The position numbers and the translations under genes are program-made. Positions 1-64,000 of a stretch of 64,000 nt of DNA are shown one piece after another. Origin of the DNA: Piromyces finnis finn (lineage: Eukaryota > Fungi > Neocallimastigomycota); NCBI GenBank assembly GCA_002104945.1, contig MCFH01000025.1:124001-188000 (forward strand), written 5' to 3'. The first letter of the stretch is position 1, and each line of letters begins with the position of its first letter. The notes below the pieces were generated by a model. That model did not search any database, had not been told where the DNA came from, and saw only the letters and a list, made by a program, of their open reading frames with translations.

Positions 1-2157
1 AAAAATATATAATGTAAGAAAAATTTATAATGTTAGTTTTATTATTTTAAATATAATAAAATACGTTTGAAAATAGATTATTTTTGAAAATAAACAAAGG
101 ATTTATTGTATTATTTTTTTTTAATAAAGCCTTTTACCAATGGATAAATAATCCATTTGTTAAAAATTCTACAAAAATATTTTTTCACTTTACTTATCTA
201 AACTAACTTTGTGTTTTCAATACATTTACTTTATATCTACTTTTTTTATATTTATTTTTTTTATAAACTTTATAATGATTTTTTATTATTATTATTTTCA
301 CTATTATTAAAATAAATTTTTGTTTATTTGTTTACTTTTTTTATGATTTTTAAATATCATCTATTTTCTTATGTTATAACTTTAATATATATATTAAATT
401 GTTTCACTCATTTTTACCTTTTAATTAAAATAAGAATAGATATAATCTGATATATAAAAACGATGTAATCTAATAAAAAATTTCTTTTTTATTAAAAAAA
501 AAAAGTGATTTTATTTATATAAAAAAAAATAAAAAAATTTTATAAGTTCAAAATTTTTTTTTAAATGTTTCTAATTAAATATAATAAAAATTTAATATAA
601 AATATTTATAATTATTAATTTGATAATAATAAATAATAATAAATTTAAAATAAATTTTATATTCAGATTGATATTCTTTTTTAACTATCTTTTATAAAAT
701 AGCTACATTATTATTATCCTATTACGTAAACATAAATATTATTATTTAAATTAATAATATTATAATATATGGATTTTCAACATAATTATACTCTAATACA
801 TTGATTATATGATTATATTATAATATATATTATAATGTATTCTATATATTATTTAATATTAAACAATAAGAATCTTTTTTATTCCATATTTAGTAATTTA
901 ATTTAATTTACTTTTAATATACCAATTATAAATAATATATTATTAATATAATTAATATTAAAATATTTTATAGTTTTGTTCTTTCTTTTTTTGACCACCC
1001 ATCACCACACCAACAGTAGCTCAAAGTAACATCAGAAAAAAGACTAGATTATAGTTTGAATTAATATTACTAATCATTAAGAAATAAAAAATAATAAATG
1101 TTACCAGCTATTTAAACTTCTTAAAAGTCATAATTAAAGTTATTTTATCATTATAATTTTATTCATATTAAAAACAATAAGTTATACTAGAAGGGTGATA
1201 TTAAATGATTGAATAATTTATACCAGCAATAATAAAAAATGAACTGGAGTTAATGCTACCAATAAAAATAATAATAAATATATTTATATATAAATAAATA
1301 TTATAATAGAATATAAAATAATGAGTTTAAAATAATATATTTTCTTTCTTTTACTTTAAATATATAACAACTTATTTATTTATTTATTTATTGTGATATG
1401 CCTTTACGTTTAAAGTCGCCGCTTGTCATTTTAATTATTTTGTATTAAAATTTATTTAAATATATTACTAGTTAATTGCTATATATTTATTGTAATTTTT
1501 ATATATTAATGAATATATTTCTGTATATATATTTATAATATAAATAATATTTGTTTAAAAATTAATTTAAAAATTTACCCACTATATTGGCTTTTATTTT
1601 TTAAATAATTTTATATAAAGTAATATATAAAATAAAAAAAAAAATGTATTATACATTTTAATAGAATAAAATTCATATGAAAAAATAGGAATGGCTTATA
1701 ATATTTATGATAAATTTAGAAGATATCACATGACATTTACGTGATAAATGCTGTTTTATGTAGAAAAAAATAAATGTTAAATGTAAAATGACATGGTTTT
1801 TTTTTTTTAATTTTTTCATTAATTAGGTTATAATATTTCTTTTTTTTTTTTTTTCTAAATATTTGCATGTTTAATCTTATACAAACCAAATTATATTAAA
1901 ACAAAAAGTCTTCTTAATAATAAAAATCTACTAGTTTGTTTAAATTAATATGACTTTTTCAATAATTTAAATTATTCAATTATAACAAGATTATATGTAT
2001 CATACATTTACATTATGCATTGTACCCTACATAAATTTATTTACTTTAATTGTTATACACTAAATAAACCTTAGCCCTTTAAATTCTATGCCATTTGAAT
2101 TTGATATTATACCGCTTTTTGTTATAAATAAAAAATAGTTATACAGTAATTTTTATA

Positions 2158-2165
2158 AAATACAT

Positions 2166-2171
<6 letters not shown>
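2158..2171. repeat. Target-site duplication of element A, left copy (right copy at 13814-13827)
   Basis: AAATACATTTATA(T) directly abuts the poly(T) and recurs directly after the element 5' end. The last T is ambiguous with the tail. Confidence 0.9.
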
Positions 2172-2212
<41 letters not shown>

Positions 2213-2263
2213 CTAGGAAGAGAATACACATCTTTTATTTATTTACTTACTTAATTAGTGATA

Positions 2264-5200
2264 TTACATAATATTAGGTGATAATACATATTGATAATGA
2301 TATAATAAATAATAAATAAAAATATAAAAATAAAAAAATATAAAATAATTATTTAAGTTGCATAAAAGTTCAATGAACTCTGCAATTTGTACTGTGTGGG
2401 ATTGGTCCCTACCTAATAAATTAAATGAAATAAAAAAAAGAAGTAACATCAGGTATGATAGTGTGGTGTCCACTAAACTCTCCCATGAGTTCATAATGTT
2501 TTCATTCGAATTTGAGGAAATACTAACATTGAACCCTGTGTACGGAACATTGGAAATGTTCCTTTGCCATATCGGTACGACGTCGGCGCTCTTGATTACG
2601 TTAGGTGTCTTACTAAACCTATCAAAAAGTAGCTTCATAGAGCTACTAATGATAGGGATTGTTTTAGTAAGAAAAGCCGCGAGACCCTCTACATATGGAA
2701 CATGAGACCCCGATGAACTGTAAAGCTGTTCATTCAAATGTCTTTGTTCCGCCTTATCGATTTGTAGCTCATCATAAGCTAAAGTTCCACCAAGAAGGAA
2801 CGTAAAAATATAGTTATAAATTATTTTTCTTACTTCCGTTTCGGGGAGTAAGTATGTGATGAATTGATTCTTATATTTATTGTAAAAAAGGGTAAAAAGA
2901 TCGTCAAGAAAGCTAAGTGAAGAAGCTCTGTATTCAGAGAATGCAGAACATTCTAATATCCAATGGTAAAAAGATTGTTCGTCATATCCGCAACATGGAC
3001 AGACACGAGGGCAGTCAGGAGTAACTCTATTACTGGCAATAGCAATTCGGGTAGTATTTTCATAACCGCATCGAATACGAATAATCCAGGTAATTCCTAA
3101 ATTTAAGTGAGGTTTGTTGAGACCGATATGCATTAGGCGATTTGAATTAAGGAATTTGTTGTTAGTATATCTGAGGGCTTTACTTCCATTATTTAGGCTA
3201 CTATTATTCCAATAATATTCTCTAATATCTTTAGTACTTTTAATATTTATTTTCATAAGCTTCTTATGTAGTGAACAAGATTCTTTGGCCCAAGAGTAAT
3301 GAGACATGGGAGGAATAGATCGGACGAGATCTTTAATTATACAATTTGATTTTCTCCATTTAACAAAGCATTTCACTTGTTGCGCAGCACAAATACCTGA
3401 AAGGGTAGGAATCTTCATATCTCTTGTAAGAGCATACAGACTAATAAATGAATTTCGTTCAAAAACAAAATCTTTGTTATTAAAACTTTTATTGTGAAAG
3501 CTATTGACACTCCATAAAACAGCAGTATTGATAAGAGATTGGACTCTTCTAGTTCTATTTTTGTTGGAACCAAGCAAAGGAGCATAATAAGAGACTTTGC
3601 TTAAAATATAAGAATGAATTACTATGTTTTTTAAGCCAATAGGAACACAATTGTTGGTGAGGAAGTTCTTAAAAGAGAATAAAGAATTCTGAACTTTTTT
3701 GTACATATTAGACAGAATAGGAGTCAAAGAAAGATCTTCGTCGAATGGGATTCCAAGATAAGTATAGCAAGAAACCTTTGGAATCGAGTACATACCGATG
3801 TAAAATGTTGGGTCGACATAACTAGAGGATCTATTAAAGTTGATAGGTTTAACAACAATAGTTGCACATTTATTTATTCCAAAAGACATTTCATTTAAAT
3901 TAGCCCAATCAAGGACTAGATTGAGCATCTTTTGAAGGTTCTTCTTACTAGGAGCAATCAAAACAATGTCATCAGCGAAAAGGCCACCACAACAACGTTT
4001 ATTACCTAAGCTAACTCCAAGCCTTTCACATTTATTTAAAATATCATTGATAAAGAGGTTAAACAGTATAGGAGAAAGAGGACATCCTTGTCTTACACCA
4101 CGGTTTATAGGGAATCCATTGGAAAGCATATCCAAGAAACGTGCACGAGCTTTAGAGGTAGAGTAGAGATTATTGAGAAAATCAAAACATTTACCACGTA
4201 TACCTAATTTATATAACTTTGTAAGGATATTAAAAATAGGAACTGAGTCGTATGCTTTTTTAAGGTCTAGAAAGGCGACATAAGTGGCTTTTCCTTTAAA
4301 TTTCCTTCTTTGATAGATTTCTCTAATGGAAATAAATAAGCTAATACATTCTTCTTTATTGCGAAAACCAAATTGCTCAGGTCTTATAAAATTATGTGAA
4401 AGAGCATACTTTGAAATTCTATTAGTTACAATTTTTGAAATAATTTTAAGACCTACATTGATGAGAGAAATACCACGATAATTATTACAGTCTGAGAGAT
4501 CGCCTTTCTTTGGAATAGAAACAATGGAAGTAGAGTTTCATTTCAAAGGAAAGGAACCATTCCAGATTTTATTAAAAATTAATTTAAGACAATTTCCAGC
4601 AGACTTATGTTCTTTCTCCAGTTCTTCGTTACAAAAGAAAGCTTTGAAAAATTCAATTGGGATACCATCGGGACCTGGAGCCTTGTTATTCTTCATTGAC
4701 AGAACAACATTTCTAATTTCCTCAATAGAAATGGGACCATTTATATCCCATGCTATTTGGTTGATATGGTTGAATTGGAAGGCTCTTTCCCAGTAACCAC
4801 GATTTAAGCTGTGATTTGTAACATCAGATGCAAGATTTTCATAATGTTCAGCCCAACGTTTTAATTGTTCTTGAGGAGTAAATAAATCCTTGCCATTCTT
4901 GTCCTTAATAGTTGAAACATGGGAGGACGAATAACTTGGTTTGGCAAGTTTTTTAAGGCCTTTCCAACCTTGTCTAAAGCTTTTATCAATAAAATGTTTA
5001 CCGATAGAAACAATATTAGCTTTATAGAGATTGGATCTGAATTTGCTCTTAACCTTTTTGATGGTATTACATAGATTTTGGTATATGGAGAACTGGTTAA
5101 GATAATTTTCCATGTCAGCGCAATCTGAAAGGGGCTTAATATTTTTGTAAGCCAGGTGTTTTTCATGTGATAAGTTTTTGATGTATTGAGGGCAATGGAA

Positions 5201-6538
5201 TGCTGGACCTTTTAAATCTGCGGGCACAATGGCTTTTATTTCTTTACCTATAGTTTTGGAAGTATCTAAAAATCTTGAAACCATATCGTCAGCCGAAAGG
5301 CTATCACAATTAGCTTCAAGCTCGGAAGCTAGAACAGCAAAGCGATTACTAGTAAGAATGTCAGAACACTTTGTGTTACAGATATGACTTGACCACTTAA
5401 AGGTCTTCTTAGGCTTTTTGAGACCATCCGAAGAGTCTTTTTTACAAGACACAAGGATCGGTTTGTGATCAGAAACATCGTGGAAAACTTCACAAACTGA
5501 AGATTTGTTTATGTGTTCTGTCATAGCTTTGTTGTATATAATATGATCAATGCATGAAGATTTAGATCCTTTTTCCCAGGTAAAATTATTACCAGTTAAC
5601 TCAGCCATAGTCCAATCCGGGAAGTGTTGTGATATATAAGATTTGATTTTAATAGCTGACATATTAAAGTCTCCTACAAGGATAGCTGGGTGGTTGAATT
5701 TGTTATGCGTTGTTAACCACTTATCAAGTTCATCAAAGGCAATTAATCTAGCATCCGGCCATCTAGTTTGCGGGAAGTAAATATTACCAATGGTACATCT
5801 CTGGTTCCAAAATGACAATATTGTAACTGAAATGATGTACTTATATAGAAGAGGTTCAGGAGTAAAGGAACAAGAATTATGAACACCAATGTAAAGTCCT
5901 CTCATACCTGGAACTTTAGGATTAGCACGTCTGTGTACTGGTTTATAGTTCGGTAGGCATGGGGAGGAAATCGCATTACCACAGAGGAATTGGCTGTTAC
6001 CTACTTCTTGAAGACAGACACATACAGGTTTGAAAACAGAGATGAAGTATAAAACACCGTCCTTTTTCTCCGGGTTCCAACCATTGATGTTCCAACAAGT
6101 ACATAAGTTGAAAAAGGAAGCATTAGAGCTTAGATGACTAAAATAGAAATCGTCAGAGAGTGGACCAGTAGTAGATTTGATAGATCGTTTGTTTTTGTAT
6201 GATCTATTGTTTTTGAGCTTATCAATGAATTTCCAAGATATTTTACTAGAGATTGGGAGTTTTTCAGAAAGTGAGTGTATAAGTAACATGGCTTTAAGCG
6301 GACATTTTCCATTGACTTTAAGAATGAAATAGATACTGAGTGATTGTGAATATTTTTTGGTGAGGGATTGAAGAATATCATTGAAAGGTTGAATGTCCTT
6401 TAAAAGAAATTCCATTAGTCGTTGTTTTGACCATGAACTAAGATCATGGATAAAAATTAGATATGATTTATTGGAGTTAGATCCGAAGAAACGAAGACTA
6501 CGTCGTAAGGTAGGTACAGTACAATTGGTATTGTTCAT
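2264..6538 (-). pseudogene. Element A single polyprotein ORF (RRM-like, APE endonuclease, reverse transcriptase, CCHC finger); 1425 codons with one in-frame TGA at 4538-4540
   Basis: Track ORFs 4538..6538 and 2264..4135 are in the same frame. I translated 4537-4136 by hand with no stop (NSTSIVSIPKKGDLSDCNNYRGISL...AFLDLKKAYDSVP). Motifs: APE WNING, CLQE, GDFN, SCIDH, SDHKP; RT GVRQGCPLSP and FADD; CPCC...HWILEC. Confidence 0.92.
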
Positions 6539-7767
6539 TTTGAAAGAACTTATTATGACAATAGATATTAATAGTTTGAAGTATTGATATAATGATATAA
6601 ATAAGATAATGAAATAAAATATATAGTAAAATAAAAATAATAATAGTAAAGACGGATATAATATATAGCAAGTGGATTATTTGTCAAACAATATTTTAAA
6701 TTTATAACTGGAAAAGTGGCTAAGTTGTTGACAAACTTAGTTCTAACTCTACTGAAGACTTTAAACGGAAAGATAAATTTTGAATATCTATCACTTTGGA
6801 TTTCTGTATTATAACTGTATTTTGAAAGCTCTTTATATTAATAAGAATTGTATAATTTATTGGATGATAATTGAATTGTGTTGATTCTGATTGTTGAAAT
6901 TGAACATTCATATAGGTTGTTTATGTTGTAAGGTAGAGAGATAATAAGAGTGAAAAGTTGTTATATCAAAAATAATGGAAAAAAGTTGAAGAATTTTGGG
7001 TAAACATAATAAAATTTTTTTTTTTTTTTAAAGATAAAATTGAAACAAGAGTAGTATTTACAATATAAAAATAGAATACTCGATTTTCCAGGATAGAAGC
7101 TTTGATAATAGAAATGTTAAAGAAAAAAAGGTGTTAATACTTACCATAATAGTCCATAATAAACCTACTTAAGTTATACAGATATATAAATATACATATA
7201 ATATAAAGTATAAGAAATATATATATATAGAAAAGAGATAGAAAAAGTATACAAAAGAATGTTAGTAGAAAAGAGATTCCTTGGAAAATCTAGAGTTACA
7301 AAAAAATAAGAAATAAAAAAAGATATTACTAGAATCATATAAAATCATAAAGGAAAAATAAAAAAGCCGCGCCCCTCGAAAATAATAAAAATAGAAAAAA
7401 TAAAAGATTAAATATGATTATAGTAATGAAAGCTGCACCCCACACGAAACTCAAGAATAAATGAAAGGAATAACCAACTAACTGAAAAAACAAAACTATC
7501 TGACTAATCAACATATAAAGAATAAAAAAGGAATAAAAGAACAAAGAGAATAAGTAGTAAACTGGGATAACAAATTATCGATGAAAGCTAAAATAAAAAT
7601 GAAATCAAGAAATATTCAAAATCAGTATTTAATACTACCGAATCAAACAATTTTAAGTTTAAAATAATATGTTATAAAAGTTGTTAAAGCAACTACTATC
7701 TAGAAAATAAGTTGAAGGTGTAAGGGATATATGATATAACAACTAACACTCAAATTATCAACTCTGT

Positions 7768-8008
7768 TCGCTCAGTACCATGAGCTTAGTCCTAATAATA
7801 TTTCCAAATAAAGACTAACCAAGTATCCATTGCGCAATACTTGGATTTAATTCTTCCTACTCTCTCAGTACCATGAGCATGAGTAGACCCCCTTGAGAAA
7901 CTACATTTATTAAATAAATGAAGGCACGTACCCAAGAGGGCACCAAGCATCCATTGCGCAATACTTGGATTTAATTCTTTCTACTCTCTCAGTACCATGA
8001 GCATGAGT

Positions 8009-8011
<3 letters not shown>
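7768..8011 (-). repeat. Element A 5' structured module (units A-B-C-B in plus-strand order; the last C unit is displaced to 13761-13813)
   Basis: Two B units (CCAAGYATCCATTGCGCAATACTTGG...CTCAGTACCATGAGCATGAGTAG) at 7819 and 7943, a 124-nt period. Near-identical to 13422-13715. Confidence 0.88.
8000..8011. repeat. Target-site duplication of element B, left copy (right copy at 13749-13760)
   Basis: AGCATGAGTAGA abuts B's poly(T) at 8012 and recurs at 13749-13760, after which element A's interrupted C unit resumes. Confidence 0.9.
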
Positions 8012-8053
<42 letters not shown>

Positions 8054-8287
8054 GGCATCAAATATTTTAAACTTTATTATTAATTTAATTAAAATTATAA
8101 TACATGTAATAAAAAATTAAAAATAAATAAAAATAAAAAAAATATGTTTAAATAAACACAAATGAATAAAAATTGGGTATAATGTATTCTAGTAATTTTA
8201 ATTAAAGTAAGAAAGCCACTATCATACTAAAGTATAATAATTGTATTTGACTTCCAATGGGACACCGAGCCAAAGATCAAAATTTTG

Positions 8288-11200
8288 TCATGGAACAAAA
8301 TTATGATCTCCATTGGTTGCGCTGGCCCTCCTGGCCTGTCTTACTGTTTCTTCAGCATTGACGCTCTTGGATGTTGCTTCAAACCTTTTGAACATTGACC
8401 ATTGCTGGCCAATAGCAAAAGGCATGATTTTGGTTAGAAGTTCCGCGGTTACCGTCAAGAATGGTGCTCCTTCATTAGTACCAGATTGAATCTGACGCTT
8501 ACAAAGTTCTTTCCATTCCCTTGAATTGTAATTAATATTGTTAAAACTTCTTCCCCCAAGAAGGAATTTAAATATTTTACTGCACACACTAGAATAATCA
8601 TACACATTAATATTCACCGGATTATTAGAACTATTACTATCATTAACTAAATTACTATCTAAATTAGAATTATTATCTTCACTATTGCTATCATTATTAA
8701 TATTATTATTTCTATTACTACTATTGTTATTATTACTATTTCTATTATTACTATTACTACTATTGTTATTATTACTATTGTTATTATTATTATTGTTACT
8801 ATTACTATTACTGTTATTGCTATCTCTACTGACATTATCAATTTCATTATTATTGATAGGACTATTGGAATTACGTTGACTGAAAAAATTTAATAGCTGG
8901 ACTATGGAATCATAATGTTTAATACGGATATCTCTAAATGTTGGACAATCTAATAACCAATGTTTAATACTTTGAACACCACACTTGCAACATGGACAGT
9001 AGTTAGGACAAACTGGATCAACAAATTTAGCAGCTTTGGCAACTCTAGCATCCAACTTGGATCCGCTTCTTGCTTTCAATAGCCAGTAGAAGCCATAGGC
9101 AAACTCTGGGTATTCATAACATAATTTGATAAAATCTTTAGTTTCACTAAATTTATTATCATCATAATATTGCGCTTTGATTGAATTCCCTTTGAGATCT
9201 TTCCAATAAAAGTTTTTAACTGCTTTAACATCTCCATGTTTCTTTAATTTTTTATCAAGTGTCCTACTTGATTTGCACCACGTGTATTTTCTAAATTTAG
9301 GAATGTAATTGACAAGGTGTGAGATAATAAAATTTGAGTTTTTCCATTTGTTAAAACATCTAACCTGAGCTAACGCACATTTGGCTGACAATGGAGGAAT
9401 ATTCAAATCTTTTGAAATAGAGTATAAAGATATAAACGATACAGCTTTATGAACTCCGGCAACCCATCGTATTCCTTTGTTAACATGCTTCTGAGCAATC
9501 CTAGACCTAGCTTTGTTGGATCCAAGTAATGGTGCAAAGTATGAAACTCTGCTAATCACTTGTGAGTTAAGTACTAGTTTTTTGAAAGGAATAGGAATAT
9601 TAGGATTTCTTAAGAATTTACTGACTGAGAAAAGCCCTTTCAAAACCTTGTTATTAAGAGCTTTAATTACTGGTTTAAGGGACAGATTCTTATCAAATGG
9701 AACACCAAGATAAGTATAGCAATCAGTAGTTGGAATGGGTTGTCCTGCTAAGTAAAATGTTGGATCTCTCTTGTTCTGATTTTCTATTGATTCAGGACGA
9801 ATCACCATCGTTGAACATTTCTGGATACCAAATTCCATTTCATTATACAATGCCCATTCATTAACTCTTCTAAGCATCTTTTTTAAGCATCCTCTTGTTG
9901 GAGCACAAATAACTATATCATCTGCAAAAAGTCCACCACAGCATCGAGTGTCACCTAAACTGACTCCTAGATCTTCGCACTCTCTAAATATATCATTAAT
10001 AAAGAGATTAAAGAGAATAGGAGAAAGAGGGCAACCTTGACGGACTCCTTTCTTCACATCAAAAGATTTCGAGAATTGTCCATCTAATTTGACATTAGCC
10101 TTAGATGTTAAATATAAATTTTTGATAAATTGTAGACTCTTACCTCGGATTCCTAAACAATCTAATTTATGGAGAATATTACCGATTGGGACTGAATCGT
10201 ATGCTTTCCTGAGATCTAAAAAGGCCAAATATGTCTCTTTATTATCTAATTGACGTCTACGGCATATTTCTTGGATTGAAATGAAAAGACTGATACTTTC
10301 TTCCTTTTTTCGAAAACCAAATTGTTCAGGTCTAATGAAATTATTCTTTAAACCATATTCTGAGATTCTAGTGGTGACAATTTTGGAAATCAACTTAATA
10401 CCATTATTGATAAGTGATATACCTCGATAGTTATCACAATCTGTCAAATCACCCTTCTTAGGAATAGAAACAATACTGGATTCATTCCATGAGTTGGGGA
10501 AATCTCCATCCCAAATACGGTTGAATAATTTAAGAATAAAATTTAAACCATGAGCATCATTATCTGAAGTAGTATTACCAGAAGAATTATTATCTGTAGC
10601 ATTATTAGAATCATTACTTGATGGAACTAATGCTTTGTAAAATTCAATTGGAATACCATCCGGACCTGATGCTTTATAATTTGGAGTAGTGAGGATAGCT
10701 GACTTGACTTCATCAATACTAATATCTTGGTTGATATCCCACTCATCAAGCATAGGAAGTGAAAAACGTTTATTCGTTGGTTCTTCATACCAATGCTCCA
10801 AATCAAGACTTACACCACTTGGGTCTGATGCAAGATTTTCGAAATGATCATGCCACACATCTAGTTGTTCTTCCGTAGCAACAACTAATTCTCCATTTTT
10901 ATTTTTAATTGGTTGAGCAATAAAGAAAGAATCTTTTCCAATTTTTGCAGTTTTCTTGATCCATTTCCAGGCCTTCTTAGGATTATGACTCTTCATATAC
11001 TCACATCCTGTTTTAATCCAATGAAGATATTCTTGCTTCCTAAATTCATTACATCTTTTGTGGATGTAATCAATGAGCTTACGGTAGATTTTAATTCTTT
11101 TAATAAATTCATCTATATCATAAATTCTTTCTTTTTTAAATCTCTTATACAACTTCATTTTGATTTTTTGAAGATTAAAAATTTGTTGTGAAATATGAAA

Positions 11201-12826
11201 TGAAGACTTTATAACATTATTTGCTGAAGTAATACTGAGCTCGTCTGCAATTGAAAAAGCAGTTGAAGTAAACTCTTTGGAAAGTTCATCTGTAGAAACA
11301 TTAGGATCGTTGAGTTTTGCTGAAAGTATTTGGAATTTATTATGACTGAGAATAGATTCCTTTTCCTCAATACATTTTAATCTATTCCATTTCATAATTT
11401 TCTTAGGAACATTAAAGTCATTAGAAAAATCTTCCATAGGAATAATTTTACCATTAATAAGAAGTGGCTTATGGTCTGATACAGGATAAAAATTATTTAT
11501 AAATGATCCTGAGTGAATAAGATCTTTCATCTTCAAATTGATAAGAGCATGGTCAATGTCGGAAGATTGTTCACCTCGAGTCCAAGAGATAGTAGACCCT
11601 CTAAGCGGAAGAATTTCCCAATCTCCTAATCCATTAGTTGATAACCAGTTGGATAATTTTACTTTAGACATATTAAAATCACCAACAAGAATCGATGGAT
11701 GGGATGAATGAGTTTGTAACCACAAGCGAACTTCTAACTTTGCATGATCAACATAGATGTTGTGATGACTATGAGGCATATAAACATTACCAATTGAGCA
11801 TTAGAATCTATTCCAGAGACTAAAAGTATAAATAGAAATAATATACTTTCCAGAGAAGTTTTCAAGTGAGGCTTGACATGAATTGTGAAAACCTAAATAT
11901 AAACCTCTCATTCCCGGAACTGATTCGTCAGCTTTCTTGAAAAAGTGTCTATAGTTTCGCAAAGTAACACGACAAGGATAATCTGTATTCGATCCAGAAC
12001 CATTACCAGTTTCTTGGAAACATAAAAATAATGGTTTGAAAATAGCTGTGAAATAGCTAATACTATCTCTCTTTTCGTGATTCCACCCATTGGTGTTCCA
12101 ACTAAGACAAAAAGAAAAGTTATCAGGCTTGTTGGATGAGGAAGAATCGTTGCTATTATTATTATTATTAAAGTCATCGTTATTAATGGATGATGCATCA
12201 GAGGAATAAGTAGAACTATTACTAGATGGCTGTGAAACTGAAGAACTATCAACTATTGAACTGTTATCAGAGTTGATAGAGCTATTAGAATTAATTGTTG
12301 AATGTTGAGATTGAAATTGTGTTTGCTGTAGATCTGGAATATTTTCATGATTGGAAACTTGTTGAAGATCTTGTTGAAGATCTAGTTGAAGATCGGATTG
12401 TTGATGAGATTGTTGAACTGATTGTTGAAATGATTGTTGAATAGAATGTTGATGTTTATTAGAAACTAAAATTTTACGTTTGAGAGTGGAAAAAGTGTAT
12501 TTGTGATTCCTTCTACTACGAGCTGAAAAGGAAATTGAGGTAACTGAAAGTTTCTTCTTTAACATGTGTAAGATTTTAATACAATCTTTCGATGAACCAT
12601 GAACCTTGACTAAGAAAAAGTGATCATTGAAAGTCTGAAAATATTTAACACTAATAACTGAATTAAATTTATCTTCTAGAATAACCTCGAGTTTTTCCCA
12701 TAGCATATTTACTGACCATGATCGAATACCACGGATAAAGAAGGAGCGAATATCATCTAAGGGGATACCATAAGACCGGGTACCACGTCTGATATAATTC
12801 TTGTCTTTAATATAAAGGACTGACAT
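8288..12826 (-). pseudogene. Element B single polyprotein ORF (RRM-like, Q/S/N linker, APE, RT, CCHC, Asn-rich insert); 1513 codons with one in-frame TAA at 11801-11803
   Basis: Track ORFs 11801..12826 and 8288..11779 are in frame and joined by W-N-R-F-stop-C-S-I-G-N-V-Y-M (A has WNQRCTIGNIYF). Motifs WNTNG, CFQE, GDFN, SDIDH, SDHKP, GVRQGCPLSP, FADD, CPCCKC...HWLLDC. Confidence 0.92.
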
Positions 12827-13421
12827 GATAATAAATTCTAATTAAAAATATTGAATATAAAATAAATACTAATAAAAATTATAAATATAACGTATATGGA
12901 AAAAAAAATCTGTCTCTCTCTCTCTTCTTAAAAGTACTGGATAGTACAAAAATTGTTACGATGCTTTGTTTAAAGTTTCTTTTTTTGAATTCTAGTTGTA
13001 AATTTTCTTTAAAAATTCTAGTTTTGGTTTGTTGTTAGTAAATTCGAATCGCTTTTTGACACTAAACTTGTTTGACTTTACTTTTCATTAAATATTTAAA
13101 TTGGTAAAAAATTTGAATCAAGAATGTCGACACCAGAAAGCTTGTGAATAGTATTTTTACATGATGTAGAGTGAATCAGTCTCTTACAAGAAACAATACA
13201 ACAATAGCTACATGAATATAAAAATACAATGCAAATGCTAAAGTTGACTACATTGGATTCTTACAAGAGAAGAGTAGTACTACATGAATACATGAATAAA
13301 AGAAAAAATACAGCAACAAAATGTATTACTCTTCTAATTAAATACTATACAAACTTACCTGAATATCAAACATTCAACTTATTCATCAAATACTTAATTC
13401 GATGAATAAAATGTTTTTTAA

Positions 13422-13715
13422 TCGCTCAGTACCATGAGCTTAGTCCTAATAATTTTCCCTTAAAGACTAACCAAGCATCCATTGCGCAATGCTTGGATTT
13501 AATTCTTTCTACTCTCTCAGTACCATGAGCATGAGTAGACCCCCTTGATAAACTCCATTATTAAATAAATGAAGGCACGTTCCTAAGAGGGCACCAAGCA
13601 TCCATTGCGCAATACTTGGATTTAATTCTTTCTACTCTCTCAGTACCATGAGCATGAGTAGACCCCCTTGAGAAACTACATTTATTAAATAAATGAAGGC
13701 ACGTTCCCAAGAGGG
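13422..13715 (-). repeat. Element B 5' structured module (units A-B-C-B-C in plus-strand order)
   Basis: B units at 13471 and 13594, a 123-nt period. Near-identical to element A's module; similarity stops abruptly at TCGCTCAG (13422 and 7768). Confidence 0.88.
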
Positions 13716-13748
13716 AATATGTCCCAAGAGGGTAACTGTAAAGCTGTT

Positions 13749-13760
13749 AGCATGAGTAGA
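13749..13760. repeat. Target-site duplication of element B, right copy
   Basis: AGCATGAGTAGA, identical to 8000-8011. Confidence 0.9.
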
Positions 13761-13813
13761 CCCCCTTGAGAAACTACATTTATTAAATAAATGAAGGCAC
13801 GTTCCCAAGAGGG

Positions 13814-13827
13814 AAATACATTTATAT
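13814..13827. repeat. Target-site duplication of element A, right copy
   Basis: AAATACATTTATAT, identical to 2158-2171. Confidence 0.9.
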
Positions 13828-14358
13828 ACAAAAAATTAAACATTAACAATAAAATTAACAATGAAATACACATTCAGGAAAAAAAAAAAAAAAGAATAAT
13901 TGGTTTATATTTGTTTTTTTTTTGTTTTTTTTTTGTTTTTTTGGGAAAATATATAAAGATTTTTATTAAGAAAAATGAATATAATAAAAAAAAATATACA
14001 TATAAATGATTTGAATAAAGAAAAAAAAAAAAGGATTTCCCTTTTCTTTCTATTTACATTCTTGTTTATATATATAGATTGATGTTATTTTTATATTAAT
14101 GATTTCAAAATATTATAATTATAATTATAACGATTTATATAAAATAAACTGTTTATTAATAAAATATTATAATTTTTTTTTTCTTATTTAATAAATTGCA
14201 TAAAACGGGAAAGTAGCAAATGAAAAAAAAATACTATGCTGATATATATATAGTTTTAATAAAGATAAAAAAAAACTATTTATAATAGTGTATTATAATG
14301 AAAAGTATTGATTTTAAATTTTACTAAATCCAATGATTTATGAAAAATAAGAAATAAT

Positions 14359-16232
14359 TTAATCAGCCTTTTCTGGGGATCTAGATGGTTGACGATCATC
14401 ACCATCACGTGGAGAGTTAATTGGTCTTTCTGGTGACTTAGAAACAGATGGTGAACGGCTACGAGAACGAGAGCGAGAGCGGGTTGGAGAACGAGAACGA
14501 GATTGAGAACGGTTATCATTACGGTTGTTCTTATCATTGTAATTTTGAGATGGAGAACGAGATCTAGATTGGTCTCTAATAGAGTTGGATCTGGATCTGG
14601 ATCTAGATCTGGATCTGGTTCTGGATCTAGTTCTAGATCTAAAAGATCTGGATCTGGATCTAGTTCTAGATCTGGATCTTCTAGAGGATCTATCAGATCT
14701 TCTTGGTGAGTATCTTCTGTCTCTGGAGTAACTTCTCTTTCTAGATCTAGTTCTAGATCTAGATCTACTTCTACTATATCTACGACTGTTGTAACGTCTT
14801 GAACCCTATATTTTAAATATTATTCATTTAATTAATAAAATACATCGATAAAATATTATTAATAATAATTAGAAAGATTATTTAAGCATACATCTCTTAA
14901 GGTAATCTTTTGACCCTTTAATTCATAACCATCAAGTTTATGAAGAGCTTCTTTAACATCATCGTATGAAGAGAATTCAACAATACTATAAATAACAAGA
15001 ATAATAATTAATAAAAAATAATTACTCTATGTTTCATAATTTAAAAAAACAAAAAGAAAAATAAATGAATGTATTCCTTAAATACATACCCTTCTCCTTC
15101 ACGTCTTTTGTGAGCATCAGCAAAAGTAACTTGACCAGCTCTTCTAAAGAAGTCTTTTAAATCCTACATACGAAAAAAAAATTATTAATCTATTACATAT
15201 TTTTAATTTTATAATTACTTTAATACTTACTTGCCAGCTAACACTTTGAGCAATGTTTTCAACATAAATTCTATTATCAGTTCTTTGTGGTGCATTGTTG
15301 TTACGTCTATTAATTAAATAGTAAAAAGAATTACTACTTTATTCACCTCTAACTTAATTTAACTTTTATATTCAATGAATTTAAAATAAAATGAATTACC
15401 TATCATAATCACCACCTCTTCTATCATTGTATCTTCCTCTTCTTCTTTCACCCTTGGCAATTTCAACAATAATTCTTTAATTTTTTACAATAAAAATTAA
15501 ATTTTTTAGTTATGCTTTTTATACCTATTTAATTTTTTTAATATTTCCAAAACAATCATCTTTAACATATATACCTATGACCAAAGAATTCTCTATCGTT
15601 GCTTTCTTTTACGGCATCTTCAGCATCACGATAATCTTTAAATTCCTAGAAGAGAGAATATTTAATTACTAAGGACGTTCTCATTTCTTGAATTATTTTT
15701 TTTATTAATTAAAACATTTTAGCACTAAAACCACTAAAACCACTAAACCACAACCATTTTTAAACCATTATAATTCTTTTTGTAACAAAAATAAGTAGTT
15801 TGTTTCTATCTAAGTAGTTTTATTTAGGAAAAACAGTAATAGAAAACAGAAAAGAAGAATAACCAAATAAATTAACTAACCACAAAGCCAAAACCTATAT
15901 TAATTTTAATTATTTAACACAATAAAAAGTTATTATATTGAAAATATTTTATTATTATAATTAGTTTAAAATATAACAATCAAGATAATTAATAATAAAA
16001 TTAATAATTACCATTCTTTAAATTGATTTCTCTAATATCTCCATATTCTTTGAAAAACTATTTGTTTTATATTTATAAATAAAAATGTTTTTAATTTAGT
16101 AAATATGATAATCTATTTAAATTATTACATATAATAAAATGCTTGTTTATAAAATATCTAAAATACCTTTTCAACATCTCTCTTTTCAGCTCTACTAGAG
16201 AGACGACCAATATAAATTCTTGATCCGGACAT
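14359..16232 (-). CDS. Serine/arginine-rich splicing factor, SRSF4/5/6 family (RRM, RRMH, RS domain), multi-exon
   Basis: Spliced read: [22 protein letters not shown]|[16 protein letters not shown]|FGFV|[12 protein letters not shown]...[14 protein letters not shown]|[18 protein letters not shown]...RSRSRS...SPEKAD*. SWQDLKD motif and GT-AG introns. ATG at 16232, TAA at 14359-14361. Confidence 0.93.
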
Positions 16233-18311
16233 CTACACAATATAAAGATATATTAGTAAGATTTTGAATAGATCATTTTTTAAATTATTACTAAAATAAA
16301 TATACATATTTCTCTTCATTGTAGTATTAATTCATATATTCATTTATATATTAAATCATAATAAATATATTTAGACTTTTATATCTATATTGATTTAATT
16401 TATTATTAATGATTAAAATGTTTGTTTACTTTTTCTTAATCTAATACTTTAATATATATGAAAGCTTAAACTTATTTTTACTATATTATTATTTTCTCCA
16501 TTTTTTGTTTATTAAATTAATTATATGATCTCTCGTCATTTTCTTTCTTTCTTTTGTTTTTTTTTTTTTTTTTGTATTATTATTTATTCTTATTTTAATA
16601 TTATATTTTATTTGAATCTTTATTTTTCAATATATAATCTAATTGATACTTTTAATTATTTATTTCCAATTCTTATTATTTACAATAATTATTATTTATC
16701 TAGTTTCAAAAATAAATATGATCTTATTTATACGCGTCATTCATTGTTACTTTTTATATTTTTTAAAACTATTATAAATGCTTTTTTTTTTTTTTTCAAT
16801 ATTTTTTTTATTATTATTACTATTATTTTAAAAATGCAAATTATATTAATTTTCTTATGAATATATAATAATAAAGATATATACTTCTTTTTCTTTTAAG
16901 AGTAATATTTAATATTATTTTTTATTATTTTTAAAAATCTTTTCTTTTTTTTTTACAACAATTTTTACTTTAAATAATAAAAAACAAATATTAATAATGT
17001 TTTTATAATAATTTAAAAATAAAAAAAAAAAAAAAGATAAAAGAGAAAAAAGTACTATTATAAATATCATTTACCAACTATTGAATTTATTTATCTAATA
17101 TTTTATTTATACATTAATTATTATTAATTAAGTTGATTGAATAATTAATTTATCTATTTATTCATTTACTTTTTATATTCAAAAAAATTCCCAAAAAAAT
17201 TATTTGAATAGGACAATTATTATTAAATAAAGTTTTTTATGACTTTATCATTTATATATATTAAAATTAATTATAATATATAATAATTTTTTTTTAATTG
17301 TTATTATAATACATACATCATTACATAATATTGATATATGATACATTAATGTATACATTTAAGCAATCATCCACATAATTAACTCCGAAAATGCATAAGG
17401 GTTAAATTAAATAATTTAAAAAAAAAAAATTATAAAATGCTTTTCAAGTATAATATAATTAGGGAACATAGTATTGTAATAAATAGTAAATATTAGCAAT
17501 AGGTTATTTAAAAATTACTTTTTAATTTTTATTTTAACTTTTTATTTTTTAAAAATAACCATATTTATATAAAAATTGGAATCATAACAACAAATGATAA
17601 AGTAAGGAAAACTATTTAAATGAAATGATAATTTTTGCTAAAATTTAGATAGAAAATTAAAATTCATTAAGGAAACATTGTTTTTAAAGAATTATTATAT
17701 TAAAATTATTTATTACTTTTAAAATTGTATTATATGTATTATATAGTTTAAAATAATAAATGAAAATTACTGTTATAATTTAAATTGATAATTATTAACT
17801 ATTTTATAATTTATCTACTAATCCTACCAAATAAAAACTTTATATTTAATAACCTTTTTTTTTTTTAAATATAATTTTAAATTTTAACCTACAAAAATTT
17901 TTAAAATTTTAAAATTTATAATAGAATTAAAGTTTATTAATATTATCAAAATTTTAAAATTAATAAGAAGGTTCGTTTATAAAAAAGAAAAGGAAAAAAA
18001 ATTTGAATCTATAATTAATGTTATATCTGTAATATATTTAATTAAAGCTTGTAGTATATTGAATAGGGAAAATAAATAGTGATATTTTGTGAATAACAGA
18101 AATAAATAAGTAATAAATAATAAAAAAAAAAAACAAATTTAATTATTTTATTTTTAATAATAATTATTATTATTAAATGATATTCTCTCTTTTTTTTTTT
18201 AATAATGAACATATATTATATATATTTTATATATGCTGAATTGACTATGCATACAGAATAATTATTTCATTATTATTACATTATATATTATATATATTTT
18301 TGTAATTAAAG

Positions 18312-18771
18312 ATGCCTTTAACGAAAAGAATTGTAGAGGTTCCAATACCATGTTCTACAAGAGCAGATTTGACTGTAGAAAATCTTATTTCAGCTCAAAC
18401 AACACAGGAACAATCTTTTAAGAAAGTTAGTGACATATACAAAAAAAAATGCAACCTTTTAATTAATAAATGATAATAAAATATAATTTATATATTAACC
18501 ATAATTAATACTATTGGTATTTATGTTGTAAAAATATACAAATTAGATGAATCTAATTCAATTAACACAATTACTTGGTCAATTAAGTCAGATATCTCAA
18601 TATGCTAATGAATTATTTAGTGGTTAATATATACTTTTTTTTTTCTTTCATTTTTTATATTATAACAAAAGATAAATAAAAACAATATAATAAAATTGAT
18701 GAATATATACAAATAAATATTTTCAATCAAGGATATTAAAAATTCAATTATAAACTACATAAATTTATTAA

Positions 18772-18807
<36 letters not shown>

Positions 18808-19579
18808 ATGCATAATTTTCTTTTGAATTGATAATGAAAATATAAAAGGTTTAATTAAACAAGCAAATGAGACTTCCGAAAGAATTAATAATATAAAAGC
18901 AAGAATAAACAACATTAATTCTAATATTGTACAAGTAGAAACAAAGATGAGCATGATGAAAGTATCTAATATTCCAAATCCAGAATGTATGAAATCGTTT
19001 TTTAAATATAATATATTTATATGTATATGAATATTATTTATTAATAATGATATTATTAAATAATATTATAGTGATCGAGTATAAACCACATGAATCTGTA
19101 GAAGAAAATATATTCACTAAACAATCCCAATCATTTGCTATAAATGAAGCTTATCAAAAATGTAAAGATATACCAAACTTTGCAGAAATTGACCTTTTAA
19201 GAACAGATGGATATAAATGTGCAAAAGTAATATTATAATTATGATAACATAAAATACTAAAAATAATAGAGATAATATATATATAGAAAAAATGAACTAT
19301 TTAATAGAAAAATATTTATTCAAAATGTTAAATTATTAACAAAATATACATTATTTTTTTAATATTTTTTTTTTTTTTTTTTTTTTACCTTTAATTATAT
19401 AATAATTTCTAGCTATATTCAGATCCAGAAATATTCTTTGAGGAATATAAGGATGTTGTGAAAAAGGATATTGATGCAAAGCAAAAGAAAAAAGAAGAAA
19501 GAAAGAAAGATAAAGTAATTAAAATAATAAAAATTTTTTTTATTGTATATAATCTATTATAAAATTTATAAAATAATAA

Positions 19580-19623
<44 letters not shown>

Positions 19624-20674
19624 ATAATAATAATATACATATATATTGTACTTAGGTTAAGGTTAAGAAAGAGAAAAAGATTAGAGAATTATCCAAGAAA
19701 CAATATAATTCTGATGGTGAAGTAATTAATCAAAGATTAGATCGTGAAAGATCGAGTGAATATCGTAAAAGTAAACTTTCACAACCAGATACAAATATTA
19801 CCGAAAAAATTACACCTATGGATACTAATAGTATGATGGCATCACCAATTACTATGTCAACAAATTCTGCGGTTCCACCACCACCACCACCATCTATTCC
19901 ATCTATTCCAGCATTACCAACTATGCCACAACCACCGCTACAATTACAAAGTATTGGTCAAATACCACCACCTTATCCATCTATTGGATTATCAACAGTT
20001 CCTTCTGTGCCAATGCCAATGCCAATGCCTGTTCCTGTTAGTGCCAATGTTCCACCACCACCACCACCTCCAGCTGTTGTATCTACTAATATTCCACCAC
20101 CACCACCACCAGCTCCATCTGGTGGTCTTCCGGCTATTAATAATAATGCACTTCAAAATGTACAACTTAAGTCTGCAACCCCTGTTCCTGCTCAAACAAA
20201 TACAAGAGATGATCTATTAAGTAATATTAAGATGGGAGGAGTATGCATCATTTTTTTCACTATTATCATTATATAGATTATCTTTATGCTAATAATTTTA
20301 TATTAATTTATATATATATGCTCAAAGAATTTATTCATAACATTGTTAATATTAATATATACTAATACATTAATATATATATATTTTTTAATTTAGTTTA
20401 AACTCAGAAAGGTTGAAATTAATGAAAAGAGAAAACCAAATGATGATTTGGAAGGAAGAAACGACGTTGCTGCTTTGTTAATAAGAAGAGTTGCTTTAGA
20501 AGATAGTGATAGTGAATCAGAAGGTAAATATATATAATTTTTTTATAAAAGAAATAATAGTAAATATATGTTAATGCCTCTCTTTCTTTTTTCATTTAAT
20601 TTCATTTTTTTTTTTTTTTTTTTAATTTTTTAACAGAATCCGAAGATACTGACTCTGATGATGATTGGGATTAA
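18312..20674 (+). CDS. SCAR: SCAR/WAVE (WASF family) Arp2/3 activator, multi-exon
   Basis: MPLTKRIV start. WHD-like segments LGQLSQISQYANELF, AYQKCKDIPNFAEIDLLRTDG and LYSDPEIFFEEYK, then a basic stretch, poly-Pro, WH2 (RDDLLSNIKMGG|FKLRKV), central VAALLIRR and an acidic end DSDDDWD*. Confidence 0.9.
19581..19623. repeat. (CTA)n microsatellite in a SCAR intron
   Basis: Perfect ACT/CTA run. Confidence 0.95.
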
Positions 20675-21273
20675 ACCATTTAAAAAAATAATATTTATTT
20701 AGTATATTATATGATAGATATAATATATATTTATTATAATAATAATTAATAATAAAACAAAAAACAAAACAAAACAATATATAACATATTTTTTTTTAAT
20801 CAAAACATAATATATGTATATATTAATATAAATAAAAAATATTAAATATAAAATTAAATATTTTGTTTTAAATTGATAAGGAAAATGATAATAAAATTAT
20901 CGAATGAATTTAATAACAATAATAATTTTCAAATTAAAAAAACGTAGCTACGACATAAAGTAAAAAAAAGTATTATTAATAATATTATTTTTTATTTTTT
21001 TTATTTTTATACGATTTATTGCTTATTAAATTATTATAATAAAGTATTACAATTATAATAATTAATAATATTATTTATATAAAAGAAAAACTAAAACTAA
21101 AAAAAAAAAAAAAAAAACGACTATATTTTAAAAAATTACTATTTCTAGATAACTTCCATTTAAAATAAATAAATAAATAATAATCATATATATTTGAAAA
21201 TAAATATTTAAAAAGGAAATAATAAGTATTATAAATATATATTTTTTTTATTAGATAAATTAAAAAGAATCAT

Positions 21274-23657
21274 CTATGATTCAGTAGCTGTAGCAGAGTT
21301 TGGGCTTTGTTCTTCTGATTTATCATGAATATCTTTTACAACCCAATTATATTCTTCTTTTAAATATATTTCACTATTTCTATCTCTTTTCAAACTGCCA
21401 TTATTATTCATTTGGGTTTTATCAATCATTATATTTGCCTGTCCATTTCTTCTTCCACTATTTGTACTATTTTTTCTTTCATCATCAATAGAATCATTTT
21501 TTATATTTTCGCTTTCATTATCATTTTCGTTCTCCTCTTCATCTTCATCTTTGTGTTCTTTTATTGTATCGCTATTTCTAATTTCCATGCTATGATGTAA
21601 AAAATCATTTGTTTCTATAAAACTATTATCATTTGTTATGACAGAACTTGTTTCGGTGTTATCACGAACTTTAGGAGAATTAGGGTCTTCGACACTATAT
21701 TGACTATTAAATAAGTTATCATGAAGACTTAATTTTTTACTTCTTCTTCTTGGTCCTTCATTATCACTATTCATACTATTTATACTTCCGTATATATTTT
21801 GATCATTTTCGGATAAACAAGAAGTGTTAAGACTATCCTTTGATTTATATTTTTTATTTGATTTTGTTAAAGATTTTTTTTCCACAGGACTTTCTAGACT
21901 TTCTAAGCTTCCTTTTTCAAATTTAATTTTTGATTCATCGAGTAAATTCTTCATATGAGAAAGGAAACCCTTACCGTCAGGAGAAAGCTTTTCCCTTACT
22001 TTTTTTTTACTTTTAAGGGAATCTTTCTTTTTATCAGGAGATTTTAATGATTCATCTTCAGATAGACAGTCTTCCTTTTTAAAACTAGAATTAAGTTTAA
22101 ATGGACTTGTAGGTTTTATACTCAGGGAACCAAGTGATGTTTCCTCTAAATCATTTAATTTTAATAATTTTAATTCTTTTTCTTCTTCACCATTTACACT
22201 CATTATTTGATTATTAGTTGATTCATCATCACCAATAGTCATTAAATCTGATATTTCAGAATGAATATGGTAAAGTACACGCTGGAAGTCATCTATCCAT
22301 TTATCTTTTTGTTCATTATTTTCCAAATATATAGTTAATATTGAATGATCTTGTAGAGTAAGGGATATAAAATGTTGAAATTCTTTTTTATAACCATTTT
22401 TTTTTTAAAAAAAAGAATATATATAGGCATGTATATAAATTAATAATATATAATATAATTAATATAAAATTTCATATTTGAAAAAATTATATAATACATA
22501 ATTACTCTACCTGGATTACTAGTTTGACTAAGTTCACCTATTTGAATACCTGTTAATGGTATAGCTTTAATGATGGATAGTCTTGATATTCTTGTAAATT
22601 TACTAACAGATGTTTTTGTTAGTAGTAACATATCATTAAATAAATATATATAAGTAGGAAGAGGAACTTTTAATGTTTCCTTCATAGTAGAATATTGGTA
22701 TAATACAGAACCTTCAGAGACATATTTTTTCCCTTTAACTTCAATCTATTTTATATTTTTTTTAATATATATAAATGGAATATAAAAATATATTAATATA
22801 TATTTTAATAATAAATGCATATAAAGTTCTTTCTTTTATTATTATATTGTATTTTTTTTTTTTTTCACAAATATATTTATATGCATTGAATATAATTAAA
22901 GGATAATAATTATATATATAAAAAAACATCCATATACATTTTGTCTTTTAATTTGATTTTGAAGTAATTCGAATGTTTCCTTATTTTCTGAGAATTTTTT
23001 CCATCTATTTAAAATCTTTATATCATCATCAATTCTTGAAATTTCAATTTTTAATCCATCATAATCAGGATGTGTTGGCCATGTATGTTTTAATATTTCC
23101 TTTATATAATTGATAAATTGTTAAATAGGTTAAATTAGAGAGTATAATTGAATATTTTCATTGTTAATTTTAATGAAAATTTAAAAAAAAAATATAGCAA
23201 TTATTATTAAGATTATATTATATATTATATAATTTTTTTTATTTGATTAAATTATCATTATTTTTCAGCCTACTTTTAAGTATAAAATGTATCTTGGAAT
23301 TCTAGTCAATATTAGAAATAATAATCAATTAGTATTATTATATAAGATACATAAACAAAACAAAACAAAACATAACAAAACAAATAAAAATAAAATAAAA
23401 ATATTAATAAACAAGCCATAAATTTAAAAGAAAATTTTAATATATACCTTTGAACTGGAAGAATTAATAAAGATTTTAAATCATTTCTTTCTAATTTTTT
23501 TACCCCTTCTACCATTTTAATAGATTCTTCAAATGCTGGAACTTTTCTACATTTTTCAATAGTATAATATGAATTTTCATAATTATTAAAATAAGGAATA
23601 TAGGTTGAAATATATTCATGCTAATAACAAAATGAAATAAAAAGAAAAAGAGTATAA

Positions 23658-23689
<32 letters not shown>

Positions 23690-23866
23690 TAAATGTTAGA
23701 TATTAATTTTAAAACCCAATAATTTATAGTCATTTATCATTATCTATGATTATATTATTATTTTTTTAAAATGAAAAAATCAACTCACAATATTTTCAAA
23801 TAACTATATATTGCATATATATATATATATAAAATATTTATTTTAATATGTAAATGAAAGTATATT

Positions 23867-23904
<38 letters not shown>

Positions 23905-25069
23905 TTAAAGTAAATATTTATATTACCGGAGAGAGTAAAGTTTGATTACTCCATTGATCAACAATTTGCTTTAATTGTTTTAAAAATTCTTGATGTTTTA
24001 ATAAAATATCTTCTATATTACAGAAAATGCTATCAATATTTTCTTTAGCTTATTGATTTAATTTTTTTTTTCATAAAAAATTAATATAATTAATACATAT
24101 AGATAAATAATTTTGATAAAACCATCATATATATATCTATTTTCTTACTGATTCCTCCTTTCTTTGAATCATCAAATATAGCTCTTAATGGTTTCATAAA
24201 ACACTTTAATATTATTATTATATTTATATTTAAATAATAATTAAAAAAAAAAAAAGGATAAAAAAAATTAGAATGATAATTAAATGATATTTGTGTTACT
24301 AATTTATGATAAAAGTAAGAATTTAATAATAACAATATTAAATGATTGAAGTAAAAATATATATATTTACATTAACAATTTTCTCTAAATTAGAAACATA
24401 ATTAATTTCTGTTGCATATAATTCCATAACTACTTGTGTTCTTTGACTACTCATTTTTTTAATCATTTTCATCTCACTTAATTCCTTTTTTGCAATATTT
24501 GTTCTAATACATGATTGAATCCATACTATAGTTTCTTTAGTATTTCTTTTTTTTTTTTACATAAATATTCCATTAGATTTTATAATTCAAGATAGATTTG
24601 TTTCATTTTTTTTTTGATATATTTAAAAAGTTCATTGGTTTAGTTTTTGTTATATGTAATATTAAAAATATTGAAATATTTTATGATGATGATGATGAAT
24701 AATGATAATGAAATAGTAGTGTTTTTTTTTTATAAAAAAAATATTAAATAAATGGTTATTCATCATGGATATAAATGATATATATATAATATATATAATG
24801 TATATAATGTATATAAATGTTTAGTACTTGTATTTTATGTATTGATTTTGAATTTTTTGAGCTGCAAAGTATTTTTTCGCATACTTTTCTTTGTCTTCAT
24901 CAGAATTAAAAATCATTGATTTTAAGGAACGTCCATTTCTTTGAGCTTCTGGTATAATATTAAGAGAAAAATCATATTTATTTTCATCTGTCAATTTCAT
25001 ATCGTTATCCGGTGTCGGATACGATTTTGCATCTTCAAAATTTATACTACAACTATCATTAATTGACAT
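21274..25069 (-). CDS. Dbl-family RhoGEF (IQ motifs, DH, PH, acidic Ser-rich tail), multi-exon; start codon tentative
   Basis: IQ-like AAQKIQNQYIKYK and IVWIQSCIRTNIAKK. DH: RTQVVMELYATEINYVSNLEKI and LKSLLILPVQR|IPRY...EILKHTWPTHPDY. PH: YIYLFNDMLLLTK and ENNEQKDKWIDDF. Confidence 0.85.
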
Positions 25070-25323
25070 ATCAGATATTTAATACATTTAATGAGTTAAC
25101 CTTTCTGATGTTATATATATAATATTTATTACTATTTAAATGATATTATATATATATATAAAAGTTAATATTATTAAGATAAAACAAAACAAAACAATTA
25201 TTATTTTTATTAATAATAGTAAAAAAGGAGTGTATAAATTTATTTACCAAACAATTATATATATATAATAATTAAAAAATATTATTATAAAAATAAATAT
25301 TAATTAAAAATAAAAACAATACC

Positions 25324-25363
25324 AATAATATAAAATAATATAAAATAATATAAAATAATATAA

Positions 25364-25415
<52 letters not shown>

Positions 25416-25443
25416 GCAATAATAATAATAATGATAATAATAA
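25324..25443. repeat. (TAAAATAATA)n followed by an (AAT)n microsatellite
   Basis: Four 10-nt units running into an AAT run. Confidence 0.85.
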
Positions 25444-27439
25444 TATTATTATTATAAAACTCTTTTTTTAACTGATATGAGATATTAAATAGTATAAAGG
25501 TATTTTAATAATATTATTACTTTATTATTATTATTATTTTATATATTTATATATATTATATGACTTCTTTTTATTTCGATAATTAACTAAAAAATTTAAA
25601 AAAGAATAATAAAATTTAAAGTTTAAAAAAAAAAAAAATTGATATTTAATAAAAAAAAAATAAAAATAGAAATAAAAAGTTTCATTATTAAAAAAATAAA
25701 AATAAAAATAAAATTACAATTATTATGAATTAGAATTGCTGTTAATTAAGTAATTCAGTAATTTACTATATATAACTTATCAATTATACAAATATTATAT
25801 AAAATAAAATTTTAAGAATGTATAATATTAACAAAAGTTCAAGAAAAAATATTTAATATTGTTATTATTAACATAACAAGAATAAGATGATGATTAGTGG
25901 AAAGATATATATATATTTATATATTTTTTAACCTAGAATGGATTTACTCAGTAGTTTGTTGTATTAAATTAAAAAACCTTTTAGCGTTATGCTATTTTAT
26001 TAAATATTTTCATTAACAAACAATAAAGTAGTATAAGTTATATGATCTAATAATTCTTAAATAAATATACAAATAAAAATAGGTATATTTAAATTTGAAA
26101 TATAAAGCTACAGCATGATGATGAAAGCATAGTATTGAAGATAGGATGTAGTAAATTAAATTCTAATGTTAATATGGATATATTAAGGAGATTAGTTTAA
26201 CTACAATGAATTCAAAGTCAAGTATCCATATATATTAATAATTTATAGAAGGGGAAATCTTTTGAAATATTCATATAGAATTAAATCGACATATTAAAAA
26301 ATAGGATTGATATGAACTTTGAAAATAAAGTCCCATAGGGATTCAATCCTCGGTCAATTACATCAATTGTAGATTTTTTTAACTGTATTAAAAAGATGAA
26401 TGAAATAAAGATATACATATACATGACAGTATTTAGATATTTCTTGCTTAATTAATATTAAGGTTTCAAATTTTATTGATTATTATTATTTAATTTTACA
26501 TATTAAATTTTTTCTTTTTTTTTTTAAAAAAGCTTTCAAAATAAAATTAAAAAATAAAAGCGAAACAAAAAAGAAAAAAAAAAAAGATTAAATAAAAGAA
26601 TGATATTTCCAGAATTAAAAAAAAAAAAAAAAAAGTAATTTGTAAATAAAAAGAAGAAAAGTAGGAAAAAAAGATTAAACAATAAAGATAATTTATAAAT
26701 GAATAAATATAGGATAGGCCCAAAGTCTTTTTTTTTATCCTTTCGGGAAAATTTAAATGTAATATAATTGAACATTAATTCTATGTTCATTTTTTTCCTC
26801 CTCATATGTAAAAAACAATTATATCAAAAAAAAAAAAAAAAAAAAAAAAAAAGAAGATTTATAATTCGAGGTTACACTATGGCTAAATAAACATATAACT
26901 TCATTTTTATTTCTCTTCTATTCCTACTTTTTTTTTTTTAAAACTTTTCAAATATGACTCTTTAATAAACGTTTTTTTTTTTTTTTTTAATACTTTTATT
27001 TTATTTTAATTTTGAGAAAATCATTTGTTTATTCTTCTTCTTCCTCTTCTTCTTCTTATTATTATTATTTTTTTTTACAATTTCAAAGTTTAATTTCAAA
27101 GTTTTTTTTTTTTTTTTTTTTTTTTTTCATTATATAAAAAGTATTAATAGAATAAATCTAACTATTTATATATAATAAATATTTATGTATATTATTAAAT
27201 TTTGTTTTTGATGATTTCTTATTCCTTTTTTTATTTATTTATTTTTTTATTTGTATTTATTATCGATAATTTTTGAAAATCATTTTTCTTTCTTTTTTAT
27301 TTTTCTTTTTATATATTTTTCTTTTATTTATTTATTTATAATATATATAGATTATTTCTGTAACGTTTTTTTAAATTATTATTGTATATATTTATCTATG
27401 TTAAATATATGATAATCAAAAATTGTATTAAAAATTTAT

Positions 27440-28959
27440 CTAATTTAATAAATTTTTAATATTTTTTGGAGTGGAATCATCATTCAAATGTTTTGAGGTG
27501 TATCTAAGAGTATTTAACAATGAATCGGCATCAACACCAGCTGAGCCTTGAATTAAACGAATACATCCTTTAATCTATAAATAATTCAATTAATCAAAAT
27601 TATTAGAATATATAATATCAGAAAAAAAAAATTTTTATAGAGAAAAACTTACATTAATCTTTGAATTACGATGGAATGCTCCTTCTTGATCAATGTGATC
27701 AAATAAAATAATACATCCAACCATAACACGAAGACAAAATGAAATCATTGGTTGAGATTGAACTCTGTATTTTGATACAGCATTATAACATATATTGGTC
27801 ATTAAAGATAAACATTCACTAACTTGTTGTGCTGATACACCAGACTTACTATTCTGTTAAATACGGAAATAAATTAAATAAATTAATATATTTTATAATA
27901 ATCTTTACGTATTCTATTGATTTATTCATTTATATTTATTAAAATGTGTATAATTGTATAATTACTGGTGCAACAAAAGCTATAGTAGCATCTGTAACAG
28001 CTTTAAACATTGGAGTTGAATAAGCATAGAATAAAGACATTCTATTTGCAAGTTCATCATTAACTGGTATATTTTGCTTATTTATCTATATTCATTTATT
28101 ATATTTATTTATTAAAATACAATTTATATTATTAATCTTTTAATTAATTCATAGATTTCAAATAGGTCATTTATTAAGGAAAATGTAATTCTTTAAACCT
28201 GAACCTACCTTGTAATTATTTTTAATTCTACTTAATAAACGACGATAATATGAGAAATCATTTTGTATTGATGGATTTGTCATCTATCGTAAAAAATAAA
28301 AGTAAAAAGTTAACAAAATATTTATTAAATAATATTTTGAAAAACTATTGGTATATTATTACTTTTAAATCATCAAATTGAAGAACAAAACTTAATAAAT
28401 CAGCCAATTTCTTGGTAGTAGCTTGGTATTTTCCTAAATTTTCGGTAATATTTCCTTTACATAAGACAAATAATATTCTTGGGAAAATATCTTCGATTCT
28501 TTGTGAAAATTCATAATATTTCTTAAGCTTTACAGCAGATGGACATAAAGCTACCCAAGCTTCTTCTTCCGTTTGCGGACTAGGGTTCGAAATTGCCTAA
28601 TTATTTAATTTATTAAATGTATTAATAATTTCAAACTTTTCATATGAAACAACTACTCCAAATAAATTTATATAGCATTCTTACTTTTCGTATCAGCTCT
28701 CCACAACCAGTATATTGTCTCAATGATTGTAATATAGCATTTGAACGATTTAAAATTTCGACAACATAGCGGTATAATTGTTCTTCTTCTGGTATTGGTT
28801 GTGCATCTTTTTTAAAAATTCCAAAATAACAAAATTAATATATTAATTTTATTGTATTATGATATAATTAATGCTTATTTATTAGTTACTTTCGAAATCA
28901 AGAATAATATCTGGACCGCTATCATTTGAATTTTGTATAATTGATACTAAGGATCCCAT
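27440..28959 (-). CDS. CYRI: CYRI/FAM49 (CYFIP-related Rac1 interactor), multi-exon
   Basis: MGSLVS myristoylation-type start, then IILDFE|..AQP, ELIRK|AISNP, FDDLK|[46 protein letters not shown] and [22 protein letters not shown] at 27440-27442. Confidence 0.93.
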
Positions 28960-29177
28960 TTTTATTATATTGAATTTAAAATTTTTTCTTTAGTTTTTTA
29001 TTGATTTTAGTTTTTCTCCGTTATTTATTTTAAGAATACAAGAATGTTTTTTATTACTTTTTTTTCTTGTTTTGTATTTTTTTTCTGTTTTTATTTTTGT
29101 TTTTCTGATTTTTAAAAGTTTAGTTTGTTTCTTAAATTAATAGTTTATTTATTACTTCTATTATTTATTTTTTTCTT

Positions 29178-29224
<47 letters not shown>

Positions 29225-30381
29225 TTAAATACAAATTATTAATATAGAAAAAAAATTAAAGATTTTTATTCCTTTATATATACTTTTTTATTCTATATAA
29301 TTATAAATATCTATATTTATTATTTAATATATATGCATCCTATCTATACACCTAAAAAATTTAAATAAATATTAATAGAAATATTAGTATAGATGAATAA
29401 AATATAAAAGTAACAAAATAATAAGAAATAAAAAATATACAAAGTATTAAATTATATATTATTAATTCTCTTAGGTTTTATTCATTAATTCCTTATGACC
29501 GGTTTTTAACAAATTATAAACATCATTAGTTTTTATTTTTGTTTATTCATTATATTTATAAATGTATTTTATTATATAAAGATATTTTTTTTTTTTTTAA
29601 TTTTTATCAATAATTTTAAGTGAATATATGTATTTTTTTTTTCTTTACTTTATTATGTTATCATATGTACAGTGATTTTTATGTGTAAAATAGGCTTATT
29701 TTATTTTATAAGAATATAAGAATAAGTGTTTTCAATATAAGTGATATAATAGTGAAAAATTATTTCGATCCATCATTAATTCTTTCAATGGAGAACAATC
29801 TTATAACAAATATATTTTTTCTTTAATAAAATCATGTGTAGTGTGTTATACTTTTATTTCTCTTAGACTTTTTTTTTTATTTTTTTTTTTTTTAAAATAT
29901 TTAATTTGCAGTTGTAAATTTAAAATATATATTATGTATATATGATAAATAAAAAAATATTTACGTTTAAATATACTTGTTTATTTAAAATTACTTGAAT
30001 AATAATTATATATATCTATGTATTATTATGATTCTTATTTATTGATATACAAGAAAAAATATTATATTCTTCGATATAATATTTTTATTTATATTATGTA
30101 ATTAAATAATATTATAGTATTGAGGTTATTTCGTATTATAATTATAATTATAATTATTAAAATAATTAAATTTTTTTAAAAAAAAAAATGAAAAGAAAAT
30201 AAAAAAAAAAAGATAAAAATAAAGGTTAATTTCAAATATATAAAGTTTCGTTATATATTTATGATATATTTTTATCTTTTCAACTAAAATTTTACAAACT
30301 AAATAAAAATATAAAAATAAGACAAAGAAGAAAAAAAATAGTGTTTATTGAATATAAAAGAAAAATTTTTTTTTGAATAAT

Positions 30382-30534
<153 letters not shown>

Positions 30535-31825
30535 ATACACTAACGATGCCATTCATTTTTAATAATAAATAAACTTTTTTCTTTTTTTTCATTTCAGTAT
30601 TTATTTATTAATATATGATGATAATAAATAAATATATTAAATTTTTAATTAGTTACATATATTATATTATATGAATACTAAATTGAAATTACTAAAATAT
30701 AGTATATTAATGTATTAAAATTTATATATAATTTTATTCAATAATAAATAAATTAATAAAGATAAATGGATAATAAATGTAGATAATATATTATTAATAG
30801 TTATTTTATATATTATTTAACTAATAAAAAAAGAATTAAAAAGAATTAAAAATAAATTTTATTATGATTTAATGTATTAATTTTAAATTAAAACCAAACA
30901 TTTCAATTAATTACAATTTAATATAATATATTATTAATAAATTTAATTTATTAATTTATATATTAAATAAGGTAATTCTTTTTTTCATTAAATATTTGAC
31001 GTTTTTTTTTTTTTTGTACTAAGGAAGTAGAAGAAGGAATTTGTATGGGAATAGTATTAGAAATGGGTGTAATTATATAAAATAAAAGAAAATTATTTTA
31101 ATATGATTGAATGATGATGTTCTAATTATTTATATTGATTTATAAATGCTTTTTCAATTATTATAGGAAAAAATAAATAATTCTATTTATTATATTATAT
31201 ATAACTATTAAAATTAATAAAATTCTTATTAATAATTAATTAATAAATTAATTATATTAATTTATGTAAAATCTACATAAAATCAACAAAATTAGTAAAA
31301 TAAAAAGTTATATAATTGTTAGTATCGTTATAATAATTATTTATTGAAATTTATAAGTCATTATTAGAACATATATTGGTTTTATACATTAGTTTTTTTA
31401 TAAAGTATCTCCATTAAATTTTATATTTTATTTTATTATTCAGGAAGAAAAAAGTTATAAATATGAAATAATCGAACCTTTTTTTTTTTATTAAATCATT
31501 TAGGAAAATTTTTTTAAATTATATTAAAACTAAAGTAAATTAAAAATTAACTTTAATTATTATACTTTTGGTGTAATTGTAAAATATAATAATACTAATA
31601 ATATTATAATAATATTAAATGTATTAGATTAATTAAATTGTACTAATATATTGAAATAAATGTATTTGTTATTTATTAACTATTTATATATTTAAATAAT
31701 GATATTAAACAGATGTATTTTTAGTTATTCATAATTCTTTGTAAATGAAATAATGTGCTTGCTATTTTTATCTATTTGTGATTATTTTTTATTTTATATA
31801 TTATTTACGTTATTAAAAATAGTTA

Positions 31826-31907
31826 TTTGAAAAATTCTTTTAGTTTTTACTATATAAATAAAAAAATTTGAAAAATTCTTTTAGTTTTTACTATATAAAT
31901 AAAAAAA
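31826..31907. repeat. Perfect 41-bp tandem duplication
   Basis: TTTGAAAAATTCTTTTAGTTTTTACTATATAAATAAAAAAA at 31826 and again at 31867. Confidence 0.85.
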
Positions 31908-34900
31908 TATTCATTGAAAGTTGATTAGAATGTTTATTAATAGAAGTTACACACACATAAAAAATAATATTAATTTTTTTCAACCTTATATTTTTAGTAA
32001 TTCATATAAATTAAATGGTCAACATAATAATTGTATTTTACATTTAAAATGTTACACAATATATTACTACATTTAAAACCTTTGAAAAAAAGGTTTTAAT
32101 GAATTTAAGAATTGGATAAGAAAGAATAATAGTTTTTTAATAAATCTATATATAGTTAAAACAAAGAAAGAAATAGGTTAAAGATAATAACTTTAGTATT
32201 AAAAGAAAATAAAAAATTTCAAATTTCTAATATGAAAAATGATTCTTTTGTTCATCAATTATTTAAAATTAATAAATAAAATATATTATTATTATTATAA
32301 AAAAAGGTGTTATTTATTTATTTGTCTTAAACAAATTGTAATAATGACTTTTGAAATATATAAAAAATATTAATTACTAGATAATAATATTTTTATGAAT
32401 TTCTTTTTCTATATTTTTAATTGTGTAAAAGTATTTTGAGCAAAAGTGATTTTTATTTTTATTTTTATTTAAAAAAAAAAGAAGATGAAAAATGCTATCT
32501 TTTTTTAAATTCATTTGATTCAAATTTAATGTTTTAACATTTTTATAATACCCAAAATTTATATTTTTATGTATATAATGAAATGAATATTGTGTGTAGG
32601 TATATATTATTTAATTATTAAAATTATTATATATTTCCAATGCTATTTCAATTTATTATAAATTATAAAATAACTTAACTGTTACCTTTTCTGTTAATTA
32701 AACTGTATTTTATATTATTATATAAATATTAATTTATATAATAATGAAAAATAGTAAAACATTAGTAAGATTCTATAATAGTTTTACAAAATAATAATAA
32801 TACAATAAAGTGAAGCTTTTAAAAATTTTCTATTTATTAAATAATTAATAATAAATTATATGGATCATACATTTACATTGATTGTTTTACTACATTTTAC
32901 AATTTTATTTCATTTAAATAAAAATAATTTTATAAAATATTATTAGTAACATCCATTAAATTGCTTAACTATTCATAGTAATACATAATACATTTTCTTT
33001 TTCCTAAGAAATATAACTATCATTCTCACTATACTTTCATTTTAAATATTTAAAAAAAAAATTAGTTACGACATTATATATGTAAGCAATAAGTCATATA
33101 ATTAAAAAATAAATAAGAATTATACCATTATAATAATTTTTTTATATATTATATTAAATCAAAAAGGTTTGATGCCATTTTTTATCTAATTTCAATTATC
33201 AAAGTATTATAATTAGTCATGTTTTTATATAATAACGAAAATTAATAGTGGATAACTTTTAAAAACTTTTTTATCATTATACTAATAAGAGTTTTAATAT
33301 TTCTTAGAAAAAACATTAAATTCTGCCTGCCGTTAAATAAAATGTATTCAAGGGGTAGGTCAACATTTTTTTATTTTATCCAATCCGGAAATATCCTAAA
33401 TAATTATGATATTGTATGTAAAGAATATTTAATTATAATATTTTTTTTTTCTCATTAATAAAATATATAGTTTATAAAAAATATATTTTTTGTTTATCAT
33501 TATAAATATATTTATTTTAATTTCATACACGCATAAACCTTTACTTCGAACATTTTAAGAAAAAATAAGAAATGTGTATTTAACCTACTTTTTTTTTTTT
33601 CTAACCTCTTTTTTACTTAATTATGAAAGATTTGTAATCAATTAAATTAACAATTATTAAAAAACAGTTTTAATGAAAAAAAAAAAGGATTATTCATTTT
33701 ATTAATTTTAATTACAAACAAAAAAAATAAAGTACGTTCATCATTTAAATTAAATTTATCCTTTGATTACTATCTTACTTTATTCTCACAATCTACCTTT
33801 TTTTTTTTGTATAGTTTGTCTATGTCTATTATTTCAAAAAATTTATCTTTATTTTTATGTAATAAACGTGCTGTATATTATATGATTTATCTTTAATTGA
33901 CTGATATCTTTAATACTATTTAAAGTTATTGAAAAAACCATATTTAATATAATTCTATCACAATTTTAATTAAATTAATAATTATAAAATTAATAAATGA
34001 ATCAAAATTAAATTAAATAATACATAAATGGAAAAAATTTATTTCAAAATTGCTCTATTTATATTAAATCAATATAGTAAAGATTTAAATGTTTATTTTT
34101 TATTAAATATATAAATATACAACTTTTTATTTATGAAAAATAAAATATTAAAAGTATGCTATTTAGTATAAATATTTTTTTTTTACTTTACGTATTGTAA
34201 TACTTTTTATATTAGTATTTTACAATTTTATCATTATTTATAGTTAACATATTTATTTTAACATAATAGTTTATTAAAAATTTTAAGATGCAAAAGTTAT
34301 TAATGTAAATGTATTAAATTTACATTAATAACTTTTAATTCTATTTTTATAGAATTAAAAGTGAACATTATGATTATTATTAGGGACATTCTTAGGTTAA
34401 AACATAATTCATTATATTAAATAATATATCTAAAGTAAATTATTAATATATATTTATGGAAACATATTATATATAATTGATTTTAATATAATATATAATT
34501 TCATATTAAAAAATAAAATATTTGACGGTCAGTTACTATACATAATAACTAATATAATATATTATTAATATATTATAATGTAAATGATTAAATTACAAAA
34601 TACATAATTGTTTCACAAATAAAGTTTAATTAATACTAAACTTAATTTAAAGTCAAAAATCTAACATTTTGGATTTTACAATAAAAATAGTAAAAAGTTT
34701 TTTTCTTATGGTCCTTATTAATTTATTCTTCCTATCAATATTTTTAGTATAAAATAACTATTTATTTATCAAACCAATTTAACGGAACGGACTACGGGAA
34801 AATGGGTTAATGTTAGAATTATATAGCTATAATTAAATGCTTATTTAGATTAGTAAAAGTACTATTTTTGTTAGTCATTAAAAAAATTTTTTTTATCAAT

Positions 34901-37135
34901 ATAAAAATGTATATAGTAATAGAGCATTCTAGATTATCAATCCTTGATAATACTATATTAAATCTAATTTATTTAAATCGTATAGTATTATGTCCGTGTG
35001 AAATAAAAACATTTGGATATTAAATAAATTTGAATAATATTAAAAAATTATCAGCTTTAAAAGTATCTCAAAAAAAAATTGTATATAAAAATAAAATATA
35101 TTATGAATATATTAAGATTATATAGAATTTATTTTTAAAAATAAACAATTTTTAAATGAAAAAAAAATGGAAATATTGTGAAAAGGCAGATTTAGGTAGA
35201 TTTAAAATTTACCTAGTTCACACTATGGAAATTTATTCAAAATGTTAATATTATTATCAATGCTTTTATGTTGTATTATTATTTAATGAAATAATCATTA
35301 TCAATGCTTTTATGATTATCGTTTAATAATACGATTAAAAGAATACTGTTTAATTACTTTATACATTAATATCATTTATTATTTTAATTAAAAATCAGCA
35401 TCAATGTTATTGTAACTTTCTATAAAAATATATAATTATCATTTTATCTAGATTTATGTGTTTTCTATTCTACTCTTTTTGGTTGTGTTTTGCTCCTTAT
35501 GAAAAAACTTTAATCCCTTAGTTTCAGTAGAGTTGTATTAAATATGTTCATTCCTTCATTTTTTATTTATATATTTTTTAAAGTTGGTATATTAACTCCT
35601 CTTTTTTTAAACTATTATTAGTAAATGATTTTCACCTTTCTATCATAAATAAATGTGTATATTATATATTATATTTATATTGATGTTTATCATAATTAAC
35701 TAATAATATAATTATAGTAACTATTTTTTTTATAAAGTTTAAACATATTTCAATATCTAATTTTGTTCAAAAAAAAAAACTGTATGGTTTTATTTAATTA
35801 GTATTTCTACACTCTAATCCCATATTTCTTTTTTTTTTTTTTTAAATTATTTATTTGTGATTTTTAATTTATTTCTCAGCCAATTCTTTTTGTTTATTTT
35901 TTTAAATAAATATTAATTTAAATTTATTATGAAATAAAGTTAATATCTATTTCATAAAACAAATTTTTAATATAATATTTTGTATTAAATATAATTTAAT
36001 ATAAAATTTATGTTTTATTTTTTGTGTTTTTTATTTATTTCTTTTACTCTTTTAAAACAAATAATAAAATCAATAAATAATAAAATAAAATAAAATAAAA
36101 TAAAAAAGAGTAAAAGGTTTATTTAAACCTAAATAAACAAACAACAATAGTATTTATATAAAAATTACTTATAATAATAGACAAAATAATTATAAATACT
36201 TGAATTATTAAATGTTCAAATAAAAAATAAAAATAGATTTTATATATATTTATCATTTTTAATTAAAATGATGATACTTTAAAAAGAATATAATTGGATT
36301 TAATATAAATAAATTTTATCTATTGATTTTGTTTAAATATTTTTTTATCTGTTTTAAATTGAATCAACACAGATCTTCAAAAAAAAAAGTAAAAAATAAA
36401 ATATATTATTTAGATAAAATAAAATATTCAAATTATATTCAAAAAAAAATATAGAAAAAAAAAAGAATAATATTTTAGTAATCATTATTGTACATAAAAA
36501 TATTTATAAAATATTTATTATAAAACAAAACTTTTTTCCCAAATACTAGTTTCATTGGGAAAAAAAAAAGTAATAAATGATTATTTTTATGCATTATATA
36601 TTCTAACTACTAAATATTAGCAACAAACAATACTTTTAATATTTATTAAAGACAATGAAAATTTAATGAAATTTTCCTTTTTATTTATTTTAAAATTTTT
36701 AACATAAATTATATATATAAGCTACATAATAGATTTCCAAAAAGGAATATTTTATAGTTTTATAGTACTATCAAAGTTAAAATTTAAAAAAGGGTTTATT
36801 AATTTCTTTTTTCAATTTTTATTTTTTTAAGTATTTTTCAAAAAAAAATATAATAGATCAATAATTTCTTCAAATTCCTATAATAGCATTAAATCTAAAA
36901 GTTAATTTATAAATAGTATACAAATTTATCATCTTTTTATAAATAATATCTTCAAGGAATAAAAGAAACAAAATCAATAATAATCAAATTAATTATTAAA
37001 TAAACCTTTTTTTTCCTATAATTAAATAAAACATCTCAATTAAAAATAATTGCCATTTACAAAAAATAATATTAAATCCTTTTTAAAGTAATAAAAAACT
37101 ATATACCAAACTATTTAATTAAATAAATATTAAAT

Positions 37136-40100
37136 ATGTCAATAAAATCATCGCAAGAATTATTAGGAACTCTTGAAGTTACAGGTACTTTTATTTAATG
37201 TAATAAATAAAAATGGTATTAAAATAATTATTAAATTTTATTAATTATAATTCATAGCTGTTGGTGGAAATGATATCAAGTCAAAAGCTTTAGTTTCAAA
37301 ACCAAATTTATATGTTGTTTTTGAAATAGGAAATAAAAAGAAAACCACAACAGAAAAACCAGGGAAAAATCCAAGATGGAATGAAGTTTTCAAATTTGAT
37401 ATATATGAAAACAGTATATTAAAAGCTAGTGTTTATAATAGTAAAAATAACGAATATATAGGTAGTCTAGAACTTATATTAAGAGAAACTATTTACATAG
37501 GTAAGTTTTTTGTTTTTGTGAAACATTTAATCATTATATATTAGTAAATTTTAAAGATTAGAAAAAAATTATTTTAAAATATATATATTAACATTTTAAA
37601 TAATTATGATTATATATTTAGAAAATCAAAATGTTAAAATGAAAATTTATAATGAAAAGAATCAAGAAAGGGGTGAATTAAATTTATTATTACACTTCCA
37701 AAAAAGAATTGATTCGCACAATAGTTTCAAAAATACTCAAAGTAATTTAAATTATGTAAGAACAGAAGATGAAAGCTTACATAGAAAAGGTAGTAATGAT
37801 ATGACTAATACTTTTATAAATTCTAATGAAGCCTTTGCTGGACAAAGTAAACGAACATCAATAAATTATTATAAAAACCCAAACATATCAGTATCTTTAA
37901 ATAAAGCAATACCATCAAAAATAAAAACTTTTAATGGACGTCCAATAAAGGTTGTCCAAGATTCAAGGCGTCGTTCAAGAAGTCTTTCACCAATGAGATA
38001 TGAAAAAGAAATGTATGGTCGTAATAAGAGTATTACACCAGTAATTAAACCTAGTCCTTCTAATGAACATCTTAATCATTTTAAATCTAACGAGAGTTTA
38101 AATCAAAATTCTATGTTAGAAGGTTATCAAATGAATATATATAGCCAACCAACTTTTGGTTATTTGGAATCTCAATCAGATAATGAAGAAGATATATATT
38201 CCTCATCACTACCTACTAATTCTGCATTTCTTTCTTCATCAGCTTCTTCTGGACAATTTGGTAACTATCTATATAACAACACTCTATCTTCAAGTAATTC
38301 AGTAAAATTAGTTCAATCACCTGTAAAAACAGGTGTAAGTGTTAAATATAATGCTAATTCCCCAAGAATTAATCAAGCTTCAATGAAGTCTGATAATGCT
38401 TCAATTTATAGTAGTGGTTCAAACCATTCAATTCGTTCTTCTCATTCAAAATCACCATCTCTAGTCATTAAAACATCAATTAATTCAATGAAAATGAGTA
38501 TAAATTCAGCTTCTACTCCCCGTTCTTCAACTCCACATTCATCAACACCACGTACTTTAACACCTATGTCTTCCTCTTCAATGCCAACCCCAAATCGTGG
38601 AACATCCTATTTACCAAAGCCAGTTCAAAATAATTATCGTCAAAGTATGCTAAAATCGTATATTGATTCTCAAAATAATATGAAAGTAGAAATGGAAAAT
38701 ACGTATCAAGAGCCATTAAAAGAACCTAATGAAATTAATAGTAGTCCTGGCGAGGAGGAAAGAAATAGAAAAAATTCAAGCGATAGTCAGATAAGAACAA
38801 ATCGTAAAGTTTTGCCATCTGGAGGTAAATTTGGTTTTGAACGTTCTAATAGTGGACCAGGATCTTTACGTGGTCCACGTGAAGCTAATAATACACCATT
38901 AAAAAATATTGAGTATGAAGAAAAACTTGGTTCTAAAAGAAGAAATAATCTCAAAGTAAGAAGTATATCTAACGATTCGCGTATTTATAATAGCTTTTCA
39001 AGCATTACAATGACAAATTTAGAAGATAGTATTAATACTCTTAATGATCATATCAACAAAAATAATGTTGATAAAGAAGACTCTAATGCTTATAGTAATA
39101 AAAGTAATAGCTATTCAACAGAAGTTTTAGTCATAGATTCAAGTTTGGAAAACGATCAGCATGATTCCTTAATTCTTGGTAAATATTTATCTTCAAATAA
39201 ACAGGGAAAAAATTCATTAAGACGTTCAGCTAGTTTTGATTCCTTTATAAAGGAAAAGGAATTATTCTATCTTAATGAAAACGATAGAAGAGTTAGTAGA
39301 ATGAATGATTCTGTCAATTCAAAAGAGATTTTCTCTCGCCCAGCAAAATCAAAAGATCGTTTTAAGGAGAGTAAAGAATCCGAATCTGAAAATCCACCTC
39401 GTTATACATCTCTTATTGATTCTAAGCTTAAAAATGATAGAGTTGCAAATGATAGCAAAGAGAGAGAAGGCGCTGGAAACTGTTCAGATAGTTCAACATC
39501 AAGTTTTTCAAAATCACTTTCTTTATCTCGTCAAGCTAGCTTGAATAAATCCAGATATTTTATGAATATTTCCCAATCAAGTGATAAAAATCAATTGAAG
39601 AACAAAAATTCTAATATATCAAGTGCTAGTGAAGAAAGTTCAGTCAATTTATCAAGTAAGGTTAATGATTTAAATAATCTTTCAGATGAATGCCGAACTT
39701 TTATGGATACAAAAGAAGTATGTAACGAAACCCAAGAAACTAAAATCCCAAAAAAGTATAGCCCAAGAAGATCATCTCTTTCTTCCAAGGTACTTCAGCA
39801 AAATATTCTTTTAAAAGACATGAAACCTGTGAAAGTTATATCACCATCTTCTACTCCATTAACTACACAAGCCAAAATATCTTCAGTAAAAGAAGGTAAA
39901 GAAACTGTTGTTGGTAGCGTACATTATTCTGAAACATCGTATACAAATATGAATAATTCATCACAAAACGCTTCTTTAATTGATGCAGTTAACAATTCAA
40001 ATGAAATTGATCATTTACAAAAAGAATTAGATAAGATATCGTTATCTTTAAAAAAGAAAGTGATTAGCAGGAATGGAAGTAATAGTGAAAACTCTATTGC

Positions 40101-42885
40101 AATAAATAGTTCTAGTGAAAATGAACTTCCAGGAAGTGCTCATTCTAGTCCAAGAATGATAGGCAATAATATAAGTGGTAGTGCCACTTCAAGTCCAAAT
40201 CAAAGTCCTAAGATTAGTAGTAAAACATCTGTAAAGTCTGACACAAGTATGACAACTATTAATGGTAATTCTTCATTAGAAGAAAATAGATCTATGGAAT
40301 TTTCTGATGATTCATCAGTTAATCCTTCAGATAAAAAGGACAAAATGCAATGGAAGGATAAATACCTGAGATATATTAGAAAGAATTCCTACCAAAGTAA
40401 ATCAAAGTTAGATCAGTGCATTTCTGAAGCTAATAGCGATTCCGAGGGTGGTGATGCCTTGTTTGATAGTAACTTAAAAAGTGATAATGGTGAACATTCC
40501 GACCATTCCTACAGAAAGGATAATACAATTAATACTTATTCTGAGTCATCTACATTTGAAGAAGTAAAAGTTATTGACGCTAGTAGTAATAGTATTAATA
40601 TGTCTAATTCTATTATAAATATGTCAAAGATAAATCCTACCATTCAATTTTCACAAGAGGAAGAAGAAAAAGAAGGACCAGCTGTCTTTGTACAAAGTCA
40701 AGAAATTTATCCACAACTTTCAAACATTTCACTTTCAACCATTAATCAGGACGAAGATATTGGAAGTGACAAAGAATATGATATTAATGTATCAAAAATG
40801 CCAAATGATTTTTCCTATGAAATTATGAATTCTAAGGATGCTAACAACAGCGTTTCTTATATGAATATGAATAGTCAGGAACTTTTATCGAGAACAAATC
40901 TTTCTAGCATATCATTTAATGAAAATAGTAATGGAGGAGAATTAAGTCCAGTTATAGAAACCAATAATGTTAAAAATAATAGAAATAGTACTGAAAGGAA
41001 AAAAATAATGGACAACAATTTTAACATCCTTTCTCAACAGATTCAAAAGATCAGAAATGAAGTTGTTTCTAATAATAGTATGGAAGATATACAACGTACA
41101 CGCATTATTGATGATGATAAAAGTGACTATTCTTTTGTTGATCCTCCAAGATTTGATTCCAATATTGATATGAATGAAGCTCTAGAAGAGTATAGTTTTA
41201 ATCAAAGTGTAGAAAATTCTACCATATTAAATCCTATTTCTCAATCTAAAGTATACTCGGATAATCGTATTGGTTCATCTGGTGTTTTGGAAGAACCTCC
41301 AAAAAGACCACCAAAGAATGTCAAAAGTCGTAAAAATCAATCGAATAAGACTAAAAATATTACAATTAAGCCAATATTAAAGAATTCAACTCCAAGCAGT
41401 GCTAATACCACTCCAACACCAAAGAATTTAGAACTTAATATTGAAGATTTAAAGAAATTACATTCTCAAAGTAATGATTTATTAACTCCTACCCAGCATG
41501 ATGCTTGTGATCAATACAGTATTACAAGTACAATGAGTTCTAGTTCTACACCAAATCTTAATTTTGAAGAAGATGGTGATACTGTAGTGTATCCCACAAA
41601 TCAATTGGATGAAAAGAAAGATGAAAAGGAAGATACGCTTACTCGTACACATAAGGACAGTGGTAAAGAGGATTCAATTGATGAAGATATACTTACACCA
41701 AAGCTTAATCAAGCTCCATATAAGACAAGTAGAAATAGTGCCATTCTTCAAGTACCAAGTGGATCGGCCATTCAAGCTGAAATTTATAATATTTCATTTG
41801 AAGAAGAAAGTGATGAGGAGGAACAAGAACATCCTCCACGTGATCAATCACTTCAATATCATCATGAATTACTCAATCCAAATGGTAGGATGAGAAGTAA
41901 TAGTCTTTCATCTATCATTTCATCTTCTCACAGTATTCATAATAGTTGGGATGATGATGAATCCATTATTTCCAAGAATGGTGATGATGAAAAGGCTGCT
42001 CGCCGTTTAACTTTTGGTATGGACACCAATGAACAACTATTCAGGATTAAAAGAAGCAATTCACTTTCTTCTATATCTACCACCTCTTCTTATACTTATA
42101 CATTAATTACAAAGGACTCTGAAAAGAATAACCCAAATAGAAATAGATTTAATCAACTAATAAACAATTCCTATGCTCCACAACGAATTCCTCCTGTTCG
42201 TCCAATGATTAATATTAGTAATCAAACGGTATCATCAGGTTTACGTCAACCTAACATGTTCACTAATACCAATAATTATGCTCCCTCTATTGGATCTAAT
42301 TCTTTTAATTCCTTATCACAATCTCAAATTCCAATAGATTTTAATAATGGTGGCGGCAGTAGTAGTGGTTCAAGTGCCTATGGTTCAAAAATTCCAAATT
42401 CAAATTTACATCTTACACCATTTAATAATGCTAATCCAAATTTCTTTAGACCAAGTTCACCAAATACTGTAATGTCAATGAATGAAAATGCAAACCTTAC
42501 TCAAAGTGGTAGTAGTATTTATTCATCAAGTCAAAGTACTCTCAGCCACTCTAATTCTGTTAAATCTCAAAAATCACACAAACGATTTGGTCATTTTAAA
42601 AAGGGATCAATTAGTAAATTACCAATGAATACTTATCATCCATTAACTCATCACGGATATAAGGGAGATGACAGTTTCTTAACGGAAGAAGCTGCTAATT
42701 TCCAAATTAAGAATGCTAGTCTTATTAGTAGTTTAGAAGATAATTCAAAGAATAAATCTAAACCAAGTCGTATTCCTTTCTTAAATCATAAACATAATAA
42801 TCATGCCGTATCTTTTGATAATAATGGAAGCACAAATGTTAATGTTTCAAAACTTGAAATAAATCCAATTACCAATCAATTATGA
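37136..42885 (+). CDS. N-terminal C2-domain protein (Inn1/Fic1-like) with a very long Ser/Asn-rich disordered tail; 3 exons (37136-37184, 37258-37500, 37622-42885)
   Basis: Spliced N-terminus LLGTLEVT|AVGGNDIKSKALVSKPNLYVVFEIGNKKKTTTEKPGKNPRWNEVFKFDI...YIGSLEL is a C2 fold resembling S. pombe Fic1 as I recall it. PxxP motif EEPPKRPPK. The Inn1/Fic1 assignment is tentative. Confidence 0.75.
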
Positions 42886-43546
42886 AATGAATAGGACGTT
42901 AAACGTAAGGCATGACATTTTATTGCGATGATTAAAAAAAAAAATAAAAAAAGAAAAGCAAAACAAAAGCTTTTTTTATAAAAGTATAAAAAAAATCAAA
43001 ACAAACAAAATTCAAACAAAAATCTTAAAAAAACTAAAAACAATAAATGAATAATATAAAATAAACCAAAAACGTCGCATTTTGTGATAACAAAAAAAGT
43101 AAAATAAAAAAAAATAAATAATTAAAAAAGGTATTAATATATTGTAAAAAAATATATATATATTATATAAATATTAATACAATATAAAGTGAAATTGTTA
43201 ATTTTAGCAACAATTCCTTTTTACCAATAATTTAAATGTTTAGTTTTTATATTCACAAAATTTAAAATTTTAATCCTTTAATTTCATTATAAAATTCAGT
43301 AGTAAATTTAATTAAAACTTTTATAATGTTATAGAATTTTTTTTTTTTTATTTTTTAAGTTATTTTTTATTATTTAATAAAAAAGTAATTTATAATTTTT
43401 TTAAAAAAACATAATTTTAGTAACCTACAAAAAAAAAAAAAAGAAAAAACTAAAATAAAAAATAATTTAAAGTAATAAATAAAAAAAAAAAAGTATATAT
43501 AATATATATTCTCATAATATTCTACTACCATAAATCAATACCAAAA

Positions 43547-43578
<32 letters not shown>

Positions 43579-44127
43579 ACAGTAATAATAACTAATTTAT
43601 ACTCTAAAAAAAAAAAAAAACAATAAAAAATTAACATTTAAAAAATCAAATCTTGTTAAATACACCATTAATGGATATTCCATAATTAAATTTTTTATTT
43701 AAAAAATCAATCTTTTACCAGCTTTTTTTTTTTGGTATAATAAATAAAAAAAAAGATAAAAAAATAATATGCACATTTTTATTTTATTAATATTTCTTTT
43801 TTTTTTTTTAAAGTCTACCGTGTAAAAATGTATTATTATTTCTTTATTCTCATACCTTCTTTTTAAATAGGTTAAACTTTTAAAAAAAATTTTTTTTATT
43901 TTTTCTATTTGATTCTATATAATTAATTATATATATTGTTTTATATTATAATATATAATGATTATATAAATTAAATTTTTTTTTTTTTATTTTGTATTTA
44001 AGAACGTTCTTTTTTAAATTTTTTTCTTTTTAATACCTAGTTTAAAAAAAAAAATTATATATATATTAAATTATTGAACAACATTTAATTGAGTGTATAT
44101 ATAAAAGAAAATAATAAATATAAAAAA

Positions 44128-46575
44128 ATGAGTACTCAAGAAGAATTCCAAGGTTGTCCAGGAGGATGTTGTGGTGGTTGCCCAAGTGCTGGTGCTTGTG
44201 GTGGTTGTGAAGGCTGTCCAAATGCTGGTAGTTGTGGTGGTTGTCCAAATGCTGGTGGTTGCGGCGGTTGTGAAGGCTGTCCAAATGCTGGAAGTTGTGG
44301 TGGTTGTGAAGGCTGTCCAAATGCTGGAGGTTGTGGCTGTGGTGATTGCCAACAACCAGAAGAACAATGTTGTGGTTGTGGTTGTTGTGGATGTGAAGGT
44401 GAAGCTCCATATCAAACCTATGGTGTTGATGAAGAAGGTTACATTCTTTTAACTGAAGATGGTGGTGTTAAGAAGAAGATTATTAAGGAAGGTACTGGTG
44501 ATTTTCCACCAGCTGGTTCTAAGGTTACAGGTATTTTTAATTTTTTTTATTTATTTTTTTTTTGTCTATTAATATTATTTTCAATAATTGCTTTATAAAA
44601 TCATTAAAATTATGATATTTAAAAATCTGAAGAATTATATGTATATTTTTCCATAGTAAAAGATTTTACTAAAAATATAATATTTAAAACATTAAAGAAT
44701 ATACCTATGTCTATATTTTATCTTTTGATAGAATTTTACTAATTTTTTTTTTTTTTTTTTAATATTTTCTTTTATATTATTAATTAAATCTTTTTTTTTT
44801 TTTTATATACTTATGGATTATCCAATATAAACAATTACATTTTTTCATTATAATTTTAAAAATGAAATAAAATAATAACTACAATACAATATTTTCTAAT
44901 ATACGAATTAAAAAAAAAAAAAAAAAATGTTTATTTAAAATTTAATATTTATAAAATTTTATTTTGGTAATTAACTAAAGTTCATTATGATGGTTATTTA
45001 TATCCAAGTGGTGATGAATTTGATTCAAGTAGAAAGCGTCACTCTCCATTCACTTTCAATTTATCAAAAGGTAATCATTAATTTTTTACCCGTTATAATG
45101 TCAAGCCGTATAATTTCAATTTTAATAAAAATTTACCTTTTTTTTTTTTTATGGTACATTTAAAAATTTATATTTCAAATTAAAAATGATTGTTATTAAA
45201 AATATAAATAGGTGAAGTTATTAGAGCCTGGGATATTGGTATTGCTACCATTCGTAGAGGTGAACAAGCTTCTCTTCTTTGTGCTCCAGAATATGGTAAA
45301 TAAAATTTTAAAGTTTATTAAATAAAAGGATTTCACTAAAAACTTTGTTATTAAAAAAAGTAGTTTATTTTGATTAAATAATTAAAATTTAATATTTCCT
45401 TCTTATTTACAATATAATAGCCTATGGTGAAAGTGGCTCTCCACCATCTATTCCAGGAAATTCCACTTTAAGATTTGAAATTGAAGGTTTAAACATTGAA
45501 CCAGTAAAGTATCAAAAATAATATCTTATTCCTTTAAATATCTCTATAATTGATAATGAAAATCAAAATGAAGACTACTTTTCATTTGTATTATTAACAG
45601 TTATATTTTTTATAAATATATCACTTTTTTATATATATTTATATATAATTAATGAATAGCCACACCAAACCATTGCTGAAAGAATTGAAAGTGCTACCAA
45701 ATCTAAGGAAGAAGGTAATGCTTTATTTAAGGAAAAGAAATTTGAAGAAGCTATTCAATGCTACCAACAAGTAATTATTATTTTAAATAATTTTTATTGT
45801 TTATAATATTTGTATAAACCTATTTCTCTCTCCTTTTTTTTAAATATTAGTACTATTATTTTGATTTTTTTTTTCCTATTCAAATTGATAATGATAATAA
45901 ATTATATCTACAAAATATGTTATTAATAATATATATATATATATATATATATTATTTTATTCTAGGGTATTAAAACTCTTGATTACAGATGGGGTGCTAC
46001 TCCTGTTGAAGAAAAGAATATTGAAACTTTAAGAGTAAATCTTAATAGTAATGCTGCTATGTGTTCTTTAAAGATTAATAACTTGAATGATACTGTTAAC
46101 TTTTGTAATGCTGTAAGTAGATATTTATATTATTACTTTATATATTTTTTTTTAAAAAAAAGAAAGGATACGTTTATTATAAAAATATATATAGATATTA
46201 TATAAAAATAATTAACAAAATTATTTATATGTTTTAATTAAAGGCTATTGAACTTGATCCATTCAATACTAAAGCTCTTTACCGTTTATCTGAAGCTTAC
46301 ATTGGTCAATCAAACTTTGAAAAAGCTATTGAAGTTATCAACAAATGTTTAGAAGTAGTTATTAAAGATTTTGGTTTTTTATATTGATTTATAATAGTAA
46401 ATACCCAACAAACCTAACTTTTATATATATATATATAATAAAATTAACATAAAAAAAAAAAAAATAGATTAATCCTGATGATGCCTTATTCAAGCGTCAA
46501 GCTGCTATCTGTAAGAAGAAGGAAAAGGAATTCAAGACTTCTGAAAAGAAGATGTATGCTAAGATGTTTAGCTAA
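44128..46575 (+). CDS. FKBP-type peptidyl-prolyl isomerase with three TPRs (FKBP51/52-like Hsp90 co-chaperone) and an N-terminal Cys/Gly-rich repeat, multi-exon
   Basis: [20 protein letters not shown]|VHYDG..G.EFDSSR..PFTF..|[15 protein letters not shown]...LLCAPEY|[22 protein letters not shown]. TPRs [20 protein letters not shown] and NTKALYR; ends [10 protein letters not shown]. Confidence 0.92.
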
Positions 46576-46649
46576 ACATAACATAATTTATTTTTACTAA
46601 AATTATATCATACACCTTAAAAGAAAAACCAATTATGCATTTATATTTC

Positions 46650-46680
<31 letters not shown>

Positions 46681-47968
46681 GTAATAATAATACATATATA
46701 TATATTTAATGTTTTATTATAAATATATATATTAATATATCGTTTATCCTTAATAAATAAAAAAAAATTATAAAGAAAAAAAAATTTGAGAAACTGATCA
46801 ATATTATTTTCAGTAAATATATTTGTAATTATTTTAAGGTGTAATGTGTGAAAAAAAAGATATATATATGTTTAAATAATGTTGAAAGATATTATTATTA
46901 TTGCTAATATATAATGAAGATTAAATGTTTAATGCTTGTAAAAGTAAGATAGTAACATCATCATCATGATCATCTTTACTAAATATTGTTTTATCTTTAA
47001 ATTTAATAATGTTTCTTGACACCACTATAAAAGGGTACTTTAAGTTTTTTATTAATATACAAATTAATATATTATTTAATTTAATAATATATTATTTTAT
47101 ATTAAAATGAGTATATTAATTATATTTATTATTTAATATATTAACACCTTAAATTTTGAATAGTATCATTTGACATGACATAAATCTTTTTATATAAAGT
47201 TTATTTAATAAAAATTTTAAATTAAAGGAAAATTGTGGTATATTGAATTCATCGTGTAAGAACATGGCAACCTTAAAAAAAATGAAACTTTTTTATTATT
47301 AAAAAAGAGTTAAAAAAAAAAAAAAAAGACAATTCTTAACTATTAGAAGAGTCGTATAATGAAGTTATTTTTTATTATTTAAAATATATATTTTTTTTTT
47401 TTAGTTAAAAATTGCTGACCAAAAAAAGAAAAATTTTTTTTAATAAAATCAAATAAATTTTTTTTTGTTTCAATAATAAAATAAATAAATTTTCTTTTTT
47501 TGAAAATTATAAACTTTAAAAAAAACTTTAAAATTTAGGTGAAAACTTCAAATTCTTTTTTTTTTTTTTTTTTTTTAATGCTTTAAAACTCTTTTTTATT
47601 CTTTCTTTTTTTTATTTTTTTTTTTAAAAAAATAAATAAAATCAAAGAAAGAAACTAAAAATTCAAAAGGAAAATAATAAAAAATAAAAAATTGAAAAAT
47701 TAATTAAAAATAATAATAAATATAAACAAAAATATATTATACAATTCATAAAAAAGAAATATAAAAAATAATATTTAATCAATAGGAAAAAAACAGTTTT
47801 AATAAGTAAAACATTATTATTCATATTCATAATAAATAATAATATATTTTTATTGAAATAAAAAAAAAATAAACCCTTTAAACTTTATCAATAGTAAACT
47901 ATTTAATTGAACTTGGCTTTTTTTTTTTTTCTTCATAAAAAAAGAATAATATTAAAAAAAAAAAAAAA

Positions 47969-48625
47969 ATGAATAAAGGAAAACTTATCTCTACTGCTAT
48001 TAATGGACTTCGTTCCAAATATCAAACAATAAATTCAAAAGCTACTTCCACAACTGCTAATAATTATAATACATTAGCCAATGAAAATAGTAGTAAATTT
48101 ACTGGAAATTATTTAAATAGTTACACTCCATATTATTCAAATATGGTTCATAATGCCTTCAATTCATTTGAAGGTCATCAACAGCGTTTTGTTAGTACTA
48201 GTAATAGAGGTATGTTTGCCCAAAAGGAATCTGCCATGGAAGACCAATGGATTTATAATAAGGATAGAGAATTATTAAAAATAATAAAAAAGAAATTGGC
48301 AGCAAAGGATGCCATGGCATTTGCTTCCAACCAATCACAAAATACTATTCCTATGAATATGGCAAAGTCTATCAATTTTAATCCAGCATTTAACACAAAA
48401 GGTGCTCGTTTTCAGGTAAGACAATCTCCTCTTCGTCTTTCTGAAAAGGCTGAACTTTTAAAAAATAGTAGTCAAACATTTTATAATAATCCTGTATTAA
48501 ATTCAAGAAAAATGAAATTATCAACGAACATTCAAAATATGAAAGAAACCACAACTCATCAGCCTCAAAATCAAGAACGTTTAGAAAAGCTAAAAGAAAA
48601 ATTCTTTTCAGCAAGACAACCATAA
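47969..48625 (+). CDS. Single-exon 218-aa protein containing an F1Fo-ATPase inhibitor (IF1/Inh1, IATP-like) motif
   Basis: FAQKESAMEDQWIYNKDRELLKIIKKKL follows the IF1 pattern F..rE.A.Ed.(F/Y)....e.E.L..lk. The N-terminus is basic and hydroxyl-rich, like a presequence. Confidence 0.65.
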   Translation: MNKGKLISTAINGLRSKYQTINSKATSTTANNYNTLANENSSKFTGNYLNSYTPYYSNMVHNAFNSFEGHQQRFVSTSNRGMFAQKESAMEDQWIYNKDRELLKIIKKKLAAKDAMAFASNQSQNTIPMNMAKSINFNPAFNTKGARFQVRQSPLRLSEKAELLKNSSQTFYNNPVLNSRKMKLSTNIQNMKETTTHQPQNQERLEKLKEKFFSARQP

Positions 48626-49657
48626 AGGAATAATAAAGAAAAAAAAAAACTTTTTCTTTTTTTTTTTTTTTTCTTATATATTTCTTTTATTTTTTCTCAC
48701 TCTTTTTGTATTAAATTGTTAACTTTAATGAAATTGATATAATTTTAACAAAAAAAAGAAAAAAACGCCTTCCCAAAAAATACCTCATATATTCTTTTTA
48801 CTTTTATTATTATTGTTGTTGTTGTTATTTTTTTTTTTCTGTATATAAAAAGAATAACTATTGAATTCTAATCATATAGTTATAATTCTCAATTTAAAAG
48901 TTACTTTTCAAATTCAATTATCTATATTATTATTAAATTTTTTATTTATAATATATAGAAATGTATAAATGTATATAATAATAACTTTTATATAAAAAAA
49001 AAAAAACATTTTTATTATTATACTTTTTTTCATTAAAAAAAAAAAAAAAAAAGATTTTACTTTAAATGATTTTTTAAAAATATAATAATGAAATGAACTA
49101 TATGAAGTTTTATGTAAAGTATTTAATAATAATAATAATAATAAAAAAAAATAAAATTAAAATAATAAAAATTAAAATCAATTTTAAAAATAAGAAAAAA
49201 TAATTAAAGTAGAAAAGAAAACCTAAGGAATTAAATAAAAAGAAGAAAGGTTTGATTATTATTAAATTTAAAAGTGTTTTAATAATAGTTTTATTTTAAT
49301 ATAAAAATAAAAATGTTTATATTTTTTTTTTAAAATAAAAAAAGAAAAAGAGATATCTTATTTTTGAAATGGTATAAATAATTATTATTAAAAATGAATA
49401 ATAATAGGTATAATTAATTATAACATAGGTAATTGTTATGTTATTCTATATGTATTGTATAAATATTATTCAAAATATAAAAGTTATAATAAAAAGTTTT
49501 TTTTTTTCTAATGAATTAAAAAAGATAAAAATTAAAAAGTTTTTATATTATTCTTTATGTAATAAGATGAATTAAAAATAAAAAAAAGCAGAAGATTTAT
49601 CAATAGGTTAAACAAATTATATAGAAAAAAAAATAAGGATGATGATGATGATGATTT

Positions 49658-52600
49658 CTATATAAATTGATTATAAGCTATAGATTGAAGTTGTTTTAAT
49701 CTCTCGGCCGCTTTTTTACTTCCTAACTTTTTAGCCTAATTTTTAAAGAATTGAATATAAAAAATATTAAAATTTATTTTTTTTTCTTTCTAAAAAAAAA
49801 AAAACTTAATATACAATTAAATTTCAATATTACCTTTTCATATAAAAGAATAGCCTTTTGTATGTATCTTGATTGACCTTCAGCAATTTCTTCTTCAGTT
49901 AATTTTTGTAATGGAATAGATGTAAAGTGATGAGAAATATCATCATTCATGGTTGGATCATGATAACCTTCAGTAAACATCTCACCATGGTCTATTGAAT
50001 TATCATTTGTAGATAATGTAACTAAATCAAAACATCGTGTCTCATACAATTGACCTAAATTAAATGCAGCATCTGCATTTCCTTGACGAATGGCATGATA
50101 GTACCATTTTTTTGCTTCTTTTAAGTTAGAACGAAGTTTTTTATTATTTCTATGAGAGATACCTTCCTCTCCAGTATTTTTTTGATTTTGAATTATTTGA
50201 CAGTAATGTTTGTAAAAGGAATAGAGTTGATCCACTGAATAATGTAATAAACAATCTTGAGTTAGCCCTGTAAGGGAAGCTGCTGTTTTAAATTCTGTAT
50301 CAAATCCTAACTCATAAAATTGACCTAAAGCATTTTGAGTTTTTGAAAGATGGGATGATTTTAAATACCAATACAAGGCAATAATAAATTGTTTATGAGT
50401 ACAATAATAATTTCCTAATCTATATTGCGCCAGAGAATGTCCCTACATATTATTTTTTTTTATAAAAATAAGTAAATGAGAAAGAATCATGAAAAAAAAA
50501 AAAAAAGAAATAAGAGAAATAATAAATAATAATATGAATTTTTATTTTTATTTTTATTTTTATATTTTTAATAATTTACCTTTTCAGCAGCTTGTAAATA
50601 ATATTTTATGGCGATACTCTTATCAGATGAAATAAAGTATGATGAATTACAAGACTTGAGGATATTAGAATCTACACTATTAATATAGGAAGATATTAGA
50701 CTAGTTTCATCTTCTTCGATATTATCATAGAGTTTGCCAATATAATATAAAGCATCTATACTATTAATATTCAATAAAAAAAAAGTTTTAAAAGTTTTAA
50801 TATTATTAATTATTATAATATCATTATCATTATTATTTGTTCAATATATAAAGGTATATATATATATATTTTATTGAAAAAAAAATAAAAAAAAAAAGAT
50901 ATTGATGAATTAAAAGTATGCAATTATAATATTATTAAAAGTGAAAATTATTGTTTTTACCTTCCATTGGATAATGCTTTTAAAAAATTATTTAAGGCAG
51001 CATTTGTATTATTCTGTATATTAAATATAATGAAATTTCAAATTTTGAAAAATTAATATTTTTTTTAAATATAGAAAAATAAGATTAAATAAATAAATAA
51101 ACAAATAAACAAAAAAAAACTATATTTTAATTACCTCTTTCATATATATTTTTCCTAAATATAAAGCACCAAGTATACTATTTTGTTTGGATGCCTTTTC
51201 AAAATTCATTTTAGCCATTAAACAATCCTTAACAACACCAAATCCATTTTCATAACAAAGTCCTAAATATACTTGAGCTTCTGGTTCTCCCTATTAATTA
51301 CATTTTTTTATAAAAAAAATATTATATATTATTATCCTTAACTTATATTTAATAAATTTAAAATATATAAAATAAAAGAGTCTATTTATTTAAAATTTAT
51401 ATATATATAAATTTATATTTCAATGACTTTATTATAAAATCATTACCTGTTCGGCACTCTTTTGGAATAGATTAATAGCTTCGTTAAAATTTTTTTCAAC
51501 TCTTGCATATGGTGGATCATGATCAAAGTTTAATGTAGAAGAAGTGGTATTAATATGACTAGGACTCATACCATAATAATATATTTTACCCAAAGCTAAT
51601 TGTGCTTTAGGACAATTTTTTTGAGAACCCATTTGATACCAATATACTGCTTTATTAATATTTTCTTCAACAAATTGACCATTTTCATACATCCGTCCTT
51701 TATATATGAATATAATAATAAATATAGTTTTTTTTTATTTTATAATTTATTATTAATTTATATTAAAAATAACTATAAAAATTATTCAAAAATTATTATA
51801 TATATATTTACCTAAACTAGTGAAACAACTCACTTCACCATTATCAGAACCATCTTTATAATATTCATAAGCTTTTTTATCATTTTTTAATACACCAACA
51901 CCATTTTCATAGATATTTCCAAGTGCACCAAAAGCTTTTCCATAATTTAATTTTACAGCTTCACTATACCTAGTTGGAAAAATAAATTATTATTATTATT
52001 ATTATTATTATTCCTCTTCTTCTTCTTCTTCTTATTATTATTACTATTATTATTTTCTAACATTATTTAAAGTAATATTTATATTCAAAATATCATATTA
52101 TTCTATTATTCATTTAATAGTTACCAATATATTGCCATACAAATATCATTTTGAATTCCATAGCCTTTCTCATACATTAAACCTAACATATACATAGCTT
52201 CAGGTATGCCTGATTCTGCAGCTTTCTATTTATAATATTTATAATAAAATAAAAGTAAATAGAAAAAATAAAATTTTTTTTATTAATTTACATACTATAT
52301 ACAATATAAAAAGCTTTCTGTTTTTCAAGTAATACAATATAATATATTTAAATATTTATAAAAAATAATTATAATAATTACTGTGTATTGTTTAAATGCA
52401 TTCGTATAAGATTTTTCCATTCCAATACCATAGAAATATTTCTCACCACTAATATACATTTCATATGGATCTATTTATTTACATTAAAATGTAGTTTTAT
52501 ATATTATACAAATTAATATATATATTTAAATGATGAAAATTTATTCAATAAAAGCACAATTCTTTTCTTTAATTCATATATATATATATATTTGTTTTTG

Positions 52601-53764
52601 TTATTATTATAAAGAAATTTACTTTCATTTAATTCTTTTTTACTTTGAAGAAAAACTTTTTCTTTTTTTAATTGATTATTACTTAATGAAGTTTCTATGT
52701 TATTAAGTGAAATATTTAATAACTAAATAATATTAAGATGATTTGTCCATACAATAATATATAGAACATAAAAAAATAAGATGTTAAAGAAAAAAAGTGT
52801 TTTTTTTATTTTTATTTAATGAGAAGTTCAAATATGAATATATATATTTATAATCACAAAAAGAAAAAAATACCAAATTCTTCCATTCATCATCAATTCT
52901 TATAAAGTATTTATTTAATTTATTTACATTAAACCACCATTTGAAATAGGAATTATTCCAACTTTTTTTTTTTGTTTCATTTTATAATTTAAAGGTAATT
53001 AATAAATATAAAATTATAATAATAGTAATATTAATAAATACTATGAATTTAAAAAAGAAAATATTATTTCAATTAAATAAGAATATCGTTTGAGAAACCT
53101 TTTTAGTTTTTCCAATAAGATGTTCACTTTATTATTTAGATTTATTAATGATGTGATTACAGGATGTTGCAGTGAATTGTTGGAATTATTTGATTTATTT
53201 GTAAAATAATCATATTGAAAATTAATTATATTAAAATGGGATAAATAAGCATCCTTTTTTCATTATTTAAAAATTAAAAAAGGTAGGATATATATATTAC
53301 ATATTATAATAATGTATTTTTTTAAATAGTTAATGATTAGTCTTTAATTAATGGATAAAAATATATATAAATATATATATACATATATGTTTAAAAAAAA
53401 AGATACATACCATTATTTTTGTTACTTTTTTTAACAATTCACTATCATTGGGATTACTATTTGATTTTTTTGAATTTGAATTTAATTTTAAAGTTAAATC
53501 TCGAGATACGAAACCCATTTCTAAAAGTTCATCTTTAATTAAATTTGGAAGAGAATGATGATTTTGATCAAGTATTGATGATTGTTGACCAACGACAGAT
53601 GTATTATTCATAGGGTTTAAATCATTTTGTTCATTTAATATTTTATTTTTTCCATTATCAATTTTACTTTCTTTCCATGAATCTGATAAATTATCATTTA
53701 CATTTCTAGAATATGCATTATTATAATAATTGTTGCCATTATTATAAGCAATACCAACACTCAT
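49658..53764 (-). CDS. Sel1-like repeat (SLR) protein, multi-exon
   Basis: Many SLR units: EAMYMLGLMYEKGYG, AFGALGNIYENGVG, AQLALGKIYYYG, EAQVYLGLCYENGFG, AQNALGQFY-like TQNALGQFYELGF, DAAFNLGQLYE. Last exon AKKLGSKKAAERL...FI*, TAG at 49658-49660. Some internal exon edges are uncertain. Confidence 0.85.
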
Positions 53765-55393
53765 TTTAAAATATTACTATTTAAAATTTATTAATGATTA
53801 AAAGGATAGAATTAAAATGGATTCTTGATATAACATAAAATTACTTTTTTATTATTATTATTATTTTTTTTTCTTAATTTTATTAATAATAATGTCTATT
53901 TTATATTATTATTATTATTGTTTCTAAAAAGAAAGAATAATAAAAAAAATGAAAAGAAAACAAAAATAATAATAATAATAATAATAATTTTACAATATAT
54001 TATTGTTATAATTATTAATTGATTGTAAATTATATAGAATATACTTAAACTTATTTATGATATAATGTATATTTTGGATAAAAAAGAATAAATGGTTTAT
54101 AATTTAAAATAAAACTTTATTTATATTTGATTTAATCATTAAACTATAGTTTAAAGTTTTTCTTTTCGTAGTTTTTAATAAAGTTATAAAAAAAGATTAT
54201 ATTTTTTTCAACCTTAAAATTATATTATCTTATTTTCTTCGATACTCTAACACAACAACAAATGTTTTTTGTTTATTAATAAAATATTATAAAATTTCAA
54301 ATTTCATGGGTCAAAGTTTAATAATAAAACATAACTATTTTTTTTTTTTACATATAAACTAAACAATTTATTTTTCTTTAAAAAATATTATTATTGTTGT
54401 TATTATGTTTATTATACAACCTGGAAAAAAAGTTGTTTTTTTTTTTTTTTTAATTTTACATTTTACAATAATCTATATATCTCTCTAATAACTTTTTTTA
54501 TAATACTTATAGAGATTAAAATATTTTTAATAATAATATTAATCTTTGAATTTTTACTGATTTTTTCAAAAAAAAAAAAAAAAAAAAATAAAATAAAAAT
54601 AAAAAATAAAAAGGTTTACAAAAAGTTATGCGATTTATAAACTAAAATAATCTAAAAAACTTTTTAGTTTTTTCGTTTTTTTTTTTTTTTTTTTTTTTAT
54701 ACAATTTTATTATAATAAAATTTAATATGAATGAGCAGTATAAAACTTTATTTTAAAAAGAAAAACGAAAAACCAATCCCCTAGATCAATTATATATCCA
54801 TAGTGAATAAAAATAAAATTTTGATTGTTTTTATTATTGTTGCAATTCATTTATCCATTAATTGTTTTTTACAATGAAAATAATAACTACTCTTTTTTAA
54901 AAATGAAAAAAGAAAAAAAGAAATTATATTTATGTAAAACTATATAAAGAATGGGGTTCCTATTTCCTGTTGATACAAAGTCTAGCTAGATACTTGATTA
55001 TAAAAATTAATAATAATAAGAATTTGCTTATTTATTTTAATGGTTATCTTTTTTTTTTTATTATTAATATTTTGTTTTGTTTGTATTACTTCATTTTTGA
55101 AATAAAACTTTTTATTATATTTTAATACATTTTATTATAATAATGGATTAAAGATGGTTTTTATTTATTGGAATTTATCTATTCTTGACATATTTTCTTG
55201 ATTTAGTTATGTATCATTTATAATGATTAAATGATACATAACCAAATCAAGAATAAATAAATTCCAATAAATAAAAATGTATTAATAGAATACACTTCAA
55301 AAAACTATTTGGTCATAACATTATAGAATATTTTAGAGGTATTCAAGTATTTTGATATTATAAAGTGTGATTATTGTTTTAATATGTTGATAT

Positions 55394-56578
55394 TTAGTAA
55401 CCACCTCTTAAAGCTAAAACTAAATGAAGAACAGCACCACCAGTAATTTTGTATTCTTCAGCACTTCTAGAATCATCCCTATTTTTTTATTTTTTTATAG
55501 AATGAATGTTTATGTTAAAGTCTAATAATAATAAAACATTCTATATAAAATAGATAAACTTACATTTGTTTACCACCGAAAATTAATCTTTAGGGTTTTC
55601 AAAAAAATCATATTAAAAAAAAATAATTGTAAAAATATATTAATTAATATTCCATACTAATAATAAATTGTATTGAAGCATTTTTATTGTTACCTTTGTT
55701 GTGGTGGTGGAATACCTTCCTTTTCTTCAATTCTTTCCTTAATTCTGACAATCTAAATTTTAATTTTTAAAATAAAAAAGAATTTTTAATAATTTTATAA
55801 ATGTAATTATTTTGTAGTAAATACATATAAAATGAAATAAAACTTACTTGATCAGATGGTTCGATATCAATATCGATCTTTTTGGAAATAATATACCAAT
55901 TTTAATATAATAAATGAATTTTTTAAAAATAACGATTGATTTACAATTATTTTTAATAATGCCAAAAAAAAGTTTATAAATTAATATTTAGATATTAATA
56001 AAAAAAACAATTATTATATTAATTCATCAGCCAAATCAATTACAATTTTGAGGGGTTTTATTATTATTATTATTATTAATAATAATTTATTAACATTGTT
56101 AAAATTTTTATAATTATTTAAATTTAATATATCTTATACTTTAATAATAATTATTAAAATGTATACTAATTAAACAAAATTATAAAAATAAACTTACTTC
56201 CTTTCCTGTTAAAGTCTGATAATAATAAATTCAATTTTAATTTCAATAAATAAATTTTTGTTATCAATAGTTTTAGTAATGAATATATATAAAAAAAATA
56301 TTGTTAGATAAAAATAGTATAATTTAATATTTTTTTTTTTTTTAGATTAAATTAATATTTGGTAAATACTAAATTGAAATTGAAATTTTATTTTTTATTT
56401 GGATTTTTAAATATTATAAATGAACTTTATGTTTTCTTATTTTTTTTATTAATGTATGTTTAATTGTTCTATTTTTCAATTAATCTTTTATGTATCTTTT
56501 TGAAATGTATTCATACTTTCAATTCTATTTACTTTTCATTTAAATCTATTTTATTTTTACCTTAATCTTAATAAGCAT
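55394..56578 (-). CDS. NEDD8: NEDD8/Rub1 ubiquitin-like protein, 6 exons
   Basis: Spliced read MLIKIK|TLTGKE|[10 protein letters not shown]|[20 protein letters not shown]|LIFGGKQM|[27 protein letters not shown]. Not present in the ORF track. Confidence 0.96.
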
Positions 56579-58332
56579 TTTGAAACTATATTAAAAATTA
56601 ATAGAAAAAAAAAATTATGGATGATTATATTTTTTATTTTATATTAATAATTAAAGTTTAAATATTAATAAATTTTAATATCAATTAATTTTTAATATTA
56701 GTTTTTTTTTTGGAGATGAAAAAAAAAACCCTTTTATTAGTAAGCAATAAGTAAAACTATTGTTTTTTATTAATTATTAATAAGAGAAAAGATCATGTTT
56801 TTCTAAATAGAAAAAAAGAAAATAATATATATTATATGTACTCATTTTTTTTATTTCATTAAATGCTATGAATGTATTTTGTATTATATTACCTAAAAGG
56901 ATTGATTAAATATAAATATGTTAAAGTTTAGTAAGAAAACTACATATAAAATATATAATCTTATTTTTAAGTTATATATCAATTCAATAAAAGTATTAAA
57001 AGTTATTATAAATATTTTTAGTTTTGGTAAATAATTATACCAAGTTTTCTTTTACATTATTAATTATATTTTAATTAAGGAAAGTTTACTAATTTTCAAT
57101 AGGATTATATAATTATTCCATTTTCCTTTAAATATTTTATATTAACTATAGTAATAATAATAAAAAATAAAATATTTATAAAGGGATGTAAAATGACTAT
57201 ATTGATATTCTTATACTAAAAAAGAAAAAATATTAAAAAAATATGTTAAAATTCTTTCTATAATACACTTTTTTTTTTTTTACTTACTTTAAAATATAAT
57301 TATTGTTTTCTTTTAAATGGGTAAACCTTTTTTTTTTTTTCTTTTTTATAAATAATACTTTATTTATAGATCTTTTATAATACATTTTTAAAATTATAAT
57401 TTCTATTAAAAAGTAGTTTAACCTTTTTTAATAATCTATTATTATTATTTATATTTAAAAAAAAAAAAGATATAAAGAAGACTTCAATACTTCATAATTT
57501 ATAAAGTTTATATGAGATGATGACTATAAAAATAAACGTTAAAGTATAATAAAATAAAAAAAAAAAAAACTAATTATATTTAAAAATTATTATTGTCATT
57601 GAAAATATATAATAAAAATATAAGTTAATTATTAGCAATTAAAATTATTAGTAAAATACTTATTCTTAATTATAATTATATATGTTTTTTTTTTTTCTAT
57701 TAATATAGAATACTTTCAAGAATTTTATTTTTTATAATAAATAATTAAACATAAAAAAATAGATAATAAGAATTAAATATAATATAATATATAACAAGAA
57801 AACTTGTATTAGCAAGTGAGGAAAAAAGATGATTATTTAATGTGTTCACTGAGTATAAAGAAAAATTCAAAATAAAAAAACAAATATAAACATATTTATA
57901 GAATAAAAATATTATCGAAAAATAGAGAATAAAGTATTAAAAAAATGTTGAAATTTTCGCTATATTTCCATATAATAATAATAATTAACTTTTTTTTTTT
58001 TTATTCAATATTTCTATATCTTATAAAACTATATTAATAGTACAACAAAATAAAATATAATATTAATAATAGTAAAAAAAAGAAAACTTGAAAATATTCA
58101 TCACTAAAAAGCTTCAAATAATAAAGATATATTGGGTTGAAATTTATTCATTTTAATGATTTTATAAGATATAATACTTTACATTATATCTTATAAAATT
58201 TTAAAAATATATATATATATATTTATATATATGTATAATATTTAATGAATGTCATAAAATAATAACAAAATAGATTGAGTTAATAATAGATTATAATATA
58301 TATAATAACAATCAATTAATTATATATTTAAC

Positions 58333-64000
<5,668 letters not shown>

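Follow-up and report, generated by a model that had tools for sequence, protein, structure and literature searches.

The window, the whole 64-kb stretch of DNA that was analysed, holds two long retroelements, A and B, with B inserted in the same orientation within the 5' end of A (Table 1). Both are L1-like non-LTR (LINE) retrotransposons of the APE type, with a reverse transcriptase (RT) domain, an apurinic-type endonuclease, and a 3' poly(A) tract and target-site duplications (TSDs) around the whole unit. The RT domain (RVT_1) was found by Pfam in A (6e-17) and in B (8e-36), and the best solved relative was human L1 ORF2p (2e-33), before R2 (8e-19). An Exo_endo_phos domain lies N-terminal to the RT in A (Pfam, 9e-12); it stays below the Pfam threshold on B itself, which aligns with A over the endonuclease region and whose homologues bear PF03372. 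The two proteins are 43.6% identical over 1115 aa, and the bodies share 69.7% nucleotide identity over 674 nt of the RT and otherwise short patches only, the RTs being far from near-identical, as the original prediction of two divergent families supposed. In the protein collection no match exceeded 62% identity to B or 75% to A, so that other copies from this genome were visible only through contigs of sequencing runs.

Table 1. Features of the nested LINEs A and B and of their 5' modules (positions in the window).
Feature	Positions	Strand	Remarks
LINE A, main part	2171..8011	(-)	From open reading frames, frame analysis, Pfam and T-run
LINE A, poly(A)	2171-2210	(-)	40-nt A-run
LINE A, open frame	2267-6538	(-)	Lone in-frame TGA at 4538-4540
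LINE A, unique 5'UTR	6539-7767	(-)	
LINE A module, proximal 244 nt	7768..8011	(-)	Rest of distal unit (H2, H3), whole proximal unit, A-unit
LINE A module, 5'-terminal 53 nt (hairpin H1)	13761..13813	(-)	Severed from the remainder when B inserted
TSD of A, 3' side, AAATACATTTATA	2158..2170		Exact 13-nt match to 13814-13826
TSD of A, 5' side, AAATACATTTATA	13814..13826		Immediately upstream of module base 1
LINE B, full length	8012..13748	(-)	Nested within the module of A
LINE B, poly(A)	8012-8052	(-)	41-nt A-run
LINE B, open frame	8291-12826	(-)	Lone in-frame TAA at 11801-11803, specific to this copy
LINE B, unique 5'UTR	12827-13421	(-)	
LINE B module, 294 nt	13422..13715	(-)	Order: distal unit, proximal unit, A-unit
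H1 of B's distal unit	13663-13715	(-)	
H2 of B's distal unit	13631-13662	(-)	UGGUAC loop
H3 of B's distal unit	13594-13619	(-)	GCGCAAUG loop
A-unit of B's module	13422-13470	(-)	Holds a third UGGUAC hairpin
33 extra nt, 5' end of B	13716..13748	(-)	First 11 nt of the module partly repeated
TSD of B, 3' side, AGCATGAGTAGA	8000..8011		Within H2 of the distal unit of A
TSD of B, 5' side, AGCATGAGTAGA	13749..13760		Exact 12-nt match to 8000-8011

The 53 nt cut off from A by the insertion of B join onto position 8011 exactly as in intact units and adjoin the upstream TSD of A, a 13-mer whose chance of occurring at a given place is ~1e-6; at its other end, the module of A meets the unique UTR through its A-unit at 7767|7768. 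The perfect TSD pairs of both A and B lie outside the module and enclose the leader, which indicates that the leader was mobilised together with each element. The 33 extra nt of B are a relic of either 5' transduction or an RT end-jump, and other B copies terminate exactly at 13715, as seen at joints in contigs from the organism's own runs. The start motif that A and B had been predicted to share is found where expected in A, which begins exactly at CCCTCTTGGGAAC after its TSD, but in B it is preceded by these 33 nt. At position 11803, within the in-frame stop of B, nearly all DNA and RNA depth in the contigs from the organism's own runs disagrees with this copy; the B family thus reads through.

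In both A and B the module is a tandem array of two 123-124-nt units and a 49-nt partial unit placed at the 5' terminus, as in monomer-type LINE promoters. A repeat search recovered it as a single family, D2, of 123-nt units at 7818-7940, 7942-8064 (partial), 13470-13592, 13593-13715 and 13691-13813, and the 15-mer CTCAGTACCATGAGC occurs six times in the window, always within the two modules (0.01 expected by chance); both searches confirmed the repeat positions originally predicted. No stand-alone copy of the module was found in the 64-kb window. The GC content of the module is 40%, versus 21% for the genome. When the module of A was rebuilt (13813 to 13761 followed by 8011 to 7768) and aligned to that of B (13715 to 13422), the two proved 95.6% identical over 297 and 294 nt, so that a near-identical ~295-nt 5' module in LINEs with 43.6% protein identity is indeed present. 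The identical 5' stretch is longer than had been thought, 131 nt rather than ~54 nt, and all 10 substitutions and the 3 indel positions sit in the last 166 nt, where identity is ~92%. The suggestion that mismatches gather in the internal copy thus reflects a real skew towards the proximal unit, for which several causes are possible, the proposed role of the terminal copy as the functional one being only one of them. The A-unit carries family-specific differences. Similarity breaks off after ...GGTACTGAGCGA (TCGCTCAG on the + strand), as abruptly as described originally.

Other copies of both families were sought in short contigs assembled from DNA and RNA sequencing runs of the organism itself, 12,294 of the DNA contigs mapping on B. 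A 627-nt contig from RNA run X5 (record 31, depth 1645) corresponds to 12962-13584 and crosses 13421|13422, thereby joining the unique 5'UTR of B to the module; it has the family-consensus variants and not those private to the copy in the window. Summed DNA depth, which is not a copy number, continues over this junction, and among the contig matches listed there is no large pile of loose ends. The 7767|7768 junction of A is crossed by several variant DNA contigs and by one ~90%-diverged RNA-run contig. The same body-module junctions are therefore present in further copies of both families, and the arrangement is neither private to this B copy nor a one-off recombinant. The depth of the module was not above that of the body in DNA or RNA runs. 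One RNA-run contig extends to within ~8 nt of the 5' end of a unit, which bears only indirectly on promoter activity of the units, contig ends being distinct from transcription starts. Low-depth 99% matches were also seen in runs X13 and X14 and may represent carry-over between samples.

The module of A and B, hereafter type T1, was compared with those of related elements from rumen-metagenome contigs, one of which (L020) ends before its 5' end. L015 and L024, of protein clade B, and L016 and L025, of clade A, share a different module of ~105 nt, T2, at 94-97% identity; the proteins of the clade-A and clade-B elements are 39.7% identical and their bodies 68% identical over 566 nt only. Each T2 body-module junction was found in two independent assemblies. 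As both clusters occur in the same assembly, the T2-bearing elements of the two clades likely resided in one host. The protein tree supports clades A and B at 100/100 and 100/99, and each of the two clades contains T1 as well as T2 modules. Module type hence conflicts with protein clade twice, and different families of retroposons within one host have a 5'-terminal sequence in common. L016 and L026, sisters within clade A (80% aa identity), have clearly diverged modules, while the module of clade-B L015 matches that of clade-A L025 at 97%. The sequence upstream of the module start varies from copy to copy among the relatives. This comparison supports the earlier proposal that the module is passed between lineages: the sharing of T1 by A and B, and of T2 by the rumen relatives, argues for a leader that travels as a cassette from one LINE lineage to another.

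The sense strand of three module types (T1, T2, T3) folds into the same three hairpins, H1-H2-H3. H1 closes the extreme 5' end, H2 presents the loop UGGUAC and H3 the loop GCGCAAUG. These loops are conserved between types, whereas the stems are all canonical yet completely different in sequence. H2 and H3 form canonical stems, G-U pairs included, from unrelated sequences in T1, T2 and T3 (H2 also in T4), a covariation judged on three to four independent types only. A MAFFT/RNAalifold consensus of T1, T2 and T3 was meaningless because the types were misaligned, and the helices were therefore counted on single-sequence folds placed in register by hand. Sense versus antisense folding energies for the three module types were -43.4/-29.0, -34.1/-26.5 and -34.4/-22.8 kcal/mol, the sense strand folding 8-14 kcal/mol better. 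Compensatory helix change and a strand-specific fold are thus both present, as in a conserved structured RNA. An Rfam cmscan of 7000-14500 at E<=10 returned only chance matches (MIR2617, SNORA32) and no ribozyme family, and ARAGORN gave no relevant tRNA match. An HDV-like ribozyme fold was rejected: by eye the P2 helix finds no partner, so that a nested double pseudoknot is not evident. Trans-splicing was also rejected, the 300-nt, tandem leader being without a splice-like junction. As an exact pattern, the H2 core had 14 matches in JGI metagenome contigs, all single 17-20-nt chance matches on GC-rich contigs; in viral contigs it had two single matches, taken as chance, and the T2 H3 pattern had none.

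Our preferred reading, to which we give a probability of about 0.8, is that LINEs carry the module as a 5' leader, probably a promoter plus RNA element, and that deep L1-like lineages have repeatedly exchanged it. The ~295-nt module would belong to the elements themselves as their 5' terminus and would be copied into RNA and cDNA along with each LINE, and transcription would be expected to start at the first C of CCCTCTTGGG. The leader may act as an internal promoter in tandem monomers, as a cis-acting RNA in the life cycle of the element, or as both. The three-hairpin leader is probably an old trait of an L1-like LINE group in anaerobic gut fungi and would evolve apart from the body behind it, with at least one transfer between clades A and B (~40-44% aa) in this genome and one more in a related host. 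Transfer within a host would leave coexisting lineages with near-identical leaders, and the same lineages in other hosts with diverged versions. Exchange could proceed through a switch of the RT from one co-expressed LINE RNA to another as template, or through capture once a LINE has inserted in the same orientation into another's leader; A and B at this locus show exactly such a same-orientation insertion into a leader. A bolder and doubtful extension holds that the three-hairpin unit represents a functional retrotransposon RNA of a new class, a portable cassette that sweeps unrelated LINE lineages within each host to match a host or element factor. Such a unit could self-process or recruit a protein, for full-length copying or translation. 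If true, a non-coding module would be evolving in concert across families of transposons.

Several other explanations would account for parts of these data. The module might be copied afresh onto cDNA ends by RT template jumping, at the 5' end of the LINE RNA, from a separate abundant RNA, of the host or of a master element, and so homogenise the families of each host. Such copying would explain why modules are identical within a host and diverged between hosts across clades, why the units are tandem, and why the extra 5' nt of B hold a second partial module start, as end-jumping predicts. Yet it is improbable, as the body junction is fixed in each family, the differences in the A-unit are family-specific, the window is without a stand-alone module, module depth is no higher than body depth in either kind of run, and the module has no Rfam or tRNA match. 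The two modules are direct repeats at a distance of 5.4 kb, so that even under the preferred reading local gene conversion could have made this one pair more alike, for example in the 131 identical nt. A purely local event, by which one element at this locus gained the leader of the other, is very unlikely in turn. Here the 131 identical nt followed by ~92% identity could be a conversion tract between nested copies of families that have different 5' ends. However, other B copies supply an RNA-run contig that spans the UTR-module junction under continuous DNA depth, variant contigs cross the junction of A, and sharing across clades recurs on unlinked contigs of other assemblies.

Vertical descent, by which very strong selection would have kept an ancestral leader nearly unchanged in both lineages without any exchange, is consistent with the old three-hairpin architecture and with loop motifs conserved in both clades. 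We consider it still less likely, since stem sequence can change freely and is entirely different from type to type, yet is identical across clades within T1 and within T2, and since the sisters L016 and L026 have diverged where L015 and L025 agree. Near-identity between clades rather points to recent transfer. Least likely of all, the two LINEs might simply be flanked by the module, as a repeat of the host or as a specific target for insertion; the module is repeated, and B did insert into a module. But both TSD pairs lie outside the modules, which is not the arrangement of a site-specific target, and what precedes the module start in the relatives differs between copies. Repeated exchange of a LINE-borne leader thus remains the reading that we retain.

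The acquisition and renewal of LINE 5' ends are known mainly from mammalian L1, with only one active lineage at any given time. The fungal genome combines two lineages whose distance is that of different LINE families; both are represented in RNA-run contigs, and they have a common leader. They offer a natural system in which the exchange unit, its boundaries and possible intermediates can be read from genomes, the boundary being sharp and located at the end of the structured region. The work also defines a conserved strand-specific three-hairpin RNA, without an Rfam family, in anaerobic gut fungi; our literature search found no paper on transposons of these fungi, and those of the phylum are almost undescribed. 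For annotation, it follows that 5' ends are a misleading basis for classifying these LINEs.

The closest parallel is the mouse L1 5'UTR, with its monomers of A, Tf and Gf types, in which 5' termini were transferred between L1 families (Sookdeo et al. 2013, PMC3600994). In both cases a tandem ~100-200-nt 5' unit belongs to an L1-like element and simultaneously active families swap their 5' termini, and the mechanisms proposed for mouse, namely DNA recombination, heteroduplex at the insertion site and RT strand switching (PMC3600994), are applicable to the fungal leader as well. In contrast, the mouse families form one L1 lineage with closely related ORFs, whereas the fungal pair has ~44% protein identity and falls in separate, fully supported clades; the fungal unit is, in addition, a conserved three-hairpin RNA with covarying stems, and its exchange is seen twice, with different module versions. 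A second parallel is Pr77, the hallmark of the trypanosomatid retroposons L1Tc, NARTc, ingi, SIDER and DIRE, which is an internal promoter and RNA element (PMC8190864, PMC3383444, PMC4035085). It too is short, highly structured and placed at the very 5' end, and it is common to different retroposon families of one host group. However, Pr77 is 77 nt long, has a second role as an HDV-like ribozyme and is common to members of one clade (ingi/L1Tc) and to their non-autonomous derivatives, whereas the fungal unit is 105-124 nt, often tandem, and matches no known ribozyme model. HDV-like ribozymes occur at the 5' ends of R2, RTE and L1Tc (PMC3185411); like them, the fungal leader would be a structured RNA from nucleotide +1 of the LINE transcript, but unlike them it has no Rfam ribozyme match at E<=10. 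The extra 33 nt of B and its nesting downstream of the start of A are of the intermediate type predicted by transduction or template switching. In L1, 5' transduction and RT template-switching chimeras (e.g., U6-L1) likewise put foreign sequence before a LINE copy, and these are usually dead ends. Unlike such chimeras, the fungal chimeric form became the master of its family.

Two non-LTR retrotransposons occupy the region, one nested in the other and both on the minus strand. Pfam searches matched an apurinic-type endonuclease and a reverse transcriptase (RT) in the outer element, A, and a reverse transcriptase in the inner one, B; a search among solved structures returned human L1 ORF2p as nearest. 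As both pairs of target-site duplications (TSD) lie outside the shared 5'-terminal leader (the module), each module was mobilised with its element, and its being flanking target DNA is ruled out.

Features of elements A and B in the window, and positions of a motif kept in unique 5'UTRs
Feature	Position	Strand	Remark
A poly(A)	2171-2210	minus	40-nt A-run (T-run on + strand)
A open frame	2267-6538	minus	single in-frame TGA at 4538-4540
A unique leader	between open frame and module	minus	1.2 kb
A module	7768-8011, interrupted, continuing at 13761-13813	minus	repeat
A TSD	2158-2170 and 13814-13826		AAATACATTTATA, exact 13-nt duplication bounding A
B whole	8012-13748	minus	occupies gap in A's module
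B poly(A)	3' end of B	minus	41-nt A-run
B open frame	12826 down to 8291	minus	single in-frame TAA at 11801-11803
B unique leader	between open frame and module	minus	595 nt
B module	13422-13715	minus	followed by 33 further nt
B TSD	8000-8011 and 13749-13760		AGCATGAGTAGA, exact 12-nt duplication bounding B
5'UTR motif	window ~13150-13180		B sense 539-570
5'UTR motif	L015 ~690-720; L019 ~525-555; L018 ~1510-1540		relatives' contigs
5'UTR motif	L021 ~420-450; L024 ~295-325		relatives' contigs

The original prediction of a near-identical ~295-nt 5' module was borne out: the rebuilt module of A (297 nt) and that of B (294 nt) are 95.6% identical, and the similarity ends as abruptly as had been described, after GGTACTGAGCGA. 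The identical 5' stretch, put at ~54 nt, proved to be 131 nt long, all thirteen differences falling within the remaining 166 nt. The divergence of the two families stands, as outside the module the nucleotide alignment reaches only 70% over 674 nt of RT and protein identity is 43.6% over 1115 residues. A 15-mer from the module core occurs six times in the 64 kb (0.01 expected), always inside the A and B modules, which at 40% GC form an island in the 21% GC window.

Short assembler contigs from four public runs were aligned to positions 7730-13729. Of those from the organism's DNA run, 12,294 match B, which is therefore a very high-copy family, and the summed DNA depth runs from the B unique leader on into the module. 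A 627-nt RNA-run contig (record 31) spans 12962-13584, joining 460 nt of B unique leader to 163 nt of module; its depth, 1645, is of the same order as that over the B ORF, and it stems from other B copies, since it differs from the B of the window where the latter is the odd one out. Among the contigs listed, joints reveal further B copies that sit within other B sequence and have their 5' end at exactly 13715, and the A junction 7767/7768 is crossed by several variant DNA contigs and by one RNA-run contig ~10% diverged from A. Contigs of other A- and B-family copies over both junctions contradict a one-off recombinant at this locus. A different 5' end in other B copies, which had been named as speaking against a swappable cassette, was thus not found among the contigs listed, and on the read evidence this genome has the module widely.

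At the first base of the in-frame stop in B, nearly all read depth has another base; the family's coding region is thus one ORF of ~1500 aa, not a pair ORF1 and ORF2, and the copy in the window has a private nonsense change. A too is one long frame with a single stop; the read evidence concerns the stop of B. Summed DNA depth over B (8130-13729 bins) is roughly flat from 3' to 5' (684k down to 340-480k), which, depth not being copy number, hints that, in contrast to mammalian L1, a large fraction of B copies are full length. Runs X13 and X14, which are labelled as other organisms, gave 99%-identical pieces of the B ORF at depth 3-7 on 8152-12676 and nothing over the B 5'UTR and module (12730-13729); these pieces stem either from sample carry-over or from a near-identical relative of B that has another leader.

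The closest database proteins (62% identity to B, 75% to A) belong to rumen and gut metagenomes and to gene sets of Orpinomyces and Piromyces, in keeping with an anaerobic gut fungus as host. Four nr proteins in clusters of at least 90% identity with fungal LINE ORFs (those of P0004, P0016 and P0028) are named after a Methanobrevibacter sp. MAG (MBR5953920.1, MBR5953921.1, MBR5954469.1) or a Gammaproteobacteria MAG (MCR5564920.1); here eukaryotic LINE contigs were wrongly binned into prokaryotic MAGs. In a maximum-likelihood tree, 25 proteins split into clade A and clade B, named for the element that each contains (support 100/100 and 100/99). Leaders were taken from the contigs of some of these relatives. 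Two from clade B (L015, L024; 59% to B) and two from clade A (L016, L025; 65% to A) share, after unrelated flanks, a ~105-nt start, (CT)CCCCTCCGGGG. This second module type, T2, is 94-97% identical between the clades, whereas protein identity is 39.7% and alignment of the bodies is limited to 566 nt, at 68%. That two independent assemblies contain each junction speaks against assembly chimeras; since GCA_016295205.1 has members of both protein clusters, these metagenome elements likely share one host. In L026-L028, a clade-A sister of L016 (80% aa), the module is a clearly diverged third version, T3, and homology to L016 returns further down the leader. The comparison of module with RT lineage that had been proposed thus shows conflict with the protein tree at least twice: the type in the window, T1, is shared by A and B, and T2 is found on both sides of the clade split.

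The leader of L021 (P0012, clade B) carries at 85-195 a tandem ~64-nt repeat (GAAGAGGAATTCTGA...GGAGGGATGAATCTTC) in place of the module unit, so leader turnover in the group also takes in unrelated modules. Clade-B LINEs and L018 keep the motif UGUARGAGnnUGAUUCACUCYA in unique 5'UTRs that otherwise do not align; it is absent from the A, L016, L025 and L026 leaders. It could form a small hairpin (GAG...CUC), and it would be a second conserved leader element.

Each module version is predicted to fold into three successive sense-strand hairpins. In H1 the first CCC pairs with GGG 35-50 nt downstream; H2 is two-tiered, with a six-base loop containing (U)GGUAC; H3 has a 7-9-bp stem and a loop, GCGCAAUG, identical in T1 and T2 and GCAACG in T3. 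The H2 and H3 stem sequences differ wholly between versions, yet every pair remains canonical. Several are G-U, where the opposite strand would have A-C mismatches, and in H3 a double change, U-A to C-G, separates the proximal unit of A from that of B, with the U-G intermediate in the distal units. The sense strand folds better in all three versions (sense/antisense -43.4/-29.0, -34.1/-26.5 and -34.4/-22.8 kcal/mol), and the T3 antisense no better than shuffles. By eye, all versions, and the more distant L018 and L019, are alike over their first ~20 nt: CCC(C), short loop, GGG(G)A and CGU. An alignment of L018 with L019 gives an 88% match over 25 nt. No Rfam family or tRNA-like fold matched the module. 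These changing, canonical, G-U-containing stems and the sense-strand advantage of the modelled folds suggest that the module acts as RNA, within the LINE transcript. B's first-strand nick, GTAGA/CCCCC, lies within hairpin H2/H1 of A's leader (8000-8011 / 13761), a single case that is GC-rich rather than T-rich, in a 21% GC genome; insertion of B in B is also visible from read joints.

Vertical conservation alone is a very improbable explanation of the sharing, as the stem sequences, which change freely, agree across clades in one host but differ from host to host. Because it cannot account for the pattern, we infer that the leader was transferred between lineages. It is also quite unlikely that the module is added from a separate RNA whenever an element retrotransposes: the junctions are fixed, there are no free modules within the 64-kb window, and in neither DNA nor RNA is module depth above that of the body. 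Local gene conversion may lie partly behind the 131-nt identity of this A/B pair.

Under transfer, the whole leader would have passed between lineages recently relative to the clade split, yet before the present bursts, as the A-unit, the module's proximal partial unit, has a few family-specific differences. Candidate mechanisms, as discussed for mouse L1, would be RT strand switching between co-expressed RNAs, a heteroduplex at the insertion site, or DNA recombination. A plausible intermediate can be seen at this very locus: because B lies in the same orientation as A, 64 nt downstream of A's first base, an A-started transcript would place A's leader start ahead of B. Sequence does get added ahead of the canonical 5' end, since in the 33 extra nt of B the beginning of the module is repeated in part.

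Our literature search returned no description of LINE leaders in anaerobic gut fungi, and the host group, like the three-hairpin RNA itself and the recurrence of sharing with different module versions, is new here. In mouse it is established that L1 families active at the same time pass 5' termini to one another and that tandem monomers serve as promoters (PMC3600994); by analogy, the module may also act as a DNA-level internal promoter in tandem monomers, coexisting with an RNA function as in trypanosomatid Pr77. In trypanosomatids a structured 5' hallmark common to several retroposon families is both promoter and ribozyme (PMC8190864, PMC3383444), and the module resembles Pr77 in being such a shared structured element. 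It resembles mouse L1 in the exchange of 5' termini and in its tandem units, but differs in the depth of the donor-recipient split, which is greater here and is likewise new.
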